Assembly: GCA_964483665.1 (NCBI GenBank)
Contig: CAZACP010000001.1
Location: 141,896 to 205,895 of the forward strand
Length of the DNA: 64,000 nt
Direction of reading: 5' to 3'
Source of the DNA: an uncultured Candidatus Saccharibacteria bacterium
GTDB lineage: Bacteria > Patescibacteriota > Doudnabacteria > UBA920
The translations under genes and the position numbers were made by a program. The notes beneath the pieces were generated by a model. It searched no databases. It worked only from the letters and a program-made list of their open reading frames with translations, and had not been told where the DNA came from. This document shows positions 1-64,000 of this stretch, piece after piece. Within the stretch, counting starts at the first letter, position 1. The number at the start of each line of letters is the position of its first letter.

Positions 1-199
1 TTTTTTTGAGCCAAGACTTTTTACTGTTTATTTTTTAGGCTAATTTAGCGATTATACTTATTTTGAAATTTAACTGAGAAACCCAAACAAAATGTACAGG
101 TGAAAGTTTTGTATTTCATAGTGGAAAAGAACAGTCGAGAACAAAGCGTTATATAGGTGGTTTTACTGCTTTTAGTGGTTAATAAAAACGATTGACATA

Positions 200-226
200 G
201 AAAAACCCAGAATTTTAATTCTGGGA
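200..226 (-). terminator. rho-independent terminator-like hairpin (cccagaatt/aattctggg) + U-run for the 215..1150 gene
   Basis: 9-bp perfect stem at 206-225, followed on the minus strand by a T-run (plus-strand A-run 201-205). Confidence 0.45.
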
Positions 227-1150
227 GGAGGTAGTTCTGTAAAAATTTTTCAAATACTCAATTATCGCGGCTGAGGCCGGGACTTCTGGCTTAAGTTTAA
301 TTCTTGCTAAGGCTTCAGAATAAATTAAAATTATAGTTTCCCGGATTTTTGCGATTGTTTGCGCGTCTATTCCGTGCGTGTTTTTTTTAAACATCGCATT
401 TACTAAATTTAAAGCCTTTTCTTGGCTAAATGTTTGGTCCCCGGCTGAAAGGGCGGCAAGGCCAAGGGCTATATCCATAACCACATGCTGCTTGACTAGC
501 AAAACCGATTCTAAAATTCTTACGGCTTTAATAAAAAGCGCGTTAATAATTGGCTCATAAAATCCGCTATCTTCCTTTGAATGCTTTTTAATTATTTCCG
601 TTATTCGCGAGAAAGTATGAGCCGCAACTTCTACATGCAAGCTAGGCGAAGCGTTTTTGCTTGAATCTATAAAATGAAGTAATTTAAATTTCAAACCCAC
701 GGGCTTTCCCCTTTCGAAACTAGTTTGTGCGGAATTGTATATTACTGCTGCTTGCGGGTAAAATTTTGCCATATCTGACAAAAAAAGTACTACATCTCCT
801 TCCGCTTTTTTTCCAAATTCTTTTTGCACAAAGTTTATTCCGGCTACCCAAAAACCCACAAAGCTCATATAAGTACTTAGCTCGTTTTTTTCAAAGGGGA
901 TTTTTTTGTCTATGGGCAATTCGACGTTTATTTCGTTCGGGTATATTTTTCGGTTTGCTTTGCGGTAGTCGATTAAATAACCGTTTAAAATTCCTTGCAC
1001 GCCCTTTCTAAAATCCTTTTTTCGTAAAGAGGGCAAGATTTTGGCTAAATGTTTAAGTTGCCAAGAAAGTTTTGTGGAAGTGTTTTCAATCTCAAAAGCA
1101 GCTTTTTCTATGCGTTTAAGTCTGTTAATATGTCCTGCTGTTTTGTTCAT
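215..1150 (-). CDS. hypothetical protein (311 aa), next to the tRNA cluster; no confident family
   Basis: Long uninterrupted ORF with no catalytic motif recognised. Followed by a terminator-like hairpin at its stop. Confidence 0.5.
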   Translation of the reverse strand: MNKTAGHINRLKRIEKAAFEIENTSTKLSWQLKHLAKILPSLRKKDFRKGVQGILNGYLIDYRKANRKIYPNEINVELPIDKKIPFEKNELSTYMSFVGFWVAGINFVQKEFGKKAEGDVVLFLSDMAKFYPQAAVIYNSAQTSFERGKPVGLKFKLLHFIDSSKNASPSLHVEVAAHTFSRITEIIKKHSKEDSGFYEPIINALFIKAVRILESVLLVKQHVVMDIALGLAALSAGDQTFSQEKALNLVNAMFKKNTHGIDAQTIAKIRETIILIYSEALARIKLKPEVPASAAIIEYLKNFYRTTSSQN

Positions 1151-1239
1151 TAAATTTGATTAATTGTTTTAGTGTAATTTTATAAGTTTGAGCATCTTTG
1201 CGCAATTAATTTAAAACACCAGCATAACTGGTGTTTTAA

Positions 1240-1316
1240 TGGCGGGACCGGCGGGGCTCGAACCCGTAACCTCTCACGTGACAGGCGAGTGCTCTAACCA
1301 ATTGAGCTACGGTCCC
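1240..1316 (-). tRNA. tRNA-Asp (anticodon GUC)
   Basis: Minus-strand cloverleaf. Acceptor GGGACCG/CGGTCCC, anticodon stem CTCGC/GTGAG with loop CTGTCAC (GUC), T-loop GGTTCGAGCCC, encoded CCA. Confidence 0.9.
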
Positions 1317-1332
1317 ATAATGTATTTTACTT

Positions 1333-1409
1333 TGGTAGCGGAGAGTGGAATTGCACCACTGACCTTGGGCTTATGAGTCCCACGCTCTAACTAACTGAGC
1401 TACTCCGCC
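1333..1409 (-). tRNA. tRNA-Met (anticodon CAU); elongator Met or possibly Ile2-lysidine type
   Basis: Minus-strand. GGCGGAGTAGCTCAGTTAG... anticodon loop CTCATAA, T-loop GGTGCAATTCC, encoded CCA. Confidence 0.85.
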
Positions 1410-1626
1410 AAAAATACCTTGTATGATATTTAAAAACCTGCGTACAGCAGGAAAAAGCTGTCACGTAAATTTTGTCGCATTCGCAACCACGGATCAACTG
1501 TGATGGGGTAAGGGGCATTGTCCTTAACGTGTGAGGAATAGACTTCTAGTCTATTTTCAAAGGAGTAACGGACAATTGACCCGTGGTTGCGGGACCCGGA
1601 CTCGAACCGGGAACCTTCAGGTTATG

Positions 1627-2400
1627 CTTGCCACTACAATTTTCATTGCTCCCTAAATTTAGGGATTTGGGGTCTGGACTTTCTCTTCACCCTCGTGCAA
1701 TAAACTGATTTTCGCTCATTCCGATTTAAAAACCGGCGTTCACTCAATTCGTTTTTGCTCTTTACGGTGGGGTGCCTACCATTAAGTCTCTACACCTGCC
1801 TTCGTCAAGACTTCGGCAGGCAGGCCTTCTTAATTAAATAAGAAAAGGCTGCTTTCAATCCGAAGTTTTGGCGTAGGATTGGCTCGGGATTACCACCGCC
1901 AGGAGGCTTCCCCGAATTTGATAGGTTTTCATACCGAAGTTACCTTCGGTATAGCCCATTCTGTTATTAGTTCAAACGCATTTCGATAGTCGGCGGATTT
2001 TGGTTTTCTCTGACGCTTGTCAGATTCAACCAGGCTAATCGTACTACCGAACGATATAAAAACATCAAGCGGAAACACATAAAAAATATGAGTTTCTGGA
2101 ATATATACAACCGCAAAATCAAAATCATTAGCTTTATAGGCTTCCCGGCGCATAACGCGTCGGTTTGTCTTGGTTCGACGCACATCCACAAAATAAGATT
2201 TGTATTTGCCGTCGTACCAAGCGCATTTGACTTGCAATTTTACAAGCTTTCCTAACACATCGGCTATTAGGTCATAAGGCATTCGGTCGCCAATGGGCTT
2301 AGAAACACCCCGCCTAATTGCAAAAGCTTTAGAACGGTAGCTTGTTCAGCTATATCCCCTTTCGCTTTCGTTATCATAAGTAGCTAATAACAGGAATTTG
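1627..2400 (-). mobile_element. group I intron (774 nt) inserted in the anticodon loop of tRNA-fMet
   Basis: 5' exon ends in U and the intron ends in G (omega-G). Internal elements resemble group I R/S consensus (GTAGAGACTTAA; AAGAGAAAGTCC). Contains an ORF. Confidence 0.75.
1929..2282 (-). CDS. intron-encoded ORF (117 aa), putative homing endonuclease
   Basis: Entirely inside the tRNA-fMet intron. By analogy to intron-encoded endonucleases in cyanobacterial tRNA-fMet introns. Family not resolved by eye. Confidence 0.55.
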   Translation of the reverse strand: MPYDLIADVLGKLVKLQVKCAWYDGKYKSYFVDVRRTKTNRRVMRREAYKANDFDFAVVYIPETHIFYVFPLDVFISFGSTISLVESDKRQRKPKSADYRNAFELITEWAIPKVTSV

Positions 2401-2532
2401 AGCCTGACGAGCTGCCAATTGCTCTATCCCGCGATATAACTAACCAACATAAATTATATAGAATAATGTCCTTTTTGGCAAGTTTTTTAATATTAGGCCG
2501 GTTGTTGCCGCAGCGCTTAAATATTTTAAGTA

Positions 2533-2568
2533 ACCAAAAACCGTCCTGATTTTGGGACGGTTTTTGGT
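2533..2568 (-). terminator. strong hairpin (13-bp stem accaaaaaccgtcc/ggacggtttttggt) downstream of the small peptide ORF
   Basis: Perfect inverted repeat seen in sequence. A second hairpin lies at ~2575-2600. Confidence 0.4.
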
Positions 2569-2621
2569 ATCCTCCACCTCCATCAGATGACGGAGGGCGG
2601 AGAAAGTTTTTTTAAAGAAGA

Positions 2622-2690
2622 CTAGCGGCGCTTCTTTTTGCCGCCTTTTTTCTTTGCAGTCTTCTTTGCAACTTTTTTCTTCTTAGCCAT
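2622..2690 (-). CDS. tiny lysine-rich basic peptide (22 aa: MAKKKKVAKKTAKKKGGKKKRR)
   Basis: ATG preceded by GGGAGAAAG SD-like sequence. Followed by two strong hairpins. Not in the ORF track (too short). Confidence 0.35.
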   Translation of the reverse strand: MAKKKKVAKKTAKKKGGKKKRR

Positions 2691-2854
2691 TTTGGGCTTT
2701 CTCCCTTGAAAGTACTTAACGAAAATTTTTGGCTAAATACTTTCTTAATTTTCTACTCCCCCAATAATGGGGATTAGTAGTATGGTTTTATTTTCTTTCT
2801 GTTTTTCTACAAAATTTATTTTCGTTTCAGTAAAACTTTTACATTAATTTTATT

Positions 2855-3571
2855 TTAACTAGTTTTAAAAAATTTGTCAAGATTTTTTTCGTCTTGTAGG
2901 GAAAGCAAAAGCTTTTTTTTGTTTTCCAAATTTTGTATTTTTTCCAATTCAAAATGTAATCTTGATTTGGTAATAAGTTTTGTTTGCGAAAGTTTGTTTT
3001 TAATTGCTAAAAAGGACTGATTTTCAATTTTGAAATTTAGCTCAAGAGCAAAACGCAGAGCTCTGACTATTCGTAAAGGGTCCTCATTTATTTTTTCTTT
3101 CGCTTCACCTATAAATTTAATGCGTTTTTTCTTTAGGTCTTCCACGCCCTCATAAAAATCTAATATTTTGTTGCTTTTTAAGCTTAAATATAAGGAATTT
3201 ATAGTAAAATCTCTTCGTTCGCTGTCTTTTTTAACTTCTTTAATGTAAGTGATTTTAGGGTAGCGGGAACCAGTATACTTTTCTGTTCTAAACGTGGCTA
3301 CGGCAGCAATTAAATTTTCTTTTAAGGCTAAAATCACGCCTAAATTTTTATAGCCTAAATTAAAATCTATAAAATGATTTTTGAAAATTTCTGCCACTGC
3401 CTCAGGTTTTGCGCTCGTTGCAATGTCTATGTCTTCTACTTTTCTCTTTAATAAAATATCCCTCACTGTTCCCCCAACAAAATAAGTTTCGGGAAAGTTT
3501 TCCACAAGCAAAAAATATATTTCTTGTCCAAATTTTTCTAAACTATTTTTTGGTTGATATTTTATATTCAT
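2855..3571 (-). CDS. cca: tRNA nucleotidyltransferase (CCA-adding enzyme), minimal head-domain form
   Basis: GGTVRDILLKRKVEDIDIAT and ERRDFTINS motifs of class II CCA-adding / poly(A) polymerase family. 238 aa. Confidence 0.8.
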   Translation of the reverse strand: MNIKYQPKNSLEKFGQEIYFLLVENFPETYFVGGTVRDILLKRKVEDIDIATSAKPEAVAEIFKNHFIDFNLGYKNLGVILALKENLIAAVATFRTEKYTGSRYPKITYIKEVKKDSERRDFTINSLYLSLKSNKILDFYEGVEDLKKKRIKFIGEAKEKINEDPLRIVRALRFALELNFKIENQSFLAIKNKLSQTKLITKSRLHFELEKIQNLENKKKLLLSLQDEKNLDKFFKTS

Positions 3572-3595
3572 AAAAAAACCGATATAACTATCGGT
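3572..3595 (-). terminator. rho-independent terminator after atpC (accgata-taac-tatcggt + U7)
   Basis: 7-bp stem followed by a T-run on the minus strand, directly after the atpC stop. Confidence 0.6.
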
Positions 3596-3604
3596 TAGTT
3601 TAAA

Positions 3605-4057
3605 TTATTGGGTAAAAGTTTCTTGGCCAACAATAGAGCCTTTTGCGCGAGCTCGCTTTCTGGCAACTTTTAATCTGGAAGTGCTTCGTTCCAGAGCCGC
3701 GGCAACTTTTGCGTATTCGCCCGCGGTAACTTTCGTTTCCCGCAAAGCTTTTTCAGCCCTGTGTTTTGCTTCCTCGGCTCGCTTTTCGTCTATTTCAAAC
3801 GAGTGTTCGGCGGCATCGGCTAAAACTACAACACTGCCGGCTCTGTTCACCTGAACAAAACCGCCGGAAACATTTAAGTATAGCTCTTCGTCACCTGTTT
3901 TGGCCTTAAGTTCTCCCGGTACCAAAGTTGCTACAAGGGGTTCGTGGTTAGGTAAAATTGTTATTAGCCCCATTGTGGTAGGGCAAGTTAAACTGACCAA
4001 TTCTTTTTTTAGAACGGTTTTTTCCGGGGTTACTAGTTGAAAGTGTATAGAGTTCAT
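3605..4057 (-). CDS. atpC: F1 ATP synthase epsilon subunit
   Basis: Last gene of the atp operon. N-terminal beta-sandwich plus C-terminal helical region typical of epsilon. Confidence 0.85.
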   Translation of the reverse strand: MNSIHFQLVTPEKTVLKKELVSLTCPTTMGLITILPNHEPLVATLVPGELKAKTGDEELYLNVSGGFVQVNRAGSVVVLADAAEHSFEIDEKRAEEAKHRAEKALRETKVTAGEYAKVAAALERSTSRLKVARKRARAKGSIVGQETFTQ

Positions 4058-4060
4058 AGT

Positions 4061-4366
4061 TTATATAAAAGCGCCGTGCTCGAAGTTATTCCGATTATGC
4101 GCATCCTGATTGTCTGTACCCAATTTTGCCCAAATTCTACCTAAATCTGTTTCGTGATGAATGTTAAGCTTTTTAAATATACTAGCCGAATGAGCGTCAA
4201 CAGTTTTTTCAGAAATTCCTAGAATCTGAGCTGTTTCTAACCTTGTTTTTCCAGATGCCCGGAATTTTAGAACTTGTTTTTCTGCCGGCGTTAAACTTTT
4301 AAAACCCCCAGTCTCTTCTTTAGAAATAAAATTATGCGGATGTATTTCGAAATTAATTTTTTTCAT
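4061..4366 (-). CDS. LuxR/GerE-family HTH transcriptional regulator (101 aa) embedded between atpD and atpC
   Basis: LTPAEKQVLKF...ETAQILGISEKTVDAHSASIFKKL is a canonical GerE-type HTH. Confidence 0.8.
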   Translation of the reverse strand: MKKINFEIHPHNFISKEETGGFKSLTPAEKQVLKFRASGKTRLETAQILGISEKTVDAHSASIFKKLNIHHETDLGRIWAKLGTDNQDAHNRNNFEHGAFI

Positions 4367-4372
4367 GAAAGT

Positions 4373-5752
<1,380 letters not shown>

Positions 5753-6172
5753 TTACTTTTTAACGCTAGGCATTTCTCCAGGACTTGGGTCAATGCGATT
5801 TATTATTGATTTAATAAATATTTTCCTGTCTTTAGGCGGGAGTTCTATTATACGGTTAATGAGGTTATTAAAAGCAGTTGTTCCTGGATCCATAACTATG
5901 CCAGTTCTATCGCCAAGCTCTTGGCACATTCCAGACAGTTCAGATCTAAATTCCATCCAATTTTGAGCCTCATTTCTTATGCTCTCATATTGAGATTTTA
6001 TTTGTCCTTCATATTTGTCTATATATAATACAATTTTAGCAAGCTCGTTTAAAAAAAATTGTCTGCCTTTTTCGTGTATATACTGCAGAACTTCGTCTAA
6101 AATTCCTAGCATTATTGTCTCAATATTTGGCTCTCCTTCTCCGTGTTGTCTCATAATTTTATTCAAGGGCAA
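5753..6172 (-). CDS. hypothetical protein (139 aa) inserted between atpG and atpD
   Basis: ORF tightly packed and co-oriented inside the atp operon; overlaps the atpG 3' end by 14 nt. No family recognised. Confidence 0.5.
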   Translation of the reverse strand: MPLNKIMRQHGEGEPNIETIMLGILDEVLQYIHEKGRQFFLNELAKIVLYIDKYEGQIKSQYESIRNEAQNWMEFRSELSGMCQELGDRTGIVMDPGTTAFNNLINRIIELPPKDRKIFIKSIINRIDPSPGEMPSVKK

Positions 6173-7046
6173 TTTTACCAGCTGTTATTTCTGCAAGTTC
6201 GGTTGTTATTTTGCCCTGCCTTAGCTGGTTAAAGGTTAATGTATAGTCGGCTATTAAGTCCCCGGCGGCTTCGGTTGCATTTTTCATCATAACCATACGC
6301 GCGGAGTGTTCAGAAGCGTCGCTTTCCAGCACAGTTTCGTAAATCTGACTTTCAATAATTCTGGGCAGCATATGGTTTAAAACTTCCCCTATTCCCGGTT
6401 CAAATAAATAGTCAGAGTCTGTGGCTAAAGGCTGGTCGTTACTTTCAGTAAGCATAGTGCGGATTTCCTGGGAAAAAGGCAGTAGCGGCCTAATAGTTGG
6501 CTTTTGCAGCAAAGTAGAAACAAAATGGTTGTATGCTAAATATATTTTTTTATACTGACCACTAGAATACATTTCAGAAATCATATACGCGAGCGGATAT
6601 ATTTCTTCCGGCAAAATGTATTTTTCAGGCTTAGAAAAATCCGCCTTTATATTTTTACCTAAGCGCGCGGAAGTTTGCGAGCCTTTTTTTCCGTAGGTAA
6701 TCAATTCAACTTCTTTTTGTTCAGCCAAAGCTTCTTTTTCTATTTCCCTGAGTTTGTATAACAAGTTGGTATTAAGGCTTCCCACCATACCGCGGTTAGA
6801 AGTCAGTAAAATTACGCCAATTTTTTTTGCGTTCGGGTATACGGAAATAAGCGGGTGGTTAAAACTGCCTTTTCTGGAAATATTTTCAATTAATTCCCAG
6901 GCTAAATGCGCGTATGAACGGCTTTGCAAAACCGAATTTTGTGCTTTTCGCATTTTGGCAGCCGAAACCATCTGCATCGCGCGGGTAATTTTACGAGTGC
7001 TTTGTACGCTTTTTATTCTAGTTTTTAAATCTTTTATTCCGGGCAT
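6159..7046 (-). CDS. atpG: F1 ATP synthase gamma subunit
   Basis: N-terminal MPGIKDLKTRIKSVQSTRKITRAMQMVSAAKMRKAQ and C-terminal helix typical of gamma. Confidence 0.9.
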   Translation of the reverse strand: MPGIKDLKTRIKSVQSTRKITRAMQMVSAAKMRKAQNSVLQSRSYAHLAWELIENISRKGSFNHPLISVYPNAKKIGVILLTSNRGMVGSLNTNLLYKLREIEKEALAEQKEVELITYGKKGSQTSARLGKNIKADFSKPEKYILPEEIYPLAYMISEMYSSGQYKKIYLAYNHFVSTLLQKPTIRPLLPFSQEIRTMLTESNDQPLATDSDYLFEPGIGEVLNHMLPRIIESQIYETVLESDASEHSARMVMMKNATEAAGDLIADYTLTFNQLRQGKITTELAEITAGKIALE

Positions 7047-7055
7047 TTGAATTTT

Positions 7056-7370
7056 TTATTCAATAACTAAATAATTTGAATATATATGATCGGCATCGCT
7101 ATCACCGTCACTGTAATCATCGCTAAGTACTATTGCTCTTTCACCTGATATTTTGACTACCTTACCCCTATATTTAATAGGGACATCTTCCATTTTATCA
7201 TTCAGTCCTAATTTAAATCTTAAGTGCATCTCACCTTTGTTATAAGCCTCTTTTCCTTCTTCTGATAGACGGACCGAGTCGCCAATTTTAATAAGTCGGC
7301 CTCTTGCATCCTTACATTCAGGGTCCCGATACTCCGTTTCTTTTGTAGCTTCGTTGTAATGGAAGGGCAT
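7056..7370 (-). CDS. hypothetical protein (104 aa) inserted between atpA and atpG
   Basis: Co-oriented, 4-9 nt gaps to flanking atp genes. Acidic C-terminus. No family recognised. Confidence 0.5.
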   Translation of the reverse strand: MPFHYNEATKETEYRDPECKDARGRLIKIGDSVRLSEEGKEAYNKGEMHLRFKLGLNDKMEDVPIKYRGKVVKISGERAIVLSDDYSDGDSDADHIYSNYLVIE

Positions 7371-7374
7371 AAAT

Positions 7375-8874
7375 TTATTTTACTGACTGTACAAAATTCT
7401 CAATCGCTTTCTTTAATTTATTTTCCGTATCCTCGCTAATTTCCTTACTGGACTTTATTGCATCTAGTACATCCTTACCCTGCACTTTCATATACTTATG
7501 AAAAGCGGTTTCGGTTTCCGCCATTTTTTCCACCGGTATTTCGTTAAAGTAGCCGTTGTTAACGGCATAGAGAATGGTGACTTGTTGTTCAAGCGAAAGC
7601 GGGCTGTATTGCGGCTGCTTTAGAATTTCCGTCATTCTTCGGCCTAAATCTAAGGTTTTCTTTGTAGATTCGTCTAAGTCGCTGCCAAACTGGGCAAAAG
7701 CTTCCAGCTCTCTAAACTGCGCAAGTTGAAGTTTTAATTTGCCTGCTACTTTTTTCATAGCCTTGGTCTGAGCGCTACTTCCTACGCGGGAAACGGAAAT
7801 ACCAACGTTTAAAGCCGGTCTTATACCTTTGTAAAACAAGTCGCTTTCAAGGAAAATTTGTCCGTCAGTAATAGAAATCACATTGGTCGGAATATACGCC
7901 GAAACATCGCCCGCTTGGGTTTCAATTATCGGGAGCGCTGTCAGTGATCCCCCGCCAAAATCTTTGTTTAGTTTAGCGGCGCGTTCCAGCAAGCGTGAGT
8001 GTAAATAAAATACGTCTCCCGGGTAAGCTTCGCGTCCCGGCGGTCTTCTGAGCAATAAAGAAATTTCGCGGTAAGCCACAGCTTGTTTAGAAAGGTCGTC
8101 GTAAACAACTAATACGTCTTTACCCTGATCCATAAAGTATTCGCCCATAGCAGTTGCCGCGTAAGGAGCAATGTACGAAAGAGCGGCCGGTTCAGAGGCG
8201 CCGGCAGAAACTACAATTGTGTAGTCCATGGCTTCATTTTCCTGAAGTGTTGCTACAATTTTAGCAATCTTGCTTTCTTTTTGGCCGACTGCGACATAAA
8301 TACAAATCATGTTCTGGCCCTTTTGATTTATAATTGTGTCTATTGCCACGGCTGTTTTACCGGTCTGCCTGTCACCAATTATAAGTTCGCGCTGACCTCG
8401 GCCAATAGGAATAAGCGCGTCTATGGCTTTTACGCCGGTTTGAACAGGTTCTCTAACTCCTTGACGGGTTATAACTCCCGGAGCGATTTTTTCCACCGGG
8501 TAAAAGTTAGCAGCTTTAATATCCCCCTTGCCGTCTTTGGGTTCGCCCAAGGCCGAAACTGTGCGGCCAATTAAGCTTTCGCCGACCGGGACAGACAAAA
8601 TTTTTCCGGTTGCTCTTACCGTGTCGCCCACGCTGATTTTTTGGTAATCGCCCAAAATAATGCTACCGATTAAATTTTCTTCCAGGTTTAAAGCCACGCC
8701 GGTTACGCCCTTGCCAAAATCAAGCATTTCCATACTGGCTACCTGAGTTAAGCCCGACACGCGCGCAACGCCGTCTGCTACTTCTAAAACAGTTCCGACT
8801 TTTTCAACTTTAACAGTGGCCTGGAAGTCTAGGATTTTAGTTTTAAGTTGTTGTACTATATTTTGATTAGCCAT
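7375..8874 (-). CDS. atpA: F1 ATP synthase alpha subunit
   Basis: Walker [10 protein letters not shown]; conserved alpha sequence. Confidence 0.97.
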
Positions 8875-8951
8875 ATTAATTAAATTAAGAAGTATGAATT
8901 AGGAATTAAATTTTTAGAGCAACTGAGTAATCAGTGCAAATACGTATAATA

Positions 8952-9338
8952 TTATTTTTTCAAATCCATGTTTAGATTATTTAATAAGGTTTTTACGCTC
9001 GCGTCTATTAACGTGTCGTCCGCGCGTATTACCACTCCCCCGACCAAGCCTTCATCAATCTGTGTTTTATATTCCGTTTTGCTTAAAACAACTTTATTTA
9101 ATTCATTTAAAACCTTTACGTTATGCTCCATGGCGAAAGTTGCGTTGCCTTGGGTTACCCCGCTCTGTTTCTGCTCAAGGTTTTTGTACTCAGCTTCAAT
9201 TTCTGAGAATTTACCTAAATCGCCGTTTTCAACCAAGACTTTAACAAATCGTTCTAAAATAACGTCGTAATCTTTGGGCGCAGTTTCAGACGCGGCTTCA
9301 AAGAGCGCCTGCGCGTATTGTTTGGGGCTTAATTTCAT
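8952..9338 (-). CDS. atpH: ATP synthase delta (OSCP) subunit, short form
   Basis: Operon position between atpF and atpA. C-terminal GGVVIRADDTLIDASV motif of delta. Confidence 0.75.
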   Translation of the reverse strand: MKLSPKQYAQALFEAASETAPKDYDVILERFVKVLVENGDLGKFSEIEAEYKNLEQKQSGVTQGNATFAMEHNVKVLNELNKVVLSKTEYKTQIDEGLVGGVVIRADDTLIDASVKTLLNNLNMDLKK

Positions 9339-9952
9339 TTGCTTTTTTTGGTACTTAGTTCTTCTAAGGTTTTCTTAATTAGCTCCATATCGTGTTTGTC
9401 GTCCAGTTTTTTCTTTAAAACTTTTTCTGTGGCAGAAGTTACTAAATCCGCTACCTCGGACTTAATTTGGGCCAAGGCTTTCTTTTGGTCAGAATCTATT
9501 TGATCTTTTGCCTGCGCAACAATTTTTTCCTGGTCAGCTTTAGTCTTTTTCATTAGGTCGTCTCTAACAACTCCGGCGTCTGCTTCAGCTTTTGCCAAAA
9601 TATCGGCGGCTTCCTGCCTGGTTTTCGCTAATTCTTGTTTTTTCCATTCTTCAAACTCTGTTTTTTGCTTTTCTACCTCTTCCGCGTCTAAAAGCGCTTT
9701 TTCAATTTTTTCAGACCTTTCCTCTAATTTTTTTGAAATTGGTAAAAAGACAAAACGTCTTAGAATATAAAGTATTATTCCAAAGTTTACCAGCTGAGCT
9801 AAAAACAGTTTCCAATTTATACCTAATGTACCGACCATGCCGGTATCTTTTTCCGCCTCGGCTACTGCTTCCGCAGCGTGCGCTACTCCAATTAATATGT
9901 TGAAATCCATGATAGTTAAATTAATTAATTTCTTAATATCTACTAATATCAA
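9335..9952 (-). CDS. atpF: F0 ATP synthase subunit b
   Basis: Single N-terminal TM helix followed by a long charged coiled coil. The start is ambiguous: TTG at 9952 with an AGGA SD, or ATG at 9910. Confidence 0.8.
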   Translation of the reverse strand: MILVDIKKLINLTIMDFNILIGVAHAAEAVAEAEKDTGMVGTLGINWKLFLAQLVNFGIILYILRRFVFLPISKKLEERSEKIEKALLDAEEVEKQKTEFEEWKKQELAKTRQEAADILAKAEADAGVVRDDLMKKTKADQEKIVAQAKDQIDSDQKKALAQIKSEVADLVTSATEKVLKKKLDDKHDMELIKKTLEELSTKKSK

Positions 9953-9983
9953 TAAACATCCTGTACTATTTACTAGTATTAGT

Positions 9984-10014
9984 AGATATCTGCGGAAAAA
10001 ATCCGCAGATATCT
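9984..10014 (-). promoter_or_regulatory. perfect 13-bp-stem hairpin (agatatctgcgga-aaaaa-tccgcagatatct) in the atpE-atpF intergenic region
   Basis: Seen directly, 6 nt downstream of the atpE stop. Nested inside a second inverted repeat (atatctactaata at 9937-9949 / tattagtagatat at 9977-9989). Confidence 0.5.
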
Positions 10015-10020
10015 ATAATT

Positions 10021-10305
<285 letters not shown>

Positions 10306-10324
10306 TTAATTATTAATAAATAAA

Positions 10325-11152
10325 TTAATGACCTTCTGCGTGGTGGATTTCGGTAGTAGCTATATTTAAATATACCAAAGTCAGCATAGAAAATACGGTT
10401 GCCTGAACGAGTCCGACTATAATTTCCAAGCCCATAAATGGCAACGGCAGAAAAATAGCAAGCATAGAGGCCAGTACGGTAAGCAAAACTTCGCCGGCAA
10501 AAATATTGCCGTAAAGCCTAAGGGACAAAGAAACCATTTTTGCTACCTCTGAAAACACTTCAATTAAACCAACAAAAAATTCAATTATCGCAACAAGTAT
10601 TTTTACCGGGTTAAATGAAATAATCGCTTTATATAAGTCTCCTAATTTTATAAATTTATTCGCGTATTTAAAAAACCCTATAGCTGCAATACCCAAAAAA
10701 TGTGAGCCCATAACTGCCACAACTGCCATTGAAAGAGTCATATTTAAGTCGGTGTTTGCCGGCCTAAACAGGGGTATTAATTCTACGCTGCCATGGTGCC
10801 AACCCCAAATTCCAATAGAACCTGTTCCCGGCATAAGTCCCATCCAATTAGAAACTACAATAAACAAAAAGAAAGTTCCGACTATAGGAAGAAATTTATA
10901 GCTTTTTTTTCTGTCCCCAGTTACTTGGTCAAAATATCCGAGCATAAATTCCAAAAGTCCTTCGGTAAAATTCAAAATCCCTTTCGGCGCTTTTAAACCC
11001 GAATAATATTTTTTTACGCCTTTTTGAACTAAAATAGCAAAGACTAAAAAGCCTAATAAAGCTAGGCTTGAGTTAATGTATGAGTTAGTAACTGGGAAGT
11101 TACCAATTTGGAACATTGTTTCCGCAGCTAGCGGAGGTAAGACTAAATTCAT
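10325..11152 (-). CDS. atpB: F0 ATP synthase subunit a
   Basis: Polytopic membrane protein with the conserved R-containing helix (LSLRLYGNIFAGE). Confidence 0.9.
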   Translation of the reverse strand: MNLVLPPLAAETMFQIGNFPVTNSYINSSLALLGFLVFAILVQKGVKKYYSGLKAPKGILNFTEGLLEFMLGYFDQVTGDRKKSYKFLPIVGTFFLFIVVSNWMGLMPGTGSIGIWGWHHGSVELIPLFRPANTDLNMTLSMAVVAVMGSHFLGIAAIGFFKYANKFIKLGDLYKAIISFNPVKILVAIIEFFVGLIEVFSEVAKMVSLSLRLYGNIFAGEVLLTVLASMLAIFLPLPFMGLEIIVGLVQATVFSMLTLVYLNIATTEIHHAEGH

Positions 11153-11496
11153 TTTTTATTGAGGTGTTCTTTTAAACGCTTAATTTGTTTATAGATTCCC
11201 ATTACGCTTATAGATATGGCAAGTGCAAGCCCGATTAGAATATAATGTTTGGTCCCGTATTTGGTATCAAGCCATTTGCCAATGTAGGAAAGTACTATTA
11301 GAGGAAGGGCAATAATAAGTCCAAAATCTGTGGCTATGCTAAACATAGACATAGCATTTATTACCTTTTTGCTTTTTGGGACCATTCTGGCAGCATCTTT
11401 GGCCTCTTTTAGCTCTTTTTGCTCTTTACGTACCTGCTCAAGGCTTATTCTGCCCGGAACCAAATATTCTTTTTCGTCAAATTTTTCATCAGCCAT
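11149..11496 (-). CDS. AtpZ/AtpI-like small membrane protein preceding atpB
   Basis: Two TM helices. The position immediately upstream of and overlapping atpB is typical of atpI/atpZ. Confidence 0.55.
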   Translation of the reverse strand: MADEKFDEKEYLVPGRISLEQVRKEQKELKEAKDAARMVPKSKKVINAMSMFSIATDFGLIIALPLIVLSYIGKWLDTKYGTKHYILIGLALAISISVMGIYKQIKRLKEHLNKK

Positions 11497-11611
11497 AAAT
11501 TTTGTTTAAAAAACATCTTAAATATAGCGGATTTTTACGATTTGTGTCAATCCTATAGGGTCTTGACATATTACTAAATAGTGTGTATAAAACGCTATTT
11601 TAGTCGGTTTG

Positions 11612-14302
11612 TTATTCAACTTTATTGAAATTAAGTATTTTTTTTGCTGCTTCTAAAACCGGCACAATTGTGAGGGAAAGTATTATTATTGCTAACCAGT
11701 ATTCCGGCTTTAATTTTGTGGTAAAAAATACTTTTTGGAAAAAATCAAGGGAACTGATTGCCCACAATAAGGGAATTTGTCCGATTACCGCCCAATTTAG
11801 CCAAACATTGTTAAACATATTGGAATAAAAAGGCAATCGATCGCTTTTTAAGGAGAAAGCCTTAAAAAGTTGAATAATAATTAATGATAGGAAAGTTGCA
11901 GTGCTGGCTAAGCGCAAATTATTTGTTGTTGTCCAAAAACCGAAAAAAACCAAAAAATTTAGCAATGTGGTCCAAATAGCGGCAACTAAAATTAACGAAG
12001 TGGTTCTTTTGGTGAAAACTCCGGATTTAAGATCCCTAGGCTCTCTAAACATGTTGTCAGGACTGCCTTTTTCAGCCGCCAAAGCAAGAGCCGGAGGGCC
12101 GTCGGAAGCTAAGTTTACATACAAAATTTGCACTGCGGTTAAAGGCAGGGGCCATCCAAAAGCCACTGCCCCCGCAATAAGAAAAACTTCTCCTACGTGA
12201 GCCGACAATAAGTATATTAAATATTTTTTAATATTTTCAAAAATTATTCTACCTTCTTCGACTGCGGCGACAATTGAAGCGAAATTGTCGTCAAGCAAAG
12301 TCATAGCCGCGGCTTCTTTAGAAACATCGGTACCTTTTATTCCCATTGCCACGCCTACATTTGCTCTTTTTAATGCCGGGGCGTCGTTAACACCATCACC
12401 TGTCATGGCCACTACCTGGCCTTGGTTTTGCAGCTCCTCAACTATTCTTAGTTTATGCTCGGGCGAAACCCGGGCATAAACATTTACCTGGCCAACTGCT
12501 TCTGAAAATTCTTTTTCCCCCAGTGACTCAATTTCTAATCCTGAAAGAACTTTTTCTCCCGCCTGAATAATCCCGACTTCTGCCGCAATAGCCGCAGCTG
12601 TTGCCGGATGGTCGCCGGTTATCATAATTGTTCTAATGCCGGCATTTTGACAGACATTAACGGCCGCTTTGGCTTCTTCCCTGAGCGAGTCAGCCATTGC
12701 GACTAACCCCAAAAAAACTAATTCTTTTGGCGAATTTTTTAAGTTAGCCAGAGTATGATTTTTAGCAAGCGCAATTACCCGCTGACCTAGGCGGGCATAA
12801 CTTTCTGCAAGATCCATAAAATATTTTTTATGGTTTTCAGTAAGCTTTTCATGCTTTGCAGACTCAAAAACTAAGTTTGATAAGCCCATAATAACTTCTA
12901 TAGCGCCCTTGGCATAAACTACTGTACCACCTGAGTTTTTATGCAAAGTTGCCATATATTTTGCCTCCGAAGAAAACGGTATCTCTTCCAGCCTCGGCAG
13001 TTTGTCCTCTAGGGCTTCTTTTGAAAGTCCGGATTTAAGACCTGCTACCAGCAAAGCGCCTTCGGTTGCATCACCTTGAACTCTCCACTGCCCTTCTGTT
13101 TCCACCAGTATGGCATCTGAGCATAAAATTCCTGCGCTTAATAATTCACGCAAATCCTCAGGAGTATTTTTTAAAGTTTGTTTATCAAAAAAAACTTCGC
13201 CTTTTGGCTCATAACCACTACCTTCAAACTTATACTTTCCTGCCAGAGTAACCGCAGACTTAACTGTCATTTCGTCCTTAGTTAATGTTCCGGTTTTGTC
13301 CGTGCAAATTACAGTTGTGCTGCCCAAAGTTTCAACTACAGGCATATTTCTAACCAAAGCATTTCGTTTAGCCATTTTTGTAGCGCCTAAGGCTAGCGAG
13401 ACTGTGACTACTGCCGGCAAAGCTTCTGGTACAACCGCAACTGCGAGTGAAACGCCGAATAAAAGCATTTCGACCAAGGATTCCTGCCTAATAATCCCCA
13501 ATGCGACAATTAAAGCCACTACCACTAAAGCCACAGCGCCTAGCTTTTTAGCCAAGGAATCCAAGTTTATTTTTAGAGGAGTCTCCTGCTGCTTGACCTC
13601 TGAAAGCAGGCCTGCAATTTTACCCAGTTCTGTAGACATACCGGTTGCCACAACTAAACCCAACCCGCGTCCATAGGTGGCGGAAGTGCCGGTATAGGCC
13701 ATGTTTAAGCGGTCGCCCAGCGCAGTTTTTTCCGCCAATACTTTTTCGGTTTCTTTTTGTGAGGGTAAAGATTCTCCGGTTAAAGCTCCTTCCTCAATTT
13801 GCAGGTTTACGCTTTCTAAAAGTCTGACATCGGCGCTAATTTTGTTTCCGGCGGAAATTACTAAAATATCCCCGGGCACCATTTCTGAAGAAAAAATTTC
13901 AACAGTTTTGCCGTCACGAACAACCAGGCTTTTTGGTAAAGCCAGATCCTGCAACGCTTCTAAAGATTTTTCAGCCCTATATTCCTGGACAAAACCTAAG
14001 ACAGCGGAAAAAATAACAATCACAAAAACCGCGAAGCTTTCTATATAATGCCCCAAAAAGGCCGACAGAAACGCGGCTAAAATTAAAATAATAACTAAAA
14101 TGTTTTTAAACTGCGCGAAAAAAATTTTTAAAGTAGAAATTTTTTCCTTTACAGTCAGTTTGTTTTCTCCAAAGCGCGCAAGCCTGTTAGCGGCTTCGTT
14201 TGGAGAGAGTCCTAACGAAGTGGTTTCTAAAAGCTTTAACGCTTCCGTTTTTGTTAAAGCATGCCATAAGTTTTCTAATTGTTTGGAGTTTGAATCCGGC
14301 AT
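11612..14302 (-). CDS. cation-transporting P-type ATPase (type II, Ca2+/Mg2+-like), 896 aa
   Basis: DKTGTLT phosphorylation motif, TGDGVNDAPALKRANVGVAMG hinge motif, 10-TM architecture. Confidence 0.9.
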   Translation of the reverse strand: MPDSNSKQLENLWHALTKTEALKLLETTSLGLSPNEAANRLARFGENKLTVKEKISTLKIFFAQFKNILVIILILAAFLSAFLGHYIESFAVFVIVIFSAVLGFVQEYRAEKSLEALQDLALPKSLVVRDGKTVEIFSSEMVPGDILVISAGNKISADVRLLESVNLQIEEGALTGESLPSQKETEKVLAEKTALGDRLNMAYTGTSATYGRGLGLVVATGMSTELGKIAGLLSEVKQQETPLKINLDSLAKKLGAVALVVVALIVALGIIRQESLVEMLLFGVSLAVAVVPEALPAVVTVSLALGATKMAKRNALVRNMPVVETLGSTTVICTDKTGTLTKDEMTVKSAVTLAGKYKFEGSGYEPKGEVFFDKQTLKNTPEDLRELLSAGILCSDAILVETEGQWRVQGDATEGALLVAGLKSGLSKEALEDKLPRLEEIPFSSEAKYMATLHKNSGGTVVYAKGAIEVIMGLSNLVFESAKHEKLTENHKKYFMDLAESYARLGQRVIALAKNHTLANLKNSPKELVFLGLVAMADSLREEAKAAVNVCQNAGIRTIMITGDHPATAAAIAAEVGIIQAGEKVLSGLEIESLGEKEFSEAVGQVNVYARVSPEHKLRIVEELQNQGQVVAMTGDGVNDAPALKRANVGVAMGIKGTDVSKEAAAMTLLDDNFASIVAAVEEGRIIFENIKKYLIYLLSAHVGEVFLIAGAVAFGWPLPLTAVQILYVNLASDGPPALALAAEKGSPDNMFREPRDLKSGVFTKRTTSLILVAAIWTTLLNFLVFFGFWTTTNNLRLASTATFLSLIIIQLFKAFSLKSDRLPFYSNMFNNVWLNWAVIGQIPLLWAISSLDFFQKVFFTTKLKPEYWLAIIILSLTIVPVLEAAKKILNFNKVE

Positions 14303-14472
14303 TTGGAGAGGTTGTAATATTTTTATTTGAGCTTCTAAATCTATAAATCGTATTTTAATCGAGCTGCCTGTTTATTGCCCGGAGCCGAAGAATGACTTAA
14401 ACCCTTATAGCTTGCGATTTACCCGCCCGACTTGGCAATGACCTATGTATTTCAACTTTTTTCAGTCTCTAG

Positions 14473-14548
14473 TGGAGCCGGCTGCCAGACTTGAACTGGC
14501 CACCTGCGGTTTACGATACCGCTGCTCTACCAGATGAGCTAAGCCGGC
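14473..14548 (-). tRNA. tRNA-Thr (anticodon CGU)
   Basis: GCCGGCTTAGCTCATCTGGTAGAGCAGCGGTATCGTAAACCGC... T-loop GGTTCAAGTCT, encoded CCA. Confidence 0.9.
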
Positions 14549-14582
14549 ATCACTAAGTACCGATTTTGTTTGTCTAGGTTGT

Positions 14583-15398
14583 TTATAATGTGATTGAATT
14601 TAGAACAAGTTTTTTGCCAAACAGCCTTTTTGCGACTGCTTCAAAATTTTTATTGAGTTTTGTGACATAAAAATCGCGGCTCGAATTTTTTGCTAGCGCC
14701 CTTTCCATTTCTGAATGTTTTTGTAAGTAGCTGGTAAGTTTGTCCGGGATTATTTCATCTTGAGAAATTACATCTACACCTCTGCCAATTACTTCCCTAA
14801 TCTCTTTTTTTAACAAAGGGTAATGGGTACAACCCAAAATTAGCGCATCAATATTTTTATCTTGAAGCGTTTTCAAATATAATTTTAGAGTTTTTGCTGC
14901 GTTTTGTAAAGAATTTTTTTCTATTAAAGGCACGAGTTTGGGGGTTGCAAGCTCAAAAATTTTTGCTTTTTTGTCGATTTTCGAAAGTTCTTTTTTATAA
15001 ATATGCGAATTTATAGTAGCTGATGTTCCGATAACCCCAATTTTTTTACGTCGATGCTTATTATAGGCAACCTCTAGTGTGGGCACTACTACTCCTAAAA
15101 TCCGCCTGTTCGGATAATTTTTAGGTAAGTATTTTTGCTGCAGCCTTCTTAATGCCAAAGCTGAAGATGTATTGCAAGCGACTATTACTAATTGGCAATT
15201 TTGTTTAAACATAAAATCTACCGCATTTTTTGTATAGCGGTAAATTTGGGTAGGTGTTTTTTCGCCGTAAGGCAAATTTTTTGTGTCACCTAAGTATATA
15301 TAGTCGTATTTTGGCAGACGTTTCAATATAGATTTCGCGATTACCAAGCCGCCTAAGCCTGAGTCAAAAATTCCTATTTTCATTGTATAAGTATACAA
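14583..15398 (-). CDS. murI: glutamate racemase
   Basis: MKIGIFDSGLGG N-terminus and conserved Cys-containing motifs (VVACNTSSA; LGCTHYP). Confidence 0.9.
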   Translation of the reverse strand: MYTYTMKIGIFDSGLGGLVIAKSILKRLPKYDYIYLGDTKNLPYGEKTPTQIYRYTKNAVDFMFKQNCQLVIVACNTSSALALRRLQQKYLPKNYPNRRILGVVVPTLEVAYNKHRRKKIGVIGTSATINSHIYKKELSKIDKKAKIFELATPKLVPLIEKNSLQNAAKTLKLYLKTLQDKNIDALILGCTHYPLLKKEIREVIGRGVDVISQDEIIPDKLTSYLQKHSEMERALAKNSSRDFYVTKLNKNFEAVAKRLFGKKLVLNSITL

Positions 15399-15436
15399 AA
15401 ATCCCGCCTGTTTGAACAGGCGGGCCGCATTTAAGC

Positions 15437-17545
15437 CTATTGAATGCCTGCCGGTGTAAGCAAATGTTTGCCGGAATTATATCCCCCGGTATTTTCCCCT
15501 AGACAAAAGGTTAGCTGATAGTGCAAACTGTCCTGTCGTTTATAGCTGTATTCATTGTCTGAGTTTTGACATGTACCGTCTGCGGGTAAAGGAGCGGTTG
15601 GTATTAAACCAATGTAAGTTGGAGTTATGTCACTTAAGTTTTTTGGATATTCGCTACTGTCGTTAAAATAAAGTTCAAGCGCCGAAGCTATTTGCCTAAC
15701 GTCTGCAAGTCTTTTTGCGTCGCGAGACTGTGACCTGGCTGAGTTTAATATCGAAATCATATCCAAAAATTCTTTGGGCTCTTCTATGGCCAAGATTTTT
15801 CCATACTCACTGTATTTTGAAGTAATACTAATTTCAGCGCCGAAATCAATTTTCGAAATTACTTCGTCTATAGCTATTTTTCCTGCTTCAAGCTTGCTTG
15901 GGGCCGGTGTGTTTGAAGCTTTACAAAGTTCAGATCCCCCGTTACAAGGAAGGCCGGATTCAATACCATTTTGCGTAAGTTTGCCTATTCCAGGTTTGTA
16001 GCCTCCGGTGCTTTGTCCAAAACAGAAAGTGTATTCAAAGCCTGAATAAATTGTCTTGCCTTCAACAACTTTTTTTTGACCTTTTGGCGTATACCAGTAA
16101 GTATTGTAGTACTCGCTGCACTGACCTTCTGCTTTGGGCGCCTCTGGTATTTGAGTTATATAAGTCGGAGTTAACTCTAAAGGTTTTCCATCTTTTGCTT
16201 CTGGGTAACCTTCCATGTCGTTCTTATATAACTGAAGCGCGGTAGCTATTTGTCTCATATCTGAAAGTCTTTTCTGGTCCCCGGACAAATTTGCTGAGGA
16301 AAAACTTTTGCTGCTAATGGCATTTAAAAGGGATATAAACGAGGGGGCGTTCGTCCAAACTTTTACTTGGTAAAGTTCAAAGTCCTTTTTTCCTATCCAG
16401 ACTTCAAACTGTTTTATTTCTAACTTGTCAATTAAAGCCGATATCGCGTAGGTTGCTAATTCTAGGTTTTCTTTGTCGTTGGAAGCGGTTACAGAAGCCT
16501 CGCCTGAAACAAATTGGTTGCCAAATTTGTTTAAGTAAGCCGTTAAGACTTTTTTTAATTCGGATTTGTCAACTTGGGCTTCAAAATGCTGAGTCATTAC
16601 TTCACCCAGTTTTTCGTTTCCTAAATTTTTTTTCATTTTGACAATTTTTGCCTCTTTCCATATGTTTTCCAGAGCGCTTTTAAACTCAGGGTCAGTAAGG
16701 GCCTTAAGCTGCGCTGCATTTTCGGCTTCGGCCGTGGTTTTGTCTTCGGCTATTAGCTTTTTTATTTCGTTTAAATCAAGCTTGAGCCATTCTTGCTTTT
16801 TGGTTTGCCCGCTTTGCGTCATTAAACCCTGCGAAAACATTTCTAAAAATGGATTACTCCCGACATTTAAATAAAGAACCTGGTTTTTGAGTTTATATTT
16901 AAAACCAGTGGAGAAACTTGTTCCGCTGCTTCCAAAGGTATAGTTTACATCGGCCGTTGATTCGGGGCTTTTTGGGTCAGCTGAGTTAATGTAATAATTC
17001 CCATTAAATTCAAGCTTTAAATTTTTAAGGCTAGCCTGAAATGAAGATTTTTCTTGTTGTTTTGGTTCCGTATTATCTGTGTAGCTAAATGTAAAATCTG
17101 TTCGCATTATGTCCGGCTTTTTAACTTGGGTAAATTTGTTCCAAATTTGAGACGGGGTATAAAAGCCGTAGGTATAAACATAAAAAGCCGCTCCTCCCAG
17201 GAGCAGTAAAACTATAAAAATAAACAGCCATAGGCCAAGGTGCGACTTTTTTACTGGCTGAACCTGTCCTTGTTCAACAAAATTTTGCGTTGTTGGTGTT
17301 TGGGCTTTAGCCTCGTTTCTGCTTTGCATTAAAGGGGAAAGTAAGGAGCTTTCGGTTTCCACCGCAGTTTTTTGCATGTGAAGACTGGCTACAAAATGCG
17401 CAAAAGTATTTTCAATATCCTCTGCCTCCCAGCCGGCGTTAAGCAGGTTCTGTTTAATTTCTGAATCAGCCAGCCCGTGTTCTTTAGCTGATTTAACATA
17501 GTCAAGCAGTTCGCTGTTTACGCCAAATAAATTGTTGTTGCCCAT
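15437..17545 (-). CDS. membrane-anchored protein (702 aa) with two tandem type-IV-pilin-like globular domains
   Basis: Cytoplasmic N-terminal domain, one TM helix (~aa 105-125). Then two repeats of the pilin post-helix signature (DQKRLSDMRQIATALQLYKND...YP and SRDAKRLADVRQIASALELYFND...YP). Confidence 0.6.
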   Translation of the reverse strand: MGNNNLFGVNSELLDYVKSAKEHGLADSEIKQNLLNAGWEAEDIENTFAHFVASLHMQKTAVETESSLLSPLMQSRNEAKAQTPTTQNFVEQGQVQPVKKSHLGLWLFIFIVLLLLGGAAFYVYTYGFYTPSQIWNKFTQVKKPDIMRTDFTFSYTDNTEPKQQEKSSFQASLKNLKLEFNGNYYINSADPKSPESTADVNYTFGSSGTSFSTGFKYKLKNQVLYLNVGSNPFLEMFSQGLMTQSGQTKKQEWLKLDLNEIKKLIAEDKTTAEAENAAQLKALTDPEFKSALENIWKEAKIVKMKKNLGNEKLGEVMTQHFEAQVDKSELKKVLTAYLNKFGNQFVSGEASVTASNDKENLELATYAISALIDKLEIKQFEVWIGKKDFELYQVKVWTNAPSFISLLNAISSKSFSSANLSGDQKRLSDMRQIATALQLYKNDMEGYPEAKDGKPLELTPTYITQIPEAPKAEGQCSEYYNTYWYTPKGQKKVVEGKTIYSGFEYTFCFGQSTGGYKPGIGKLTQNGIESGLPCNGGSELCKASNTPAPSKLEAGKIAIDEVISKIDFGAEISITSKYSEYGKILAIEEPKEFLDMISILNSARSQSRDAKRLADVRQIASALELYFNDSSEYPKNLSDITPTYIGLIPTAPLPADGTCQNSDNEYSYKRQDSLHYQLTFCLGENTGGYNSGKHLLTPAGIQ

Positions 17546-17555
17546 ATTTTTGAGC

Positions 17556-18305
17556 TTAAGGTTTAATAAATACTTTTATTTTTATTTCTGCTGCCGATGC
17601 TTTTAGCCATGCTTCAAAACTGGAATTTTGAAGGTAGATTTGTCTGACAGTATTGTTTTCCGGGTCCCTTAATATTATATGCAAACCGAGACTGCTTGGA
17701 ATTATGTCTGGTTGGCTGTTTGATATTTTTGAAATTTTTTCTTCTACTTCCGGTATAAATATGTTTTCTTCATTGCGCCCTGTTAACCCCCCAAAAGATT
17801 TAGAATATAAGTCCTGGCTGTAGGTTTTTGCCAAGCTCTCAAAACTTTCTCCTTGTTTTAGCCTTGAAACTATATTGTTGGCTAACTCATAGTTTTTTGA
17901 ATTTAGACTTTGATTTGAATTGTAGTAAAAAGCCAAGCCTTTTTTTATTCCGTCGTATTTTTCTAAAAGATTTGTTGGCTGCTTGTTTCCGTAAATAGGT
18001 TTTATGTTCAGCTCGTCTTGCAAAGCCGCGTACTGTTCGTTAAGTAAAAGCGCTGAGTAAATTTGTCCGTCTGAAAGGGTTTTTTGGTCTCCCAACAGAT
18101 GTTTTATATCAAAAAAAGTATGTGCAAAAACCGGTCTTCCTCCAACTGTTGCTATAGGTAACGGTAAAAAGTTTAAGATTTTTAACTTTGTGCCGCTTAA
18201 GCCTGGTTTGTATAGCCAAATAGAACCTAAGAGTAAAGCTCCTAAAAATACAGTCAACAGCAAGGCAGTTAGCTTAATGTTTTTTTTCTTTTTTACCATA
18301 ATCAA
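17556..18305 (-). CDS. PpiC/parvulin-type peptidyl-prolyl isomerase, membrane anchored (PrsA/SurA-like)
   Basis: N-terminal signal anchor. Parvulin motif LKQGESFESLAKTYSQD...FGGLTG. Confidence 0.65.
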   Translation of the reverse strand: MIMVKKKKNIKLTALLLTVFLGALLLGSIWLYKPGLSGTKLKILNFLPLPIATVGGRPVFAHTFFDIKHLLGDQKTLSDGQIYSALLLNEQYAALQDELNIKPIYGNKQPTNLLEKYDGIKKGLAFYYNSNQSLNSKNYELANNIVSRLKQGESFESLAKTYSQDLYSKSFGGLTGRNEENIFIPEVEEKISKISNSQPDIIPSSLGLHIILRDPENNTVRQIYLQNSSFEAWLKASAAEIKIKVFIKP

Positions 18306-18679
18306 TTGCTTCTGCCCGAAAAGTATTTAATCCATTTTTCTGGGTTTGAAAGAGTTGTTTTTAATTCTTGTGCGTCGCCTGCTCCCATATTTTGATTAGA
18401 TGTCTTAAAACTAAAGACTTGCTCGTCAGGCTGCTTTAAATTTAACTGCTCCCTCGCAACTCTTTGCTTAAAGCTTTCAGACTTAAAATATTCCAAAGAA
18501 GTCGAAATTTCTTGGTTTTTCTTGTTTAAATTCTCTATTTGCGCAAGAATTTTTTTCTTTTCCGCTTCAATTTGCCGGTTTTGTTTAATCTGATAATATT
18601 TTTGCCTGCCCAAAAACAACGCTAAAATTAGCAAAAATAAAAATGTTATTTTGGACGAAAAAACTTTTTTTGATTTCAC
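18302..18679 (-). CDS. septum formation initiator (FtsB/DivIC/FtsL-like)
   Basis: Single N-terminal TM followed by a coiled coil (QIEAEKKKILAQIENLNKKNQEI) and an RVAREQLNL motif typical of DivIC/FtsB. Confidence 0.55.
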   Translation of the reverse strand: MKSKKVFSSKITFLFLLILALFLGRQKYYQIKQNRQIEAEKKKILAQIENLNKKNQEISTSLEYFKSESFKQRVAREQLNLKQPDEQVFSFKTSNQNMGAGDAQELKTTLSNPEKWIKYFSGRSN

Positions 18680-18733
18680 TTTGTAGCATTGTTATTTAAT
18701 TTATTTTAACATAAATCAGTAATTGAGGCAAAA

Positions 18734-19204
18734 TCAGCTCGCTTTAATTAAAGTAATAGTGTCGTCTTTAATGACCGAGGGTTGGGGCAAATGTTTTAAG
18801 ACAACCGGATTAGAAATACTCTGTTGTTGCACAACAACGTTTCCGTAATCAAACAGTGCTGCAAATAAGCCTTTTTTTTCATAGGCAATGTTTACAATTT
18901 TGTCTTTGGGTAGGTCGGTAACTATTTTGTGCAAAAGGTTATGGTATTGAATAATAATTAACCGGTTGTTAGTTACTAAGGTGTAATTCATTTTCCAGAG
19001 CAAAACCTGGTTTATAAAGTAAATTGCGGTAAAAAAAATCCAAAATTCCGGAATTTTCCCAAATGTTTCTTTTAACTCGTATTTAGTTAAAAAAGTAACC
19101 GGGACATAAGCCGCTAAAGAGCAAGCTAAAAGATACCCGACCAAAATTGCTTTGGTCTGCCTATACTTGCGCAGGATTTTTTCGCCTGGTGTTAGTTTCA
19201 TTTT
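18734..19204 (-). CDS. membrane protein, bacterial PH-domain (YdbS/YdbT-like) candidate
   Basis: Two TM helices then a ~90 aa domain. Start moved to the internal Met (MKLTPGEK) to avoid overlap with the upstream gene. Confidence 0.45.
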   Translation of the reverse strand, partial: KMKLTPGEKILRKYRQTKAILVGYLLACSLAAYVPVTFLTKYELKETFGKIPEFWIFFTAIYFINQVLLWKMNYTLVTNNRLIIIQYHNLLHKIVTDLPKDKIVNIAYEKKGLFAALFDYGNVVVQQQSISNPVVLKHLPQPSVIKDDTITLIKAS

Positions 19205-19317
19205 GGTATTACGCTCTGACCTAAAGTTAGTATTACCATGCTCAGAATCATAAGTATTGCTATAAGATACATGATTCTGTTGAGCAGTTTTCGATTTTGG
19301 AAGATATTTTTCATATA

Positions 19318-20040
19318 TTATTTGCAGGAAAGCGCGGCTTTGCATTGAGTTTGTTCTTCGCCGCTTAGGCTGTTACACGCTGCGCATTGCATAGCTTTAA
19401 CGTCTACGGAGCCGCTTGCGCCGCCCTGGACGCCCGTGCCGCCCGATGCGGGAGCAGTTTGTACGCTTTTCATCATTTCTGAATAATCGGTGAATTTGAT
19501 GTTTGTTGGGACGCTAAAACTTGAACTGTCTTCGGTCCAGCTTGTGCAATTATAATCTCGTTTAGTTTCCAAATCAATTGTTTGATTTTTCGGCTGATTG
19601 GCGCTTTGGGTGTTTTGCTCTAAAGCATCAAGCGAAATTTTAAAAGCCATTTCACTTGAGCCTTCGGTCCATACATACTGAGTTTTTCCGTCATTAATCA
19701 TATGGGTAATTTCTGTTTTGCCATTAACTTGGCTTTTAAAATCACCCCGCATTTTGCCCCCGGAAATATAAACCGTGCCTTGAGTTTGAGTATTTTGGCT
19801 GTCTAAGCCAACTTCGCATTTTTGAGTTTTTCCCATCATTAACTCTTTTAGCGACATTGGGGAATTTTCGGCAGCGGCGGTTTGTTTATTTTGGGTGCTA
19901 GACTTTAATTCTGTTTTGTTAGAACTTTTCAAAAAATACCAACCTGCTAAAAGCAAAACAATAACCGCTATAATTATTAAGCCTAGCTTATTGCCCTTTT
20001 TTTCTTCTTGGCCGCTTTGCGGCTCTTGATTTGTTTCCAT
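19318..20040 (-). CDS. hypothetical secreted/anchored protein with a Cys-rich C-terminus
   Basis: N-terminal TM/signal anchor. C-terminal MQCAACNSLSGEEQTQCKAALSCK. Confidence 0.5.
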   Translation of the reverse strand: METNQEPQSGQEEKKGNKLGLIIIAVIVLLLAGWYFLKSSNKTELKSSTQNKQTAAAENSPMSLKELMMGKTQKCEVGLDSQNTQTQGTVYISGGKMRGDFKSQVNGKTEITHMINDGKTQYVWTEGSSEMAFKISLDALEQNTQSANQPKNQTIDLETKRDYNCTSWTEDSSSFSVPTNIKFTDYSEMMKSVQTAPASGGTGVQGGASGSVDVKAMQCAACNSLSGEEQTQCKAALSCK

Positions 20041-20049
20041 AAATATTTA

Positions 20050-20517
20050 TTAATGCTTTAAATTATTTTTTAAGATCTCTTTCTCCACTTGTTTTAATCT
20101 GGCTGCTATTTCATCTAGTTCTTTTTTGGCCTCGGAAAGTTCTCTTTGCTCGTTTTTCAACTCTATTTCTGTTTTTTCCGCCATTTTTTTGTCTCCCTTA
20201 AGTCCTGATAATATAATTTCGTTGCCAATAAAATTGGAAACGAAAACGCCTATAAGCAGAAGTATAACAGTACCTAAAAGCAACGAGAGCGGGCCGTCCC
20301 ACCACAGTTCATTGCTTAGGTCTATCCCCCCTTCCGTCGACTGCCAGGAAGTGATTTTAAGTATTATAAAATCTGCAGTATGCCAAACTCCGCGCCAGAA
20401 TAAAACTACTCCCACTCCTCCAATTAGCGCGTAAATAATAGGGTAGTGACTAAAGTAAGCGCGTATTCGGTCTTCTAGTTTATCACCGATGTTATATAAT
20501 TTTTTAAATAAATTCAT
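20050..20517 (-). CDS. hypothetical membrane protein with a C-terminal coiled coil
   Basis: Two predicted TM helices and a charged heptad-like tail. Confidence 0.5.
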   Translation of the reverse strand: MNLFKKLYNIGDKLEDRIRAYFSHYPIIYALIGGVGVVLFWRGVWHTADFIILKITSWQSTEGGIDLSNELWWDGPLSLLLGTVILLLIGVFVSNFIGNEIILSGLKGDKKMAEKTEIELKNEQRELSEAKKELDEIAARLKQVEKEILKNNLKH

Positions 20518-20530
20518 TAGAAATATTATA

Positions 20531-21055
20531 TCAAATTTTTCTTGAGTCGTACGCCCAATGTAAAATTGCCTGCCTTTGTTTTGGCCTGCATTTAAAGTCG
20601 CCTGTTTTACAATGCCTCATGACTTGCGCAATATGCCTTTTTATAGCTTTCCAGCGCTTTATTTGCCTTTTGTCGTCTTCGCTCCGTCTGCCCAAATAGT
20701 ACCTGCAGTACCATAAAAACCAGCCGCGCGGATCCTGTTCGTGTAGCCAGCCCTTTTGCTTCCAATACTTAAGCGGCTTGGAGGCGTTAACTCCAAAAAA
20801 ATTTAAATTTTTTTGATGGTTTGCTTCCACTGTTACGTCAGCGTTAACCATTTTGGCTTTTTTAAACCACTCTTTAGGAAATTCTTTTTGACAGTCATAC
20901 AAATATAAGCCCCCAAATACACCTAATTCCAACATTTGTTTGGGAGTTAGCTCGGGTTTGAACTCAGGGTCGAAATTTTTTCCGGTTGGTTCAGTTAAAT
21001 AGTAGGAATAGCCTTTTTGCAGGCTATCGTTAACTTTTATTTTTTTGTACTTCAT
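20531..21055 (-). CDS. conserved-looking hypothetical protein (174 aa), Trp/Tyr-rich, basic
   Basis: Uninterrupted ORF with good codon structure. Motifs ELGVFGGLYLYDC and GWFLWYCRYYLGRR. No family recognised. Confidence 0.5.
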   Translation of the reverse strand: MKYKKIKVNDSLQKGYSYYLTEPTGKNFDPEFKPELTPKQMLELGVFGGLYLYDCQKEFPKEWFKKAKMVNADVTVEANHQKNLNFFGVNASKPLKYWKQKGWLHEQDPRGWFLWYCRYYLGRRSEDDKRQIKRWKAIKRHIAQVMRHCKTGDFKCRPKQRQAILHWAYDSRKI

Positions 21056-21068
21056 ACATTAACTATAT

Positions 21069-21098
21069 CAAAAAATCCCGCCCTTTTTAAGGGGCGGG
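21069..21098 (-). terminator. rho-independent terminator after the cold-shock gene (cccgccc/gggcggg stem + U6)
   Basis: GC-rich 7-bp stem followed on the minus strand by a T-run. Confidence 0.6.
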
Positions 21099-21109
21099 AT
21101 AAAATAGCT

Positions 21110-21307
21110 TTAAGCTTTTTGTACGTTAACAGCGTTAGGACCTTTTGGAGATTCTTCGACTTCAAAAGATACAGTGTCGCCTTCGTTAAGCTCTTCAAAA
21201 GTAACTCCGACTAAAGATTTGCTGTGAAAAAACAAATCTTTGTCCTGGCCGGCTACTGTAATGAAGCCAAAACCTTTGTCGGTTTTTTTCTTAATTACAC
21301 CATTCAT
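21110..21307 (-). CDS. cspA: cold-shock protein (CspA family)
   Basis: KGFGFI RNP1 motif and FFHSKS/VTFE RNP2-region; 65 aa. Confidence 0.9.
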   Translation of the reverse strand: MNGVIKKKTDKGFGFITVAGQDKDLFFHSKSLVGVTFEELNEGDTVSFEVEESPKGPNAVNVQKA

Positions 21308-21455
21308 GGTAGTTTAAATTTAATTGTTTAAGTGCAAAATTTGCACTGCCTATTAAGGCAAAGTGTGTTATGTTAGTGAAATTCGACTAGGTTTGTGACA
21401 TAAATGTTTGCGAACTAAGTATGACACAATTTGGAGGGTTTGTATATAGTGCGGC

Positions 21456-21758
21456 TTAGCCTTCTAAAACTCTTAAACTTAATTTTACCGTGCTGTTTAC
21501 TTTAATGTTTTCTTTTTTTCGAACTTCTGACTTTAAGGGTAGTAAATAAGTTCCGGACTTTTTGTCCGGGAAAATTGAAGTTTTCCAGGTTGTTTTGCCT
21601 ATGGTGGCTAAAACCGGCAAAGAACCCCAGCCTCTTTTTAAATCGCTAAAGAGTTTGTCTATTTCAAAGGCGGTTTTTTTGGACAGGCTAACAAAATGCC
21701 AGGCAGCCATGCCCGGGTAAAGCCAAATTTTTGCTTTTACTTTAAATTCGTTTTTCAA
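21456..21758 (-). CDS. DUF1905-family protein
   Basis: Characteristic ~100-aa sequence (KAKIWLYPGMAAWHFVSL...). Confidence 0.55.
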   Translation of the reverse strand: MKNEFKVKAKIWLYPGMAAWHFVSLSKKTAFEIDKLFSDLKRGWGSLPVLATIGKTTWKTSIFPDKKSGTYLLPLKSEVRKKENIKVNSTVKLSLRVLEG

Positions 21759-21799
21759 AACAAGTTTATGTAAGGAATTAATTACTTACATACAAAAAA

Positions 21800-22099
21800 T
21801 TACTTGTTATATTTTTTCGGCAAACCCCATTGCCAGTGCGGCTTTTCTCCTTTTTTGTAGCAAATTCGTATTAAAGTTGCGGTAAGTAAGACAATAGGCA
21901 AAACAAAAGTAAACATAACTTCCCGGTCGGTAGATTTTTCATCAAGTGTTAAACCAAAAGCCAGTATAAGGATTAGATACACTAAAACCACTGCCCAGCC
22001 TTGCCACTTAACCGGCACCCAGCCCCATCCAAAAATTTTAGCTTTAAACCAATACCCTTGGGGGTTGTCTTTTAAATAATTTAAATAATCTTGAAACAT
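21800..22099 (-). CDS. small membrane protein (99 aa)
   Basis: Three hydrophobic helices; W-rich. Confidence 0.5.
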   Translation of the reverse strand: MFQDYLNYLKDNPQGYWFKAKIFGWGWVPVKWQGWAVVLVYLILILAFGLTLDEKSTDREVMFTFVLPIVLLTATLIRICYKKGEKPHWQWGLPKKYNK

Positions 22100-22178
22100 A
22101 CAACTCGATACTTATTTTTTTATTTATTTTTCGCATTTACTTCTGACTTTAATTCATTGCAAACTATTTGCATTCTGT

Positions 22179-22472
22179 CTAAAATACCTGTTCCGGCAAA
22201 ACTTGGCCGTCATACAAAATACCTGCGCCGTAATGAACGAGCGTCGGAAATTCGTTATATTTTGAAAAGTGTAAAGACCTTAAGCTAATTTGATCGCGTT
22301 TTAATTTTTTTGTTTGCCAATTATCTATTTCTAGCTGCCATAAAGAAAGTGTTCGGTTAATTTCGTACGCATCAAAATATTTCCAACTTTTTAAAATGTT
22401 TTTTGCGTGCTGCCTAGCAATTTCTGCTGCCCCGCCTTCAAAAACCTCAAATTTTTGCGTTTCTCTATTCAT
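22179..22472 (-). CDS. hypothetical protein (97 aa)
   Basis: ORF only. Confidence 0.4.
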   Translation of the reverse strand: MNRETQKFEVFEGGAAEIARQHAKNILKSWKYFDAYEINRTLSLWQLEIDNWQTKKLKRDQISLRSLHFSKYNEFPTLVHYGAGILYDGQVLPEQVF

Positions 22473-22479
22473 ATATTTT

Positions 22480-22944
22480 TTAATTCTCTGGGTCTATTCT
22501 CTCAAATGAAACCAGTAGTTGGGCTTTTTTAGCCGGCTTGCCTTCATTTCCAAATTCGCCGTTTTCTAATTTATATTTGACATCTGTCGTTCTTACCTGC
22601 AAATTTTTACCGGTTCTGTTTGGATCGATGACTGTAAAAATTGTACCAGGCTGGTACCTATCTTTATATAATGCGGTTCCCATTGGGAAATTGATAATTT
22701 TACCTGTACGAACTAATTCTTGATACTTATTGGATTTAGTCGAAACATAAAGTTCATTTGAATCTGGTAATTTTTTATTTTCATTTGAACTTTTAACTCG
22801 AGACGTTTGGGGAGCATAATTATGAAGAGTGGTAATAGTATCAGAAATTCTATTATGCCGTTTAAAATATATAGTTTTTTTAGATGCCTTTATTTCTTCG
22901 TTTCTTATACCGCTGGCAAACGTATCTTTTTTAGATTCACTCAT
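22480..22944 (-). CDS. hypothetical protein (154 aa)
   Basis: ORF only; co-oriented with neighbours. Confidence 0.45.
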   Translation of the reverse strand: MSESKKDTFASGIRNEEIKASKKTIYFKRHNRISDTITTLHNYAPQTSRVKSSNENKKLPDSNELYVSTKSNKYQELVRTGKIINFPMGTALYKDRYQPGTIFTVIDPNRTGKNLQVRTTDVKYKLENGEFGNEGKPAKKAQLLVSFERIDPEN

Positions 22945-22960
22945 ATTTTTATGCTTAATT

Positions 22961-23551
22961 TTATTTAAGCTCTTTAAAATGAGCTCTTATTGCCTTGTTT
23001 ACTCGTGAAGCCCGTATCCTAACCGCTCCTGGGCTCTTTCCTATTAATATGCCGACTTCTTGTGGATTTAGATCGTCTAAATATCGTTTTTTCCAAACCA
23101 ATATATCTTCGTCAGTTAAGCCAGGAAGGATGTTTTTTAATACAATATCCAAATTTTTTTCACGTGATAATTTTTGAATCAATTTTTCTTCTTCGTTCAG
23201 ATTTTTGTTTGGAGCATCTCCCAAAGTGTCTAAAGAGTCGTGTGGTCTATTCTTTTTGCTTTTTATTTTGTTCAAATAATAATTTTTTGCTGTAACCAAT
23301 AACCACCAAAAAATATCATTTGGATTTTTTATCTCGTCACGCTTATTAATTGCTTGGGTTAGAGTAGTTGAAATAATATCTTCAAGGTCAAAAGAGGGCT
23401 GTCCTTTATAGCCTAAGCCTCTTAAATAGCCAAGAAGCGCTGCAGAAATTTCTTTAACCTTTTGTTTGTCTTCTAAATCAATTAATTTAAAAATTTTACG
23501 CTCCCTGGTTGTTTCTATATCATCACTGCCGAATTCAAGATTTTTTCTCAT
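22961..23551 (-). CDS. sigma-70 family (ECF-like) RNA polymerase sigma factor
   Basis: Region-2-like segment and a C-terminal region-4 HTH (EVGILIGKSPGAVRIRASRVNKAIR). Confidence 0.7.
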   Translation of the reverse strand: MRKNLEFGSDDIETTRERKIFKLIDLEDKQKVKEISAALLGYLRGLGYKGQPSFDLEDIISTTLTQAINKRDEIKNPNDIFWWLLVTAKNYYLNKIKSKKNRPHDSLDTLGDAPNKNLNEEEKLIQKLSREKNLDIVLKNILPGLTDEDILVWKKRYLDDLNPQEVGILIGKSPGAVRIRASRVNKAIRAHFKELK

Positions 23552-23677
23552 TATAAGCTAATTTTTTAATTGCATATTTAACATTTACAGTATAGCAAAA
23601 AACCGGCAAATTGCCGATTTTAGGTTTTGCGTTTATAATCTACTTTTAAACGTATCGGCCTAAATTAATTAATAAAT

Positions 23678-23718
23678 AATGTGGGAATTTTGCACATTTG
23701 TACAATTTTCCCACATTA
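23678..23718. promoter_or_regulatory. inverted repeat aatgtgggaa...ttcccacatt (10-bp arms) flanking a ttgtacaa palindrome, upstream of the sigma-factor gene
   Basis: Seen directly in the 315-bp intergenic region upstream of 22961..23551. Confidence 0.35.
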
Positions 23719-23867
23719 TACTTTTTTACACTAATGAGTTTTAAATCGGTAATCAGTTAATAAAATCAAAAATTCAATACAGGCTTTTTCCCATCGTTAT
23801 ATTTGATATAGGTAGTTAATATACGAATAATGGGTCACGCCCTTGTTAACTCTTACGTATGAAAAAA

Positions 23868-24383
23868 TTATATTTTGAGTATAACAAACCCTTCAACAGC
23901 CTTCGGCTTGTTTAGAGAATTTTTAAAAATAAATCCATCCTGTTTGAATTTTTTACCGTCTTCGGTGTAACGTACGCTTTTAAGCTGTTTACGGTCATAA
24001 AGAATTACTAAATCAATTTTGGCAGGTTTTAGTTTCTGTAGTTTTGGGAAATGATAGAATGACCAAAAAAACTGCCACATTATTTTGTTTTTCAGAGTCA
24101 CTGTTCTATCCAGTGCAAAAAAATCTATGCGCTTATTACCTACGTTTTTATAGTTTGTATATTTGACTTCTTGAATATATCTATCTGTTCCGTTTTTGCT
24201 AATAATTTTTATGAGCTCGTTTACGGTTTTGCCTTTATGTTCGTTTGAACTAATACACCTAATTGCAAGTCTCTTACCAAAAAAGTGCTTTTTTAACACA
24301 GCGTCTACGCTCTTCCCCAAAGCCTTATAATCCGGCATTTGTCTTATATTATAATTCGATAAGCTAATTTGACAGATTTTCAT
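23868..24383 (-). CDS. hypothetical protein (171 aa), possibly nuclease-like
   Basis: ORF only, with a weak D...D/E-x-K-like pattern (RIDFFALDRTVTLK). Partner of the HEPN-like gene. Confidence 0.45.
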   Translation of the reverse strand: MKICQISLSNYNIRQMPDYKALGKSVDAVLKKHFFGKRLAIRCISSNEHKGKTVNELIKIISKNGTDRYIQEVKYTNYKNVGNKRIDFFALDRTVTLKNKIMWQFFWSFYHFPKLQKLKPAKIDLVILYDRKQLKSVRYTEDGKKFKQDGFIFKNSLNKPKAVEGFVILKI

Positions 24384-24448
24384 TAGTTATTATTGGGTCA
24401 TGTCCCCATTTCTTTTTGATTGGGATTAATATCCACTTTATCAAGCTC

Positions 24449-24985
24449 TTATTTATAGAGCTTTAGCAATTCTTTCGCGTCTCTAATAGCTTCCTGCTGA
24501 AGTCCTTTTTTTAGTAAAATAAAATCTGTTTGTTTAAACTCAATACTATCTAACTTTATCAAATTTAATAAATAAAACAGGCCGTCCATAAGTTCTCTTA
24601 TCTCCTTTCTTGTAAGGTCAAGTTTTTTGTAAAATTTTTCCGCGTCATTTAAATGTGCATTTGCACTTATGTGCATTAAAAAATTATTTCTCAATTCCTT
24701 TAGCTTCATAACTGTTCCTTTGTAAGGATTCATTTTTAAACCTAACAGGTAATAAATAGAAGCCACTTCTTGATTATCACCCATTTTTATTTCTGTGAGC
24801 TTTGCTAAATGGCTCAAAACCGTATAAGTTAAACTAACTTGAATAGTTTTCCATGTAAAATTATTAGCTTTTAATAATTTTACATTATCATTTTCAGAGA
24901 AAAGAGCCTCTTCCAACTCTAAACACCTGTAAGCTGTCTGCAGTTCGTTAACAAAAGCATTTATAAGGATATCGGGACTATGCAT
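24449..24985 (-). CDS. HEPN-like protein (178 aa) with an Rx4-6H motif (RNNFLMH)
   Basis: All-helical protein carrying the R-x5-H signature typical of HEPN RNase domains. Confidence 0.45.
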   Translation of the reverse strand: MHSPDILINAFVNELQTAYRCLELEEALFSENDNVKLLKANNFTWKTIQVSLTYTVLSHLAKLTEIKMGDNQEVASIYYLLGLKMNPYKGTVMKLKELRNNFLMHISANAHLNDAEKFYKKLDLTRKEIRELMDGLFYLLNLIKLDSIEFKQTDFILLKKGLQQEAIRDAKELLKLYK

Positions 24986-24989
24986 TCTA

Positions 24990-26786
24990 TTATTTTTTTA
25001 ATACGGCTAAGAACGCTTCCTGGGGGATATCTACCTTCCCAATTTTCTTCATTCTCTGCTTACCCTTTTTTTGCTTATTTAAAAGCTTCATTTTTCGAGT
25101 TACATCCCCACCATACAAATATCCTGTAACATCCTTTCTTAAAGCTGAAATGGTTTCCCGAGCTATAATTTTTCCGCCTATGGCTGCCTGAATAGCTATT
25201 TCAAACTGGTGCTTGGGAATTAAAGTTTTTAGCTTTTCAACTAGTTCTTTGCCTTCGGTGGGGGCAGTAGAGCGGTGCATTATGGCTGAAAGTGCGGCTA
25301 CCGGCTCGCTCGCAACTAAAACATCTACTTTAACCAAATCCCCTACTCTTTCTTCTATAAAATCATAGTTTAAGCTGGCATAACCTGAAGACACAGACTT
25401 AAGTTTGTCGTAAAAATCTATAATAATGTTGGAAAGCGGCATTTCAAAAGACATATCTACACGCGTAGCGCCAATATATTTTATGTCCTTGCTTATAGCT
25501 CTTCTTTGATTAGCAATTTCCATTATAGGGCCTATGTATTCGCTGGGCGTTAATATATTTACTAACATCCATGGTTCCCAAATATTTTTTATAACGCTTG
25601 GGTCAGGCATTTCCGCCGGGTTGTGAATGTAAAATTCTTTGCCATCGGTTTTTTCTATGCGGTACGCTACCGAAGGTGCTGTTAAAATAAGGTCTAGGTT
25701 ATATTCGCGCGTAAGGCGTTCCTGCACAATATCCATATGCAAAAGGCCTAAAAACCCGGTCCTAAAACCAAAGCCTATGCTCGGAATATTTATAGGTTCA
25801 AATTCTAAAGCAGCATCGCTTAACTTTAACTTGCCCATACCTTCTCTAAGTATTGGGTAATCGTCCCCGCTGACCGGAAAAATGGTTGCGTAAACCATTG
25901 GCTTTACGTGTTTGTAGCCAGGAAGAGGCTTAGCAGTTTGCCTGCCTTCAAAAAGAGTTATTGTGTCGCCTACCCGGGCTTTAGAAACATCCCTAAGACC
26001 TGTAACTATATAACCAACCTCTCCGGTTAAAATTTCCCCGCCCCGTTCCATTTTTGGTTTAAAATAACCAATTTCAAGGCTCTCGCTTTCCGTGTCGCTG
26101 CCCATCATATAAATTTTTTCCCGCGGAAAAATTTCGCCGTCAAAAACGCGGACATATGCTACCACGCCGCGGTGAATGTCGTAAATTGAGTCAAAAATTA
26201 AAGCAGTAACCGGTTTGGTAGGGTCGCCTTTAGGGGGCGGAACTTTTTTTATAACTTCTTTTATTATGTCTTCCACGCCTTCGCCGGTTTTGCCGCTGGC
26301 GTATAAAATTTCTTCGTCCGTAAAACCAAACGCAGCCTTTAATTCTTCCGCGGTTTTTTGTCGGTCGGAATTTGGCAAGTCTATTTTGTTGACCACCGGA
26401 ATTATTGTTAGGTCGTGTTCGAGTGCTAAATACACATTGGCCAAAGTTTGCGCCTCAATGCCTTGGGTTGAATCTACTACTAAAATCGCGCCTTCGCAGC
26501 AGGCTAACGAACGACTGACCTCGTAAGTAAAATCAACATGGCCGGGGGTGTCTATTAAATTTAAAACATAATCATTGTCGCCAAGTTTGTAATTCATCCT
26601 TACAGGCTGAAGTTTTATGGTAATTCCACGTTCTCTTTCCAGGTCCATTTGGTCTAACAACTGGGCTTTCATGTCGCGCTGCTGCACGGTTTTAGTAATT
26701 TCCAAAAGCCGGTCCGCGAGCGTGGATTTGCCGTGGTCAATATGAGCTATTATACAAAAATTGCGTATGTTATTTTGTTCTGACAT
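24990..26786 (-). CDS. lepA: elongation factor 4 (LepA)
   Basis: GTPase motifs (AHIDHGKST, DTPGHVDF, NKID) and the LepA-specific C-terminal domain. Confidence 0.97.
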   Translation of the reverse strand: MSEQNNIRNFCIIAHIDHGKSTLADRLLEITKTVQQRDMKAQLLDQMDLERERGITIKLQPVRMNYKLGDNDYVLNLIDTPGHVDFTYEVSRSLACCEGAILVVDSTQGIEAQTLANVYLALEHDLTIIPVVNKIDLPNSDRQKTAEELKAAFGFTDEEILYASGKTGEGVEDIIKEVIKKVPPPKGDPTKPVTALIFDSIYDIHRGVVAYVRVFDGEIFPREKIYMMGSDTESESLEIGYFKPKMERGGEILTGEVGYIVTGLRDVSKARVGDTITLFEGRQTAKPLPGYKHVKPMVYATIFPVSGDDYPILREGMGKLKLSDAALEFEPINIPSIGFGFRTGFLGLLHMDIVQERLTREYNLDLILTAPSVAYRIEKTDGKEFYIHNPAEMPDPSVIKNIWEPWMLVNILTPSEYIGPIMEIANQRRAISKDIKYIGATRVDMSFEMPLSNIIIDFYDKLKSVSSGYASLNYDFIEERVGDLVKVDVLVASEPVAALSAIMHRSTAPTEGKELVEKLKTLIPKHQFEIAIQAAIGGKIIARETISALRKDVTGYLYGGDVTRKMKLLNKQKKGKQRMKKIGKVDIPQEAFLAVLKK

Positions 26787-26862
26787 AGGGCTATTTTAAC
26801 ATAAAAAGGCTTTATAAATAAAGCCCGGTAAGATCTTCGAATCTAAAATTTTCCTGTTAACA

Positions 26863-28449
26863 CTATTTTCTAAAAATGTTTAATATATTTTTAGACTCTG
26901 GAAGCTTTAATACAGATGTCAAAGCAACATAACTTACTACGCCCAAAAAACCGGAAAGGCCGGATTGAATTAGTATGCCAATAAAGGTCTGTGTGTTTAC
27001 CAAGGGCTCAAAAATTCTTAAGGCAATATAGCTGACCCCGCCTGAAACCATAGCGGACAAAAAAACTTTTAAAAAATTGTCCCAAAGCGAGTTTTCCGCT
27101 GCGCTTATAAGCGCTTTGCCGCATTCTTTTATTAAATTTCTTCGTAGGACTACAAGCAAAAACCCGGCGTTAAAAAAGCTGGCTACAACAAAACTTATAA
27201 CTAAGCCTTCGGCCTTTAGGTATTTAAATAAAAATATCGACAGTAAGACGTTTAAACCAATTGACCATAGGTTAGCTATAACCGGGACCTTGGTATTATG
27301 TCGGGAGTAAAAAGCTCTGGAAAATAAAGTGGTTAAACTTTGGCTAAGAAGCGACACGCTAAAAATTCCCAAAAAAGTTAGGGTTGTGATGGTGTTTTCC
27401 CAAGTAAAATTGCCCGAGCCTAAAATCAAACGTACAATAAACGCTCTAAAAACTATCATAAAGACTGTTACGGGTACCATCAAATAAATTATTTGCCTTA
27501 TGGTATTTTGTAGGCTTTTTACAAAAGACGGCTCGTCGTTTTTTGCGTACTCTTCGCTAAGGACAGGAAAAATAGCCGAAGCGAGGGCGTAAGCGAAAAT
27601 TCCGACCGGGACTGACTGTAAATTAAACGACTGGTTAATTGCGGTAATTGAGCCGGAAAGGGCTTTGGAGGCCAAAATTGTGCTAAGTATGAGGGTTACG
27701 TTAGCAAGGTCAAAAGTTAAAATCCGCGGAGTGTACAGCTTAAGCATATGCATAAAGACAGGGGTTTTAAAATGCGGATTCCATTGCCATTTAAAACCCG
27801 AAGCCAGTATGCCGGCCAGCTGAATTAAAAGCTGCGCTAATCCGCCTAGCAATACCCCATAACCAAGTCCCATAATGCCAAACTTTGGGTATAAAAAAAC
27901 AATGCCCGCAATTATGCCAAGGTTGTAAAGCAGCGGAGCAAAACTGGTAATTAGAAATTTTTTGTGGGCGTTAAGCACGCCGCCAAAAACGGTTGAAGCG
28001 GCAAAAATTATTGGCGTAATTAAAAACAGCCTGGTAAGCTGTAGCGTGCTAAAAAATTGTTCACCGGAAAAACCCGGAACTAAAAGTTGGGTTAAGGGCC
28101 TAGAAAAAATTAGCAGTAAAAGACACACAAGCGAAATAAAAATTAACGCAGCATCTAAGGTGGTATTTGCAAAAGCGTTCGCGCTAGCCGGGTCTTTGGT
28201 TTTTTCTTTTGAAAAAACAGGCAAAAAAGCCACGGAAAGAGTGCTTAATACAAAAAGGTTGGTTACAAAATCAGGCACCCTAAAAGCCGCAAAGTAACTG
28301 TCAGAAATTTGTCCTTGTCCGAAAGCAGCTGCAAAAAGCCTTTCTCTAAAAAGGGCGGAAATTTTAGTTGCAAGTGTAAATAAGCCAATTATAGTAGCAG
28401 CTCTTGCGACTGTGAATTCAGAGTCCCAAAATTTTAATCTTCTAATCAT
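26863..28449 (-). CDS. murJ: lipid II flippase MurJ/MviN
   Basis: 14-TM MOP-family protein with the conserved N-terminal region (AAFGQGQISDSYFAAFRVPDFVTNLF). Confidence 0.85.
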   Translation of the reverse strand: MIRRLKFWDSEFTVARAATIIGLFTLATKISALFRERLFAAAFGQGQISDSYFAAFRVPDFVTNLFVLSTLSVAFLPVFSKEKTKDPASANAFANTTLDAALIFISLVCLLLLIFSRPLTQLLVPGFSGEQFFSTLQLTRLFLITPIIFAASTVFGGVLNAHKKFLITSFAPLLYNLGIIAGIVFLYPKFGIMGLGYGVLLGGLAQLLIQLAGILASGFKWQWNPHFKTPVFMHMLKLYTPRILTFDLANVTLILSTILASKALSGSITAINQSFNLQSVPVGIFAYALASAIFPVLSEEYAKNDEPSFVKSLQNTIRQIIYLMVPVTVFMIVFRAFIVRLILGSGNFTWENTITTLTFLGIFSVSLLSQSLTTLFSRAFYSRHNTKVPVIANLWSIGLNVLLSIFLFKYLKAEGLVISFVVASFFNAGFLLVVLRRNLIKECGKALISAAENSLWDNFLKVFLSAMVSGGVSYIALRIFEPLVNTQTFIGILIQSGLSGFLGVVSYVALTSVLKLPESKNILNIFRK

Positions 28450-28497
28450 AATTTTTTTCCCACATTCTTGTCAATCTTTTAATTCTTGTCATTCGTG

Positions 28498-30687
28498 TCA
28501 TTTCTTTACTACCATACCCCAAAACCTATCTTGATTCAAGTCTGAGTTTATTGTAGTTTTTCCGAAAGCGTCAAAATTTTGGTCAAAACTTTTCCATAAA
28601 ATACCAAAGTTGTCAAAATTTAGATTATATTCAACTTTAAAAGTATTTGCTCCGGGTTGTTTTTGCAATAGCAGGCTAAAGCGGTCTAAATTTTGCAAAG
28701 CGAAGGGCAGTTTATAAACAATTTTAACCGATCTTTTTTGTCCTCCTTTAACTGTTAGCCAGTTGCCAAAAAAAGTTTTTCCCGATTCCTCGCCAATTAG
28801 CGTGCCGGTAATAACATCTTTAACTAGCCTTGAGTCCCACGCCAGACCGTCGGGATCAAATTTAAAGTTTTTGGAATCCAACGGTTCTATATTTTTATAG
28901 TCAAAACCGGTAACAGAAATTAGCTTTGAATTTTTTGGCACCAATACCCTTATAAACCTGGTATTATGAGTATGTTCAAGATCCGGCAAACGATTTTCAA
29001 AAGTCATAATTAATTCATTGCTAATACTGCCATCTGAATCTATTTTGCTGGAAAGTTTAAGCGTTTGGTCAACAAACAGGTCGCTCTTAGTGCCGCCTAA
29101 ATTACTGGATACAACTTCCAAATAGTCCCTGTCTGAATCCAAAATTTCCCCAGTCCAGTTGAACTTTGAAAATTCGGTCTGCAAACTCGGGTGACGGGAG
29201 TAAAAAATTAATTGTTTCGACATTAAATTGTTAAAAACAATACTTAGCAAGCCGTCTAGTTTTTCAATATTTAAGGACCCGAGTCTTTGTAAAAGCACCG
29301 GCATTAAATCCGCTAAAAATTGTTTGGGCTGGTTTTCCGGCGTGTCGTTTGACATTGTGGTTAAAACTTGGGTTTGTTCTACAAAATTTTCCGATGTCAA
29401 AACTACCCCATATTTCGGCATATTTACCTCCCCTGTTAGTTTTAATAAATCAACTATAATATTGGGAGTGAGCGCAACAATAATGTCGGGGGTTTCACCT
29501 CCTTCTTTTTCATAAAACTCTGTAATTTTTTTAGCAGAAAAAGGAAAATGGGCAAACCAGTTACTGTCCCTTAAGTACCAGCGGTCATTAACAGCTAACA
29601 GCGGCAGTGGCGGAACAACTTTTTCTGAAAGCTGTCCGTCTAAATCGTAAATGCTGCCCATACGAGTTTTTGAAATTTTGCCGTTTGATTGCTTAAGCGC
29701 TGCAAAACTCCCAATAAACCCGCCACCCGGCCTTAACTCGTTGTTATTTTGCATTACCAGCAAAATGTCCGGTGCTTTTAATAGGCTTTGGGCAAATAAG
29801 CCGTATATTTCGTTTAAGGCGCTAAAAGTTTCAGCGCTTTTTTTAATTTGACCTGAAATTTCTAAAAATTGCGACCTGTTGTCTTTTGGAACGCTGTCTA
29901 AGCTTACAGAACCAATTAAATTACTGGCAATTTTTAAATTTTGAGAAGCCAGATTTAAATGCGAGGCACTTTCTAAAATTATAGTTTTATTTTCTTCGGA
30001 AGAAGAAATTCCTTCGGCGGTGAATTTAAGCCTTTTTAAAGCGTTATAAAAATTTAAAGAACTCGCGCCGGCCTGGGAAAGCTCGGAGGAACTGTCAATA
30101 ATTTTTTTACCGTCAGAACCTTCGGGCAACAACGAAATTAATAATTTTAATTCTGCTCCGGAGTCGCTAATTTGTTTTTGCGCCAACGAAAAGCTTTTGT
30201 AAGCCTTAGCAAAATTGGAAAAAGCATTATTTGGGTCGCCTGAGCTAAGAAAGTTTTTAGCCTCGGTTAGGTCTTTTTGGCCTTGCCCAAAAAGACCCAG
30301 GACATTTTCTTTTAATACAATCCCTGTCGCAAAAATTTTAAAGCCGGTTAAAAGCAAAACAAGAAAAATACTGCTCAAAATTAAACCGAAACTATTCGTT
30401 AAAAAGTTGCGCGAAAAAAATAGTCTTGAACGCATTTTTAAATGCTTCGAGGTATTTAAAAACTCAAAACAAAGCATTTTATAAATCTTATGTATTACTA
30501 AAAGCAGCCAGTGTCCTGTTAAATAGCATAGCCCTATTATTCCGAAAACTAAAATCTCAAAAATTCTTACTAACTTCAGACGGATTTTTTTAAAAAGGCT
30601 GGTTTTAAAAGGAAGTTCAGGCTGGTGATAAAAATTTTTGTGAAAGTAAATTCTAAATTTTTTCATATTATTTGGACTGTTTGGCAA
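28498..30687 (-). CDS. large membrane-anchored extracytoplasmic protein (729 aa), possibly DUF4012-like
   Basis: N-terminal TM segments then a large soluble domain. Sits between murJ and ftsW. Confidence 0.55.
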   Translation of the reverse strand: MPNSPNNMKKFRIYFHKNFYHQPELPFKTSLFKKIRLKLVRIFEILVFGIIGLCYLTGHWLLLVIHKIYKMLCFEFLNTSKHLKMRSRLFFSRNFLTNSFGLILSSIFLVLLLTGFKIFATGIVLKENVLGLFGQGQKDLTEAKNFLSSGDPNNAFSNFAKAYKSFSLAQKQISDSGAELKLLISLLPEGSDGKKIIDSSSELSQAGASSLNFYNALKRLKFTAEGISSSEENKTIILESASHLNLASQNLKIASNLIGSVSLDSVPKDNRSQFLEISGQIKKSAETFSALNEIYGLFAQSLLKAPDILLVMQNNNELRPGGGFIGSFAALKQSNGKISKTRMGSIYDLDGQLSEKVVPPLPLLAVNDRWYLRDSNWFAHFPFSAKKITEFYEKEGGETPDIIVALTPNIIVDLLKLTGEVNMPKYGVVLTSENFVEQTQVLTTMSNDTPENQPKQFLADLMPVLLQRLGSLNIEKLDGLLSIVFNNLMSKQLIFYSRHPSLQTEFSKFNWTGEILDSDRDYLEVVSSNLGGTKSDLFVDQTLKLSSKIDSDGSISNELIMTFENRLPDLEHTHNTRFIRVLVPKNSKLISVTGFDYKNIEPLDSKNFKFDPDGLAWDSRLVKDVITGTLIGEESGKTFFGNWLTVKGGQKRSVKIVYKLPFALQNLDRFSLLLQKQPGANTFKVEYNLNFDNFGILWKSFDQNFDAFGKTTINSDLNQDRFWGMVVKK

Positions 30688-31780
30688 TGTTTAGCAAAAT
30701 ACCCATTGCAGCCAAATTTGAAATCAAAGCTGTGCTACCGTACGAAAAAAATGGCAAAGGAATACCGGTCAAGGGCATAAGCCCGGTTAAAGCAGAAATG
30801 TTGACTATTGCCTGAACAGAAATCCAGGCGGTAAGCCCTACGGCAAGCATATGGCCAAACATATCAGGCGAATTTTTTGAAATTTTGAGACCCTTTAGGG
30901 CCAGTGCCAAAAATCCAAAAATAACAAAAATGACTCTAAAAAAACCAAGCTCTTCCGCAGTTACCGCGAAAATTGAGTCTGTGTAACTTGCGGGTAAATA
31001 ATTGTATTTTTGCCTGGAGAGTCCGTATCCATAGCCCCATTCTCCCCCTGCGCCTATGCCTAAAAGCGATTGATTTACCTGATAACCTATTCCCCTGGGG
31101 TCAAAATCCGGGTTTAAAAATGTTAAAAGCCTTTCTGCCCGGTACGGCTCAAAATGAATGAATAAGTATAACAAAATAAATAGAGCAAAAAAACCGATAG
31201 TTAAATGTTTCCAAGAAAGCCCTCCGGCAAACAGCATAATACAGGCAATGGCAATAATCACAAACATTGTCCCAAAGTCAGGCTGCCAGAGTATTAGAAA
31301 CGAAATTAAGCCTACAACTACCAAACTTGGCAGTAGCCCATGCCAAAAATCATGCAAAATTTCCTTTTTTCTCTCCAGCCAAGCAGCCATATACACAATT
31401 ATGGTAATTTTAGCCAGTTCAGAAGGTTGAAAAGAAAACGGTCCCAGTTTTAACCACCGGCTAGCGCCTCCGGCGCTAAAACTTAAGTCAGAAAATTTAA
31501 CCAAAAACAACAAAATTAAACTTGAGGCTAAAAGAATAGGTAAAAGTTTTTTAAATATATGATAATCAACCTTATACAGCACAAACATTGCTAAAAGGCC
31601 AATTACAGCTCCAAATTTAATTTGATGAATAATATACCTGGTTGTATCGCCAAAATTATTATAGGACTCGACAGTTGAAGCTGAGTAAAGCGTAATTAGT
31701 CCAAAACTAAGTAAAAAACCTATTATAAGTAGGAGTTGAAGGTCTATAGATTTTTTTGACTTGCTTAAGAATGAACGCAT
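30668..31780 (-). CDS. ftsW: SEDS-family peptidoglycan glycosyltransferase FtsW/RodA
   Basis: 10-TM SEDS protein with conserved loops (PSELAKI, GSTALISNLAA). Confidence 0.85.
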   Translation of the reverse strand: MRSFLSKSKKSIDLQLLLIIGFLLSFGLITLYSASTVESYNNFGDTTRYIIHQIKFGAVIGLLAMFVLYKVDYHIFKKLLPILLASSLILLFLVKFSDLSFSAGGASRWLKLGPFSFQPSELAKITIIVYMAAWLERKKEILHDFWHGLLPSLVVVGLISFLILWQPDFGTMFVIIAIACIMLFAGGLSWKHLTIGFFALFILLYLFIHFEPYRAERLLTFLNPDFDPRGIGYQVNQSLLGIGAGGEWGYGYGLSRQKYNYLPASYTDSIFAVTAEELGFFRVIFVIFGFLALALKGLKISKNSPDMFGHMLAVGLTAWISVQAIVNISALTGLMPLTGIPLPFFSYGSTALISNLAAMGILLNIAKQSK

Positions 31781-33168
31781 TAGTATGTTGTTACTAAATT
31801 TTTAAACTGCTCTCCCCTGTCTTTATAATTTTTGAACATTCCAAAACTTGCGCAGGCTGGCGAGAGTAAAACAACATCGCCCGCCAATGCTGAAAGCTTT
31901 ATCTGGTCAAAAATTTGCTCCATGTTTTTTGCGCCCTCCAAAAAGCCGGAAAAGCTGTTGCCTTCTGCTGTAATTGCCGATTTTATTCGGCCAGCTTCCT
32001 CGCCTACCAAAATTATACTCTTAATGTTTTTTGCATTCTTAACGGTTTTGCCAAGCTCTGTAAAATCCGAATTCTTGCTTGAGCCGCCCAAAATAAGTAT
32101 TAAGGGTTCCTTAAAAGAATTTATTGCGGCTACGGCAGTTTCGGGCGTGGTGGAAAACGAATCATTGTAAAATTTTACTCCGTTTTTTTCCAAAACAAAT
32201 TCCAAGCGGTGTTCCAGCCCCTTAAACTCTGAAATTGCTGATTGTAAAACATTGGAATTTTTTATTCCCGCAGCTAAACAGGCGCCGATAGATGCCTCTA
32301 TGTTTTCAAGGTTGTGCGCTCCTTTTAGTTGGTAGTTGTTAGTAGGCAGCTGGTAGCTTGCGCCAAGGACATTCTTAACAAAAATTTCGTTATCTTTAAT
32401 ATAAATCCCGCTTTCTAGTTCCTTTTGCCGGCTGAAAAATATTTTGCTTCCATTACCTTGCTGCCCAATAAAAACAGACGAGGGAAAATCTGCATTAACA
32501 ATTGCAAAATCACTCTGCTTTTGGTATTTAACTATTGAAGATTTTGCCTCAATATATTCCTCTAAATTTTTATGGTAATCAAGATGCTCGCTCGTAACCA
32601 TTAAGACAACTCCAATATGCGGGCTTTTTGTTAAATCCTGCAGTTGAAAGCTGGATAGTTCGTAAACCACCCAGTCGTCTGGCTTTAAATCATCAATAAT
32701 CTCCAAGGCTTGTGTTTTGCCAATGTTGCCGGTCAGGTAAATTTTGGATTTACGATTTCCGATTTTAGATTGAGCCTGAAGAATTTTATAAATAAGCGAG
32801 GTTGTAGTTCCTTTCCCTTTTGTCCCGGTCACGCCGATAATTTTGCCGGGACAGTTGTCAAAAAAAAATTTTGTCTGACTTGTGATCAGCTGTTTGTTAT
32901 TGGTTACCACTTTACTAAGCGGTATGCCAGGACTACGAAAAACCACATCAAAACCCGCCAATTCTTTAAACGCATCTGGTCCAAAAATAAAATTTATATT
33001 TAAAGATTTAATTTCCGATTGCTCTTTTAAAGACCATTCCTCCCACGGGCGCTGATCAAACAGCACGGGTTTTATGCCGTGCTTAAGTAAGTAATTTAGT
33101 GTTGCGCGGCCTTCTAGTCCAAAGCCTAATATTGCAACTTGCTTGTTATATAGTTCTGTGAGATTCAT
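31780..33168 (-). CDS. murD: UDP-N-acetylmuramoylalanine--D-glutamate ligase
   Basis: Mur ligase P-loop GVTGTKGKGTT; three-domain Mur ligase layout. Confidence 0.9.
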   Translation of the reverse strand: MNLTELYNKQVAILGFGLEGRATLNYLLKHGIKPVLFDQRPWEEWSLKEQSEIKSLNINFIFGPDAFKELAGFDVVFRSPGIPLSKVVTNNKQLITSQTKFFFDNCPGKIIGVTGTKGKGTTTSLIYKILQAQSKIGNRKSKIYLTGNIGKTQALEIIDDLKPDDWVVYELSSFQLQDLTKSPHIGVVLMVTSEHLDYHKNLEEYIEAKSSIVKYQKQSDFAIVNADFPSSVFIGQQGNGSKIFFSRQKELESGIYIKDNEIFVKNVLGASYQLPTNNYQLKGAHNLENIEASIGACLAAGIKNSNVLQSAISEFKGLEHRLEFVLEKNGVKFYNDSFSTTPETAVAAINSFKEPLILILGGSSKNSDFTELGKTVKNAKNIKSIILVGEEAGRIKSAITAEGNSFSGFLEGAKNMEQIFDQIKLSALAGDVVLLSPACASFGMFKNYKDRGEQFKNLVTTY

Positions 33169-33170
33169 GC

Positions 33171-34742
33171 TTATTTTTTCTTTAGCGCTTTGCCCCCCAT
33201 TTCAGAGGTTAGTTTACCTTCGACAACTTCCGCAATTCCGTTAACAAAAACATAATTTATTCCTTCTGAATACTGGTAAGGGTTTTCGTAAGTGGCTTTG
33301 TCGGATATATTATTTTCATCAAAAATTACCAAGTCGGCCTTGTAGCCTACTTTTATACATCCGCGGTCAGGAATCCCCAGTTTTAGAGCCGGGCCTAAAG
33401 TTAACTTATTAACAGCTTCTTCTAAAGTAAGTTTTTCAGTAGCTTTGGCTAGCTTTAAAAATTTTGGGGCGCTACCAAAACAGCGTGGATGAACTAGTTT
33501 GTTCTTTTGGTTAATTCCGAAACCGCCGCCGTCTGTGCCAACAAAGCCCAAAGGGTGCATTAGAAGTTCTAAAACATCGGGCTCGCTTAAATTCTTTTCA
33601 AACACTAAAATTTCGCTACCGGCATTTTCTAAAATATGCAAAACAGCCGCCTCGGAAGAGATTTCTAAATTTTTTGCAACCTGGCCAATAGTTTTTCCTA
33701 AAAACTGTAACCGGTTCCCGCTCGAAGCAATAATTATATCTGCCCACTTTGTCTCAGTGCTATTTAGGTAAGCTAAAATTTTATTTTTTTGCACCGAGTC
33801 GGAAAAATGCTTAAGCATTAAACTTCTTCCCCCTTCAATAGCCCATTTGGGCAAATACGAATACAAAGGCTGCCAAGTTGTGTCATACGGGTAAACATCA
33901 AAGTGCACCTTTAAGCCTTTGTGGTAAGCGGTTTCTAAAAGAGAAACCATATGCGCGTGGTTTTTCCAATTAGAAGCACCTCGGGTTTTTAAGTGGGAAA
34001 TTTTTAAGTTTAAGTCGGTTGACCTGGCTATTTCCAAAACCTCTTCCAGAGATTCAATAATTTCAGCGCCTTCACCTCTCAAATGCACTGAAAACAAAGC
34101 TTTGTTTTCTGCCACTATTTTAGCGAGTTCTAAAAGCTCAATTTGCGAAATGATTATTTCGTGCGCGTACGAAAGTCCGCTACTTAGCCCGAATGCGCCG
34201 GCGGCCAAAGAATCTTTAAGTATTTTTTTCAGGCTTTCAAGCTCAGGCTTTTCCAAAGCCCTGACTTCGTCTCCGACTATTCCGCGGCGGAGAGTTCCGT
34301 AACCAACCAAACTGACTATATTGCAGCCAAACTTTTTTTGAGACAAAACCTGCAAAAATTCAGAAAAAGTTTGCCAATTAAAGTTAACCCCTTCTAAACT
34401 ATGCCATTTTTGTATAGCTAGCAGGCTTTGACTGGAAAGAAGCGGCGCCAAACTGGCCCCACATTGTCCGACTGCAATAGTAGTAAACCCCTGGGAAACT
34501 AGGCTGTTCAGGCCGGGGTTGTCAAAAAGCTGCCAGTAACTGTCGCTGTGATTTTGAATATCTATAAATCCCGGGGCTAAAACTTGGCCTTTAGCATCAA
34601 TTATACTATGTGCTCCGCCGGGAATATTTTTTGCAATATTTACAATCTCTTCTTTTTCCACCGCTACGTCTAACAATTGTTCTGAAGTTTTTTTGCCGCT
34701 ACCGTCTATAACTTTTGCATTTTTTATTATTAGAGAATACAT
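33171..34742 (-). CDS. amidohydrolase-superfamily N-acyl-D-amino-acid deacylase (D-aminoacylase)-like
   Basis: N-terminal IKNAKVIDGSG, metal-binding His patterns of D-aminoacylases, C-terminal beta-domain. Confidence 0.7.
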   Translation of the reverse strand: MYSLIIKNAKVIDGSGKKTSEQLLDVAVEKEEIVNIAKNIPGGAHSIIDAKGQVLAPGFIDIQNHSDSYWQLFDNPGLNSLVSQGFTTIAVGQCGASLAPLLSSQSLLAIQKWHSLEGVNFNWQTFSEFLQVLSQKKFGCNIVSLVGYGTLRRGIVGDEVRALEKPELESLKKILKDSLAAGAFGLSSGLSYAHEIIISQIELLELAKIVAENKALFSVHLRGEGAEIIESLEEVLEIARSTDLNLKISHLKTRGASNWKNHAHMVSLLETAYHKGLKVHFDVYPYDTTWQPLYSYLPKWAIEGGRSLMLKHFSDSVQKNKILAYLNSTETKWADIIIASSGNRLQFLGKTIGQVAKNLEISSEAAVLHILENAGSEILVFEKNLSEPDVLELLMHPLGFVGTDGGGFGINQKNKLVHPRCFGSAPKFLKLAKATEKLTLEEAVNKLTLGPALKLGIPDRGCIKVGYKADLVIFDENNISDKATYENPYQYSEGINYVFVNGIAEVVEGKLTSEMGGKALKKK

Positions 34743-34757
34743 ATTTGTATTTTAAAT

Positions 34758-35795
34758 TTAACCTACAAAATAAATTATGACGCCGAGTATTCCAAAAACC
34801 GCGGAAAGGATCCAAAAACGCATGGTAATTTTTGTTTCAGGCCAGCCAAGGGCTTCTAAATGGTGGTGAAGCGGCGCGGACAAAAATATTTTCTTTTTAA
34901 AAAACTTTTTGTAAAATATTTGCGAAACTGTAGAAAATGCCTCAATTAAAAATATTAATCCTATTAGTGGGAGCAGCAATATTGAGTTAGTTAAAAAAGC
35001 CACAATCGCCAAAAGCACGCCCATTCCCATCGCACCCGTGTCCCCCATAAAAAAACGAGCTGGGTGAACATTAAACCACAAAAATGCTAAAAGACTTCCG
35101 CAAACAACTGCAATCATAGCCGCTAAATTTTCTTTTCCTTGAGTATAGGCAATGAGCCCGTAAGCAAAAAAAGAAATTAAAAGCGTTCCGCCTGCCAAAC
35201 CATCAAGCCCGTCTGTTAAATCGACCGCGAAACTTGTCCCCACTACTACCAAAACAAAAAATGGGATAAATAACCAGCCTAAGTCATAAGTGCTAAAAAA
35301 AGGAACATGGACTGAGGTAAAATCTAGTTTATGATAAAACCACCAAGCTCCTATTAAAGCAACAGCCGCGTACAGCCAAATTTTGTATCGAAATCTTAAA
35401 CCCTGACCGTTATGCCCAATTTTTTTAACATCCAGCCAGTCATCCAAAAGCCCAACTAGAGAGGCTCCTAAAAACGCTCCTAAAGGCAATAGGGTTTCTT
35501 TACGGGTCAAGAAATTTAAACTGTGAAAGTACGAAATCTTTAAAATCCTATCTAAGACCCAAAACAAACAAAGTAAAAATATTGTGGTCCCCCAGACCAA
35601 AATACCGCCCATGGTCGGGGTTCCCGCTTTAGCAGCATGCATTTTAGTGTAAAGAGGGGTACTTCCGTCACTGCGAATATTTTTTCCAAGGCGTTTTTTG
35701 TAAAGAAAATTGCTTAATATCGGGGTAGAAAGAAGAGCTAAAAAGAAACTGATGGTTGCGAGTGTTAAAATTTTTGTTAAAGCAAACTGATCCAT
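34758..35795 (-). CDS. mraY: phospho-N-acetylmuramoyl-pentapeptide transferase
   Basis: Polytopic membrane protein with conserved MraY DD and HHH motifs (LDDWLD; APLHHHLE). Confidence 0.9.
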   Translation of the reverse strand: MDQFALTKILTLATISFFLALLSTPILSNFLYKKRLGKNIRSDGSTPLYTKMHAAKAGTPTMGGILVWGTTIFLLCLFWVLDRILKISYFHSLNFLTRKETLLPLGAFLGASLVGLLDDWLDVKKIGHNGQGLRFRYKIWLYAAVALIGAWWFYHKLDFTSVHVPFFSTYDLGWLFIPFFVLVVVGTSFAVDLTDGLDGLAGGTLLISFFAYGLIAYTQGKENLAAMIAVVCGSLLAFLWFNVHPARFFMGDTGAMGMGVLLAIVAFLTNSILLLPLIGLIFLIEAFSTVSQIFYKKFFKKKIFLSAPLHHHLEALGWPETKITMRFWILSAVFGILGVIIYFVG

Positions 35796-35847
35796 TATAT
35801 ATGAGCAATAAAGGTTAATTCCGTAAAATTATTTTACCACAAAGGGC

Positions 35848-36819
35848 TTAAAAATCCAAATTTCGAATTTCAGTTTTTAAAGTACTGTTTAAAACAGCTT
35901 CTCTTAAATTAAGCGTATCTTTTTCGCGCTCCGGACTATGCAGAACAATTAAGGCTATTTCGCCTAAGCCGGAATCTATAACCGTAGCCATTGAGCCTAA
36001 TGATTCCTTTGTGTAACCTGTTTTTATAGCCAAAATATCCTGATATTTGTTAAGCAGCTTGTTAGTGGCTTTAATTTTATAACTATTTCCGCTTAAAGAA
36101 GTAAACTCGATGCTGGTTTTTCTGGCTAGATTCTTAAAAGCCGGGAGACTAAATACTTTAGTTATAAGAATTTTTAAATCTGAAACGGTGGAAAAATTTT
36201 GCATGCTGTCAAATCCGGCCGGATTGCTAAACGAAGTATCGAGCATGCCCAATTCGGCTGCGGTTTTATTCATTTCTTCTATAAAATTTTTTTGTGTCGA
36301 ATTTTCGTAAAATTGAGCTAACGCAAAAGCGGAATCGTTTGCAGATCCTATTATCATGGAGTCAAACAGATCCTGAACCAAAATACGGTCCTTGAAGGTC
36401 AAGTTGAGCTTGGGTGAAACTTGCCAAAAAGTTCTTGGGTAAACTTCCGCAGTTTCTTTAAAATTTAAGTTTTTATAGGCTACATAGCCGGTCATAAGTT
36501 TAGTAAGGCTTGCTATTGGGAGCTTTTCATAGGAATTCTTTTCAGAAAAGATTTGGCCGCTTTTTAAAGAAAATACCATATAACTTTTAGCTTTAATTTT
36601 GCCGGACAGATTCTCGGGCAGGCTTATTTCGTACTCACTAGCTAATTGAGGCTCGTTTACTCCGCGGGCATTAATTTGCGCGCCTAAAATTTGTCCATTG
36701 CTTGGACTTTGAGCCACCAAAGCTGGTTTAATTGGCCAATTTAGCCTAATAACAAAGCCTAATATTCCAAAAAGAACTAAAATGCCTATGTATTTAAAAT
36801 TTGTTTGTTTTAGTATCAT
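35848..36819 (-). CDS. D-alanyl-D-alanine carboxypeptidase (peptidase S11, PBP5-like)
   Basis: SxxK (ASLTKLMT), SGN and KTG motifs; N-terminal signal anchor. Confidence 0.8.
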   Translation of the reverse strand: MILKQTNFKYIGILVLFGILGFVIRLNWPIKPALVAQSPSNGQILGAQINARGVNEPQLASEYEISLPENLSGKIKAKSYMVFSLKSGQIFSEKNSYEKLPIASLTKLMTGYVAYKNLNFKETAEVYPRTFWQVSPKLNLTFKDRILVQDLFDSMIIGSANDSAFALAQFYENSTQKNFIEEMNKTAAELGMLDTSFSNPAGFDSMQNFSTVSDLKILITKVFSLPAFKNLARKTSIEFTSLSGNSYKIKATNKLLNKYQDILAIKTGYTKESLGSMATVIDSGLGEIALIVLHSPEREKDTLNLREAVLNSTLKTEIRNLDF

Positions 36820-36931
36820 TGACTTGGTAAATTACCCTGAATTTATTATAGCAATTGACAGCATTTAATTTTGTGGATAATATTAATAAGCGCTTAAATC
36901 ATTACTTACAATTAGCATTAACCTAAAATAT

Positions 36932-37252
36932 ATGAGCGAAATAAAAGTAGACGAACAAAATTTTGAAAAAGAGGTAATTAAATCAGAAACCCCTGTCTTA
37001 GTTGATTTCTGGGCCGAATGGTGCGGTCCTTGCAAAGCCCTGGGCCCAATAATTGCTCAATTAGCTGAAGAGTATCAGGGCAAACTGAAGGTTGGAAAGC
37101 TGAATGTCGATGAAAATAACAATTTAGCCATGCAGTATGGCGTTATGAGTATTCCCACAATGAAATTTTTTAAGAACGGAAAAGTTGTCGCCGAATTAAT
37201 AGGCGCTCAGCCGAAGCAAAACATTCAGGAAGTTATAAAAACCGTAATCTAA
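36932..37252 (+). CDS. trxA: thioredoxin
   Basis: WCGPC active site; 106 aa. One of the few plus-strand genes. Confidence 0.95.
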   Translation: MSEIKVDEQNFEKEVIKSETPVLVDFWAEWCGPCKALGPIIAQLAEEYQGKLKVGKLNVDENNNLAMQYGVMSIPTMKFFKNGKVVAELIGAQPKQNIQEVIKTVI

Positions 37253-37253
37253 T

Positions 37254-37283
37254 TAAAAAACCCTCCTAACTGGAGGGTTTTAA
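37254..37283. terminator. bidirectional rho-independent terminator (aaaaccctcc-taac-tggagggtttt)
   Basis: 10-bp stem with flanking A/T runs, between convergent trxA (+) and the minus-strand ATPase gene. Confidence 0.7.
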
Positions 37284-37288
37284 AATAT

Positions 37289-39079
37289 CTAAATACTTAT
37301 TGGTTTGTTAGGAAGCAATACTTTTCTTTGAGTACTCTGCTGAGAATTTATGCTTGAGGGGCTCGGAGTTAGGGTTTCAGGCTTTGTTAGAAGGCTTTCC
37401 ATAGCCTGCCCAACCTTTTCCCCTATTTCTGCATTTTTCTGGTTTTGTGCGTCAGTAACTGTTTGCCAGATTGGATTTTCCTTTTTATGTGGCTTTTCTT
37501 TAGCCTTGTGCCTAAAGATTTTTTCCCTATCGAAACGTTTTTGTTTCTGACCTGAATTTTCGTTTTTAAAAGAAGTTTCTTTTTTTTCAAAGCTGTTGGC
37601 TTTGACTATTTCAATGTTTTCATTTTGAGGTACAGGCTGTGCTGGCAGAATCTTTTGCGGAATTTCTTCTGCTACCGCCTTAATACTTTGGTTTAAAGCC
37701 GAAGAATTAGTTAAATCCTGTTTTGGGACCGAAAGTTCGTTTGTTTCGACTAAAGAGGTCTGCATGGCGGATTCTTGATGGAATTCGGCTCCCATCCACC
37801 TGCTAATTTTTTCCTCAACCTCAAAAACAGGATTCGCATATCTTTCCCTTGAAACTTTAATGACTTTTTCTGAAGCATTAGTCAAATAAGCGTCGTTGGG
37901 AGCTAAAGTTACTGCGGAAAACGGCTCGCTTGCCATTCCGTTTATCATAAGCCTTAAAACAATATGATACTTAGGCAAGTTAACCAGGTCATTTGGAGTA
38001 AAAGTCGGCTCAAATTCGGTTTCCATAAATTCAGCGTCAGCCGCACCAATTCTAAATACAACAATGGTTCCAACGTTGCCAAAAATTGCATCCCTGACTT
38101 TAGTATTTTTGTCTTGCTCAAGCTGGGCTATGTATTGATGCCCAACAATTAAATTTAAGCGGTATTTGCGAGCCTCACTTAATATGGTTGCGAAACTGTC
38201 GGTTGCAAAATTTTGAAACTCGTCTACATATAAATAAAAGTCTTTTCTTTCGTTTTCAGGAATGTCTGTTCTGGACATAGCGGCAAGCTGCAGCTTGGTT
38301 ACTATCATAGCGCCCAAAAGGGCAGAGTTATCTTCCCCTACTTTGCCCTTAGAAAGGTCCATAATCAAAATTTTGTTCTGATCCATTATTTCTCGTAAAT
38401 CTATAGTACTTTTTGGCTGGCCAACTATATTTCTAATTATTCCGCTGCTTAAAAATTGACCTACCTTGTTTTGTATAGGCGCGATTGCTTCTGTCCTGTA
38501 TTTTTCGTTGTAATTTGCAAACTCGTCTACCCAAAAACTTTTTACTACCGGGTCCTTAATATTATCAACAATTTTTTTTCTATATTTTTTGTCAACATAC
38601 ATTCTGGTTATACCTAAAAGCGTATTTCCCGGGCTGTCGAGCAACGCCAAAACTGTGTTGTTTAAAATGTACTCCATTCTGGCTGACCAAAGGTTTGCCC
38701 AAATTTTGGTAAAAACACCCATAAGTCCGCTAGCGACCAAATGTTTATACTTTGCATCAACTGCCTCCAGAATATTAAAAGCCACGGGGAATTCCAAATC
38801 CGCGGGGTTAAAATATACAACATCATTTACACGGCTGGGCGGGATGCAGTTTAAAATTCTTTGAACCGAGTCCCCGTGAGGGTCTAAAAAGGCAATGCCG
38901 TGTCCGTTGCGGATATCTTGAATGGCCATATTTTCCATCATGCTGGTTTTGCCCATGCCTGTTTTACCAATTAAATACATATGCCTTCTTCTGTCATCGG
39001 TTTTTATGCCAAAAGGCACTTCCTTGTTGCGGAAGTTAGTTTTCGCAAATACTGTAATTTTGCTTTCGTGCTCACTCAT
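37289..39079 (-). CDS. TraD/VirD4/TrwB-like (type IV coupling-protein-type) P-loop ATPase with a disordered Q/S/K-rich C-terminal tail
   Basis: Walker A LIGKTGMGKT, Walker B region DEFQNF, and the AFLDPHGD motif typical of TraD/TraG/FtsK-HerA-like DNA-translocase ATPases. No TM segments. Confidence 0.6.
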   Translation of the reverse strand: MSEHESKITVFAKTNFRNKEVPFGIKTDDRRRHMYLIGKTGMGKTSMMENMAIQDIRNGHGIAFLDPHGDSVQRILNCIPPSRVNDVVYFNPADLEFPVAFNILEAVDAKYKHLVASGLMGVFTKIWANLWSARMEYILNNTVLALLDSPGNTLLGITRMYVDKKYRKKIVDNIKDPVVKSFWVDEFANYNEKYRTEAIAPIQNKVGQFLSSGIIRNIVGQPKSTIDLREIMDQNKILIMDLSKGKVGEDNSALLGAMIVTKLQLAAMSRTDIPENERKDFYLYVDEFQNFATDSFATILSEARKYRLNLIVGHQYIAQLEQDKNTKVRDAIFGNVGTIVVFRIGAADAEFMETEFEPTFTPNDLVNLPKYHIVLRLMINGMASEPFSAVTLAPNDAYLTNASEKVIKVSRERYANPVFEVEEKISRWMGAEFHQESAMQTSLVETNELSVPKQDLTNSSALNQSIKAVAEEIPQKILPAQPVPQNENIEIVKANSFEKKETSFKNENSGQKQKRFDREKIFRHKAKEKPHKKENPIWQTVTDAQNQKNAEIGEKVGQAMESLLTKPETLTPSPSSINSQQSTQRKVLLPNKPISI

Positions 39080-39091
39080 ATAAATATGGTA

Positions 39092-40441
39092 TTATATTTC
39101 TGCTATCGGCAAATTCGAAGGCGGCCTAGAAGTCTTACTACTTACAGACTGAACATTAGCCGGCGCAGCGGCGCCTTCAGGGGTAATCGGAAAATGAAAT
39201 AAGGTGGCGATTTCTTCGGTGCTTAATAAAAACTTAGGAGCCCCAACATATGTGCTTCTGGCTTTATAACCTCTTAAAAACCAAAATTTTCTGTCGTTTG
39301 TTATCCACTTTAAAATAGGTCCTTCCAAACTCTCAGAAAAAAGCGGATCAACCTTGGTCCAAATTTTCATATGGCTTTTCATAGTATTATGAATACCAGA
39401 GCCGCCTCCGGGACTAAATTGTCTAATTGCGCCAATTATCTCAAAGCGCCTGCCTTTGTCGTATTTGTCTTTTGGCGCGATATACAAAATTCTTATTTTA
39501 GTATTATAACAGGGTTTATTTAACTTTTTTTCTATTAAGCCAACGCGCGCTTTTTCCCCTTCACTCATATTGAGCCAGTTATTCCTGGGCTTGTTTTCCT
39601 GGTGACCATGGCTGTGCGCTGAACCAAACACAGCTTCCTTTAACCTAAAGTGCGAAAACCAGTCAATAGGCTTAAGAAAAAAACCTAAAATACTTGCTTC
39701 GTGGGGCATTTCCTCACCGGTTAGCTCCTTAATTTTTTTTACTGCCCTGTGTTCCCACTCGTTATTTTGAATAGGCTGAATTAATATTTGAAGGGCTAAA
39801 ACTTCGTGGGGTAAGATTCTTTCCATTGTTTCTATAACATTAGACAAAGGGTCGATAATTTTTTCTTCAGCGGTCGGATGCTCAAAATCCACATAAGTTT
39901 TTATGGGTATTACGCTGTCATTAGTCATTTTAAGCTCAGTGCCAAAAAAATCGTATGGACTGTCGCCCTTATATACGTCGACATTAAAGTTTTCCATGTA
40001 ATCCCTTACTTCCTGAATTTCGGCCGTGGGGTAATGGGAATAGAACGCCGACTCTACCAAATGCTGGCTTTTTTTCGGACATCGAATAATAAAAGAGACC
40101 TGGCCTCCAAGCGAAACTATCTCCAGGGAATACCAAAGCTGAAACTTTCCTTCCATATACACTTCGTTCCAGGTAAGGCCTCTATGCAAGGCGTGCATTT
40201 GAGAAAATATATTTTCAACAGCCATGGTGCTTACTCTGTTTTCTTTAGGGACTAAAATCCGTAAAAAAACCCATTCTGTGCTATGCAAAAAATGATGCTG
40301 GATTTCTTCCATATAAGAAAACTTGAACATATGGTAAAAGCCAAATATAAAAATCACCCATCCGTAATAGTCGTAAAAGATGGTCCAAATCATTTTGAGT
40401 ATTTCTGGCGGGTGCGGAAAAAGCGCTGTTAAAAATTCCAT
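39092..40441 (-). CDS. hypothetical protein (449 aa) with one N-terminal TM helix; operon partner of the ATPase
   Basis: ORF with a hydrophobic N-terminus (WTIFYDYYGWVIFIFGFYHMF), 12 nt upstream of the ATPase gene. No family recognised. Confidence 0.5.
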   Translation of the reverse strand: MEFLTALFPHPPEILKMIWTIFYDYYGWVIFIFGFYHMFKFSYMEEIQHHFLHSTEWVFLRILVPKENRVSTMAVENIFSQMHALHRGLTWNEVYMEGKFQLWYSLEIVSLGGQVSFIIRCPKKSQHLVESAFYSHYPTAEIQEVRDYMENFNVDVYKGDSPYDFFGTELKMTNDSVIPIKTYVDFEHPTAEEKIIDPLSNVIETMERILPHEVLALQILIQPIQNNEWEHRAVKKIKELTGEEMPHEASILGFFLKPIDWFSHFRLKEAVFGSAHSHGHQENKPRNNWLNMSEGEKARVGLIEKKLNKPCYNTKIRILYIAPKDKYDKGRRFEIIGAIRQFSPGGGSGIHNTMKSHMKIWTKVDPLFSESLEGPILKWITNDRKFWFLRGYKARSTYVGAPKFLLSTEEIATLFHFPITPEGAAAPANVQSVSSKTSRPPSNLPIAEI

Positions 40442-40505
40442 TTTTTGTTTTCTTTATTTGTTATTTCTGACAAATACTCCGTTTCAGATTTTTTAGTTTC
40501 AGTAT

Positions 40506-41612
40506 TTAGACTAAAGAGTATAAATTTCTTCCGACTTTAGTGAATAATTTTCTGTTTGAAAGACCGACAAGAATGGTGTTTTTCTTTACCATTCTGCGTT
40601 TTAAGACTTCTTCAATTATTTTATCGCGCGAAAGTGGTTGGCCAGAGCTTACCAAAACTTCCTTTATTACATCCGAAACAACGCCCGGTTTATAACCCCA
40701 TTCTGAAAGAGCGTAAATTCCCCTGCCGACTAATACAAAACGACTGTCTTTTATAAGTTCGTTATGAACAGTTTCTTTAAAAGCTTTCCTCGTGTCAAAC
40801 CCTGCCTTGTTTATAGCTTCGGTAATTTCGCCGTAATGCAAAGGTTTTTTGGTATTTTTCATAACCAAATACGCTTTGTCGCCAACATCTCTTGGTTTAA
40901 TTTCCTTCCAGGTGTTTAAACCCCACTCTTCAAAAACGTTTTTTTCAATCTCTAGCGTAAGAGCCAAAAAATTTAGAATTATTTTGTCGGTTAACTCATT
41001 TTGGTTTTCTCGGTAAAATTCCGTTTCCTTAAAATGTTTAAGAAAATCTTCAGAGGCCATTGGCTTTTTGCTTGACTCTAAAATTTGCTTACTTACCTCA
41101 GTTGTTTTGTTTAAAAAATCTTTGTTAAAAAGCACGTAAACCCAGGCTTTTTTGAAATTTTCGTGAATAAAGTTATCTAGTTCTTCTACTAAATGCAATA
41201 AAAAAATAACGGCATTGCGTTCGGAAGTCGACTGTAAATTAAGCCTCAATAGCAAATTTTCTTCGGCTATTACCCTGCCATGCTCGGCTACCAAATTAAG
41301 CAAAAATTCTTTGGCTTTGTTAAAACTATCGCTTTTTGCCGCGTTTTTCTTTAAATGTTTTAAAATATCTTTCTCGATTTGCCTGACTCTTTCCCTTGTT
41401 AAATTATGCTCCTGGCCGATGGCTGCAAGAGTTTTTTCTTCGTGATTTTCCAGGCCGTATCTGTGTCTTAATATCTTTTTATCTCTCTCTTTTTCAACCA
41501 AATTTAAAATTTCCCGTAGAGTTTCTTCAGGTTTGAATTCCAGCAAATTTACGTTTTGCCTATTCGTAATAATTGTATCTAAAATTCCCATAAAATATGA
41601 TTGAAATTTCAC
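40506..41612 (-). CDS. DNA-binding protein with a sigma-70 region-4-like HTH and two HARE-HTH-like motifs
   Basis: NLTRERVRQIEKDILKHL matches sigma region 4.2. VGRGIYALSEWGY and KVGRNLYSLV resemble the HARE-HTH (RpoE-delta N-terminal) GRF..L...WGL signature. Confidence 0.5.
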   Translation of the reverse strand: MKFQSYFMGILDTIITNRQNVNLLEFKPEETLREILNLVEKERDKKILRHRYGLENHEEKTLAAIGQEHNLTRERVRQIEKDILKHLKKNAAKSDSFNKAKEFLLNLVAEHGRVIAEENLLLRLNLQSTSERNAVIFLLHLVEELDNFIHENFKKAWVYVLFNKDFLNKTTEVSKQILESSKKPMASEDFLKHFKETEFYRENQNELTDKIILNFLALTLEIEKNVFEEWGLNTWKEIKPRDVGDKAYLVMKNTKKPLHYGEITEAINKAGFDTRKAFKETVHNELIKDSRFVLVGRGIYALSEWGYKPGVVSDVIKEVLVSSGQPLSRDKIIEEVLKRRMVKKNTILVGLSNRKLFTKVGRNLYSLV

Positions 41613-41766
41613 TTCGGATTTAGCCTAAACAAGCAATTATAAGAAGGCTAATATTTTTGATTTAACAGTATTCCAAAGCTCGGTAACCAAAGTATAGCAT
41701 AAATCTTAAACCTTGTCAATAAATAAAAGCCCTTTAAAAAGGGCTTTTAAAAGTACGATTTTTGGC

Positions 41767-42654
41767 TTATTTTAAACCTTTTTTTTGAAAAAGCATTAAA
41801 ACAGGGCTAGCAATGAATATAGAAGAGTAAGTACCGACTATTATACCCACAAAAAGAGCAAGCACAAAGTAGCGAATAGACTCGCCTCCAAATAAAAGGA
41901 GTGAGAGCAAAACAAAGAGCACGGTTAAACTGGTATTTAAGGACCTGACAATTGTTTGGGCTATGCTATGGTTCACTACAAATTCCAAACTTTGACCGGC
42001 GTAAATTTTTAGGTTTTCTCTTATTCTGTCAAATACCACAATGGTATCGTGCACTGAAAAACCCAAAACGGTTAAAAGCGCGGTTACGAACATGCTGTCA
42101 ATTTCAACACCCCAAAAATGTCCTAAGATAGAAAAGAATCCTAAAACAAAGAGCAGGTCGTGTAAAAGAGCAATAATCGCAGACCAACCAAAACGCCACG
42201 AAGTCATGGGCTTTGGTACTTTTCTGAACGCATATGAAATGTATAAAATGATACCAAGTGAAACTAAAATTAACTGATATATCGCATTTTTCTTTAACTC
42301 TTTTCCAACCACCGGTCCAATAGACTGAAATTGGGTTTCGTTAAAATCGCCCGCCGACTCTCGGATTTTGGACAACATTTCGTCATGCTTTTCCTTTTCT
42401 AGAGAAGAAGTTTTTATAATCAAAGAATTATTTTCAGACGGCTGAAGCACAAAACCGGTTATATCGGTTTTCTCAATGGCTGTCTTAACGGAGTTTAACT
42501 CATAATTTTTGTTGAAACGAATTTCCGTTAAAGTACCGCCTTTAAAATCAATACCTAACTTCAAGCCAAACAATAACAAAGAAACAACGCCAAAAATTAA
42601 AATTAAGGCTGATGCAGAAAACCAAAACTTATAATATTTTAGAGTATTAAACAT
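41767..42654 (-). CDS. secF: protein translocase subunit SecF
   Basis: RND-like 6-TM with SecF periplasmic loop. Follows secD. Confidence 0.9.
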   Translation of the reverse strand: MFNTLKYYKFWFSASALILIFGVVSLLLFGLKLGIDFKGGTLTEIRFNKNYELNSVKTAIEKTDITGFVLQPSENNSLIIKTSSLEKEKHDEMLSKIRESAGDFNETQFQSIGPVVGKELKKNAIYQLILVSLGIILYISYAFRKVPKPMTSWRFGWSAIIALLHDLLFVLGFFSILGHFWGVEIDSMFVTALLTVLGFSVHDTIVVFDRIRENLKIYAGQSLEFVVNHSIAQTIVRSLNTSLTVLFVLLSLLLFGGESIRYFVLALFVGIIVGTYSSIFIASPVLMLFQKKGLK

Positions 42655-42683
42655 AAATGAATTCTAAAATGAATTAGGTGACT

Positions 42684-44159
42684 TTATACTTTCTTACTTT
42701 TGCTTACTCCAAAAAGCCAAGGATGGGTAAGAATATTATTTCCAATGAATAATTTAAGGAAAGTCTTGGTTACTGAAATTGCCGTAAACATAGAAATTAG
42801 TATGCCGATCGCCAAAGTTATGGCAAAGCCTTTTATTGAAGGCGAGCCAAAAAAATACAAAATTGCAGTCGTAATTAAAGAAGAAACATTGGAATCCCGA
42901 ATAGAAAGCCAGGCTCTGGAAAAACCATCATCAACCGCTTTCTCGATGTCTTTGCCGGCTCTAATTTCTTCTTTCAGGCGTTCAAAAATCAAAATATTTG
43001 CGTCAACAGCCATACCTACAGAAAGAATAAACCCTGCGATTCCGCCTAAAGTAAGAGTAACAGGCGAAAGCGCGCCTAAAAACATTAAAACTATATAGGA
43101 TCCGAGCGCAATAATACCGAATCTTCCGTCAACTGTCATACCTAACAGGAAAAAGAGACCCACTAAAGCCACGGCCGTAAAAGAAATACCGACTTTAAAT
43201 ATCGCCAAAGAAAGCATGGTGTAAATCAGCAAAGCACATACTGCCAAAAAACCCGGGAATCTGTAAAAAATTATCATAAAAATGACTATAAGCAATAAAC
43301 CAATAAGTCCGGCCATTACAGATTTATGTACGGATTCTTTGCCCAAAGTCGCCCCAACATTCTGCTGGGAAATAAGCTTTATAGGAACCGGCAAAGCTCC
43401 GCTGTTTAAGCGGCTGGCTAATTGCTTTGCTTCGCCAACGGTAAAATTTCCGGAAACAATTGCCACGCCGTCAGTAATAGCTGTCTGCACCGTAGGCGCG
43501 CTAATTACCTGGCCGTCCAAAATAATTGCAACCGGCTTTTGCAAATTAGCTGAGGTTATTTCTGAGAAAAGTTTTTTGCCTTCTTCGTTAAATTCCAAAC
43601 GAACCACAACTTCATTGGTTAAGGCTGATTGTCCCTGAAAATCTACCGTTGCTTTCTTAAGCTGTTTTCCGGAAAGTCCGGTAGGAAGCCACGAAGACAG
43701 TGGGTCAACTGTTATTGTCCCCTTTTCATCTGGTACAACTTCGGGCGCATTAGGGTTTTCAACCCTAAATTCCAAATATGGGGTTTGGCCTATTTGTTTT
43801 ATAGCTTCATTTACGTCTTTTATACCTGGTAACTCAACAATTATTCTGTCTGTCCCTGAAACCTGCACCTGGGGTTCTGAAACGCCAAAACTATTTACCC
43901 TTCTTTCTATAATGTCTCGAATGGCTAAAAGAGCGTCGCTTTGGGACTCTTTTGCCACATCTTTAAAATCAGCCTGGTAGGCCAAATGACTGCCGCCCTG
44001 AAGGTCAAGACCAAGCCTAATTCTAAAATCCTGCTTATAGGGAATTTTTAAGGGGCTTAAATCAATTTTACTGCCCTTTGGATGGACAATAAAGGCAGCC
44101 ACAGCTGCTAAAACCAACACACCAATAAAAGTAATAATTTGCTTAATTTTTGGGTTCAT
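42684..44159 (-). CDS. secD: protein translocase subunit SecD
   Basis: Conserved SecD motifs (LGLDLQGG; GPTLG-like GATLGKES). Confidence 0.9.
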   Translation of the reverse strand: MNPKIKQIITFIGVLVLAAVAAFIVHPKGSKIDLSPLKIPYKQDFRIRLGLDLQGGSHLAYQADFKDVAKESQSDALLAIRDIIERRVNSFGVSEPQVQVSGTDRIIVELPGIKDVNEAIKQIGQTPYLEFRVENPNAPEVVPDEKGTITVDPLSSWLPTGLSGKQLKKATVDFQGQSALTNEVVVRLEFNEEGKKLFSEITSANLQKPVAIILDGQVISAPTVQTAITDGVAIVSGNFTVGEAKQLASRLNSGALPVPIKLISQQNVGATLGKESVHKSVMAGLIGLLLIVIFMIIFYRFPGFLAVCALLIYTMLSLAIFKVGISFTAVALVGLFFLLGMTVDGRFGIIALGSYIVLMFLGALSPVTLTLGGIAGFILSVGMAVDANILIFERLKEEIRAGKDIEKAVDDGFSRAWLSIRDSNVSSLITTAILYFFGSPSIKGFAITLAIGILISMFTAISVTKTFLKLFIGNNILTHPWLFGVSKSKKV

Positions 44160-44213
44160 AATGTGATAAAACTAACTTTGCTGATTATATCAAAAGCCTA
44201 AAATTAGGGCAAG

Positions 44214-44855
44214 TTACTGCTCAATAAAAATCCGCGTACCGACATCTGCCCAATTATAAAGGTTTTCCATCTCAGAATACGAAACATTTATACAACCGTG
44301 GCTCATAGGTTGGCCAAACTTGTCGTGCCAGTAAGCCCCATGAATGTATAAATTGCCCCTGCTGCCATATTTAAATAACAGATTCCATTTTGTATTTGGG
44401 TAATAATAAGAGCCTAGTTTTGAGCCATAAGTTACGAGGGGTCTTTTGGTTAAAACACTAAACTCACCTTTTGGAGTGGGAGTTCTTTTAAGCCCGCTGG
44501 AAATTTTAAAGGTTTTTATGGCATATGGACCTAAAAAATAAGTTAGTTCCTGCTTTTGCAGACTGACTTTAATCTTTTTTACGGCCTTTTCGTCTGAAAC
44601 TACATTTGGGTCATACCCGGCCTTAACTTCAACTCCGTCGGAATAACTATCGCCGTCCGTGTCAACCACTTGGGCGTTCGTTTTGTAAATATTTATTTCG
44701 TCGTAATCCGAAAGGCCGTCTGAGTCAGTGTCCATACCCATAAGCATTTCTTCGCTATAATGAAAAACCCCTATTTGGGTCTCCTGACCTTTTGTAATAA
44801 TAGGCGCTAAAAAAAATATAGAAAAAACAATTAAAATTTTTCGGAATTTAGCCAT
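44214..44855 (-). CDS. L,D-transpeptidase (YkuD domain) with N-terminal Asp-rich Ca-binding-like repeats
   Basis: Catalytic HG...SHGCINVS motif. DTDSDGLSDYDE / DTDGDSYSDG repeats. Confidence 0.8.
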   Translation of the reverse strand: MAKFRKILIVFSIFFLAPIITKGQETQIGVFHYSEEMLMGMDTDSDGLSDYDEINIYKTNAQVVDTDGDSYSDGVEVKAGYDPNVVSDEKAVKKIKVSLQKQELTYFLGPYAIKTFKISSGLKRTPTPKGEFSVLTKRPLVTYGSKLGSYYYPNTKWNLLFKYGSRGNLYIHGAYWHDKFGQPMSHGCINVSYSEMENLYNWADVGTRIFIEQ

Positions 44856-47377
44856 TCTTCGATTTTAGTTTTTTGATTTTTTAGCCACCAAACATTGGAT
44901 TCAACTCTTTCTAAAATCTGCTCTACGGTTCTGCGCATACCCAAAACAGGTCGTTTTTTAAAAAACGCTTTAAGTTCTTTATAGTCGCCTTGTGTGTTCA
45001 TTAAACCCAAAGGTTTTAACATTCTGCCAAGCATATGCCCGCTTGGCGGATAGCGCTTGTTCAGCTCCTTCCAATTTGTTTGAAGAAATTTAAAAGCTAA
45101 TTTTCTCCCCAAAGGATTTGCGAATACAGACGCAATAATCATAGGAGCGTCTTGCAATCTAACCTCCTTAGACAGAGCAAAATCCAGCGTTTTTTTGAGC
45201 AGATCGGCATCTGAAAAGTTTGCCAAAGCTCTTCCTAATCTGTTTTTTTCTTCGTTTAGCGTTTCTTTGCAATACTTTTCCACAAAATTATTATATTCGG
45301 CTCTATTGCCGTTTTCCGCCACTACCTGATATACCATTCCGCGCAAATCAGCCGGTATTTTTTTGCCTTTAAAAATTTTCCTTGCCTTTTCTATAACTTC
45401 CTTTCCGCCAAACGAGGCATAGTTAGACAAAACCAAGCTTCTTAAAAGACCCTGGGTATGGGCTTCGCCTTTGTGCGCTTTAAAACCTAAACGCTTAGCT
45501 TCTTTTTGAAAAATACTTCTCGCATACTCTTCATATTTTCTTTTAAACGACTCTTCAAAAATAAGCTGATGGACTAAATTTATACCTGAAGAAATTTCCG
45601 TCCAAACCGTATAATCTGTTTCGTTTTCGTAAGCCAAAGAAAGTTCAAGCGCCCGAGCCGTTGGAAGCTCCTGGGCTTCGGCTAAAGCAAACGCATCCCG
45701 AATAATTCCTAAACGGTCAATTGCCGGCAAGGACTTATTTTTTATCATCGGCTGCAGCTGTTTTAGCATTTGAGAAGGGTAATCCACCCTGTAAAACCCA
45801 GACTCCCCGGAGTTTATTTTTACTGGCGCGGATGAATTAAATTTTAAGATTTCTGACTTCCCTTCCATTAAACTTTGTATTTTTAACTTTCCGCTTTTTA
45901 CTTTTAAAGGCACTTGCCAAATTGTCTTGTCTTTTGCCCTGCTCTTTGACAATGCCGAGGAAAAATACCTGGTTTGGCTAATTTGCAAGCCTTTGGGTTT
46001 TTGCGTAACTTTTAAAACCGGGTAACCCGGTTTTTTTGTCCAGGTTTCCATAATTTTTGCCACCGGCTTTTTTGAAACTTGTTCAAAAGCATTCCACAAA
46101 TCAAAAGTTTTAGTATTCTGGTAGGCATGCTTTTTTAAATAATGCCTAAGTCCGTCTCTAAAATTTTTCTCTCCCAAATAATCAGCCAGCATTCTTATAA
46201 CGCTTGCGCCTTTGCTATAGCTTACTTCATCAAAAATTTCACCAATTTCGTCAGGGTGCTTAACTTCTACCTCTATTGAGTGGGTATTTTTAAGCCCATC
46301 TAAACGCAAGGCTATTCCCAAATCTGCATAGGCAAATTGTGTCCATATGTCCCATTTTGGAAACAAATGGTCAACTGCCAGGTATTCTATATAAGAGGCA
46401 AAACCTTCATTTAGCCACAAATCTGTCCACCAGTGCATAGTAACCAAATTGCCAAACCATTGGTGGGCAAGTTCGTGAGCTATAACCAAAGCTACCCATT
46501 GTTTGTTGGATGCCGATGAATGCTCAGGGTCTACCAAAAGCGCGGATTCGCGGTAAGTAACCGCCCCCCAATTTTCCATTGCTCCGTGGGAAAAATCCGG
46601 TATTGCAACCATATCCAAAAGCGGCAAAGGGTAGTTTATGGCAAAATAACTTTCATAAAAATCCAAAGTTTTAACTGCGCAATCTAAAGCGAATTTTGCT
46701 TGATGTTTTTTTCCGGGCGTTACAAACACTCTTACCTTAACTCCGCGGTTGGTATAGCCTTCTAAATATTCAAATTCCCCTACTATAAACGCCAACAAAT
46801 AGGTTGACATTTTGGGAGTGGGCGCGAATTGAACCATTTTGTAACCCGACTCATGCTCTTTTATGGAACTTTCCACGGTATTGGAAATAGCTGTAAGTCC
46901 GGGCGGAACCATAATAGTCACGTCAAAAATTGCTTTAGAGCTAGGCTCGTCAAAGCAGGGAAAGGCTCTGCGGGCATCTGTAGCTTCAAATTGAGTCGTG
47001 GCAAGGTGCTTTTCTTTGCCTTGGTGCATATAGCGGCTTCTGTAAAAACCGCGCATATAGTCGTTTAAAACGCCCTTGAATTTAAGTGATATTTTTGCAA
47101 GTCCCCTCGGTAGTTTTTTGTTTGATGATAAGGTAACTGTCTCCGCTTTCGTATTGTATTTTATGTTTTTAATCTGCAAACTAAAATCTGCACTCTGAAA
47201 TTCTACGTCCCATATCTTAAGCTCTTTAGAATGAAGCGTGATTTCGTTTACCGCCTTTTCAAGGCGCAGCTCAATAATTTCTTCGCCTTCAAAAGTAAAA
47301 CCGTCTAGGTCGGGTTTTACCATTAATTGATAGCGTTCTGGTTTTATGTAGGGTGATAATCTTACTTTATTTTTCAT
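44831..47377 (-). CDS. pepN: aminopeptidase N (M1 family zinc metallopeptidase)
   Basis: GAMEN exopeptidase motif, HELAHQWFGN zinc-binding motif and downstream LNEGFA glutamate. Confidence 0.9.
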   Translation of the reverse strand: MKNKVRLSPYIKPERYQLMVKPDLDGFTFEGEEIIELRLEKAVNEITLHSKELKIWDVEFQSADFSLQIKNIKYNTKAETVTLSSNKKLPRGLAKISLKFKGVLNDYMRGFYRSRYMHQGKEKHLATTQFEATDARRAFPCFDEPSSKAIFDVTIMVPPGLTAISNTVESSIKEHESGYKMVQFAPTPKMSTYLLAFIVGEFEYLEGYTNRGVKVRVFVTPGKKHQAKFALDCAVKTLDFYESYFAINYPLPLLDMVAIPDFSHGAMENWGAVTYRESALLVDPEHSSASNKQWVALVIAHELAHQWFGNLVTMHWWTDLWLNEGFASYIEYLAVDHLFPKWDIWTQFAYADLGIALRLDGLKNTHSIEVEVKHPDEIGEIFDEVSYSKGASVIRMLADYLGEKNFRDGLRHYLKKHAYQNTKTFDLWNAFEQVSKKPVAKIMETWTKKPGYPVLKVTQKPKGLQISQTRYFSSALSKSRAKDKTIWQVPLKVKSGKLKIQSLMEGKSEILKFNSSAPVKINSGESGFYRVDYPSQMLKQLQPMIKNKSLPAIDRLGIIRDAFALAEAQELPTARALELSLAYENETDYTVWTEISSGINLVHQLIFEESFKRKYEEYARSIFQKEAKRLGFKAHKGEAHTQGLLRSLVLSNYASFGGKEVIEKARKIFKGKKIPADLRGMVYQVVAENGNRAEYNNFVEKYCKETLNEEKNRLGRALANFSDADLLKKTLDFALSKEVRLQDAPMIIASVFANPLGRKLAFKFLQTNWKELNKRYPPSGHMLGRMLKPLGLMNTQGDYKELKAFFKKRPVLGMRRTVEQILERVESNVWWLKNQKTKIEEWLNSEKF

Positions 47378-47933
47378 GAGACAGTAGATAATTTTTTAAT
47401 TTTTTTGCGGCTATTCCGCGTGCGCTGAATTTATAGTAACCCTCGGATTTTAACTCCCCTAAGGTAAACTTTGAATTATTTGGTAAAAAAATTGGGTCAT
47501 AGCCAAAGCCATGTTTTCCCCGCGGCATTACTACTCTACCTTTTATTGTTCCTTCAAAAAACAAAATGTTTTTTTTGTTTTTTGCATATGCAATAATAGT
47601 TCTGCCTTCCGCTCGTTGTTCATTAATACCGATAGCTAATTTTGCCAAATTTTTTGGTCCAAGATATACATTAAAAAACTTAATAAAGGGCCCGGGCAAT
47701 TTTCCCCCAAAAGCTCTTAGAACTAAACCGCTGTCTTCTACTATAAAAGGTCCTTTATGATGCTTAAAAGCTTCGTTGAGCTTATGCTTAATAATTTTAT
47801 GAGGATCGATGTCTTGTATCTCGTCCAAATCAATATTCATTTGCTCAATTTTTATGGGAGCAAGCAAAGCTGAGATTTCGGCCAGTTTATTTTTATTGCT
47901 GGTTATAAATTTTAAAATTTTATTTTTTTCCAT
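47367..47933 (-). CDS. rdgB: non-canonical purine NTP pyrophosphatase (RdgB/Ham1)
   Basis: ITSNKNKLAEI N-terminal motif and FGYDPIF motif. The start is probably MEKNKIL. Confidence 0.85.
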   Translation of the reverse strand: MEKNKILKFITSNKNKLAEISALLAPIKIEQMNIDLDEIQDIDPHKIIKHKLNEAFKHHKGPFIVEDSGLVLRAFGGKLPGPFIKFFNVYLGPKNLAKLAIGINEQRAEGRTIIAYAKNKKNILFFEGTIKGRVVMPRGKHGFGYDPIFLPNNSKFTLGELKSEGYYKFSARGIAAKKLKNYLLSHEK

Positions 47934-48366
47934 GACACTCGTTAAATATTTTACCACTCTTACAAAAACACTTGGGGTTACGTTTAAAAAAATTTTGCGT
48001 TGGTTCTAGCAAGGGACTTGGTAGGTTGTTTAAATTAAACCATGCAATTTTTTCGCACTTTTCCGGTTCTAGGTTTTGCGGCTCACCACTCCACTTGCTT
48101 GCAAAAAAATCTAAATTTACATAATGCCTATCCGGCATTATGTTGTTGTTAACCGCCCACATTTCCGCTTCTTCCACCTTTAAACCCACTTCTTCCATTG
48201 TTTCTCTTTTGACTGTATCTATAAACTCTTCACCAATTTCCAAATGCCCACCAGGGGGACACCACATACCCGCGCCGGTAGTGTTTTTCCGCAACATTAG
48301 CAAAATCTGATTTTCAGCATTTAAAATATAAACCCCAATGCCAATTTTAGGTCTTTGTTTTTCCAT
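47920..48366 (-). CDS. NUDIX hydrolase
   Basis: Nudix box GGHLEIGEEFIDTVKRETMEEVGL. Confidence 0.8.
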   Translation of the reverse strand: MEKQRPKIGIGVYILNAENQILLMLRKNTTGAGMWCPPGGHLEIGEEFIDTVKRETMEEVGLKVEEAEMWAVNNNIMPDRHYVNLDFFASKWSGEPQNLEPEKCEKIAWFNLNNLPSPLLEPTQNFFKRNPKCFCKSGKIFNECHGKK

Positions 48367-48367
48367 A

Positions 48368-48398
48368 AATAAAATGCCTTATTAAGGCATTTTATTAA
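48368..48398 (-). terminator. perfect hairpin aaaatgcct-tattaa-ggcatttt + T-run
   Basis: Seen directly, downstream of the 48500..48685 gene on the minus strand. Confidence 0.5.
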
Positions 48399-48499
48399 AC
48401 TTTTAAGTTTTGAGCAAATTTATGGGTTATAAGGCACGCCGACTTTTGGCGCTGCTTCTATCGCCCACTTTTCTAGTCCATCTACTCTAGATCCAACCA

Positions 48500-48685
48500 C
48501 TAATGTCTCAGTTTCGTTAGTTTTGTCGCGTTTTGAAAAGCATCTATAGCTTGTAAAATACGTTCAATATCTGACTTGGTTGCAAATTTATTATCTAAAT
48601 CAGCTTTTAAGTCTTCGATTGATTTGTCGATATAGTCAAAGATAGGTTGAAAATTAGTTTCACTCATATTTATATTGTGATGCAA
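48500..48685 (-). CDS. hypothetical small protein (61 aa)
   Basis: ORF only. Confidence 0.35.
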   Translation of the reverse strand: MHHNINMSETNFQPIFDYIDKSIEDLKADLDNKFATKSDIERILQAIDAFQNATKLTKLRH

Positions 48686-48715
48686 AAAAACTAAAAGTCA
48701 AAGCTAATATCCACA

Positions 48716-49096
48716 CTATGCTTTAGCCTCTTCTGTTCCGTGATCGTGGTTATGTTCGTGTTTTGAGTGGTCATGCCCGGCATGCACGTCCGACGTAGCT
48801 TTATGCGAAGTTAGATGCTCGTCTACGGCACCGGCTTTTTGCATAGCCTCACGCTTTTCTGTATTCAACTTTTTGATTATTTCGTTTACTTTGTCCGAGT
48901 ACTCTTTTAATTGAGCGTCCCCGTTCACCATAAGTTCGGCAATTTCTTCGGGCTTTTGCTTAGTTAAAATTGCCAGAATCATAACCAGGCTGGAGGTGGA
49001 CCATAAGCCATTTTCCATTTGCCTCTGAGCCATGGCTAATTCGTAAATCATGCTTTCAGTTTTTGTTGGTTGTTTTTTTAAGTAGTCTTTGGACAT
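48716..49096 (-). CDS. hypothetical protein with a His-rich C-terminus (HAGHDHSKHEHNHDHG)
   Basis: ORF. His-rich tail suggests metal binding. Confidence 0.45.
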   Translation of the reverse strand: MSKDYLKKQPTKTESMIYELAMAQRQMENGLWSTSSLVMILAILTKQKPEEIAELMVNGDAQLKEYSDKVNEIIKKLNTEKREAMQKAGAVDEHLTSHKATSDVHAGHDHSKHEHNHDHGTEEAKA

Positions 49097-49231
49097 TGTT
49101 CGTTCTTGTTAATTGATTATTAAAATTATTTAGACCCCTTTAACCGCTGATGCTCAGGGTATTTAAAAGCCCGCGCTTCTTATTTTTTTCCACTTCCGTC
49201 CTCCTACGCTAAAGCTTCGGAGGACTTCGCT

Positions 49232-52009
49232 CTATTTTAGGTGATATGGGGCATTTATCATGCCACACTTTTTGTACTTATAAACTTTACCAGTTTCTGG
49301 ATTTATCGCTCCGCATGGGCAAGGGTCGTTCCTGCCAACTTCCAATGAATCATTATTAGTGGACGATGATGTAACGCTGTCAGATGCAACAGAATTTAAT
49401 ACAATATTTCTTTGGGCTGGGGCTGTTCCGCCAGCTGGCGGATGTATTTGCGCCTGGATTTTAAATATCATATAGGCCATTTGCTTGTTTATTTCGGCCG
49501 TCAGCCTCTGAAACATTAAATGACCTTCTTTTTTGTATTCAACCAGCGGGTCGCGCTGGCCATAGCCTCTAAGCCTTACTGAGTCTCGTAAATGGTCCAT
49601 GGTATCCAAATGCTCCATCCAGAGCTCGTCTATGCTTGAAAGAGCGACAAACCGCAAAGCGCCGTCAAACACTTCCGGCCCCATTTCGGTTTCCTTTTTA
49701 GTAAACAATTCTTCAGCTACTTTATTTAACTCATCTGTAATGGCAAACTCTTCGTCCGCGGCATTTTTTGAGGCTTCTTTTATTCTTTCTTTTAGCGAAC
49801 TATCTACCGGCATTAACATGCCCGCGGATTTTATAACTTCTTCGTACGGATCTGAGTTATTTTCCCCGGCAGATTCATAAGCAAATTTTACTATATTTGC
49901 GATTTCGTCCTTTATTATATTTAAGTATTCATCCCTAAGTTGTTTTTCGTCTTCTTTAAGTTCGCTTTGTTTTACTAAACCGGGCAAATATTTTCGGCGA
50001 AGCTTGTAAATATGATTACGCTGATGGTTAAGCACATCGTCAAATTCCAGCACGTGTTTTCGGGTGTCAAAGTTAAGTCCCTCAATTTTTTTCTGCGCGG
50101 ATTCAATCGATTTACTAACCATCCCTGCTTCTATAGGCTGGTCGTCGGGAAGTCCCAAGGTTGTCATTATAGACTTCATTCGTTCGCCGCCAAACAGGCG
50201 CATTAGGTCGTCTTCCATTGAAACAAAAAATTGGCTGCTGCCTGGGTCGCCCTGACGCCCGCTACGACCCCTAAGCTGGTTGTCTATGCGGCGCGACTCG
50301 TGCCGTTCTGTGCCTAAAACATGCAATCCCCCGGCTTTTTTAACTTCTTCGGCTTCAGCAATAACATCCGGGCCGTTAGGTCCTGAGCCTGCCGAAGGGT
50401 TACCACCAAGCAATATGTCCACACCGCGTCCGGCAATGTTAGTAGCGAGTGTAATTTGGCCTAAGCGCCCGGCCTGAGCTATTATGCTGGCTTCACGTTC
50501 ATGATTTTTGGCGTTTAAAATTTCAAAAGGCAAACCCTCTTTTTTTAGGTAGTCTGCCAAAAGCTCGTTTTTGGCAATGCTAACCGTACCAATTAATACC
50601 GGTTGGCCTTTTCTGTGCCGCTCTTTAATTTCTTTGGCTATGGCCGTAAACTTCGCGTCTTCGGTTTTATAAACCATGTCCTGTAAGTCCTGCCTTTGGT
50701 TTGGCTTGTTAGTAGGAATTTGTTCAACAGTTAGCTTATAAATTTTGAAGAATTCTTCTTCTTCAGTTTTAGCCGTACCGGTCATACCGGACAGAAACCA
50801 ATAGAGCCTAAAAAGATTTTGGAAGGTAATGGTTGCCAAAGTTTTGCTTTCGGCCTGAATTTTTACGCCTTCCTTAGCTTCTATCGCTTGGTGCAGACCC
50901 TCCGAGTACCTTCTACCAAACATCATGCGGCCGGTAAATTCGTCCACAATAATAATTTCGCCGTCCTTAACTACATAATCGCGGTCTTTTTTAAACAAAG
51001 TCTTAGCCTTTAAAGCCTGCTCAATATGGTGTATGGTAGTAACGCCCTTAGAAGTGTCGTAAATATTTTTCACGCCCAGAATTTTTTCTATTTTGGTAAT
51101 ACCGGCGTCAGTTAAAGAAGTGGCTTTCTTTTTTTCGTCTATAACATAGTCTGTGGCTTCATCTAATTTTTCCACTATTTTGGCAAAATCAACATACTTA
51201 GATGTCGCGTCGGTATCGGGCGAACTTATAATTAAAGGAGTTCTGGCTTCGTCAATTAAAATTGAGTCGACTTCATCCACAATCGCAAAGAATAATTCTC
51301 TTTGCGAAAGTTGCATGGCGTGCTGCGCCATATTGTCGCGTAAATAGTCGAACCCAAACTCGTTGTTAGTACCATAAGTAATGTCGGCTGCGTAAGCTTC
51401 TTTGCGAGAAACCTTTCTCATATGCTTCACGTCTAAAACCAAGCCCTGTACCTGGCCTTCCACAGCTTTTATTTCTTCTTCATCGGGCTGGTAACTAGGG
51501 TCGTAAAGGAAAGACGCTTCGTGCTGAATAGAAGCAACACTAAGACCCAGGTAGTGGTAAATAGGTCCCATTAAAGAAGCCTGCCACCTGGCCAAATAGT
51601 CGTTAACAGTAACTAAATGAGCGCCTTTGCCGGCCAAAGCGTACAAGACCAACGGCAAACTTGCGGTTAGAGTCTTGCCTTCCCCGGTTTTCATTTCCGC
51701 AATGCGGTTGTCAGACAAAGCCATACCGCCAACTATTTGGACATCGTAATGTCTTTGGCCAGTAGTGCGTTTTGCCGCTTCCCTTACAAGCGCAAAAACC
51801 CTTGGCCTAATTTCGGTTAATTTCTCTTTGATTTCTTCCTTTGTCTTTAAATCTCCAATTTGCAATTTAAAATCTAAAATTTCTTTCTTTATTTGGTCTT
51901 CTGTCAGTTTAGACACCTCATCGTTAAAAGAATTTACCAAGTCCAAATCGCCCTGGTACTTTTCCAAAGCTGGCTTTTCCCCGCCAAATAATTTGCTAAA
52001 AAACGACAT
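49232..52009 (-). CDS. secA: preprotein translocase ATPase SecA
   Basis: DEAD-like motor motifs and a C-terminal zinc-binding CPCG...KKCG. Start set at MSFFSKLFGG rather than the ORF-track extension to 52147. Confidence 0.95.
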   Translation of the reverse strand: MSFFSKLFGGEKPALEKYQGDLDLVNSFNDEVSKLTEDQIKKEILDFKLQIGDLKTKEEIKEKLTEIRPRVFALVREAAKRTTGQRHYDVQIVGGMALSDNRIAEMKTGEGKTLTASLPLVLYALAGKGAHLVTVNDYLARWQASLMGPIYHYLGLSVASIQHEASFLYDPSYQPDEEEIKAVEGQVQGLVLDVKHMRKVSRKEAYAADITYGTNNEFGFDYLRDNMAQHAMQLSQRELFFAIVDEVDSILIDEARTPLIISSPDTDATSKYVDFAKIVEKLDEATDYVIDEKKKATSLTDAGITKIEKILGVKNIYDTSKGVTTIHHIEQALKAKTLFKKDRDYVVKDGEIIIVDEFTGRMMFGRRYSEGLHQAIEAKEGVKIQAESKTLATITFQNLFRLYWFLSGMTGTAKTEEEEFFKIYKLTVEQIPTNKPNQRQDLQDMVYKTEDAKFTAIAKEIKERHRKGQPVLIGTVSIAKNELLADYLKKEGLPFEILNAKNHEREASIIAQAGRLGQITLATNIAGRGVDILLGGNPSAGSGPNGPDVIAEAEEVKKAGGLHVLGTERHESRRIDNQLRGRSGRQGDPGSSQFFVSMEDDLMRLFGGERMKSIMTTLGLPDDQPIEAGMVSKSIESAQKKIEGLNFDTRKHVLEFDDVLNHQRNHIYKLRRKYLPGLVKQSELKEDEKQLRDEYLNIIKDEIANIVKFAYESAGENNSDPYEEVIKSAGMLMPVDSSLKERIKEASKNAADEEFAITDELNKVAEELFTKKETEMGPEVFDGALRFVALSSIDELWMEHLDTMDHLRDSVRLRGYGQRDPLVEYKKEGHLMFQRLTAEINKQMAYMIFKIQAQIHPPAGGTAPAQRNIVLNSVASDSVTSSSTNNDSLEVGRNDPCPCGAINPETGKVYKYKKCGMINAPYHLK

Positions 52010-52505
52010 AGTAGTTTTAAACAATATAACTCTCTCCAAGAATCCAAGAGATGTCCCGTATTTGCGGGACAGAGAGGTTGATATTAACGTCTTTAAATGC
52101 CTCGATATTATACTATATATACACCAATTTGAAAACCCTAAAAACAAAGAGAAAGGCCGCCGTCAAAACATCATGACGGCGCCGAGTCACCGGCCGATTT
52201 TAGCGAACATTTTTGCAGATCGCGCATAAAAAATACCCTAGTAACACGATTATCAAATGTAGCTGCTAAAAACGAGCAGTCGCCTACAAACACCACACGG
52301 AACTCCTGTCCTTCAAACTCAAAACAGAGTCCATTGTAAAGCATCATTTTTCCCCTCATTCTTCGCAGGCAAGTCCAGGCACTTGTCTTTCCTGCCTTGT
52401 GTATTTGCACTGGCAACTAGCCCCAAAATAACCAGTTGCCAATTCAAATTTCGAGTCCTTTTGCACTTGCGTACTAGCCTGCCCGCCGAAGCTTTAACGA
52501 AGGAG

Positions 52506-52526
52506 GGTACACTGAAACATAAAGAT
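52506..52526. repeat. copy A of the repeat family GTACRCTGAARCAWAMAG..AAGAT (upstream of secA)
   Basis: gtacactgaaacataaagatg. Also a gcgtactag half-palindrome at 52468-52476. Confidence 0.5.
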
Positions 52527-52571
52527 GGGCGGCAGGTTTCCTAGGCCTGCCGCAATTGTAAACGCAAGGAC

Positions 52572-52898
52572 TTAATCTGTGATCCAGCCACCTTGCGCGA
52601 CGTTTGAAAAATCGTAAACTTGTTGATAGTCAGGCTTATACTGAGCCAGCAATGGTTCTATTGTTGGGTAGAATTTTTCATCTACCATTGCACTAATAAT
52701 TTTACTGCTTCCGTCCGCCTCGGAGCGCAGATCAATGTGCGCGACACTTGTTCCATTGCGCTTAAGTGTGACAGAAACATCTGCCAACCCAAGCTCAGTT
52801 CCTTCAAACAATAAAGAGCCTAAAATCTCAGAGATTTTTTCAAACACTTTTCCCTCTTTCCTTGCAAGCGAGTACCCAAGCGCTCTTACCGCCTGCAT
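52572..52898 (-). CDS. hypothetical protein (109 aa)
   Basis: C-terminal 109 aa of the ORF-track entry look protein-like. The N-terminal extension is hydrophobic junk containing a repeat copy, so the start was moved to MQAVRALG. Confidence 0.45.
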   Translation of the reverse strand: MQAVRALGYSLARKEGKVFEKISEILGSLLFEGTELGLADVSVTLKRNGTSVAHIDLRSEADGSSKIISAMVDEKFYPTIEPLLAQYKPDYQQVYDFSNVAQGGWITD

Positions 52899-52950
52899 TG
52901 TAGTTTTGCGCTGGATTAAATACACATCAAGTAACTTAAGCACTAAGATG

Positions 52951-52974
52951 CTAGTACACTGAAGCAAAAAGATG
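52951..52974. repeat. copy B of the repeat family (ctagtacactgaagcaaaaagatg)
   Basis: Upstream of the 109-aa gene. Confidence 0.5.
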
Positions 52975-53165
52975 TGAACCAGGCCAAAACAAAACCACCT
53001 TCCGCAAAGGAAAGTGGTTAGAAAGAAGATTAATCCGCCGATTGACGAAAACACTAAACCACGAACTTTGCGAAAGAAGGCAAAGTCCACCAAGCTGAAA
53101 CTGTATATTTTATAACTGCTTTACTCATATTGCTAGTTTATAGCACAGCAAAACCTTTGTCAATA

Positions 53166-53201
53166 GCGTACTAGTACGCTGAAACATACAGTAAAAAAGA
53201 T
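53166..53201. promoter_or_regulatory. 14-bp perfect palindrome GCGTACTAGTACGC (trp-operator-like) + repeat copy C
   Basis: gcgtactagtacgc followed by tgaaacatacagtaaaaaagat. Lies in the divergent promoter region. Confidence 0.6.
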
Positions 53202-53251
53202 TTCACCTAATTATTCACAACCCGATTTACAAAAAAACTTTTATGTTCTAT

Positions 53252-53263
53252 TGTACTAGTACA
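53252..53263. promoter_or_regulatory. 12-bp perfect palindrome TGTACTAGTACA, 17 nt upstream of the TrpR/YerC-like start codon
   Basis: Perfect dyad containing the CTAG core. Overlaps the likely promoter/RBS of the regulator gene. Confidence 0.6.
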
Positions 53264-53279
53264 GTAACGTAAAAGGCTT

Positions 53280-53573
53280 ATGCAATACAAACACGAGTAT
53301 GGTATGGAGCTAGAAAAATTAATAGAAAAAATTGGGCAGGGTAAAGACAAAAAACTTATGCGTGAGTTTTTGTTTGACCTGCTCTCCCCCGCCGAGTACC
53401 GCGAACTTGCCGTCCGCTGGCAAATTGTTAAAATGCTTGAAAACAAAGTTCCGCACAGAGAAATCGCAAAAAAACTTAAGGTTAGCGTGGCAACCATAAA
53501 CCGGGGTAGTATGGAACTGGCCAATAAAAAAGGCGGCTTTAAGGCCGCGCTTGGGAAGTATTATAAATCTTAG
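53280..53573 (+). CDS. TrpR/YerC-family HTH DNA-binding protein (97 aa)
   Basis: LLSPAEYRELAVRWQIVKMLENKVPHREIAKKLKVSVATINRGS matches the TrpR-like (YerC/YecD) helix-turn-helix. Confidence 0.7.
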   Translation: MQYKHEYGMELEKLIEKIGQGKDKKLMREFLFDLLSPAEYRELAVRWQIVKMLENKVPHREIAKKLKVSVATINRGSMELANKKGGFKAALGKYYKS

Positions 53574-53670
53574 GTTTTGCTTGGTTTCTGGATCCCGGAT
53601 ATTTTTTGCCGATGTTAGCATAGTACAAAAAAATTCCGGGATGACAGTGTTTTGATGTTAAATTCTTAGA

Positions 53671-54000
53671 TTACACACCTTTAGCCATTCTTCTGGCTTT
53701 TTTTATCTTACTCAATTTTTTTTCTTTTGCTTTAGCCAACTGCTCGCGAATTTTTGGCATTACTAAATCCATAGCCGAATAAAAGTCCATACCATAACTT
53801 TCCGCATAGCAGCCGTTGGGCTTTATATCTACTTCCGCTCTGTTAAACATGCCGTTTTTATGGCGCTTTGAAACTTCTAGTTCGACGTGGATTTTGTGTT
53901 CAGGTTTTAAAAATTTTTCAACTGAGGAAAGCTTGTCTTCTATAAATGCCTTTATAGCCGGGGTTAAGGTGGTATTGGTTGCTTTGTAGCTAATATTCAT
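53671..54000 (-). CDS. hpf: ribosome hibernation promoting factor (HPF/RaiA, short form)
   Basis: MNISYKATNTTLTPAIKAFIEDKL... beta-alpha-beta-beta-beta-alpha fold family sequence. Confidence 0.85.
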   Translation of the reverse strand: MNISYKATNTTLTPAIKAFIEDKLSSVEKFLKPEHKIHVELEVSKRHKNGMFNRAEVDIKPNGCYAESYGMDFYSAMDLVMPKIREQLAKAKEKKLSKIKKARRMAKGV

Positions 54001-54070
54001 AGTTCACAGATGCACCGATGTCACTGATGACACAGGTGCTATAAATTATTATTCAGTTACCTACATTATA

Positions 54071-55252
54071 TCACACTAATTCTTTTAAATCAGACTCAAA
54101 AAAACCTACTAATTCAGGCTCTATGTGGATATTAATTTGGAGTTTATCGTAAATGGTTTTTTTGACCATTTTTGCTAAATTTAATACGTCTTTGGCTGTA
54201 GCAAGACCATTTTTATTAATAATAACCAAAGGCTGATTTTTATTTATAGCCGCTCCGCCAAACTCCAAGTCTTTTATACCGCATAACTCAAACAAAAACG
54301 CTGTAGGAATTTTAATGTTTTTATCTTCAACAAATTTCCTGCTGTCCAACCCGTTAAATTCCGCATGGCCCCAAAGTTCCTTAACTTTTTCCGCCAATTC
54401 CGCGTAACCGTTTTCATTTGTGACGTAATTTTTAAAAAATGAGCCCGCGTTACCTAAAACAGCTTCGGTTGGGAAAGGAAATTTGCCGTCTCGTATATCT
54501 ATAACAGACCGGCGAATTGATAAAAGGGAGGGGTTTGGAGTCCCGGAAAATCTTATAGCGAGGTCGCGATAATTTAAAATAGGATTTGGGTTTTTATAAA
54601 GTTTAAAAGTAATATAAAAAATTATATACCGGCCTTTTTGAGTTGTGTTAAAAATGCTCGAGCGGTACTCAAACCCGCAAGCTTCGTTTTTTAAATTGGT
54701 TATTTCGTGAGTTTTGGTGTCAAAAACCGTTACCGATTCAATAACATTTTTTGCTTCCTGGCCGTAGGCGCCAACGTTCTGAACCGCAATAGCGCCGGTA
54801 GAGCCCGGAATGTGCGACAAATTTTCTATCCCCCACCAGTTATTTTTAACCGCAAAAGCAACCACACTGTCCCAATTTTCACCGGACGCGACTTTAAGCA
54901 AAACTGAGTTTTTTTCCATTCCGAGGCTTTGCGAGGAATCCCTTTTTTTGATTTTATCATCATGCTTAAGGGATCCCTCGGCCGCACTCGGGATGGTTAA
55001 TGCATCAGAACTTCCTATTACCTCAATCCCGCTATTTGCGACTCTTATCACTAGCCCGTTAAATCCACTATCGCTAATTAAAACATTACTTCCGCCCCCC
55101 AAAATAAACACCGGCAAATTTTTTTCTTTGGCAAATTCAAAAGCCGTTAAAGCGTCAAACTGGTCTTTAACTTCGCAAAAATATTTTGCCTCCCCGCCTA
55201 TTTTAAAGGTGGTGTAAGGCGCTAATTTTATTTTTTCTATAATTTGCATCAA
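54071..55252 (-). CDS. murB: UDP-N-acetylenolpyruvoylglucosamine reductase with a ~60-aa insertion
   Basis: FAD-binding N-terminus (KIGGEAKYF, LGGGSNVL) and C-terminal MurB motifs. Has an extra low-complexity insert. Confidence 0.85.
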   Translation of the reverse strand: MMQIIEKIKLAPYTTFKIGGEAKYFCEVKDQFDALTAFEFAKEKNLPVFILGGGSNVLISDSGFNGLVIRVANSGIEVIGSSDALTIPSAAEGSLKHDDKIKKRDSSQSLGMEKNSVLLKVASGENWDSVVAFAVKNNWWGIENLSHIPGSTGAIAVQNVGAYGQEAKNVIESVTVFDTKTHEITNLKNEACGFEYRSSIFNTTQKGRYIIFYITFKLYKNPNPILNYRDLAIRFSGTPNPSLLSIRRSVIDIRDGKFPFPTEAVLGNAGSFFKNYVTNENGYAELAEKVKELWGHAEFNGLDSRKFVEDKNIKIPTAFLFELCGIKDLEFGGAAINKNQPLVIINKNGLATAKDVLNLAKMVKKTIYDKLQINIHIEPELVGFFESDLKELV

Positions 55253-55370
55253 CTTTTGATATTTTGCAAAGACTTATATTTTTCATCAAGCGCAGTAATT
55301 ACCCCTTCTACTGTTGTCATCTCATTAAAACCCTCTTGTTTAAGCTCAAGCAGTGCTTTAAATAAATATA

Positions 55371-55694
55371 TTACAGTTTTATCTTCAACATTAAAAGTAG
55401 TTTGCCGGTTTCGTAAAGCAGCAGAGCCTTATTGCCAAAAAATTTATACAGGGAGCCAAAAGTTGTTTCCGACTTAATTTCACCATTTCTCGTATTTATA
55501 TCTAAGCAGGTCAGAGCCAACAAGAGCATTTCCCTCCTTTGCTTTATATTTTGCTCAACAGACTGAATAAAATCGGCAGTTTGTAAAAATTCTTCCCACT
55601 CTTTTGCTTTGTCTATTTCTCCTTGTGTCTTACCTGCCGGAAAAACCTTTCTAAATTCCTCTTCATCAAAATTAAATTCGGCGTTATTTTGCAT
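55371..55694 (-). CDS. hypothetical protein (107 aa)
   Basis: ORF between murC and murB. Confidence 0.45.
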   Translation of the reverse strand: MQNNAEFNFDEEEFRKVFPAGKTQGEIDKAKEWEEFLQTADFIQSVEQNIKQRREMLLLALTCLDINTRNGEIKSETTFGSLYKFFGNKALLLYETGKLLLMLKIKL

Positions 55695-55699
55695 AAAAT

Positions 55700-57148
55700 C
55701 TATATTTCGTAACTTAGCCGGTTAAAATCCCCCACTGCCATAACAACTACCACATCCCCTTCCTTGGTTTCCTTTTTTAAAATTTCTAAAGCTTCTTGTT
55801 TGGTTTTAACAAGACGCTTGCGGTCTGCGGGCAGGCCGAGGGCCTGCACTACATCGGAAGACGATATTGTAGCTTCTGAAACTTTTTCACGCGCGGGGTA
55901 GATTTCCGCAATTAAAACTTGGTCTGCCGCACCAAAAGCCTTTGACAATTCATTTAAAGTGGCTTTGGTGCGTGAAAACGTATGGGGCTCAAAAATTGCC
56001 CACAACTTAGGCGCTTGGTTTTGACTATTCGCTTTTAGGCCAGAAAAATACTTTAGACGGGCGGCTTCTAGTGTCTCACGGACCGCTGTCGGGTGGTGTG
56101 CATAGTCGTCTATTATTGTTACCCCGTTTTTAACACCAATAACCTCGAATCTGCGCTTTAAGCCGGTAAAGGTTACTAAATCCAACGCAATCTGATCGGG
56201 CTGAAAACCCAAAGATCTTAAAATTGCCACAACTGCCAAGGCATTGTAGACATTTAATTTTCCCGGCAGCTGGATTTGATAGTCTTCAGTCAAACCAAGA
56301 GCCTTGGCGCTAAGGTTTTTGGAAAATTTATTTATGACTGAAAACTTGGTATATTGGCCGTACTGGATATTTTCGACTTTGTAGTCTGCTTCATTTTCTA
56401 TACCAAAACTAGCGCTGGCCACATTAGACTCATTAACCAGCTTAACCAAATTTGGGTCATCAGCGTTGTAAATTATTAGCCCGTCTTCCGGCAAATTGGC
56501 AATTAACTGCCTAAATTCGTCTTCTAAAGCTTCCAAGCTTTCAAAAATGTCCGGGTGGTCGTATTCCAAGTTAGTTAAAACCAAAATATCGGGCTTGTAA
56601 TAGTGAAATTTTGGCGCCGGGTCGTCAAACTGTTCTTTGTATTCGTCGCCCTCAAACACAAAATAGTGCCCGTTGCCCAAAGAAAAATTGCTATGATAAT
56701 TTTGCAAAACCGCGCCGGCCATAAAACTGCTGTCGTCCAAATTTTTTAAGACATGGCCTAACATGGCGGTAGTGGTCGACTTGCCGTGAGTGCCGGTTAC
56801 TACAACTCGCAAATTTTCCCTGCTTAATTCATACAGCAGTTCGGCCAATCCGGCCCTGGGCAAATTGTTTTGGATTATATATTTAGCCTCCGGGTTTTCC
56901 AAACCCTCTCCGGCTGAAAGAATATATAAATCCGCCGGGTGTTTTTTTATATTTTCTTCGGCGTAGCCTATTGTGTAGCCAATTTCATTGTCATCCAGCA
57001 CGTCTTTGGCCGGCGAATATACGGATTTTGAATCTGAACCAAAAACTTCAAGGCCTTTTAACTTGGCCAAGTTCGCGCAAGCTGACATAGCGATTCCGCC
57101 AATGCCGACAAAATAGACTGAATTAACTTTTTCAAAATTTTCTAGCAT
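55700..57148 (-). CDS. murC: UDP-N-acetylmuramate--L-alanine ligase (MurC; Mpl-like not excluded)
   Basis: GIGGIAMS N-terminal motif, Mur ligase P-loop GTHGKSTT. Confidence 0.85.
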   Translation of the reverse strand: MLENFEKVNSVYFVGIGGIAMSACANLAKLKGLEVFGSDSKSVYSPAKDVLDDNEIGYTIGYAEENIKKHPADLYILSAGEGLENPEAKYIIQNNLPRAGLAELLYELSRENLRVVVTGTHGKSTTTAMLGHVLKNLDDSSFMAGAVLQNYHSNFSLGNGHYFVFEGDEYKEQFDDPAPKFHYYKPDILVLTNLEYDHPDIFESLEALEDEFRQLIANLPEDGLIIYNADDPNLVKLVNESNVASASFGIENEADYKVENIQYGQYTKFSVINKFSKNLSAKALGLTEDYQIQLPGKLNVYNALAVVAILRSLGFQPDQIALDLVTFTGLKRRFEVIGVKNGVTIIDDYAHHPTAVRETLEAARLKYFSGLKANSQNQAPKLWAIFEPHTFSRTKATLNELSKAFGAADQVLIAEIYPAREKVSEATISSSDVVQALGLPADRKRLVKTKQEALEILKKETKEGDVVVVMAVGDFNRLSYEI

Positions 57149-58253
57149 TCTCGGTTATTTCCTTAATAATTATTTTAGCAATCTTTTCGTCCGAATTCCT
57201 AGGCATAATTTTAGAAATTTGCGAAGAAAGGGTTTTTTGAACGCTTAGGTTAAATAACAAATCCCTGACAACTTTGTTTAAAACCCGGGCGGTTAAAAGC
57301 GACTGCTCTATTACAATAGCCGCGCCCAGGCTGTGCATTAGCCAGGCATTTAACTGCTGGTGGCTTTTAGGCATTGGAACCAGTATGGAAACCTTTTTTA
57401 AATTGGACAATTCGGTTAGGGTAGAAAGACCGCAGCGCGAAAGCACAATATCGGCCGCGGCGTAAGCTTCACCCATACTGGCAGTAAATTCCATAGGAAA
57501 GTAGTTTGGCCGAACTTCCGAAAGACTCTTGCCGCTGCCGGCAATATGTATTACCTGAATGAATTTTGTAAGCTCAGGCAGGGCTGTAATTATAACCTTA
57601 TTTAGAGCTTCCGAGCCAGTACCGCCGCCTAAAACCAAAAGCGTAGGCAATTCTTTTTTTAAATTAAAAAATTTTTCGCCGTCGGCTTTGGTAAAGTTTG
57701 CCAAATCTTTCCTAAACGGATTACCTGTTAAAACAACTTTGTCCTTAAGCTTTTTGTAAAATAAGCCGACGCCATTTTGAAAATCCGTTAGAGATTTTTC
57801 AAAAGTTACGGTAATTTTGCCAGCCGGGATTTGACAAAGCTTGTTTGCCAAACTCGGCACAATGTCTTGCTGGTGCAAAATGACCGGAATACCCGCAAAA
57901 TACGCGGCCCAAACCACCGGCACTTGTACAAAGCTGCCCGTTCCAAATACCGCGTCTGGCTTAAAGTCCTTAATTATTTTTTTTGCCTCAAAAAATCCCG
58001 CAATGGTAAAAAACGGGCTTACAAAATTTTTTAGGGAAAAATATCGCCTAAACTTACCTGCCGGAATGGAAACAAAGTCTAAACCCGCGGCAGCTGCCAT
58101 TTTTTGCTCAGGCCCTATTTTACCGCCGACAAACAAAAATTTAGCGTGCGGCTGTTCTTTTTTTATTGCCTCTGCCACAGCGAGCAACGGGCTAACGCTG
58201 CCCCCGCTGCCCCCGCCGGTTAATAATATTTTCACCCCGTTAAAAGTAGTCAT
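57132..58253 (-). CDS. murG: undecaprenyl-PP-MurNAc-pentapeptide GlcNAc transferase
   Basis: LLTGGGSGGSVSPLLAVAEA N-terminal motif, GT28 fold. Confidence 0.85.
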   Translation of the reverse strand: MTTFNGVKILLTGGGSGGSVSPLLAVAEAIKKEQPHAKFLFVGGKIGPEQKMAAAAGLDFVSIPAGKFRRYFSLKNFVSPFFTIAGFFEAKKIIKDFKPDAVFGTGSFVQVPVVWAAYFAGIPVILHQQDIVPSLANKLCQIPAGKITVTFEKSLTDFQNGVGLFYKKLKDKVVLTGNPFRKDLANFTKADGEKFFNLKKELPTLLVLGGGTGSEALNKVIITALPELTKFIQVIHIAGSGKSLSEVRPNYFPMEFTASMGEAYAAADIVLSRCGLSTLTELSNLKKVSILVPMPKSHQQLNAWLMHSLGAAIVIEQSLLTARVLNKVVRDLLFNLSVQKTLSSQISKIMPRNSDEKIAKIIIKEITENARKF

Positions 58254-58342
58254 TTATGAATTAAGTCTGTAAATTAATTAAATTGAACCCCTTTATATTT
58301 TACTACAACTTCAAACTGGGGGTCGTTAGAAGTTATTATTAA

Positions 58343-59470
58343 TTACTTGTTTAAAATCTGATTGTAAACCTCCAAAGTTTTTTTTGCGGTTTCCCGCCAG
58401 GAAAAACTTTGCGAGCGCTTAAAACTTTTTTCAGAAAGGCTTTGATAAAAATTCGGATCTTTGGCCAACAGGTGCATTTTCTCAGCTATATCGCCCGGTT
58501 CAAGCGGATTAAAATATACCGCGGCGTTGTCATAAATTTCGTTAAAAACTTCCGTATTGGAAACCCCGAGCGGCAGGCCGAAATTCATAGCTTCCACGCC
58601 GGGCAGACCGAAACCCTCATGCAGGCTGGCTGAAACAAACGCGTAAGCGCCTTTGTACAAAGCAGAAAGCTCTTCGTCTTCAGGGCTAGTAACAAACACC
58701 AACCGATTTTTGTTTGCAATATCCATCGCGCTTTTTTTTATAAGCGGGTAATGCGGGTCGCTTTTACCGACAATTACCAGATCCATATCGAGTCCGAAGC
58801 TTTGCAAAAAAATATCAAAACCGCGGGTTAAATTTACAACATTTTTCTTTCTTTCCAAAACCCCGACAAACAGAAAATACGGTTTGTCCAAAAAGTAGCG
58901 CTTTTTTACGGCCAAAACTTGCTTTTCGCTAACATTAGCATTTAAGGAAGACGCCTCATAAATTACCTCCACCTTGCGGGGCAAAACATTTAAATGCTTA
59001 ACAATGTCTTTCTTGGAAGACTCCGACACGGTAATTATAGCGCGGGCATTTTTCGCGGCTTTTTCTATAACTTTTTTATAGGCCAAAAAATGAAAATACC
59101 GGCTTTTTTTTGCCCCGCTGATTTTGTGGTGAACCATATCGTGAATAGTTACCACATATGGTTTTTTATAGAAAATGGGCACATTAAAATTCGGAAAGTG
59201 CATTAAATCGCAATTTTCTTTATTTAGCAACCCTAAAAATGCGGTTTGTTCCGAAATGGAATAATGGCGCGAAGTGGATGCAATAAATGTAGCATTTGAA
59301 TATTTTTTCAGCTCACGCAAAATTTCCGGAGCAATATAATTTTGTCTATAAAATAGGCAGTAAGAATTTAGCGTATCCTGTTCTAAAATATTTTTAACCA
59401 ATTCTAAAGTATAGCGCCCGATGCCGCCATTCTCAGTTCCTATTAATCTGCAGTCAATGCCTATTTTCAT
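58343..59470 (-). CDS. glycosyltransferase family 4
   Basis: C-terminal EGFGLPGVEAM motif. Confidence 0.8.
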   Translation of the reverse strand: MKIGIDCRLIGTENGGIGRYTLELVKNILEQDTLNSYCLFYRQNYIAPEILRELKKYSNATFIASTSRHYSISEQTAFLGLLNKENCDLMHFPNFNVPIFYKKPYVVTIHDMVHHKISGAKKSRYFHFLAYKKVIEKAAKNARAIITVSESSKKDIVKHLNVLPRKVEVIYEASSLNANVSEKQVLAVKKRYFLDKPYFLFVGVLERKKNVVNLTRGFDIFLQSFGLDMDLVIVGKSDPHYPLIKKSAMDIANKNRLVFVTSPEDEELSALYKGAYAFVSASLHEGFGLPGVEAMNFGLPLGVSNTEVFNEIYDNAAVYFNPLEPGDIAEKMHLLAKDPNFYQSLSEKSFKRSQSFSWRETAKKTLEVYNQILNK

Positions 59471-60639
59471 TTAAAATTTTCAAAAGCGGTTAATATTTGG
59501 CTTGCGCTTTTTTGCCAGGAAAATTCTTTAGCGCGCTCAAGCCCCTTTTGAGCGAGCCTGTCTCTAAACTCTGAGTCCGTTAATAAGTGCTGTAAAGCAT
59601 GGGCAATATCTTTAGTATTATACGGGTTAACCAATAATGCCGCATCGCCGGAAACTTCAGGTAAAGCCGTGACCTGGCTGGCTAAAACCGGAGTGCCTAA
59701 CGAAAAAGCTTCTAAAATTTGCATGCCAAAACCTTCATAAAAAGACGGGTAAACCAGCACCGACGCCATTTTAATTAAAGCGGGTTTTTGTGTTTCGCTA
59801 ATATAGTCTAAATAAATAATTTTATTTCTTTTTTTGCTATTTTGAATTTGTTTAAAAATCGATTTGTTTTTCCACCCGCTTTTTCCTGCAATTACCAAAA
59901 AACTTTTAGAATCCAAAACTTCAAACGCCTTTATTAAACCTTCCAAATTTTTTCTTGGCTCAATGGTATTTAAAAACAAAATGAACTCCCCGGGTAAATT
60001 TTTTTCGTTCCGCAGCTGCCTAAGCTTTTCTTGGTTTATTTTTTTACTAAAAGCTTCGCTATCTACGCCGTGGTGTACAACTTTAATTTTATTTTCCTGT
60101 ATTTGAAATAATTTTAACAAATCTTGCTTGGTATATTCGGAAACCGCAAAAATTAAATCCGCTCTTTCAAAAGCTTTTTTGTAATTTAAAAACCAGTGCC
60201 AAAGCCTTCTTTTTGAATCGTAAAATTCTGGCGCCACCACCGGGGAAAGGTCATGAACTGTTAGCGCTAGCTTGGTGTTGGGCAAAATATTAAATTGGTT
60301 TAAATTTGGCATAAAAAACCAGTCTAATAGATTTTCCCCTCTCCCTTTGGGAGAGGGGTTAGGGGTGAGGGTGTCAGAGTCCGATATAAACTTCTCGATA
60401 CTGGTAAGTCCAAACTTAAAAGCTAAATTCAAAAGTTTGTTTGGAATTCTACTTAGCGCCATTTTTGAATTTACATAATGGTAGTCCGAAGGCAACCTGG
60501 CTTCGTAAGCGTTATAAAAAAGCGCGTAGTTATTTTTTTTATCCTGCCTAAGCAAATTCTCCACAATATTCATTGTATAGTTTTCCACGCCGCTTATGCT
60601 GCCGCTGGACAAACTTCTTAAATCAATCGATATTTTCAT
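59467..60639 (-). CDS. glycosyltransferase family 4 (contains a GC-rich hairpin insertion)
   Basis: YEGFGMQILEAFSLGTPVLAS motif. The segment TPNPSPKGRGENLL is encoded by a GC-rich palindrome. Confidence 0.8.
   Translation of the reverse strand: MKISIDLRSLSSGSISGVENYTMNIVENLLRQDKKNNYALFYNAYEARLPSDYHYVNSKMALSRIPNKLLNLAFKFGLTSIEKFISDSDTLTPNPSPKGRGENLLDWFFMPNLNQFNILPNTKLALTVHDLSPVVAPEFYDSKRRLWHWFLNYKKAFERADLIFAVSEYTKQDLLKLFQIQENKIKVVHHGVDSEAFSKKINQEKLRQLRNEKNLPGEFILFLNTIEPRKNLEGLIKAFEVLDSKSFLVIAGKSGWKNKSIFKQIQNSKKRNKIIYLDYISETQKPALIKMASVLVYPSFYEGFGMQILEAFSLGTPVLASQVTALPEVSGDAALLVNPYNTKDIAHALQHLLTDSEFRDRLAQKGLERAKEFSWQKSASQILTAFENFK
60336..60358. repeat. GC-rich perfect hairpin cccctctccc-tttg-ggagagggg embedded in the GT4 coding sequence
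   Basis: 10-bp G/C stem in an otherwise AT-rich gene, followed by ttaggggtgagggtg. Confidence 0.4.
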
Positions 60640-61754
60640 AGTTTACAAAACCGGCTTATTGACTCAATGAATTTTTTCTTGCTGAATTTCTCCGCCTGAA
60701 CGCGTAAATTTTCTTGCGTGTATTGTTCCGGTTTCCAGTTCAAAATAATCTGCTTAATTTGTTTTTTGTTGGCGCTTTCAAACAACTCTCCTGTTACGCC
60801 CGGTAAAACTGTTTCTAAAGCTCCGCCTTTAGCTAGCGCTATGGTTGCCGTACCGCAAGCCGCAGCTTCCAGCGGCATAAGGCCAAAATCTTCCATTTGC
60901 GGGTAAATATAGCCCAATGCCCCGCTATACTCGTCTCTTAAAGTATTATCGTCAACAGCTCCTAAAAAGGTTATATTGGGCCTAGAAATGGATTTTAAAT
61001 ATTCTAGCTGCCTGCCGGCGCCAACCACATGAAGCGGTTTTCCAAGCTCGTTAAAAACTTGAATAATAATTTCATTGTTTTTATGCGGCTGAAGCCTTCC
61101 GGCTATTAGAAAATAGTCTTTTTTAGAAATTGTTGGCTGCCAAAAACCAACGTCAACACCCGGGTACACTACCGTACAGTTGCGCTGATACACGGACTCT
61201 ATGCGCTTTTGCACCTCCTGGGAATTAGCAATAAATTGCGTGACCCGCTTGCTTCCTAACAAATCCCATTTGCGCATTTTAGAAAGCAAGTAGTGGACAA
61301 TTGGCCTGAGTATAAAAGGTACTTCTTGCTTAACATAATTTTTGTCTATCCATAAAAACCTTGGGGGCGTGTGACAATAGCAAATATGCCTGGTATTTTT
61401 GGGCACTCGGATATTTTTAACAAACCCTGAAGATGAAGAAATTACCAAATCAAAACCTGAAAAATCAAAATTGTTTACTGCCCAGGGAATAAATGGCAAA
61501 AGATACTGAAGTTTTCCCAAAGCCAAATACAAAGTTTGAAGCGGTGATGTTCGAATCTCCCAATTTAAATATTTTACTTTATATTTTGGATCAAAAACCA
61601 AAGTATAAACCGGGGCATTTGGAAAAAGTTCGTGGAGATGATCAACCACTCTTTCCGCTCCGCCCATTTGTGTGAAACTGTCATGAACAATAGCAATACG
61701 CATAATGACAAAAACGACGAAAATAATAAAAATGACAAGAATTAAAAACCACAA
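60636..61754 (-). CDS. glycosyltransferase family 4
   Basis: GT-B fold. N-terminal IAIVHDSFTQMGGAERVV is typical of GT4. Confidence 0.8.
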   Translation of the reverse strand: MWFLILVIFIIFVVFVIMRIAIVHDSFTQMGGAERVVDHLHELFPNAPVYTLVFDPKYKVKYLNWEIRTSPLQTLYLALGKLQYLLPFIPWAVNNFDFSGFDLVISSSSGFVKNIRVPKNTRHICYCHTPPRFLWIDKNYVKQEVPFILRPIVHYLLSKMRKWDLLGSKRVTQFIANSQEVQKRIESVYQRNCTVVYPGVDVGFWQPTISKKDYFLIAGRLQPHKNNEIIIQVFNELGKPLHVVGAGRQLEYLKSISRPNITFLGAVDDNTLRDEYSGALGYIYPQMEDFGLMPLEAAACGTATIALAKGGALETVLPGVTGELFESANKKQIKQIILNWKPEQYTQENLRVQAEKFSKKKFIESISRFCKL

Positions 61755-61814
61755 ATTTATTTTGGTTTCATATTTTTGTCATTTTTGATCATTTTTTTAA
61801 ATTTTGTCATTATT

Positions 61815-63266
61815 TTAATAGTCGTCTTTCGGTTTCTTGCCAAAAAACAACAGCCAAAAACTTTTAGCCAAAATTTTTATGTCGAGTCCCAAAGACCAAT
61901 TTTCGATATAGTAAGTATTCAACCGAATTTCCTCTTCAAACGGCAGGTCCGGAAAATTTACCTGCGCCATTTGAGACATGCCGAATATTCCCGGCTTTAT
62001 GCTAAACATTCTTCTGTACCTGTTCCTATAGCGCTCAACCTCGTCTAAAACGTGGGCTCTGGGGCCCACCATGCTCATATCGCCTTTGAGCACATTCCAA
62101 AACTGCGGAATTTCGTCCAGTTTGCTCCGGCGCAAAAACTTACCAACCCTGGTTACTCTCGGGTCGTGTTTGATTTTCAAAAATGGGCCGTCTTTTCCCC
62201 CGCGGTCATTTTTCTCCCAAAGCTGCTTTCTGACTTTTTCCGCGTCGTGTCCGCCATATCCCGCGCCGACGGAAAGATGCTGGTACATTGTCCTAAATTT
62301 GTAGAACTTAAAATCCTTTCCCCGGCCCCCGCGCATAGCCGAATAAATGGCCTTGCCCGGGCTGTCTGACTTAATAGCAAGGTAAATTATTAAAAACAAT
62401 GGACCGGTTAAAATTAAACAAATTAATGAGGCAAATATATCCACCAATCTTTTTATAACCCGCCCCCAACCGTCGAGCGGGGTATTTTTTAAGCCAATAA
62501 CTGGCACGCCCTGCAAACTGGAAAGTTCAACAATATTTCGCTGGGCTTCAAACAAATTCGGCACAAAACTAAACTGCAGGCCTTTTCCGCGGGCAAACTG
62601 CACAAGCTGAAAATTTGCCTCGTCGTCCAAATTCGGATTGGCCTGTAAAATTTCGTCGATTTGGTTTTTTGAATACAACTCTTCCAGAGTTTGCAGAGTC
62701 TGTTTGTCGTAGCTAAATTCCGCCACCACCGAATAACCGTGCTTGCGGTTTTTATATATTCTTTCCAGTATTAAGGTTTCTTTCGCTTCCCCCCTAACCA
62801 CGGCCAAACGGTGTAGTCCCACGCCTTTTTGAAAATAGTATTCCTGCAAAAGCTTTAAAAACAACCTGCCAAAAAATAAAAAAGTTATGCCCAAACCCCA
62901 GGCTGCTAAAATTATGAACCTAGAAGGAAAAATGTCCTGAAAAAAGTTTTTATTAAAAAAGAATACTAAAATTATAATAAGCAGGCTTAAAGAAATAGCC
63001 GCTATAATTTGACCCAATTCCCGCGCGAAATTTCTGGTTCCCCGCAAATTATATAAACCAAAAGCCGCCAAAATAAGTATTAAAACCGGTATAGTTTTAA
63101 TACTTAAAAGAAAAAAGTCATGGAACTGCAAATTAAAAGCCAATGGGATTTTGGCGACTACGCTGGGCTGAAGTCGCAAGTAAAAAGACGCCACTGCTGC
63201 AAGTAAAAGCATAGCGGCATCTGTCGGAATTGCCACAATATTAAAGAGTAATTCAGAGCGTTTCAT
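61815..63266 (-). CDS. undecaprenyl-phosphate sugar phosphotransferase (WbaP/bacterial sugar transferase family)
   Basis: N-terminal TM helices. C-terminal catalytic domain with DEIPQFWNVLKGDMSMVGPRAH. Confidence 0.85.
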   Translation of the reverse strand: MKRSELLFNIVAIPTDAAMLLLAAVASFYLRLQPSVVAKIPLAFNLQFHDFFLLSIKTIPVLILILAAFGLYNLRGTRNFARELGQIIAAISLSLLIIILVFFFNKNFFQDIFPSRFIILAAWGLGITFLFFGRLFLKLLQEYYFQKGVGLHRLAVVRGEAKETLILERIYKNRKHGYSVVAEFSYDKQTLQTLEELYSKNQIDEILQANPNLDDEANFQLVQFARGKGLQFSFVPNLFEAQRNIVELSSLQGVPVIGLKNTPLDGWGRVIKRLVDIFASLICLILTGPLFLIIYLAIKSDSPGKAIYSAMRGGRGKDFKFYKFRTMYQHLSVGAGYGGHDAEKVRKQLWEKNDRGGKDGPFLKIKHDPRVTRVGKFLRRSKLDEIPQFWNVLKGDMSMVGPRAHVLDEVERYRNRYRRMFSIKPGIFGMSQMAQVNFPDLPFEEEIRLNTYYIENWSLGLDIKILAKSFWLLFFGKKPKDDY

Positions 63267-63292
63267 GAATTAATTATACCATTCAGGCGTAT

Positions 63293-63322
63293 AAAAAAAA
63301 AGGGCCGGCAGACGTCCTGCCG
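63293..63322 (-). terminator. rho-independent terminator (cggcag-gacgt-ctgccg + U8)
   Basis: GC stem followed by T8 on the minus strand, after the 63348..63614 ORF. Confidence 0.55.
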
Positions 63323-63347
63323 ACCTACGGATTGTCCCGGGTAGTAG

Positions 63348-63614
63348 TCAATTAGACGGGCTTTCGGTTGTCGAATCGTCATTGCGGATGGCAACCACAT
63401 TTGAGCCAAAAAACTTCTTTAGCTCATTTTGAAATGCGTTACTGCCCATTGTGTTAGCCAGATACACCCAGGTAACCTTGCAGCACGCTCCGATCAATGA
63501 CCAAAGAATTATCTTTTCCTGGGTCAGCATTTTGTGCTGGCTCAACCACAGCATACTTCCGACAGAAAACAAGGCCCCACTCTCAAAAAGCAAACTGACG
63601 GCGATCAAAAACAT
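63348..63614 (-). CDS. small membrane protein (88 aa)
   Basis: Two hydrophobic helices; terminator downstream. Confidence 0.4.
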   Translation of the reverse strand: MFLIAVSLLFESGALFSVGSMLWLSQHKMLTQEKIILWSLIGACCKVTWVYLANTMGSNAFQNELKKFFGSNVVAIRNDDSTTESPSN

Positions 63615-63662
63615 ACTCCGCTCCTTATTTGGAATTGAATATCATTTTATCAGCTTACAAAT

Positions 63663-63690
63663 AAAAAAACAAGTCTCTTTAAGAAGAGAC
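63663..63690 (-). terminator. terminator hairpin (gtctctt-taag-aagagac + U7) immediately 3' of rnpB
   Basis: 7-bp stem followed by a T-run on the minus strand. Confidence 0.55.
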
Positions 63691-63700
63691 CTGTTTTTAT

Positions 63701-64000
63701 GCTTCAAGCAAACCCGTAAGCCGAATTCTGTTTTTCCGCCTTCGCATAAAGCTATGGCGGATCGCTGCTATTATTTAAAAATAATGTTAGCGAAAATAAT
63801 CATCTATCTGCCTCGTCAATTACTTGACGGGTCGAGCAGCCTACCAAACTTGGCCTTGCACTCGGGTAAGAATTTAGCCGTTTCATCCTAATGTTGCCAT
63901 TAGACAATCCCCATAAGGGACCCTAGCCTTTCGGCATTGGCGTTTCTGTTCGCATCTCGTGGATTGCTCCAGACGGGCGTTACCCGCTACCTGTTTGATA
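63701..64000 (-). ncRNA. rnpB: RNase P RNA (bacterial type A), 3' portion; 5' end lies beyond the window
   Basis: Minus strand reads ...GGGTAACGCC...GCGAACAGAAACGCC...GCAAGGCCAAG...GGTAGGCTGCTCGA...AGATGATT...ACAGAATTCGGCTTACGG. These match the conserved P10-P12, ACAGARA, P15-P18 and P4 3'-strand (ACAGAAcccGGCTTA) elements of type-A RNase P RNA. Confidence 0.85.

Follow-up and report, generated by a model that had tools for sequence, protein, structure and literature searches.

The IC3 introns of Azoarcus tRNA-Ile and Anabaena tRNA-Leu are the model bacterial tRNA group I ribozymes. They occupy other tRNAs and other positions (36/37 and 34/35, respectively) than the intron described here and carry no endonuclease gene. 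As cited in PMC1995217 (Bonocora and Shub 2001), the tRNA-fMet intron of Synechocystis sp. PCC 6803 is 655 nt long and contains a 150-aa ORF for I-Ssp6803I. In a 2026 survey of complete genomes, IC-type tRNA introns were not found in Patescibacteria, and the I-Ssp6803I-type endonuclease family occurred in tRNA-fMet only in Cyanobacteriota; ORF-less tRNA-fMet introns at 33/34 are already catalogued outside cyanobacteria (Nakagawa et al. 2026, PMC13011429).

In this study, we analysed a 64-kb stretch of DNA (hereafter, the window) from a Saccharibacteria-like host (Patescibacteria). With a probability of roughly 0.9, positions 2433..1584 are an initiator tRNA gene with a group I intron between U33 and C34, of the Synechocystis tRNA-fMet family; the intron most likely still splices, as predicted from its sequence, and is unable to home by itself, its endonuclease being in early decay. 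The gene, the 33/34 site and the PD-(D/E)XK endonuclease family are all the same as in Synechocystis, and the core aligns with cyanobacterial tRNA-fMet introns of other genera, which stand in here for Synechocystis. Because the site is the same, the core homologous and the same endonuclease gene lies at the corresponding position of the P1 loop, we place the window intron in the Synechocystis element family. In contrast to Synechocystis, the host belongs to the Patescibacteria, the intron measures 774 nt and the ORF is frameshifted. Moreover, the anticodon stem is UCAGG/CCUGA rather than the UCGGG/CCCGA of the Synechocystis type, so two symmetric positions of the predicted homing site are changed; in Saccharibacteria, a tRNA-fMet target lacking the intron would read GCTCGTCAGGCTCATAACCTGAAGG.

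The ORF-less IC3 tRNA-fMet introns of Bacteroidota and Cyanobacteriota (Table S5, PMC13011429) share the 33/34 site, and their core motifs are near-identical to those of the window (AAAUUCGGGGAAGCC, GGUAAUCCCGAGCCAAG, GGUGUAGAGACU, GGGUGAAGAGA.AGUCCAGAC); unlike the window intron, they are 244–305 nt long and lack an ORF in the P1 loop. The endonuclease gene lies free, just downstream of the tRNA, in several genomes with ORF-less introns. The Patescibacteria introns of tRNA-Asn and tRNA-Asp at 35/36 resemble the window intron in host phylum, in anticodon-loop position and in being missed by standard tRNA finders, whereas their tRNA, site, subgroup (IA) and endonuclease family (HNH in some) all differ (PMC13011429). 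Collectively, this genome represents a further host of an element already known and not a new kind of element, and it extends the host range, given the survey's lack of IC-type tRNA introns in Patescibacteria.

The split tRNA gene and its flanking signals are as follows:

2453..2481, minus strand: putative sigma-70-like promoter, TTGCCA-17 nt-TATAAT, identified by consensus match (11/12 positions)
2401..2433, minus strand: tRNA-fMet exon 1, positions 1–33 (acceptor 5' strand, D arm, anticodon stem 5' strand, C32 and U33)
1584..1626, minus strand: tRNA-fMet exon 2, C34 to the encoded CCA76, from the comparison of the joined tRNA
1437..1451, minus strand: terminator-like hairpin CCUGC-UGUAC-GCAGG followed by UUUUU, identified by pattern match

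Joining 2433..2401 (33 nt) to 1626..1584 (43 nt) yields a 76-nt initiator-type tRNA-Met(CAU), CGCGGGAUAGAGCAAUUGGCAGCUCGUCAGGCU (exon 1) followed by CAUAACCUGAAGGUUCCCGGUUCGAGUCCGGGUCCCGCAACCA (exon 2). ARAGORN calls the joined sequence tRNA-Met(cat), and RNAfold gives a cloverleaf of -29.9 kcal/mol. Compared with E. coli tRNAfMet, 62 positions match, with one gap. The first base pair is replaced by an unpaired C1xA72 mismatch, and the D stem (GAGC/GCUC) contains A11:U24, a feature of E. coli tRNAfMet; both mark an initiator. The anticodon stem is formed by A29-U41, G30-C40 and G31-C39, which leaves two of the three consecutive G:C pairs of an initiator, A29-U41 standing in place of the third. 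The tRNA-fMet genes of Patescibacteria relatives likewise have two consecutive G-C pairs (CAAGG/CCUUG), so the missing third pair is a deviation typical of the lineage. In the unspliced genomic sequence, neither ARAGORN nor the Rfam tRNA model detects the split gene, which is the only initiator-type tRNA gene within the window. The putative promoter is the sole promoter-like site in 1200..2750, and its -10 element stops 19 nt before the tRNA begins. The terminator-like hairpin separates the split tRNA gene from the tRNA-Met gene that follows.

The intervening 774 nt follow a U and end in G. The features assigned to them, listed in the order of transcription, are:

1627..2400, minus strand: group I intron of 774 nt with an IC3-like core at tRNA position 33/34 (RF00028 and comparative structure)
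2384..2393, minus strand: P1a 5' strand, CUGUUAUUAG, intron nt 8–17, a perfect 10-bp complement of 1970..1961
1961..1970, minus strand: P1a 3' strand, CUAAUAACAG, complement of 2384..2393
1953..1959, minus strand: internal guide sequence AUGGGCU, complementary to the ligated exons (GGCU followed by CAU)
1932..1951, minus strand: P2 hairpin, UACCGAAG-GUAA-CUUCGGUA, with a GNRA loop; compensatory changes at 9/9 pairs, 97.5% of cells paired
1920..1925, minus strand: P3 5' strand CCUAUC, partner GGUAGG (1780..1775); 6/6 pairs covary, 99.1% of cells paired
1884..1915, minus strand: P4-P5 domain, P4 UCGGGG/UCCCGA and P5 GCC/GGU; 99.1% of cells paired, mostly invariant
1794..1883, minus strand: P6/P6a with a lineage-specific insertion of ~72 nt, from alignment and folding
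1784..1788, minus strand: P7 5' strand GACUU, partner AAGUC (1681..1677), in a pseudoknot with P3; 100% of cells paired
1775..1780, minus strand: P3 3' strand GGUAGG, partner of CCUAUC at 1920..1925
1688..1774, minus strand: P8 CACCC/GGGUG with a ~60-nt extension; 4/5 pairs covary
1677..1681, minus strand: P7 3' strand AAGUC, partner of GACUU at 1784..1788
1631..1672, minus strand: 3' domain, from alignment helices (enclosing helix CCCC/GUGG, P9 CCCUA-AAUU-UAGGG and P9a GCAAU-GAAA-AUUGU)
1627..1627, minus strand: omega-G, the terminal intron guanosine, a G before CATAAC in every listed split gene

Rfam model RF00028 matches the intron at 64.6 bits (gathering score 50; E 7e-16). This result depends on the filter mode, since the full 64.6-bit alignment is returned in 'gathering' mode and a partial alignment of only 22 bits in 'evalue' mode. 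Based on an alignment of 77 homologous introns, which includes the cyanobacterial loci L023, L048, L053, L067, L077, L080, L083 and L090 and contains long invariant blocks, helices P2–P9 and the P3/P7 pseudoknot are supported. In this alignment, 97.3% of the cells assigned to helices are paired, against 33–43% with slid partners; compensatory changes occur at 41 of 57 pairs, and none of 500 shuffles reaches the observed values. P7, the guanosine-binding helix of group I introns, has one covarying pair (UA 63, GC 13, CG 1). P1a strands pair more strongly within their own locus: the duplex energy has a median of -13.25 kcal/mol for cognate and -7.6 kcal/mol for non-cognate pairings over 78 loci. 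We take the compact core, the short P1 aided by the anticodon stem, the GNRA loop of P2 and the GAAA loop of the P9 domain as likenesses to the Azoarcus and Anabaena introns that offer a lead rather than a test. The core motifs agree with those of introns classed as IC3 in Table S5 (PMC13011429), and the IC3-like label expresses similarity to those sequences rather than a match to subgroup models.

The preliminary description of this locus had proposed an initiator tRNA split by a 774-nt group I intron. Its exon coordinates proved exact, its two halves fold on recheck, the initiator identity is borne out by C1xA72 and A11:U24, and the intron by the Rfam match and the conserved pseudoknot.

The length of the intron is due to inserts in P6 and P8. 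The P6 insert folds into an extended hairpin (-28.6 kcal/mol). The 95%-similar relative L010, a locus of the Saccharibacteria MAG GCA_964484145.1, lacks this insert and shares the P8 extension. Repeated mobile elements were considered as a source of the inserts and rejected, both being single-copy in the window. Because the inserts are large and lineage-specific, they may affect folding. It is conceivable that this is a dead gene whose intron has stopped splicing (for example, because of these insertions), with its work done by an intact initiator tRNA gene elsewhere in the genome, of which 64 kb are in view. The enclosing helix of the P9 domain has a C·U mismatch, present in only two aligned sequences (the window and L010); this and the decay already under way in the endonuclease point the same way. 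Nevertheless, we consider a dead gene very unlikely. Both exons are undamaged and match those of L010 exactly, the core helices pair, and all columns invariant across the 77 introns are by definition kept here. Furthermore, strain variants differ by 3 and 9 nucleotides within 1.1 kb; these changes affect the 5' flank, the P6 insert and a single ORF position and spare the conserved core. A near-consensus promoter is present as well. Small Patescibacteria genomes also generally have few duplicate tRNA genes, which counts against a second copy.

The intron contains a homing endonuclease gene in the loop closed by P1a, of which two features are needed here:

1929..2377, minus strand: homing endonuclease pseudogene of the I-Ssp6803I / PF11645 PD-(D/E)XK family (split frames and family matches)
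2311..2312, minus strand: frameshift, one T missing, TTAGGC-GGGG here against TTAGGCTGGGG in the intact relative (alignment with L010)

The preliminary description had recognized an ORF in the intron, which exists, and had overlooked that a 1-nt deletion splits it into two frames, 2377..2267 (36 aa) and 2282..1929 (117 aa); an intact frame of ~149 aa is absent from the window copy. A first hand-repaired version of the protein matches Pfam PF11645 over profile positions 1–137 of 138 (E 2.7e-43) and I-Ssp6803I (PDB 2OST) over residues 3–145 (E 4.3e-49), with ~60% identity as counted from the alignment. L010 contains an intact 149-aa orthologue that is ~95% identical to the correctly repaired window sequence. 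The same deletion is found in six independent metagenome assemblies, in which the locus is identical or 99.1–99.7% identical, and thus is not an assembly artefact. The loss of T at codon 23 removes the nearly invariant Trp23 and leads to a stop after 36 codons. The P1a 3' strand, the guide sequence and P2 share nucleotides with the 3' end of the gene, and the UGGGCU of the guide encodes the nearly invariant W141 and A142 as a conserved Trp-Ala, so protein coding and ribozyme structure overlap tightly. The dN/dS of the endonuclease gene is 0.09 at a dS of 0.30, which indicates purifying selection for most of the divergence and suggests that the inactivation, as read from these sequences, is recent.

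The downstream frame remains open for 117 codons and keeps the family-invariant D36, Q49 and K51 (in PYDLI and LQVK), which would form the catalytic motif, a role taken from the family name. A run of four G adjoins the frameshift. The endonuclease might accordingly still be made, through a -1 ribosomal frameshift, slippage at GGGG or a start at ATG 2282, and the intron might still be mobile, but this is highly improbable. The site has no canonical slippery heptamer, and four G are a short run for slippage; a -1 shift here would still lose Trp23, and the internal start drops 32 N-terminal residues with eleven family-invariant positions. In addition, a recent mutation also accounts for the open downstream frame. 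As the ORF is a frameshifted pseudogene, the window copy is probably no longer self-mobile.

At the splice junction, U2401 faces a G of the guide AUGGGCU (1959..1953), and exon 2 is immediately preceded by G1627. GGCU (2404..2401), the last four nucleotides of exon 1, is the P1 5' strand; it pairs with GGCU of the guide, including a U-1·G wobble, and AUG of the guide pairs with CAU of exon 2 to form P10. P1 comprises only 4 bp, two of them wobbles. GGGC of the guide is invariant in 77/77 aligned introns. The same junction, with GGCT before the intron, G at its end and CATAA after it, recurs in 78 complete related split genes. A junction at 34/35 or 35/36 would give the same tRNA, because the intron and exon 2 both begin with CA, which leaves an ambiguity of 2 nt in the sequence, but it can practically be dismissed, as only 33/34 combines U-1 facing the invariant guide G with a G at the intron 3' end, fits the register of AUGGGCU on the ligated exons and coincides with the published tRNA-fMet site (PMC13011429), in agreement with the junction first proposed for this locus.

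Three other pairings were tried and rejected. GGCCUG (~1823..1818) is perfectly complementary to exon CAGGCU; its position within the lineage-specific P6 insertion, which L010 and all other relatives lack, led us to discard it as a guide. A P1 near the intron 5' end via AGCU (intron nt 16–19) places A rather than G opposite U-1 and is not conserved. The pairing by RNAalifold of guide GGGC with GUCC of the P7 3' strand was treated as an artefact of omitting exon 1 and pseudoknots, and was replaced by P7.

With the junction at 33/34, the tRNA gene would be transcribed from its own putative promoter into a precursor of ~850 nt. P1a (10 bp between intron nt 8–17 and the stretch immediately 5' of the guide) would close the ~410-nt loop of the endonuclease ORF and bring the 5' splice site to the guide. 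The exons would then be aligned by the short P1 (GGCU/GGCU) and the short P10 (CAU/AUG), probably aided by the anticodon stem UCAGG/CCUGA, as in other tRNA introns. The P3–P9 core would bind guanosine in P7, and two transesterifications ending at omega-G 1627 would release a tRNA of mature sequence. The loss of one T at codon 23 of the endonuclease would have left the ribozyme in place and abolished self-homing.

Relatives of the endonuclease occur in 407 species genomes, and the element is present in at least 12 phylum-level labels. At 79 of the 80 best loci, it is located within or next to a tRNA-fMet gene interrupted at 33/34; the split tRNA-fMet is complete at 78, and one more is broken off by a contig end. 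Judging from these loci, the element is not specific to cyanobacteria. The earlier description, in which such introns are classically recorded in a few cyanobacteria, is outdated on this count, and also because ORF-less introns outside cyanobacteria have been catalogued, while the kinship it drew with the cyanobacterial endonuclease-bearing intron agrees with the identity to I-Ssp6803I, the shared site and the alignable core. Horizontal mobility of the intron was also suggested there. The best Patescibacteria relatives of the endonuclease share 69–71% aa identity with it and those of other phyla at most 67%, and since the nearest relatives are other Patescibacteria, any cross-phylum transfer is ancient rather than recent. 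A phage vector for such spread found no support: only two IMG/VR contigs carry relatives (54% and 42% identity), and cultured phages gave only partial endonuclease matches, 31–36% identical.

We lean slightly towards a broader reading, in which the tRNA-fMet intron with its I-Ssp6803I-type endonuclease is a pan-bacterial mobile element that would have crossed phyla repeatedly via the near-universal anticodon stem-loop of the initiator tRNA and reached the reduced genomes of Patescibacteria. The window would then represent a stage at which the endonuclease is just dead and the host depends on the ribozyme for what is probably its sole initiator tRNA. If true, this reading would contradict recent conclusions on three points: the great rarity of tRNA introns with an endonuclease, the infrequency of their horizontal transfer and the absence of IC-type tRNA introns from Patescibacteria.

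The window case leaves the known workings of group I introns and homing endonucleases unchanged. Because standard tRNA finders miss the split gene, the genome would seem to be without an initiator tRNA, and the same annotation gap concerns at least several hundred species genomes with the element. The intact endonuclease of GCA_964484145.1 and the freshly frameshifted window copy, at ~95% aa identity, form a natural pair for the decay phase of the homing cycle. Collectively, these results widen the range of a mobile intron classically associated with cyanobacteria to Patescibacteria and many further phyla.

The preliminary description had joined two segments of the minus strand, 2433..2401 and 1626..1584, into a 76-nt tRNA-fMet, and this assignment is upheld. 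The cloverleaf that it proposed to check was obtained with RNAfold (−29.9 kcal/mol), and ARAGORN calls the joined sequence tRNA-Met(cat). Compared with the E. coli tRNAfMet sequence, 62 positions are identical, with one gap. The initiator features of the joined tRNA are the C1×A72 mismatch, A11:U24 in the D stem, the anticodon loop CUCAUAA, and an encoded CCA end. In the anticodon stem, A29-U41 is followed by two G-C pairs, in place of three consecutive ones; this type of stem also occurs in Patescibacteria relatives. In genomic sequence, neither ARAGORN nor the Rfam tRNA model detected the split gene. The adjoining tRNA-Met(CAT) (1333..1409) is paired at position 1:72, leaving the split gene as the one initiator-type tRNA of the window; it is presumably also the sole initiator tRNA gene of the host. 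Assembly error does not account for the locus: four other assemblies contain an identical 1.1-kb region, and two more match it at 99.7% and 99.1%, all with zero gaps.

Upstream, the predicted tRNA-fMet promoter is presumably in use. Just upstream of it, a 22-codon lysine/arginine-rich ORF, MAKKKKVAKKTAKKKGGKKKRR, was seen by eye at 2622-2690 (minus strand), preceded by GGGAG and below the 30-aa minimum of the ORF scan. It is followed at ~2535-2560 by a hairpin, CCGUCC-N8-GGACGG, and then UUUUU, also seen by eye and absent from the list of the terminator scan. Downstream, an 11-nt perfect inverted repeat (1581-1591 / 1482-1492, minus strand) pairs CGCAACCACGG, the tRNA 3' end plus 3 nt, with CCGUGGUUGCG, ~90 nt away. 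Since L010, a closely related intron locus with an intact endonuclease ORF, has a different downstream sequence, this repeat may reflect chance or a strain-specific processing structure.

The 774-nt insert is a group I intron, as first proposed. The suggested Rfam scan in 'gathering' mode matched RF00028 at 1978..1651 (minus strand) with 64.6 bits against a gathering score of 50 (E 7e-16). In contrast, the permissive 'evalue' mode on 8 kb gave a partial alignment of 22 bits, and alone it would wrongly imply the absence of a confident group I match. Homologues were gathered by a genome-collection scan using the protein family of the ORF, which found 407 species genomes with a relative. Among the best 80 loci of the scan, 78 carry a complete tRNA-fMet that is likewise interrupted at a GGCT|...G|CATAA junction. 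The 33/34 junction of the preliminary description is a known intron site of tRNA-fMet (Nakagawa et al. 2026, PMC13011429). At locus L015, the contig end cuts the gene off, leaving exon 1 and core motifs visible.

We aligned 77 introns from these 80 loci from the internal guide sequence to exon 2. RNAalifold predicted P2, P3, P4, P5, P6/P6a, P8, and a three-helix P9 domain, with compensatory changes in 40/56 predicted pairs. The structure tested was this prediction plus the P7 pseudoknot and minus one helix, discarded as spurious before the final pair counts. Standard pairs fill 97.3% of cells, versus 33-43% when partners are slid 1-3 columns; 41/57 pairs are changed on both sides, a level reached in 0/500 shuffles; and the covariation score is 0.50, versus 0.19 in shuffles. 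P7 holds one covarying pair. Splicing in vivo is likely.

The ORF separates the 5' splice site from the guide sequence; this region has the following elements:

2393..2384, minus strand: P1a 5' strand, CUGUUAUUAG, intron nt 8-17
1970..1961, minus strand: P1a 3' strand, CUAAUAACAG, the perfect complement of the 5' strand, adjoining the 5' side of the guide sequence
1959..1953, minus strand: guide sequence, AUGGGCU

Other lineages preserve P1a with sequences of their own. The median duplex energy of the P1a strands across 78 loci is −13.25 kcal/mol for cognate and −7.6 kcal/mol for non-cognate pairs, only 8% of which reach the cognate median. Because 244-nt ORF-less cyanobacterial introns cap the same helix with a short loop, the ORF can be placed in the P1a terminal loop. 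In tRNA introns, P1 is generally short, and the anticodon stem helps to keep the exons in place. Here, the guide sequence complements the ligated exons GGCU|CAU, forming a P1 of 4 bp (including the U-1·G wobble) and a P10 of 3 bp, and its GGGC is invariant in 77/77 introns. Moreover, the last 18 codons and stop of the ORF overlap the P1a 3' strand, the guide sequence, and P2, with UGG GCU of the guide sequence encoding the nearly invariant Trp141-Ala142 of the endonuclease.

Family members are typically 640-700 nt; the length of 774 nt is due to a 72-nt P6a hairpin insertion, missing even from L010, and a ~60-nt P8 extension common to both, beyond which L010 carries a further P8 insertion of ~80 nt. 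The P6 and P8 inserts are each single-copy within the window. Whole peripheral hairpins differ between the window (P6, 1794-1883; P8, 1688-1774) and L010 (3500-3720), in introns that otherwise closely resemble each other and whose endonucleases share 95% identity; indel hot spots seem to lie in the peripheral loops. A C·U mismatch in the helix enclosing the P9 domain occurs, among the 77 introns, in these two only.

The endonuclease ORF lies in two frames of the minus strand, 2377..2267 (36 aa) and 2282..1929 (117 aa). The hand-joined query, with the approximate repair ...GGVFSKP... (correct, ...GWGVSKP...), matched the whole profile of Pfam PF11645 (E 2.7e-43) and residues 3-145 of PDB 2OST, I-Ssp6803I (E 4.3e-49; ~60% identity, counted from the printed alignment), matches far too strong for the approximation to be material. 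The closest database protein, P0001, is the intact 149-aa ORF of L010 (GCA_964484145.1, titled 'uncultured Candidatus Saccharibacteria bacterium'), in the same gene neighbourhood; it shares 95% identity with the correctly repaired window protein and 93% with the first hand repair. Alignment of both loci shows one T missing from the window (TTAGGC-GGGG versus TTAGGCTGGGG in L010), whereby the nearly invariant Trp23 is gone and the frame stops at codon 37. Between the repaired and intact ORFs, dS is 0.30 and dN 0.027; the resulting dN/dS of 0.09 indicates purifying selection through nearly all of the divergence and a recent frameshift. No plausible recoding signal was found for the frameshifted ORF, and intron mobility has presumably been lost.

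In nine genomes, the tRNA-fMet holds an ORF-less intron of 243-305 nt and is followed, at a distance of 53-139 nt (806 nt in L067), by a free-standing I-Ssp6803I-like gene in the same orientation. These loci are cyanobacterial or unclassified (L048, L053, L077, L080, L081, L083, L067) or from Bacteroidota (L022, L064). In L053, for example, the first exon ends at 1118, the next starts at 1362, and the endonuclease gene spans 1501-1947. The arrangement looks like an endonuclease that sits apart from its intron, perhaps a transitional state as intron mobility is gained or lost.

I-Ssp6803I and its close homologues were described in 2012 as 'generally encoded in cyanobacteria' (PMC3384342). Among 333 tRNA group I introns from 4,934 complete genomes, Nakagawa et al. 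2026 (PMC13011429) found PF11645 endonucleases in tRNA-fMet in two Cyanobacteriota only, listed IC3, ORF-less fMet introns in Bacteroidota, and reported none of IC type among Patescibacteria tRNA introns. The kinship to cyanobacterial tRNA-fMet introns noted in the preliminary description stands (PF11645, 2OST), but the range of a 'few cyanobacteria' was too narrow: the recovered loci are labelled Saccharibacteria, Doudnabacteria, Uhrbacteria, Sungiibacteriota, Bacteroidota, Chloroflexota, Nitrospirota, Acidobacteriota, Omnitrophota, Pseudomonadota, 'Deltaproteobacteria', Methylomirabilota, Actinomycetota, and Cyanobacteria. The closest endonuclease neighbour has the same phylum label in 48/75 cases; the other 27 include cross-label pairs at 71-96% identity and at least two translation artefacts with zero identity (L042, L050). 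Some cross-label pairs probably reflect MAG mis-binning. The endonuclease of L088 ('Patescibacteria group bacterium') shares 96% identity with that of L070 (Methylomirabilota), and its tRNA exons are of a non-Patescibacteria type; similarly, the tRNA exons of L042 ('Thermoanaerobaculia') are identical to those in Bacteroidota loci. Both contigs are probably mis-binned, and phylum counts from MAG labels therefore need care.

A phage vector for the spread found no support among the IMG/VR contigs and cultured phages searched. One viral contig, L091 (IMGVR_UViG_3300037088_000797, 178 kb), carries within 1501-1995 a 54%-identical endonuclease relative whose gene stops 2 nt short of an uninterrupted tRNA-Met(CAT) (1923-1995). 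The window protein shares 95% identity with its Saccharibacteria relative, 69-71% with the best copies from other Patescibacteria, and no more than 67% with any from other phyla; the lineage of the element has therefore been resident in Patescibacteria for some time.

The preliminary reading was correct in substance. Computation establishes the tRNA, the intron fold, and the family membership, together with the frameshift and the host range of the element. The intron and its endonuclease belong to a family already known, of which this is a member from a new host lineage, observed soon after its endonuclease gene was inactivated.

Follow-up and report, generated by a model that had tools for sequence, protein, structure and literature searches.

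I-Ssp6803I is a tetrameric homing endonuclease of the PD-(D/E)XK type with a 23-bp pseudo-palindromic target, and its homologues have been described as 'generally encoded in cyanobacteria' (PMC3384342). In Synechocystis sp. PCC 6803, the tRNA-fMet intron is 655 nt long, and the enzyme has 150 amino acids (PMC1995217). Introns between positions 33 and 34 of tRNA-fMet are well known; in the accessible part of the survey by Nakagawa et al. (2026), which covers 4,934 complete genomes, they are classed as IC3, and IC3-type tRNA-fMet introns are reported in other phyla too (PMC13011429). That part of the survey places PF11645 genes within tRNA-fMet (CAU) introns in two Cyanobacteriota only, describes only HNH genes in the tRNA introns of Patescibacteria (in tRNA-Asn), with nearly all of these Patescibacteria introns belonging to subgroup IA, and states that standard tRNA finders miss intron-bearing tRNA genes (PMC13011429).

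Here, we analyzed a locus within a window of 64,000 nt, this being the whole stretch of DNA under study, from a Saccharibacteria-like (Patescibacteria) host. The locus is like that of I-Ssp6803I in the PF11645 family of the encoded protein, the initiator tRNA host gene, the 33/34 insertion site, and the length of the protein, 149 vs. 150 amino acids. Unlike the I-Ssp6803I locus, it belongs to a host that is not a cyanobacterium, and its endonuclease gene is frameshifted.

Results

The initiator tRNA gene and its group I intron

On the minus strand of the window, an initiator tRNA gene interrupted by a 774-nt group I intron was mapped by eye. Exon 1 occupies positions 2433..2401 (CGCGGGATAGAGCAATTGGCAGCTCGTCAGGCT), covers tRNA positions 1-33 and ends in CAGGCU, and it is the same in the ortholog L007 and the strain alleles. 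The intron spans 2400..1627, with boundaries derived from the exons and a core recognized by Rfam, and it is followed by exon 2 at 1626..1584 (CATAACCTGAAGGTTCCCGGTTCGAGTCCGGGTCCCGCAACCA, read by eye), which starts with the CAU anticodon (1626..1624) and runs through the encoded CCA. The joined exon junction of an intron-less gene would read GCTCGTCAGGCT followed directly by CATAACCTGAAGGTT. In addition to the CAU anticodon and the encoded CCA, this tRNA-fMet has a C1xA72 mismatch. Since exon 1 ends in U2401 and the intron in G1627, its terminal (omega) G, the insertion lies between tRNA positions 33 and 34. The Rfam group I model (RF00028) scored 64.6 bits at the core (1978..1651), above its gathering score of 50, and model positions 1-253 were all matched; the core strings also agree with those of the IC3 tRNA-fMet introns in the accessible part of Table S5 of PMC13011429. 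The core is IC3-like, and the intron is predicted to be self-splicing.

Bacterial initiator tRNAs are marked by the CAU anticodon, a 1:72 mismatch, and an anticodon stem whose base consists of three G-C pairs in a row. In the window tRNA, read by eye, this stem has two G-C pairs only, as A29-U41 replaces G29-C41, and the anticodon-stem variant CAGGCU or AAGGCU was seen in several related loci. Neither ARAGORN nor the Rfam tRNA model, run over the window, called the intron-bearing tRNA-fMet gene; the miss by ARAGORN is like the case described in PMC13011429.

Around this gene, a consensus scan found a promoter-like site, TTGCCA-17-TATAAT, at 2481..2453 on the minus strand, about 20 nt 5' of the tRNA; it is a pattern match only, with 11/12 consensus positions, and the block is kept in the ortholog L007. 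Between this site and the PolyA_pol-family gene lies a tiny lysine-rich ORF of about 22 codons (2624-2692, minus strand; MAKKKKVAKKTAKKKGGKKKRR, read by eye), and a similar stretch is present in L007. The tRNA-fMet gene heads a tRNA cluster on the minus strand (1240-2433), where it is followed by tRNA-Met(CAU) at 1409..1333 and tRNA-Asp(GUC) at 1316..1240.

Unlike the 655-nt Synechocystis intron, the 774-nt window intron has larger peripheral insertions. One of about 60 nt in a peripheral loop (around 1875..1810, within 1790-1875) is absent from L007, and the window in turn lacks about 68 nt that are inserted after CCCCACCGT in the L007 intron. The peripheral elements of the ribozyme turn over fast, and the core is unchanged.

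A frameshifted gene of the I-Ssp6803I family

The initial annotation had pointed to a 117-codon ORF in this intron as a candidate homing endonuclease of unclear family. The ORF was recovered with exact coordinates (2282..1929 on the minus strand, from ATG to TGA) and lies, as described, wholly inside the mapped tRNA-fMet intron with its Rfam group I core and in the orientation of the tRNA. Its match to PF11645 (PDDEXK_5), over profile positions 34-137 of 138 with an E value of 5.9e-32 and 111 bits, puts it beyond chance. Upstream, in another frame, an ORF of 36 codons (2377..2267, minus strand) begins with codons 1-22 of the endonuclease, in frame, and continues with 14 out-of-frame codons and a TAA; by itself, it matched PF11645 positions 1-31 with an E value of 0.004. 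Once the frame was repaired, the 149-residue protein covered PF11645 positions 1-137 of 138 with 152 bits, the family cut-off being 26.1 bits. In a phmmer comparison, residues 3-145 of this protein aligned with residues 4-147 of PDB 2OST (I-Ssp6803I) with an E value of 5.4e-51, and the upstream fragment, once joined, aligned with 2OST residues 4-24. A Pfam scan of the ORF and the repaired protein gave PF11645 as the sole significant family, in agreement with the earlier remark that no LAGLIDADG, GIY-YIG, or HNH signature was visible, and an NCBIfam scan of both matched no family.

As judged from the sequence, the 117-codon ORF is the larger piece, codons 33-149, of a 149-codon gene of the I-Ssp6803I (PD-(D/E)XK) family. 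The suggestion of a compact PD-(D/E)XK enzyme like that of the cyanobacterial tRNA-fMet intron had therefore named the right family, that of I-Ssp6803I (2OST). The parallel wording, 'unclear family' or 'something new', did not hold, as sequence search alone returned 2OST with an E value near 5e-51 and a strong PF11645 match. The delimitation of the ORF stood in part: the ORF exists, but it is not the whole gene, because it begins at codon 33 of 149, with a 1-nt deletion upstream. The active-site codons D36, Q49, and K51 are within the 117-codon ORF; E11, together with D8, is in the upstream fragment and thus in a different frame, and no single ORF has all four of E11, D36, Q49, and K51. An uninterrupted frame of about 149-150 codons is absent from the window allele.

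The deletion and the sister alleles

When the DNA was aligned, in pairs and as a set, with L007, L094-L097, and L099, all of them intact alleles, the break proved to be a 1-nt deletion, with a T missing between C2312 and G2311 (2312..2311, minus strand). The window has GGC-GGGGT where the ortholog has GGCTGGGGT, and the lost T opens the codon for Trp23 (TGG to -GG), a residue at least 90% conserved across the family. The closest relative of the protein, P0001 (149 aa, 95% amino acid identity), is encoded in the Candidatus Saccharibacteria MAG GCA_964484145.1, at a locus syntenic with the window, where ATP synthase genes and a PolyA_pol-family gene are neighbours. Five other assemblies contain the exact 850-nt sequence of tRNA and intron with the deletion (100% identity), and a sixth carried the deletion at 99.4% identity, with no gaps. 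The assemblies came from different projects and assemblers (ENA k141 and NODE contigs, Logan). The same deletion in six other independent assemblies indicated that this is a real allele and not an assembly artefact.

Intact 149-aa alleles were present in the same 90%-identity cluster. Intact frames were found in P0001, P0122, P0125, and P0126, and two residues distinguish P0122 from the repaired window protein. The initial annotation had considered that the ORF might be degenerate in related copies; the reverse was found, with intact relatives and a degenerate copy in the window. The closest intact allele, L097, is 99.4% identical, with four substitutions in 850 nt in addition to the T; these substitutions are in codon 56 (GGC vs. 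TCA) and codon 59 (AAA vs. AAT). Codon 56 (2208-2210) is GGC (Gly) in the frameshifted allele and TCA (Ser) in all the intact alleles and the outgroup, a difference at all three bases; the difference in codon 59 is at 2199.

Two intron haplotypes, WIN and L005, bear the frameshifted allele, a pattern suggestive of allelic recombination, and the allele therefore segregates in a species-level population. The two haplotypes differ at 1962, 1855, 1836, 1818, and 1809. In the same population as the window, P0124 (L099:517-966) has an intact frame but carries E11K, at a residue invariant in 48 homologs; in this allele, function may have been lost independently a second time. P0126 carries Y130D. The 74-aa P0123 was considered as a second truncated allele and rejected, as the end of its contig cuts it.

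Nei-Gojobori analysis of the repaired window gene against L007 gave a dN/dS of 0.087, with a dS of 0.31. By part, against the same ortholog, the values were about 0.165-0.17 for the N-terminal part, which has few sites, and about 0.076-0.09 for the C-terminal part. Purifying selection acted on the gene through almost the whole of the divergence between the window and L007. The low dN/dS against an intact ortholog, together with the 99.4% identity of the closest intact allele, indicated that the break is recent.

Overlap of the gene with the ribozyme

The endonuclease gene starts 24 nt past the 5' splice site. RNAalifold, applied to 45 non-identical loci, paired GCU of the exon and CA of the intron with UGGGC, giving 5 core pairs that include the U.G pair at the splice site, and this U.G pair was kept in 45/45 aligned loci. 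Beyond the core, the segment from the splice site to the gene start pairs with the codons directly 5' of Trp141. The 5' strand of P1 (2404..2384, minus strand) is made of exon GGCU, intron CA, and the extension CUGUUAUUAG at 2393..2384, which in the window pairs with CUAAUAACAG at 1970..1961. The 3' strand, with the internal guide sequence UGGGCU (the Trp141-Ala142 codons), is at 1970..1953 on the minus strand, inside the ORF at codons 137-142. RNAalifold recovered only the 5 invariant core pairs, the extension being out of register between loci, and the extension was assessed by a permutation test of cognate vs. non-cognate duplex energies. The cognate mean was -9.3 kcal/mol and the non-cognate mean -4.0 kcal/mol, and 0/2000 permutations reached the cognate mean; the folding energy of a P1 mini-construct of the window was -16.8 kcal/mol. 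This pairing makes the endonuclease ORF the terminal loop of an extended P1, and the last 12 or so codons of the ORF double as the internal guide sequence and P2. As the deletion sits in the loop part, the ribozyme should be unaffected.

Fold, active site, and likely activity

The initial annotation had also proposed a structure prediction of the 117-aa protein. The AF2 model was made for the intact ortholog P0001, 95% identical, standing in for the repaired protein, and it had a pLDDT of 86 and a pTM of 0.82. Its fold matched 2OST as the best hit in the PDB, with a TM score of 0.86, an rmsd of 2.2 Å, and 59% identity. After 2OST, the next-best Foldseek matches were Hjc resolvases and SPARDA DREN domains, at TM scores of 0.42-0.50; these have the core fold in common with the P0001 model but only 12-21% identity, and they serve junction resolution and defence and are not intron-borne. 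The DREN tetramer is said to resemble the I-Ssp6803I tetramer (bioRxiv 10.1101/2025.04.08.647717).

In the P0001 model, helix α1 (residues 3-20) and strand β1 (24-26) are followed by the β-strands bearing D36 and Q49-x-K51. D8, E11, D36, Q49, and K51 are invariant in 48 homologs, and the 2OST chain has Q where the family has the invariant E11; conservation and the general PD-(D/E)XK fold suggest that E11 carries catalytic weight. The 117-aa ORF, which starts at Met33, contains neither helix α1 nor strand β1, D8, or E11, and its product is for this reason probably inactive. The view of the ORF as the enzyme itself was thus replaced by that of the downstream part of a frameshifted gene. Ribosomes that begin at the original start would reach a stop after 36 codons. 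Read by eye, no Shine-Dalgarno-like sequence was evident before either ATG, which makes the expression of any form uncertain. The window allele probably yields no active enzyme.

Relatives and their tRNA context

A protein search returned 628 relatives at E ≤ 1e-5, mostly of 149 aa, and the full-length family members listed have 136-201 aa and start with an MxTKxKGD motif. A scan of genome contigs with a single protein gave 6 loci, and a metagenome scan with an alignment gave 80 loci for the context statistics. Because the metagenome scan relied on N-terminal peptide patterns, it favours intact genes and could not find copies broken in the same way, so the apparent absence of other frameshifted copies is uninformative.

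Both tRNA-fMet exons were present around the ORF in at least 61 of the 85 related loci, which belong to several phyla, and 12 further loci had one exon, the other side being lost to a contig end. The end of exon 1 (..GGCT) was found 16-33 nt 5' of the ORF in 71/85 related loci, and the start of exon 2 (CATAACC...) about 180-250 nt 3' of it in 64/85. Hosts with both exons confirmed include Saccharibacteria (Patescibacteria), Acidobacteriota, and Planctomycetota (Planctomycetales). The source names of the protein relatives add Patescibacteria, cyanobacteria, Nitrospirota, and Bacteroidota, on the basis of names and not of tRNA context. The tRNA-fMet exons were absent from L010, the one Cytophagales locus examined, and were not recognisable in L033, L084, or L089.

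Several loci had other arrangements. In a Candidatus Omnitrophota MAG (L013:1213-1722; JADFYF010000106.1), a family member lies about 215 nt 3' of an uninterrupted tRNA-fMet (Rfam match 1213-1286) with an intact anticodon arm, GGCTCATAACC, and the contig ends within the endonuclease gene; the copy may be free-standing, with its own target next to it. At L069:1250-2259, where no tRNA-fMet exon was found, the family member (1501-1947) is flanked by a partial tmRNA match (1250-1428, 50.5 bits) on one side and a tRNA (2188-2259) on the other; a tmRNA gene may hold an intron here, or the context may be unrelated. Two further loci, L077:1174-1920 and L080:1135-1935, have their group I core (58 and 56 bits with Rfam, respectively) upstream of the endonuclease gene, not downstream, and no tRNA-fMet exon 1 was found before the ORF, which is a different arrangement of intron and ORF or a different host gene. 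At L076:37-1133, two tblastn segments in two frames flank a group I core (437-644) on a contig of 1155 nt; either two intron copies in tandem or a broken gene may underlie this pattern.

Discussion

The window very likely carries a homing endonuclease gene of the I-Ssp6803I family, within a tRNA-fMet group I intron, in the form of an allele that was frameshifted recently and is probably inactive. In its intact 149-aa form, the enzyme, presumably a tetramer like I-Ssp6803I, would cleave a tRNA-fMet gene that lacks the intron, in the region of the anticodon stem-loop, and repair from an intron-bearing copy would then spread the intron. The ribozyme would splice itself out, and the tRNA would stay functional. 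The loss of one T in codon 23 would have given rise to a pseudogene that segregates beside intact alleles, and decay of the endonuclease would be the usual course once the intron is fixed. In the Goddard-Burt cycle, which is a model and not a sequence family, homing endonucleases reportedly go through gain, fixation, and decay. The locus is like the decay phase of this cycle, in that the frameshifted allele and the E11K allele (P0124) stand beside intact ones in one population, with fixation of the intron presumed.

Three alternatives were weighed, and even jointly they appear improbable. The first, which we regard as very unlikely, is that the frameshift is bypassed: a -1 slip near UUA GGC GGG G would yield an active 149-aa enzyme with a W23G-like change, or the 36-aa and 117-aa pieces would assemble in trans. 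The two frames overlap over codons 11-36, and a single -1 slip there would restore the full length; moreover, both halves are otherwise undamaged, with a low dN/dS in each against L007, and the allele is found in many samples and on two haplotypes. However, a low dN/dS is equally expected from a very recent break, and the 99.4% identity of the closest intact allele means that no time has elapsed for constraint to show. By eye, the site has GGGG only, with neither an X XXY YYZ slippery heptamer nor a long homopolymer, and a slip would replace W23, which is at least 90% conserved. In addition, the two-frame arrangement at this site was seen in no other of the 85 loci, L076 aside, in a scan that favours intact genes.

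It is hardly credible, in turn, that translation of the 117-aa ORF from Met33 gives a compact endonuclease in its own right, active without the upstream part. The ORF does retain D36, Q49, and K51 along with every conserved block of the C-terminal part, and gene calling reports it in each of the assemblies; against this, helix α1, strand β1, and the invariant D8 and E11 are missing from it, the listed full-length relatives of 136-201 aa start with MxTKxKGD, and Met33 is Leu in most homologs, which marks the ATG as incidental. Least credible of all is that the organism has an intact gene and that sequencing or assembly went wrong in a G-run: the deletion does adjoin a GGGG run, and intact alleles exist at 99.4% identity, but the same deletion recurs in six other assemblies from different assemblers and projects, the missing base is a T and not a G of the run, and the deletion is linked to the distinct codon-56 variant (GGC vs. 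TCA).

The preferred reading, a recently broken and probably inactive allele, leaves room for the frameshifted allele, with at least 7 contigs and two haplotypes, to be tolerated or even maintained; it could be more than merely decaying. That the allele is alive, through low-level -1 frameshifting, a two-piece enzyme, or a 117-aa protein with a new role, e.g., non-cutting binding to the tRNA-fMet gene or the intron RNA, seems to us a long shot; if true, it would represent a naturally split or attenuated PD-(D/E)XK homing endonuclease. The use of the 117-aa ORF as a reagent specific for the intron-less tRNA-fMet gene, also put forward by the initial annotation, is doubtful, as the window allele is unlikely to give an active enzyme. 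For a tRNA-fMet-specific nuclease, the intact P0122 or P0001 would be preferable to the window ORF.

As the system is already understood, with a crystal structure, the finding changes little, and public annotation already names PF11645-type proteins in Patescibacteria MAGs. Unlike what the accessible part of PMC13011429 reports, the pairing of PF11645 with tRNA-fMet extends here to Patescibacteria, Acidobacteriota, and Planctomycetota. Since that part of the survey has this pairing only in Cyanobacteriota, the window locus represents a new host lineage for a known element, and the I-Ssp6803I-type combination of intron and endonuclease is far more widespread than this literature, as far as it is accessible, suggests. 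With intact, frameshifted, and invariant-residue-mutant alleles side by side, this population offers a clean natural snapshot of homing-endonuclease decay.

What the first reader, a model, noticed from the sequence alone, without database searches (positions are those of the whole stretch)
23868..24985. HEPN-like protein paired with a nuclease-like partner between lepA and the sigma factor: candidate toxin-antitoxin or abortive-infection module
The 178-aa protein is all-helical and carries an R-x5-H motif (RNNFLMH) typical of HEPN RNases. The adjacent 171-aa protein shows a weak PD-(D/E)XK-like pattern. Both are small, co-oriented and flanked by housekeeping genes, which is typical of an inserted defense or addiction cassette. 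The 311-aa unknown protein at 215..1150 next to the tRNA cluster may be a further defense-type gene.
Basis: inference. Interest (0 to 1): 0.5.

Follow-up and report, generated by a model that had tools for sequence, protein, structure and literature searches.

The report
Solo HEPN gene, not a toxin pair
One of the two small genes does encode a divergent HEPN (AbiU2-family) predicted RNase, but its neighbour is not a nuclease or a conserved partner, so this is a lone HEPN gene in a variable slot after lepA, not a two-gene toxin-antitoxin cassette.

Summary
Both ORFs exist as described, on the minus strand: 178 aa (24449..24985) and 171 aa (23868..24383), between lepA and an ECF-type sigma gene.

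**178-aa protein.** It is a real but divergent member of Pfam HEPN_AbiU2 (PF18734).
- Its own score is just below threshold (23.9 against 26.8 bits).
- All 20 members of its small family match the model (best E 1.7e-13).
- The only invariant alignment columns are R99 and H105 of RNNFLMH.
- The AF2 model is all-helical.

**171-aa protein.** It is not PD-(D/E)XK-like. It belongs to an unannotated, strongly conserved alpha/beta family found in Patescibacteria and DPANN archaea. Neighbours there are unrelated, mostly housekeeping genes.

**The pair.** The two families never co-occur outside this organism.
- None of 19 other loci of the 171-aa family has a HEPN gene.
- None of 9 other independent HEPN loci has a 171-aa homologue or any partner shared by more than two loci.
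- A relative with 83%-identical LepA keeps lepA -> 171-aa synteny but has an unrelated 92-aa gene in the HEPN slot.

**Verdict.** This is a solo HEPN gene in a variable slot. The toxin-antitoxin pair reading is not supported, and a defence role is inference only. It is a new member of a known kind and of low interest.

The parts
24449..24985 (-). 178-aa HEPN_AbiU2-family protein (predicted RNase), a solo gene
   Evidence: ORF. PF18734 E=3.2e-5, 23.9 bits, residues 88-141. phmmer finds 21 relatives among 1.84 billion representatives. All 20 aligned members hit PF18734, best E 1.7e-13. All-helical AF2 model, pTM 0.80. The only coherent PDB matches are HepT HEPN toxins, and these are weak.
24671..24691 (-). 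Codons for R99-N-N-F-L-M-H105, the R-x5-H HEPN motif
   Evidence: Read directly from the sequence. R99 and H105 are the only invariant columns of alignment A1 and remain invariant in A3 and A5.
23868..24383 (-). 171-aa protein of an unannotated alpha/beta family conserved in Patescibacteria and DPANN archaea; not a nuclease and not a conserved partner of the HEPN gene
24990..26786 (-). lepA (EF4), the upstream housekeeping gene; its stop codon is 4 nt from the HEPN ATG
   Evidence: No terminator-like site lies between lepA and the HEPN gene.
24384..24448 (-). 65-nt spacer between the HEPN gene and the 171-aa gene
   Evidence: No terminator-like site, tandem repeat or Rfam match here.
23676..23719 (-). 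Long hairpin downstream of the 171-aa gene
   Evidence: RNA fold of 23552..23867 (-): -67.6 kcal/mol, z = -3.3.
23601..23619 (-). GC hairpin followed by a U-run: the likely intrinsic terminator ending the lepA-HEPN-171 transcription unit, just upstream of the sigma gene
   Evidence: Sequence CGGCAAUUUGCCGG + UUUUUUG. The palindrome was also picked up by the terminator scan.
22961..23551 (-). ECF-type sigma-70 factor, the downstream flanking gene
   Evidence: TIGR02937, 48.3 bits against a cut-off of 42.9; weak Sigma70_r4/r2 hits.

Best explanation
The locus is not a two-gene module. It holds two unrelated genes that happen to be adjacent.

**The 178-aa gene.** It is a stand-alone, divergent member of the HEPN_AbiU2 family. 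It occupies a variable slot between lepA and a conserved gene, and it is probably co-transcribed with lepA (4-nt gap, no terminator).

Inferred mechanism, from what is established for HEPN domains generally: the protein dimerises so that two R-x5-H motifs (R99, H105) form a composite, metal-independent endoribonuclease site. This RNase is most likely a conflict or stress effector, held latent or kept substrate-restricted by something other than an adjacent antitoxin.

**The 171-aa gene.** It belongs to a separate, strongly conserved, enzyme-like alpha/beta family of Patescibacteria and DPANN archaea. It behaves like a housekeeping gene. Its fold may be distantly ADP-ribosyltransferase/nucleotide-binding-like, but that is weak.

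**Shown:** family membership, motif invariance, all-helical fold, lack of any conserved partner, and synteny with slot replacement.

**Inferred:** RNase activity, dimerisation, defence or stress role, and co-transcription.
For: **HEPN membership**
- PF18734 hit over the motif region.
- phmmer relatives at 25-38% identity and similar length.
- R99 and H105 are the only invariant columns.
- 20 of 20 members match PF18734, best E 1.7e-13.
- Precomputed PF18734 on 9 homologues, and the UniRef name for P0035.
- All-helical AF2 model, whose only coherent PDB matches are HepT HEPN toxins.

**Solo status**
- In 10 independent HEPN loci, no neighbour is shared by more than 2.
- tblastn finds no 171-aa homologue in any HEPN locus and no HEPN in any 171-family locus.

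**Variable slot**
- L011 (LepA 83% identical) has lepA, then an unrelated 92-aa gene, then the 171-aa homologue.
- The HEPN gene has the lowest GC in its neighbourhood: 0.302, against 0.388 for the window and 0.418 for lepA.
- Homologues sit near GIY-YIG genes, T5orf172, an integrase and Fic/PIF1, which suggests mobility or conflict contexts.

**The 171-aa family is housekeeping-like**
- 16 genomes across CPR and DPANN.
- 62% mean column identity.
- Neighbours include Topo VI, ClpP, trigger factor, RNase HII, RIO, RsmB and RuBisCO.
- Absent from viral contigs.
Against: - The window protein itself is below Pfam's gathering score (23.9 against 26.8 bits).
- The structural match to solved HEPN proteins is weak (E>0.1, TM about 0.4-0.5).
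- pLDDT is only 55-60 around residues 101-120, right after the motif.
- No RNase activity has been shown for any AbiU2-family protein. In L. lactis the HEPN protein AbiUii lowers rather than confers resistance.
- PADLOC recognises neither this protein nor three homologues.
- A constitutively co-transcribed toxin with no antitoxin is awkward, so the protein may not be toxic at all.
- Only 10 independent HEPN contexts were available, several on short contigs. A partner encoded elsewhere, or a non-protein partner, cannot be excluded.
Confidence: 0.7

Rival explanations
1. The 178-aa HEPN protein and the 171-aa protein form a two-gene toxin-antitoxin or abortive-infection cassette, with the 171-aa protein as antitoxin, modifier or co-effector, inserted between housekeeping genes.
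For: - The genes are adjacent, co-oriented and 65 nt apart, with no terminator between them and terminator-like hairpins only after the second gene.
- Both have low GC relative to the flanks.
- Anantharaman et al. 2013 note some HEPN families in operons with ART-like enzymes (PMC3710099).
Against: - The two families never co-occur: 0 of 19 other 171-family loci have a HEPN gene, and 0 of 9 other HEPN loci have a 171-aa homologue.
- The 171-aa gene keeps its place after lepA in a relative that lacks the HEPN gene.
- Its family sits among housekeeping genes in CPR and DPANN genomes.
- There are no PADLOC hits.
Confidence: 0.07
2. The 178-aa HEPN protein is a housekeeping RNA-processing or ribosome-associated RNase, co-expressed with lepA (EF4). 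It is not a defence or addiction element.
For: - Only 4 nt separate the lepA stop from the HEPN start, with no intervening terminator, which implies co-expression with a ribosome-associated GTPase.
- No antitoxin-like partner is found anywhere in the family.
- The gene is identical in every contig retrieved for this organism. Those contigs were found by exact-protein look-up, so protein identity is partly by construction.
- HEPN domains also act in cellular RNA maturation (PMC3710099).
Against: - The family is tiny and patchy: 21 hits among 1.84 billion representatives.
- The gene is absent from the same slot in a related lineage.
- Its neighbourhoods are entirely variable, several with mobile-element genes such as an integrase, GIY-YIG and T5orf172.
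- It has the lowest GC in the region.

All of these are typical of accessory genes, not core genes.
Confidence: 0.15
3. The 178-aa protein is a non-catalytic or modulatory HEPN protein, comparable to AbiUii, which dampens AbiUi. It acts on a partner encoded elsewhere in the genome.
For: In L. lactis, AbiUi alone gives resistance and adding the HEPN protein AbiUii reduces it (PMC13064643).
Against: - Strict invariance of R99 and H105, together with the nearly invariant N/D100 and K101, argues for a retained catalytic site.
- No AbiUi-like large nuclease lies nearby, and there is no PADLOC AbiU hit.
Confidence: 0.08

Closest known systems
HEPN_AbiU2 family (Pfam PF18734; defined by Anantharaman et al. 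2013, PMC3710099)
   Same: Sequence homology across the motif-bearing region. R-x5-H with a polar residue after R, invariant in the family. All-helical domain of about 180 aa.
   Different: - The window protein scores below the gathering threshold.
- It belongs to a small subfamily that, as far as the sources name the organism, comes from candidate-phyla-radiation bacteria.
- The reported associations of AbiU2 (Sel1-repeat genes, R-M operons) are not seen here. It is a solo gene after lepA.
Lactococcus lactis AbiU abortive-infection system (AbiUi + AbiUii; Dai et al. 2001, as reviewed in PMC13064643)
   Same: AbiUii is the founding HEPN member of the family to which the 178-aa protein belongs.
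   Different: - No AbiUi-like nuclease gene is adjacent.
- From my own recollection of Dai et al. 2001 (not checked here), AbiUii is roughly twice as long.
- Resistance is conferred by AbiUi, and AbiUii lowers it, so the family name does not imply a defence effector.
- PADLOC gives no hit.
HepT-MntA (HEPN-MNT) type II/VII toxin-antitoxin systems (e.g. PDB 5yep, 6m6w, 7bxo)
   Same: These are the best, though weak, structural matches to the 178-aa model. They share the R-x4-6-H RNase motif logic.
   Different: No MNT nucleotidyltransferase antitoxin is present. The neighbour matches no nucleotidyltransferase family. Sequence identity is only 12-15%.
ADP-ribosyltransferase-fold proteins (Tpt1/KptA, DarT, CNFy domain 4, pertussis-like toxins), compared with the 171-aa protein only
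   Different: - Foldseek and sequence profiles find nothing.
- No recognisable H-Y-E or R-S-E triad could be assigned.

Membership tests
HEPN superfamily | Conserved R-x(4-6)-H motif, usually with a polar residue after R | tested here: met
   RNNFLMH at residues 99-105. R99 and H105 are the only invariant columns in 20 sequences, and N/D100 is nearly invariant.
HEPN superfamily | All-alpha, up-down helical bundle fold | tested here: inconclusive
   The AF2 model is all-helical with pTM 0.80. However, Foldseek matches to solved HEPN proteins (HepT) are weak: E>0.1, probability <=0.84, TM 0.4-0.5.
HEPN superfamily | Metal-independent endoribonuclease activity | not testable with these tools
   Needs biochemistry.
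Pfam HEPN_AbiU2 (PF18734) | Score at or above the curated gathering threshold (26.8 bits) | tested here: not met
   The window protein scores 23.9 bits, E=3.2e-5.
Pfam HEPN_AbiU2 (PF18734) | Homology to bona fide members (transitive) | tested here: met
   phmmer E of 2e-13 to 8e-4 to 20 relatives. All 20 aligned members match PF18734, best E 1.7e-13. 9 homologues carry a precomputed PF18734 hit.
AbiU abortive-infection system (L. lactis) | Presence of the resistance-conferring AbiUi component next to the HEPN gene | tested here: not met
   The neighbours are lepA and the 171-aa protein. No PADLOC hit for either. AbiUi is the active component.
HEPN-MNT toxin-antitoxin | Adjacent minimal nucleotidyltransferase (MNT) antitoxin | tested here: not met
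   The 171-aa protein and its 20 homologues match no nucleotidyltransferase family.
Two-gene TA/defence module (generic) | Conserved co-occurrence of the two genes across genomes | tested here: not met
   No co-occurrence in 19 other 171-family loci or in 9 other HEPN loci.
PD-(D/E)XK nuclease (171-aa protein) | Conserved D...(D/E)-x-K catalytic motif on a beta-meander core | tested here: not met
   [not shown]
ADP-ribosyltransferase fold (171-aa protein) | Significant structural similarity to ART domains and an assignable catalytic triad | tested here: inconclusive
   [not shown]

The most novel reading that the evidence does not exclude
The 171-aa family may be a previously unrecognised NAD+/nucleotide-using enzyme with a distant ADP-ribosyltransferase-like fold, shared by Patescibacteria and DPANN archaea through inter-domain transfer. 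In this organism it would have been recruited as the modifier or antitoxin of a lepA-coupled AbiU2-type HEPN RNase, giving a new HEPN-ART type toxin/modifier pair in an episymbiont genome.
Probability: 0.05. Interest if true: 0.7.

Novelty: new member of a known kind. Interest (0 to 1): 0.22.

Why it matters
The result corrects a plausible misannotation. Adjacency, small size and housekeeping flanks are not enough to call a toxin-antitoxin cassette, and here comparative context rules out the pairing.

What remains is a divergent solo AbiU2-type HEPN gene in a candidate-phyla-radiation-like genome. It adds modestly to the picture of HEPN RNases as dispersed, partner-less accessory genes in reduced genomes. 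No member of the AbiU2 family has a demonstrated activity.

The more open question is the neighbour. It is a strongly conserved, unannotated, enzyme-like family shared by CPR bacteria and DPANN archaea, and its function is unknown.

Tried and rejected
- **PD-(D/E)XK reading of the 171-aa protein.** Rejected: no conserved motif, the wrong topology and no nuclease fold hits. The weak REase_MTES_1575 hits (E about 0.1 in 2 of 21 members) and DUF6897 hits (a 25-residue stretch in 6 of 21 members, below cut-off) were judged to be noise.
- **Defence annotation.** PADLOC, PHROGs and NCBIfam gave nothing for either protein.
- **RNA antitoxin or repeat array (ToxIN-like).** There are no meaningful tandem repeats and no Rfam hits in 22900..25100.
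- **Phage origin.** Neither family was found in viral contigs.
- **The 156-aa and 143-aa calls for the partner in some contigs.** I suspected a mutation, but the DNA is identical in the contigs carrying the 156-aa call, so these are gene-caller differences. The conserved N-terminus supports the 171-aa form.
- **Apparent 'zero SNPs in the HEPN region against many in lepA'.** This reflects SNP hot spots inside lepA and at 30000-30500 in an otherwise clonal population. It is not special conservation of the cassette.
- **Profile searches against PDB sequences.** Uninformative for both families.
- **Tool limits.** The afdb50 fold library was unavailable. The HEPN alignments A1 (viral scan) and A5 (metagenome scan) were too diverse for pattern-based locus searches.
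- **R-x6-H in the 171-aa protein.** R42 and H49 are both invariant, but the protein is alpha/beta, so this is not treated as a HEPN motif.

Full report
**1. Observation**

The window has two co-oriented minus-strand ORFs exactly where stated: 24449..24985 (178 aa) and 23868..24383 (171 aa).
- Upstream is lepA (24990..26786; GTP_EFTU/EFG_C/LepA_C).
- Downstream is an ECF-type sigma-70 factor (22961..23551; TIGR02937, 48.3 bits against a cut-off of 42.9).
- The lepA stop codon is 4 nt from the HEPN ATG, and the two small genes are 65 nt apart.
- The 316-nt region after the 171-aa gene is strongly structured (z = -3.3). It has a long hairpin (23676..23719) and a GC hairpin with a U-run (23601..23619) just before the sigma gene.
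- So lepA, the 178-aa gene and the 171-aa gene probably form one transcription unit. This is inference.
- RNNFLMH is at residues 99-105.

**2. The 178-aa protein is a HEPN_AbiU2-family member**

- Pfam gives HEPN_AbiU2 (PF18734) at E = 3.2e-5 and 23.9 bits. That is just under the 26.8-bit threshold, and the match covers residues 88-141, which include the motif.
- The word-indexed search found only the protein itself. An exhaustive phmmer search of 1.84 billion representatives found 21 proteins at E <= 1e-3: 18 relatives of 136-190 aa at 29-41% identity, one 84-aa fragment of the protein itself, one 2284-aa protein matching only the motif region, and (not listed) the protein's own entry.
- In the 20-sequence alignment the only invariant columns are R99 and H105, within the consensus R-[ND]-K-x-L-x-H.
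- The motif alone means little, because 29% of shuffles of this protein contain an R-x(4-6)-H. Family-wide invariance of exactly these two residues is the signature of a HEPN active site.
- All 20 members match PF18734 individually, with a best E of 1.7e-13. Nine homologues carry a precomputed PF18734 hit. UniRef names P0035, from a Candidatus Nealsonbacteria genome, a 'HEPN AbiU2-like domain-containing protein'.
- The AF2 model (pLDDT 79.7, pTM 0.80) is entirely helical. Foldseek against the PDB gives nothing significant. The only coherent matches are HepT HEPN toxins (5yep, 6m6w, 7bxo; probability up to 0.84, TM about 0.4-0.5).

The evidence is family homology plus motif invariance, not the motif on its own.

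**3. The 171-aa protein is not a nuclease and not a partner**

*Annotation and distribution*
- It has no significant match in Pfam, NCBIfam, PADLOC or PHROGs.
- It has five metagenomic homologues at 47-66% identity and 16 genomic homologues at 38-51% identity. The genomic ones come from Patescibacteria (Portnoybacteria and others) and DPANN archaea (Woesearchaeota, Nanoarchaeia).
- The 21-sequence alignment is strongly conserved: 62% mean column identity and 29 invariant residues. Motifs include R-C-x-x-S-x-E-H-K-G-K, G-x-D-R-Y, I-D-F-F-A-L-D and K-x-D-G-F-x-F.
- No D...(D/E)-x-K motif is conserved.

*Fold*
- The AF2 model (pLDDT 78.9, pTM 0.80) alternates strands and helices.
- Foldseek and profile searches of PDB sequences do not reproduce this. 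I treat the ART-like fold as a weak lead only.

**4. The pair is not a conserved module**

*Loci of the 171-aa family*
- Across 19 other loci, no neighbour is conserved and none is a HEPN gene.
- Neighbours are overwhelmingly housekeeping: Topo VI, ClpP, trigger factor, RNase HII, RIO kinase, RsmB/F, methyltransferases, RuBisCO and HIT.

*Loci of the HEPN family*
- Across 9 other independent loci, none has a 171-aa homologue.
- No neighbour recurs in more than two loci. A small GIY-YIG gene lies directly upstream in L014 and L018.
- Several of these contexts look mobile or conflict-related: T5orf172 plus an integrase, and DUF4325, PIF1, HTH and Fic.

*The most telling comparison*
- L011 comes from a lineage whose LepA is 83% identical to the window's. 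It keeps the order lepA -> x -> 171-aa homologue, but x is an unrelated 92-aa protein.
- The stable element is therefore the 171-aa gene next to lepA. The HEPN gene occupies a variable slot.
- It is also the lowest-GC gene in the region: 0.302, against 0.388 for the window and 0.418 for lepA.
- Neither family occurs in viral contigs.

**5. Mechanism**

*Shown.* This is a HEPN_AbiU2-family protein with an intact, invariant R-x5-H, encoded as a solo gene tightly behind lepA.

*Inferred from established HEPN biology (Anantharaman et al. 2013, PMC3710099).* The protein dimerises so that two R-x5-H motifs form a metal-independent endoRNase site, and it acts in conflict or stress. With no adjacent antitoxin, control must be post-translational, substrate-restricted or in trans.

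*Caveats.* No AbiU2-family protein has a demonstrated activity. In L. lactis, AbiUi alone confers resistance, and adding the HEPN protein AbiUii lowers it (PMC13064643). PADLOC recognises none of these proteins.

*Rivals.* A housekeeping RNA-processing role coupled to lepA, and a modulatory non-toxin role, both remain open. The two-gene TA reading is unlikely (about 0.07).

**6. Comparison and novelty**

This is a new, divergent member of a known family (HEPN_AbiU2).
- It is not an AbiU system, because AbiUi is absent.
- It is not a HEPN-MNT pair, because no MNT is present.
- It is not a HEPN-nuclease cassette.

Interest is low. The residual curiosity is the unannotated family shared by CPR and DPANN genomes.

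**7. Side claim**

The 311-aa ORF at 215..1150 is on the minus strand and has no Pfam or PADLOC match. Nothing supports a defence role for it.

The real PD-(D/E)XK protein in that area is a 117-aa intron-encoded homing endonuclease (see the items noticed in passing).

Noticed in passing
Rfam finds a group I intron at 1651..1978 (64.6 bits). The 117-aa ORF at 1929..2282 (-) is a PD-(D/E)XK homing endonuclease (PDDEXK_5, 111 bits; PADLOC 'HEase', 141 bits). The default tRNA scan missed this gene.
   Followed up: partly
It has no Pfam or PADLOC match, so its function is unknown and nothing marks it as defence-related.
   Followed up: partly
window 26500..27000 and 30000..30500: Among otherwise near-identical contigs of this organism from different samples, differences pile up in the 5' part of lepA and its upstream spacer (up to 81 differences per 500 bp) and around 30000-30500. 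The rest of the shared region, about 12 kb, has almost none. This could be recombination tracts or assembly mixing in conserved genes.
   Followed up: no
window 23868..24383 (-); loci L024-L039: The 171-aa family is shared by Patescibacteria and DPANN archaea at 38-51% identity to the window protein, with 29 invariant residues. These include R42-x6-H49 and a C-terminal K-x-D-G-F-x-F. This is an unannotated, enzyme-like family of two groups of reduced-genome organisms, with a possible distant ART-like fold.
   Followed up: partly
L014 3431..3811, L018 3722..3961, L016 1419..2015: Small GIY-YIG genes lie directly upstream of the HEPN_AbiU2 homologue in two independent loci. In a third locus a T5orf172/MUG113 (GIY-YIG-like) gene lies two genes upstream, and an integrase lies downstream of the HEPN gene. 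This could be a loose association with mobile endonuclease genes, but there are too few loci to test it.
   Followed up: no
window 20531..21055 (-) and L034 9125..9631: A 174-aa protein with no Pfam match has a homologue within about 3 kb of the 171-aa family gene in L034, a 1.5-Mb contig from an unclassified bacterium. This may be coincidental synteny.
   Followed up: no
L012 3..901: In one locus the 171-aa family gene overlaps the stop codon of a RuBisCO large-subunit gene by 4 bp. It is followed by DUF5654, NUDIX, NFACT-R_1 and His_Phos_1 genes.
   Followed up: no
window 23552..23867 (-): The 316-nt spacer between the 171-aa gene and the sigma gene folds much better than shuffled controls (z = -3.3). 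It has a 44-nt hairpin at 23676..23719 and a terminator-like hairpin at 23601..23619. There is no Rfam match.
   Followed up: partly

Follow-up and report, generated by a model that had tools for sequence, protein, structure and literature searches.

A probable two-layer tryptophan switch resembling that of E. coli trp ahead of orphan small genes in a Patescibacteria genome

In E. coli, the repressor TrpR is combined with the trpL attenuator at one promoter. Residues T44, R54, R69, T81, R84, G85, and S88 make up the tryptophan pocket and the DNA contacts of TrpR (structures 1TRO and 1TRR), and trpR is itself autoregulated via an operator over its own promoter. The trp operators of E. coli (trpEDCBA, aroH, and trpR) are based on GTACTAG, with two strong CTAG-type boxes at a spacing of 8 bp and TACA on the outer side; the operator of 1TRO is TGTACTAGTTAACTAGTACA, and the natural trp operator reads ...CGAACTAGTTAACTAGTACGCAAG. 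Attenuators of the trpL type (Rfam Trp_leader; rnTrpL/peTrpL of Sinorhizobium) combine a short ORF carrying tandem Trp codons with mutually exclusive 1:2, 2:3, and 3:4 pairings, the last of which forms an intrinsic terminator. The YerC/YecD proteins of Firmicutes (3frw, 3g1c, and 3kor) are related to TrpR and are not known to have an established operator or ligand. In Chlamydia trachomatis, a host-dependent bacterium with a reduced genome, trpRBA places trpR beside a salvage enzyme and a leader that responds to Trp; trpR and trpBA share one transcript there, and the iron-dependent repressor YtgR takes part in attenuation (PMC7755916).

Here we describe a locus of a tiny CPR/Patescibacteria genome that probably encodes a tryptophan-sensing switch with two layers, like the one of E. 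coli trp. The window, that is, the whole stretch of DNA that was analysed, comprises 64 kb, and the features of the locus are listed in Table 1. In the literature searched, which excludes most subscription journals, no paper was found that links TrpR or Trp attenuation with CPR.

Table 1. Features of the locus, from the trpR-like gene to the second orphan ORF (coordinates refer to the window)
Feature	Position	Strand	Basis or remark
trpR-like gene, 97 aa	53280..53573	+	Pfam match and predicted fold
Putative operator D, TGTACTAGTACA, core 53253-53262	53252..53263	.	Overlaps -10/start of trpR-like promoter
trpR-like promoter, sigma-70-type, predicted	53226..53254	+	TTTACA at 53226, 17-nt spacer, TATTGT
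Putative operator C, extended, TGTCAATAGC-GTACTAGTAC-GCTGAAACA	53158..53186	.	16-bp perfect palindrome at 53165-53180
Leader promoter, predicted	53135..53163	-	TTGACA, 17-nt spacer, TAAACT
Leader peptide ORF MSKAVIKYTVSAWWTLPSFAKFVV, 24 aa	53054..53128	-	Tandem Trp codons TGG TGG at 53092-53087
Attenuator regions 1 (GGACTTTGC) and 2 (GCAAAGTTC)	53063..53088	-	Conserved in relatives
Attenuator 3:4 intrinsic terminator, AACCACTTTCC-TTTGC-GGAAGGTGGTT + TTTGTTTTG	52985..53019	-	Folding
Putative operator B, degenerate core ATGCTAGTAC and outer half-site ACTGAAGCA	52948..52966	.	Between attenuator and first cassette
Pseudoknot leader RNA, copy 1	52842..52920	-	CCAGCGC ... GCGCTTGG, stem GCAGGCG/CGCTTGC, then SD
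Orphan ORF, 91 aa, GTG start	52572..52847	-	Behind pseudoknot copy 1
Putative operator A, split	52471..52519	.	GTACTAG 52471-52477, insert 52478-52506, GTACACTGAAACA 52507-52519
Pseudoknot leader RNA, copy 2	52343..52419	-	Model R1
Orphan ORF, 58 aa, SD GAGGGG	52171..52347	-	Followed by intrinsic terminator 52181-52158

The 97-aa protein matches the Pfam family Trp_repressor (PF01371) with 74.6 bits (6.8e-21; cutoff 27). Its AF2 model, with a pLDDT of 93.3, shows the six helices of the TrpR fold, and the 40 top Foldseek matches in the PDB are all TrpR or TrpR-like proteins (TM 0.6-0.73, ~0.7 for 1tro, 1trr, and 1zt9). The gene had previously been assigned to the TrpR/YerC family, and Pfam, the AF2 fold, and Foldseek agree in placing it in the TrpR family. 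The NCBIfam scores lie below the respective cutoffs, with 48.2 bits for the TrpR equivalog TIGR01321 (cutoff 67.25) and 31.7 bits for YerC/YecD TIGR02531 (cutoff 42.2). Judged by its Pfam match, the protein is a TrpR-family member; it is not a certified NCBIfam equivalog. In the alignment, six of the seven pocket and DNA-contact positions listed above for E. coli have a conserved counterpart, and the Trp-contact arginines are kept. R54, R69, and R84 correspond to R46, R60, and R75, which are invariant across 23 relatives, while T44, T81, and G85 correspond to S36, T72, and G76, invariant or nearly so in the same set. The position of Ser88 is occupied by E79, a glutamate that is invariant among the relatives, and the N-terminus is shorter than that of E. 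coli TrpR. The recognition helix reads T-I-N-R-G-S, compared with T-I-T-R-G-S in E. coli, and keeps the Arg-Gly pair; YerC-like proteins, in contrast, carry S-R-V in place of R-G-S.

The length and fold of the protein are also similar to those of the YerC/YecD proteins, whose structures are its best PDB sequence matches, 3frw and 3g1c scoring slightly better than E. coli TrpR. Together with the score below the TrpR equivalog cutoff and the glutamate in place of S88, this would fit a TrpR relative of the YerC/YecD kind whose signal is not tryptophan and which is independent of the neighboring Trp-Trp leader. We regard this as unlikely, given that the NCBIfam score is higher for TrpR than for YerC/YecD, that the recognition helix is close to that of E. 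coli, and that in relatives the operator stands in front of tryptophan genes, mostly coupled to a Trp-codon leader. In relative L059, operator and leader precede trpE; in L009, they are followed by a SerK-like gene and then TrpB2; and in L057, the operator precedes a trpD-trpC-trpF fusion and the leader is missing. The location upstream of Trp-synthesis genes is thus found in L059 (trpE) and L009 (TrpB2), the latter with a salvage enzyme as in Chlamydia. Different from Chlamydia, trpR in our locus is divergent from the leader, and a canonical terminator/antiterminator is present. Searches of the 64-kb window by tblastn with trpB2, trpE, trpD, and SerK-like queries found no trp genes.

Upstream of the trpR-like gene, we confirm the two perfect palindromes reported in the preliminary description, GCGTACTAGTACGC at 53166-53179 and TGTACTAGTACA at 53252-53263, the second of which ends 17 nt 5' of the ATG at 53280. 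Both contain the core GTACTAGTAC, which, allowing up to one mismatch, has no other site in the window. The concern that the motif might be a generic abundant word is not borne out. The heptamer CTAGTAC occurs seven times in the window, against 2.3 expected, and six of the seven lie within the locus. The occurrence at 7464 was discarded, being a lone heptamer with no palindrome. The 13-mer GTACRCTGAARCA is present in three exact copies (52507, 52954, and 53174), all on the plus strand and inside 700 bp; its remaining four matches in the window have two mismatches each, which is the level expected by chance. These three copies account for the repeat family of ~30 nt noted earlier, as each corresponds to the core plus an outer half-site, with the qualification that the leftmost copy is not contiguous.

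The palindromes are invariant in sequence and position in 13 closer lineages and in about 60 more distant loci. In the more than 60 trpR-anchored related metagenomic loci (455,677 nt), 93 unique cores are found, compared with 0.53 expected. The arrangement GTACTAGTAC-N4/5-TTGAC has a fixed spacing in all 13 of the closer lineages, and in 11 of them a core lies 22-55 nt 5' of the trpR ATG. Relatives at 46-55% identity possess one core immediately after the -10 element, downstream of trpR.

A profile built from 186 half-sites, AGTAC-R-Y-T-R-W-T-A-C-A, agrees with the E. coli 1TRO sequence AGTTAACTAGTACA at 11 of 14 positions. The outer ACA at +12..+14 is present in 89 of the 186 halves (3.3 expected), and L021 and L027 have a perfect second CTAG box at a distance of 8 bp, so that GTACTAG-type half-sites and CTAG boxes 8 bp apart are both observed. 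The consensus geometry of the putative operator is TGT-N6-core-N6-ACA, with GTACTAGTAC as the core and weaker outer half-sites. The likeness to the E. coli trp operator that had been proposed from the palindromes extends to their flanks, in which the 8-bp distance between boxes and the outer TACA of that operator recur. In E. coli there are two strong CTAG boxes, whereas here one central palindrome of 10 bp is stronger than the two weak boxes on either side of it. This arrangement suggests that two dimers share the centre; most likely, tandem dimers would meet over the central CTAG on each putative operator. Such a configuration resembles the half-site tandem complex of 1TRR, whose oligonucleotide is probably AGCGTACTAGTACGCT, identical to 53165-53180; no paper in the literature searched contained this oligonucleotide. 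These observations support the view that the palindromes behave as operators of the TrpR-like protein, which is predicted to bind them.

Each of the two upper operators is associated with a different promoter. The promoters and transcription starts considered here are consensus predictions, the trpR-like promoter matching the consensus at 9 of 12 positions and the leader promoter at 10 of 12. The trpR-like -10 element and the operator D core overlap by two bases, with which the former ends and the latter begins; L010 shows the same overlap. Because operator D lies over the -10/start region, the TrpR-like protein would be expected to repress its own gene. The proposal that both palindromes are autoregulatory operators would thus hold for the one at operator D, while the palindrome at 53166-53179 serves the divergent leader promoter. 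The left end of extended operator C coincides with the -35 element of this promoter (TTGACA on the minus strand). In relatives, the -10 element of the leader promoter is TATAAT, TATCAT, or TAGTAT at the same spacing. Only 6 nt separate the -10 element from the leader ATG (6-9 nt when relatives are included), so that the leader mRNA is presumably almost leaderless.

The core of operator C falls at about -50 to -41, and operator C thus lies upstream of and over the -35 element, a position that is also compatible with activation. A TrpR-like protein that activates the leader promoter from operator C would find its core centred near -45, as is typical of activator sites, and the core lies upstream of the -35 element in all clade-1 lineages. 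Yet a consensus TTGACA and good -10 elements are present in the leader promoter anyway, its -35 element is itself overlapped by the outer half-site of operator C, and in a distant clade the core sits on the -10/start of the equivalent promoter, a purely repressive position. Activation by a Trp-loaded repressor would, moreover, oppose the logic of the attenuator, and we consider it very unlikely. Repression from operator C is the reading followed below.

The transcript predicted from the leader promoter begins with the short, Trp-codon-rich ORF characteristic of the trpL type. Among relatives, 45 distinct leader peptides follow the operator, with WW, in some cases WR, and in one case WWW; only the W position is conserved. 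The 1:2 hairpin begins within the second Trp codon, the stop codon of the leader comes after region 2, and the loop of the 3:4 terminator holds CTTTGC, the same sequence as region 1. The exclusive 1:2, 2:3, and 3:4 pairings, with an intrinsic terminator at the end, are shared with trpL, as is the predicted combination with a TrpR protein at one promoter. Thermodynamic folding with an assumed ribosome footprint yields a mutually exclusive terminator and antiterminator in silico, following the same free/stalled/at-stop logic as trpL. In the window, the simulated terminator probability is 0.63 for free RNA, 0.00 with a ribosome stalled at the Trp codons, and 0.98 with a ribosome at the stop codon; it is 0.97 in the shuffled control, and the leader has an MFE z-score of -3.18. 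The median simulated values (n=41) are 0.94, 0.02, and 0.95, respectively, and 36 of the 41 switch in the simulation. Shuffling of region 2 abolishes the switch (0.92 vs 0.019; Wilcoxon p = 2e-11).

In contrast to trpL, the attenuator matches no Rfam family, the mRNA is nearly leaderless, and orphan small ORFs rather than trp genes lie downstream. In 51900-53700, neither the gathering threshold nor a limit of E up to 10 gave a relevant Rfam match, and seven related loci gave none at E up to 0.1. Within the window, the attenuator is followed by the orphan ORFs, and not by genes for Trp synthesis or uptake.

Behind the attenuator, two cassettes are each headed by a further candidate operator copy. 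The core of operator B is degenerate, and its orthologue in L007 is a perfect GTACTAGTAC; 3' of it, on the minus strand, we observe a weak promoter-like GTGCTT and TTTAAT separated by a 17-nt spacer. Operator A is split by a 29-nt, GC-rich insert, which shows complementarity to the region around the SD of the 58-aa ORF. Inserts are found at the same junction in L007 and L008, and no convincing target-site duplication was seen at the split. We also considered that the halves of operator A might pair in an RNA stem, for which the sequences give no support. The insert located upstream of the pseudoknot is CCCUCCUUCG.

Just 5' of the ribosome-binding site of each cassette lies a pseudoknot leader RNA that shows covariation. 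Model R1 has only these two matches in the 64-kb window, with 66.1 bits (E 5.4e-14) for copy 1 and 71.8 bits (E 2.6e-15) for copy 2, and the RNA matches no Rfam family. An RNase P, tmRNA, or 6S RNA gene in 52150-52570 was discarded, with no match in Rfam or ARAGORN. The longer gene calls of 108 and 123 aa for the 91-aa ORF swallow the RNA leader. A 36-aa ORF across the second pseudoknot leader (52466-52356) is not conserved in L007 and was rejected. Homologs of the two cargo ORFs were sought by two word-indexed searches and one exhaustive HMMER search, with 1-3 close relatives found: the 91-aa ORF has just 2-3 relatives in 5.8e9 and 1.8e9 proteins, and the 58-aa ORF matches only itself in 5.8e9 proteins. 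Searches of Pfam, NCBIfam, PHROGs, and PADLOC with the cargo ORFs returned nothing, and the AF2 model of the 91-aa ORF (pLDDT 58) is not usable. The orphan genes that the switch would regulate in the window show no link to tryptophan.

The cargo ORFs vary between lineages and the flanking modules are conserved; operator A, in addition, is interrupted at one junction by different inserts across lineages. Both features, and the ability of palindromes to fold as hairpins, would be expected if the repeats were RNA or DNA hairpins, restriction-type words (SpeI, RsaI, or BfaI), or remnants of mobile elements or recombination sites that shuffle cassettes. We find this highly improbable: the core is invariant rather than covarying and its flanks lose complementarity at -6/+6, in two gene arrangements it keeps a constant position with respect to the -35 or -10 hexamers, it is not abundant in the window, and no transposase or integrase is found nearby. 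We therefore retain the interpretation of the repeats as operators, which may have a secondary role in recombination.

The preliminary description had also placed repeat copies upstream of a 109-aa gene and of secA, and had suggested a regulon with secA and genes adjacent to hpf. Copies do exist at 52468-52526 and in the middle position, with a degenerate core in the middle copy and a split in the leftmost one, which lies upstream of the 58-aa ORF and not directly upstream of secA. Neither secA nor hpf has an operator. secA has its own TATAAT promoter, and this operator-free promoter, the 58-aa ORF, and the terminator (52181-52158) separate it from the last repeat copy, so we discarded secA as a member of the regulon.

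Taken together, the locus can be read as follows. The Trp-loaded 97-aa protein would bind operators that have GTACTAGTAC at their centre and weaker half-sites on the outside. On operator D it would block its own promoter, resulting in autorepression, and on operator C it would cover the -35 element of the divergent leader promoter. The latter would give rise to a nearly leaderless transcript encoding the 24-aa peptide with its pair of Trp codons. Under a shortage of charged tRNA-Trp, a ribosome stalled at these codons would cover region 1, leaving region 2 (GCAAAG) to pair with CTTTGC of the terminator and allowing RNA polymerase to read through. When tryptophan is plentiful, the ribosome would reach the stop codon and cover region 2, and the terminator would form. 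Read-through would lead into the two lineage-specific small ORFs of 91 and 58 aa, each behind its conserved pseudoknot RNA. The operator, as core and outer half-site, would be re-used at the head of each unit, with one copy degenerate and one split, giving the repeat family. In the window, the switch would thus control orphan small genes, each behind a folded RNA leader that is new, and not tryptophan-synthesis genes. The analysis shows the sequence features with their conservation, the protein fold, and, in silico, the RNA switch; DNA binding, the tandem-dimer mode, the response to tryptophan, and the roles of the small proteins are inferred. A more speculative and rather doubtful extension is that the switch has been uncoupled from Trp synthesis and drives hypervariable small-protein cassettes as a Trp-starvation programme, possibly as a signal of host dependence. 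In such a scheme, the H-type pseudoknot would be a translation-gating sensor (a riboswitch or a tRNA- or protein-binding element), and operators and leaders would double as joints for cassette exchange.

The usual picture of CPR/Patescibacteria is one of minimal regulation and little biosynthesis of amino acids. The kind of regulation found here is known, and the lineage is new: a textbook-style two-layer Trp switch appears to be conserved across many uncultured CPR lineages. Owing to this conservation, it is directly testable with the 97-aa protein and 30-bp DNA fragments. The analysis also identifies a covarying pseudoknot RNA motif outside Rfam, and it would link orphan small genes that are otherwise uninterpretable to a defined signal, either tryptophan or charged tRNA-Trp.

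The 97-aa product of the trpR-like ORF matches the Pfam Trp_repressor family (6.8e-21). With NCBIfam it scores higher against TrpR (48.2 bits) than against YerC/YecD (31.7 bits), both values lying under the curated cutoffs. The AlphaFold model obtained from 23 relatives (pLDDT 93.3) contains six helices; among solved structures, the 40 closest to it are TrpR or TrpR-like proteins without exception, 1TRO and 1TRR included (TM ~0.7). In the HMMER alignment with E. coli TrpR, R54, R69, and R84 of the latter correspond to R46, R60, and R75, which are invariant across the 23 relatives, while T44, T81, and G85 are represented by S36, T72, and G76. The roles of these residues are established for E. 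coli TrpR. The position of E. coli S88 is occupied by an invariant Glu in the 97-aa protein and its relatives.

Two perfect palindromes had been described upstream of this gene, and both are found: GCGTACTAGTACGC at 53166-53179 and TGTACTAGTACA at site D, 17 nt from the ATG. With at most one mismatch, GTACTAGTAC occurs at two sites only in the 64-kb window, namely the two palindromes. The heptamer CTAGTAC is present seven times (2.3 expected), six of them within the trpR-like locus. Perfect matches to GTACRCTGAARCA number three (52507, 52954, and 53174), all on the plus strand and spanning less than 700 bp; the other matches in the window carry two mismatches each, which is chance level. These counts confirm that the palindromes and the repeat are real and non-random. 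GTACRCTGAARCA represents positions +2 to +14 of the operator half-site, and therefore recurs at every operator. The repeat copies of the preliminary description thus hold as GTACRCTGAARCA matches, with the correction that the leftmost belongs to a split site and the middle one, at site B, has a degenerate core, which is perfect in the related locus L007. Neither copy is a secA promoter element: secA lies beyond a terminator and has its own predicted TATAAT promoter, with no operator.

Conservation was analyzed in 12 further lineages (TrpR identity 59-93%) and 80 metagenomic loci. The loci were picked via the TrpR protein, which keeps the operator statistics unbiased for the motif; these statistics apply to trpR-anchored loci, not genome-wide. 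The gene order secA, variable region, trpR-like, hpf, murB, murC is kept. GTACTAGTAC is located 85-148 nt 5' of the trpR ATG in 13/13 lineages (281 nt in L009), and on the minus strand TTGAC(A) follows this upstream core after 4-5 nt in all 13. A second core is observed 22-55 nt 5' of the ATG in 11/13. All metagenomic loci of at least 57% identity that have upstream sequence show a core upstream of trpR. Relatives of 46-55% identity have a single core 50-120 nt 3' of trpR, right after a -10 element, in the order TTGCAT, 17-nt spacer, TATCAT, GTACTAGTAC, ATAGATACAAGAG. Altogether, 93 distinct cores are found in 455,677 nt of trpR-anchored loci, against 0.53 expected from base composition. The core sequence is invariant, and the neighbouring flank positions lose their mutual complementarity between lineages. 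As judged from sequence, this is the pattern of a protein-recognised site, not of an RNA hairpin.

Pooling 186 halves, read outward from the CTAG centre, yields the half-site profile A-G-T-A-C-R-Y-T-R-W-T-A-C-A (+1 to +14), with ACA at +12 to +14 in 89/186 halves (3.3 expected). The 1TRO operator, TGTACTAGTTAACTAGTACA (PMC2504314), has the half-site A-G-T-T-A-A-C-T-A-G-T-A-C-A, identical at 11/14 positions and with the outer TACA in register. The Y-T-R at +7 to +9 coincides with the second E. coli CTAG box (+7 to +10), 8 bp from the first; L021 and L027 have an exact CTAG at this 8-bp distance. With the natural E. coli trp operator, ...CGAACTAGTTAACTAGTACGCAAG (PMC11748629), the window has GCGTACTAGT in common, on the other strand of that operator. 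From the comparison of the profile with 1TRO, the full predicted site follows as TGT-N6-GTACTAGTAC-N6-ACA, that is, two overlapping E. coli-type operators with a common strong central box. By analogy with the 'tandem binding' complex of 1TRR, we infer that two tandem dimers may occupy each site. The 1TRR oligonucleotide, probably AGCGTACTAGTACGCT, would be the same as window 53165-53180.

The preliminary description captured the palindromes of the upstream region and overlooked a Trp-codon leader and attenuator behind operator C.

Predicted features of the window, in window coordinates
Feature	Position	Strand	Remarks
TrpR-like ORF	53280-53573	+	97 aa
Site D	53252-53263
Site C	53158-53186
Leader promoter	53163-53158 (TTGACA)	-	3' of operator C; 17-nt spacer, TAAACT; consensus match
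Leader ORF	53128-53054	-	MSKAVIKYTVSAWWTLPSFAKFVV, 24 codons; ATG six nt after -10
Hairpin	53088-53063	-	GGACTTTGC...GCAAAGTTC; starts in second Trp codon, stop codon then follows
Intrinsic terminator	53019-52985	-	AACCACTTTCC-TTTGC-GGAAGGTGGTT + TTTGTTTTG; after leader stop codon
Site B	52948-52966
Pseudoknot RNA, first	52842-52920	-
Site A (split)	52471-52519
Site A insert	52478-52506		29 nt, CCCUCCUUCG...GGCGGGCAGG
Pseudoknot RNA, second	52343-52419	-
Terminator before secA	52181-52158
Group I intron	1651-1978	-	Rfam, 64.6 bits
tRNA-like 3' half	1590-1650		T-arm GGTTCCCGGTTCGAGTCCGGG, acceptor, CCA

In the relatives, the -10 at matching spacing is TATAAT, TATCAT, or TAGTAT. In both gene arrangements, the operator is followed by a short ORF carrying tandem Trp codons. 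The 45 distinct leader peptides contain mostly WW, in some cases WR, and in one WWW, and those of clade 1, the closer relatives sharing the arrangement of the window, have nothing in common beyond the Trp position. The leader ATG lies 6-9 nt after the predicted -10 (window 53128-53141; equivalents in L007-L017), so that translation probably starts on an mRNA with no or hardly any 5' untranslated region. The terminator loop contains CTTTGC, the region 1 sequence, in almost every clade-1 lineage; a terminator alone does not need it, antiterminator pairing with region 2 (GCAAAG) does.

The attenuator was modeled thermodynamically by partition-function folding, in which masking of the 5' part stood for an assumed ribosome footprint. 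The terminator probability in the window is 0.63 for free RNA, 0.00 for a ribosome stall at the second Trp codon, and 0.98 with the ribosome at the stop codon (medians of 41 leaders: 0.94, 0.02, and 0.95), and a switch above 0.3 is obtained for 36/41 leaders. Shuffling region 2 and the spacer raises the median in the stalled state from 0.019 to 0.92, the native value being lower than the shuffled one in 40/41 leaders (Wilcoxon p = 2e-11). Furthermore, the fold of the window leader beats 200/200 shuffles (z = -3.18). In silico, the leader behaves as a classical 1:2 / 2:3 / 3:4 attenuator; it matches no Rfam family.

Read-through from the leader would encounter site B, a 91-aa ORF, the split site A, a 58-aa ORF, the terminator, and secA, in this order. 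Immediately 5' of the SD of each of the two cargo ORFs is a conserved RNA in which CCAGCRC is followed by an A-rich linker and a hairpin; the hairpin loop, GYGCUGG, is complementary to CCAGCRC, and the predicted fold is an H-type pseudoknot. When 23 instances are aligned under guidance of the model, pairing holds for 85.6% of cells, versus 28-43% for slid partners, and both-sided changes occur in 9/16 pairs (reached by 1/500 shuffles). The pseudoknot stem covaries between A-U and G-C (11 to 5), and all three helices are supported by covariation. With the covariance model, the 64-kb window gives two hits and no more, both at the trpR-like locus (E 2.6e-15 and 5.4e-14), and the relatives (L007-L044) give 23, six of them outside the model-building set. 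No match to this RNA is present in Rfam. It lies before unrelated small ORFs and is a candidate new cis-regulatory RNA motif. The public 108/123-aa calls of the first cargo ORF (window 52847-52898; L001-L006) begin inside the pseudoknot leader; the covariance model and the alignment with other cassettes indicate GTG at 52847 (91 aa) as the likely start.

The insert of site A shows complementarity to the 3' strand of the pseudoknot and to the SD of the 58-aa ORF, ~140 nt downstream, and the MFE fold pairs it with this SD region, with a z of only -1.98. The palindrome is split at an identical junction (GTAC^CTAGTAC, minus strand) by GC-rich inserts that differ between lineages; other split palindromes are observed in L007 (~2197-2226) and L008 (~1705-1742 and ~634). 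Elsewhere in the window, the group I intron is followed by the tRNA-like 3' half, just upstream of tRNA-Met and tRNA-Asp. ARAGORN calls no intron-containing tRNA at 1590-1978, and a search for the tRNA 5' half did not find one.

Four family libraries gave no match for either cargo ORF. For the 91-aa ORF, collections of 5.8 and 1.8 billion proteins yielded no more than 2-3 relatives, and the 58-aa ORF returned only itself among 5.8 billion proteins. Other lineages have unrelated small ORFs at this position. Several cargo proteins have a common C-terminal F-[KR]-R-x-F-like motif, and a small-protein family recurs after the operator or leader (L009 150-518 and L018 4608-4823, both minus strand; ..FPFLKGKTFQ.Y....V.QCAVR.PGE.PGQ.FQ..L.DL..CTR..F). 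In the two distant lineages L055 (3371-4822) and L068 (3052-4482), both plus strand, a conserved ~480-aa protein without a Pfam match directly follows a WW/WR attenuator and is a candidate for a tryptophan-related function.

No trp genes are found in the 64-kb window. In relatives, the operator is located 5' of trpE (L059), before a trpD-trpC-trpF fusion without a leader peptide (L057 2840-5251), and, in a Doudnabacteria-labelled MAG (L009 601-2376, minus strand), before a gene for a 135-aa protein followed by a TrpB2-type enzyme (708 bits). The presence of trp genes behind the same operator, with or without a leader, ties the predicted module to tryptophan. The 135-aa protein bears a weak likeness to the N-terminal region of SerK/SbnI, a serine kinase; in the light of TrpB2 biochemistry, the gene pair may serve O-phosphoserine-dependent indole salvage. 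In some distant relatives, the operator sits on a promoter that lacks a leader peptide, upstream of a gene for a weak match to the B3_4 domain (L086 1727-2452), for a member of the Asp/Glu racemase family (L090 2460-3200), or for the trp fusion (L057).

The regulatory reading of the locus is well supported computationally, with promoters as consensus matches and attenuation as a thermodynamic model. With tryptophan, the loaded repressor would occupy site D, which overlaps the -10 and start of the trpR-like promoter, and site C, whose promoter-proximal outer box would be the -35 of the leader promoter. Transcripts that escape would be terminated, because the ribosome would move past the Trp codons, reach the stop codon, and cover region 2. 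Without tryptophan, both promoters would be open and the ribosome would stall at W13-W14; region 2 would then pair with the terminator, giving transcription of the small-ORF cassettes. A further layer, at the level of translation, probably comes from the pseudoknot leaders.

The individual parts are of known types (TrpR-family repressor, CTAG-box operator, trpL-type attenuator), and E. coli trp has the same design as the window, with repressor and attenuator at one promoter. The nearest ecological parallel is Chlamydia trpRBA (PMC7755916). A literature search covering few subscription journals gave nothing relevant that links TrpR or Trp attenuation with CPR/Patescibacteria. New are the CPR/Patescibacteria lineage of the window for the combination of repressor and attenuator, the single-core, three-box form of the operator, the leader peptide on a nearly leaderless mRNA, the uncoupling of the module from trp genes in the clade of the window, and the orphan cassettes led by a pseudoknot RNA.
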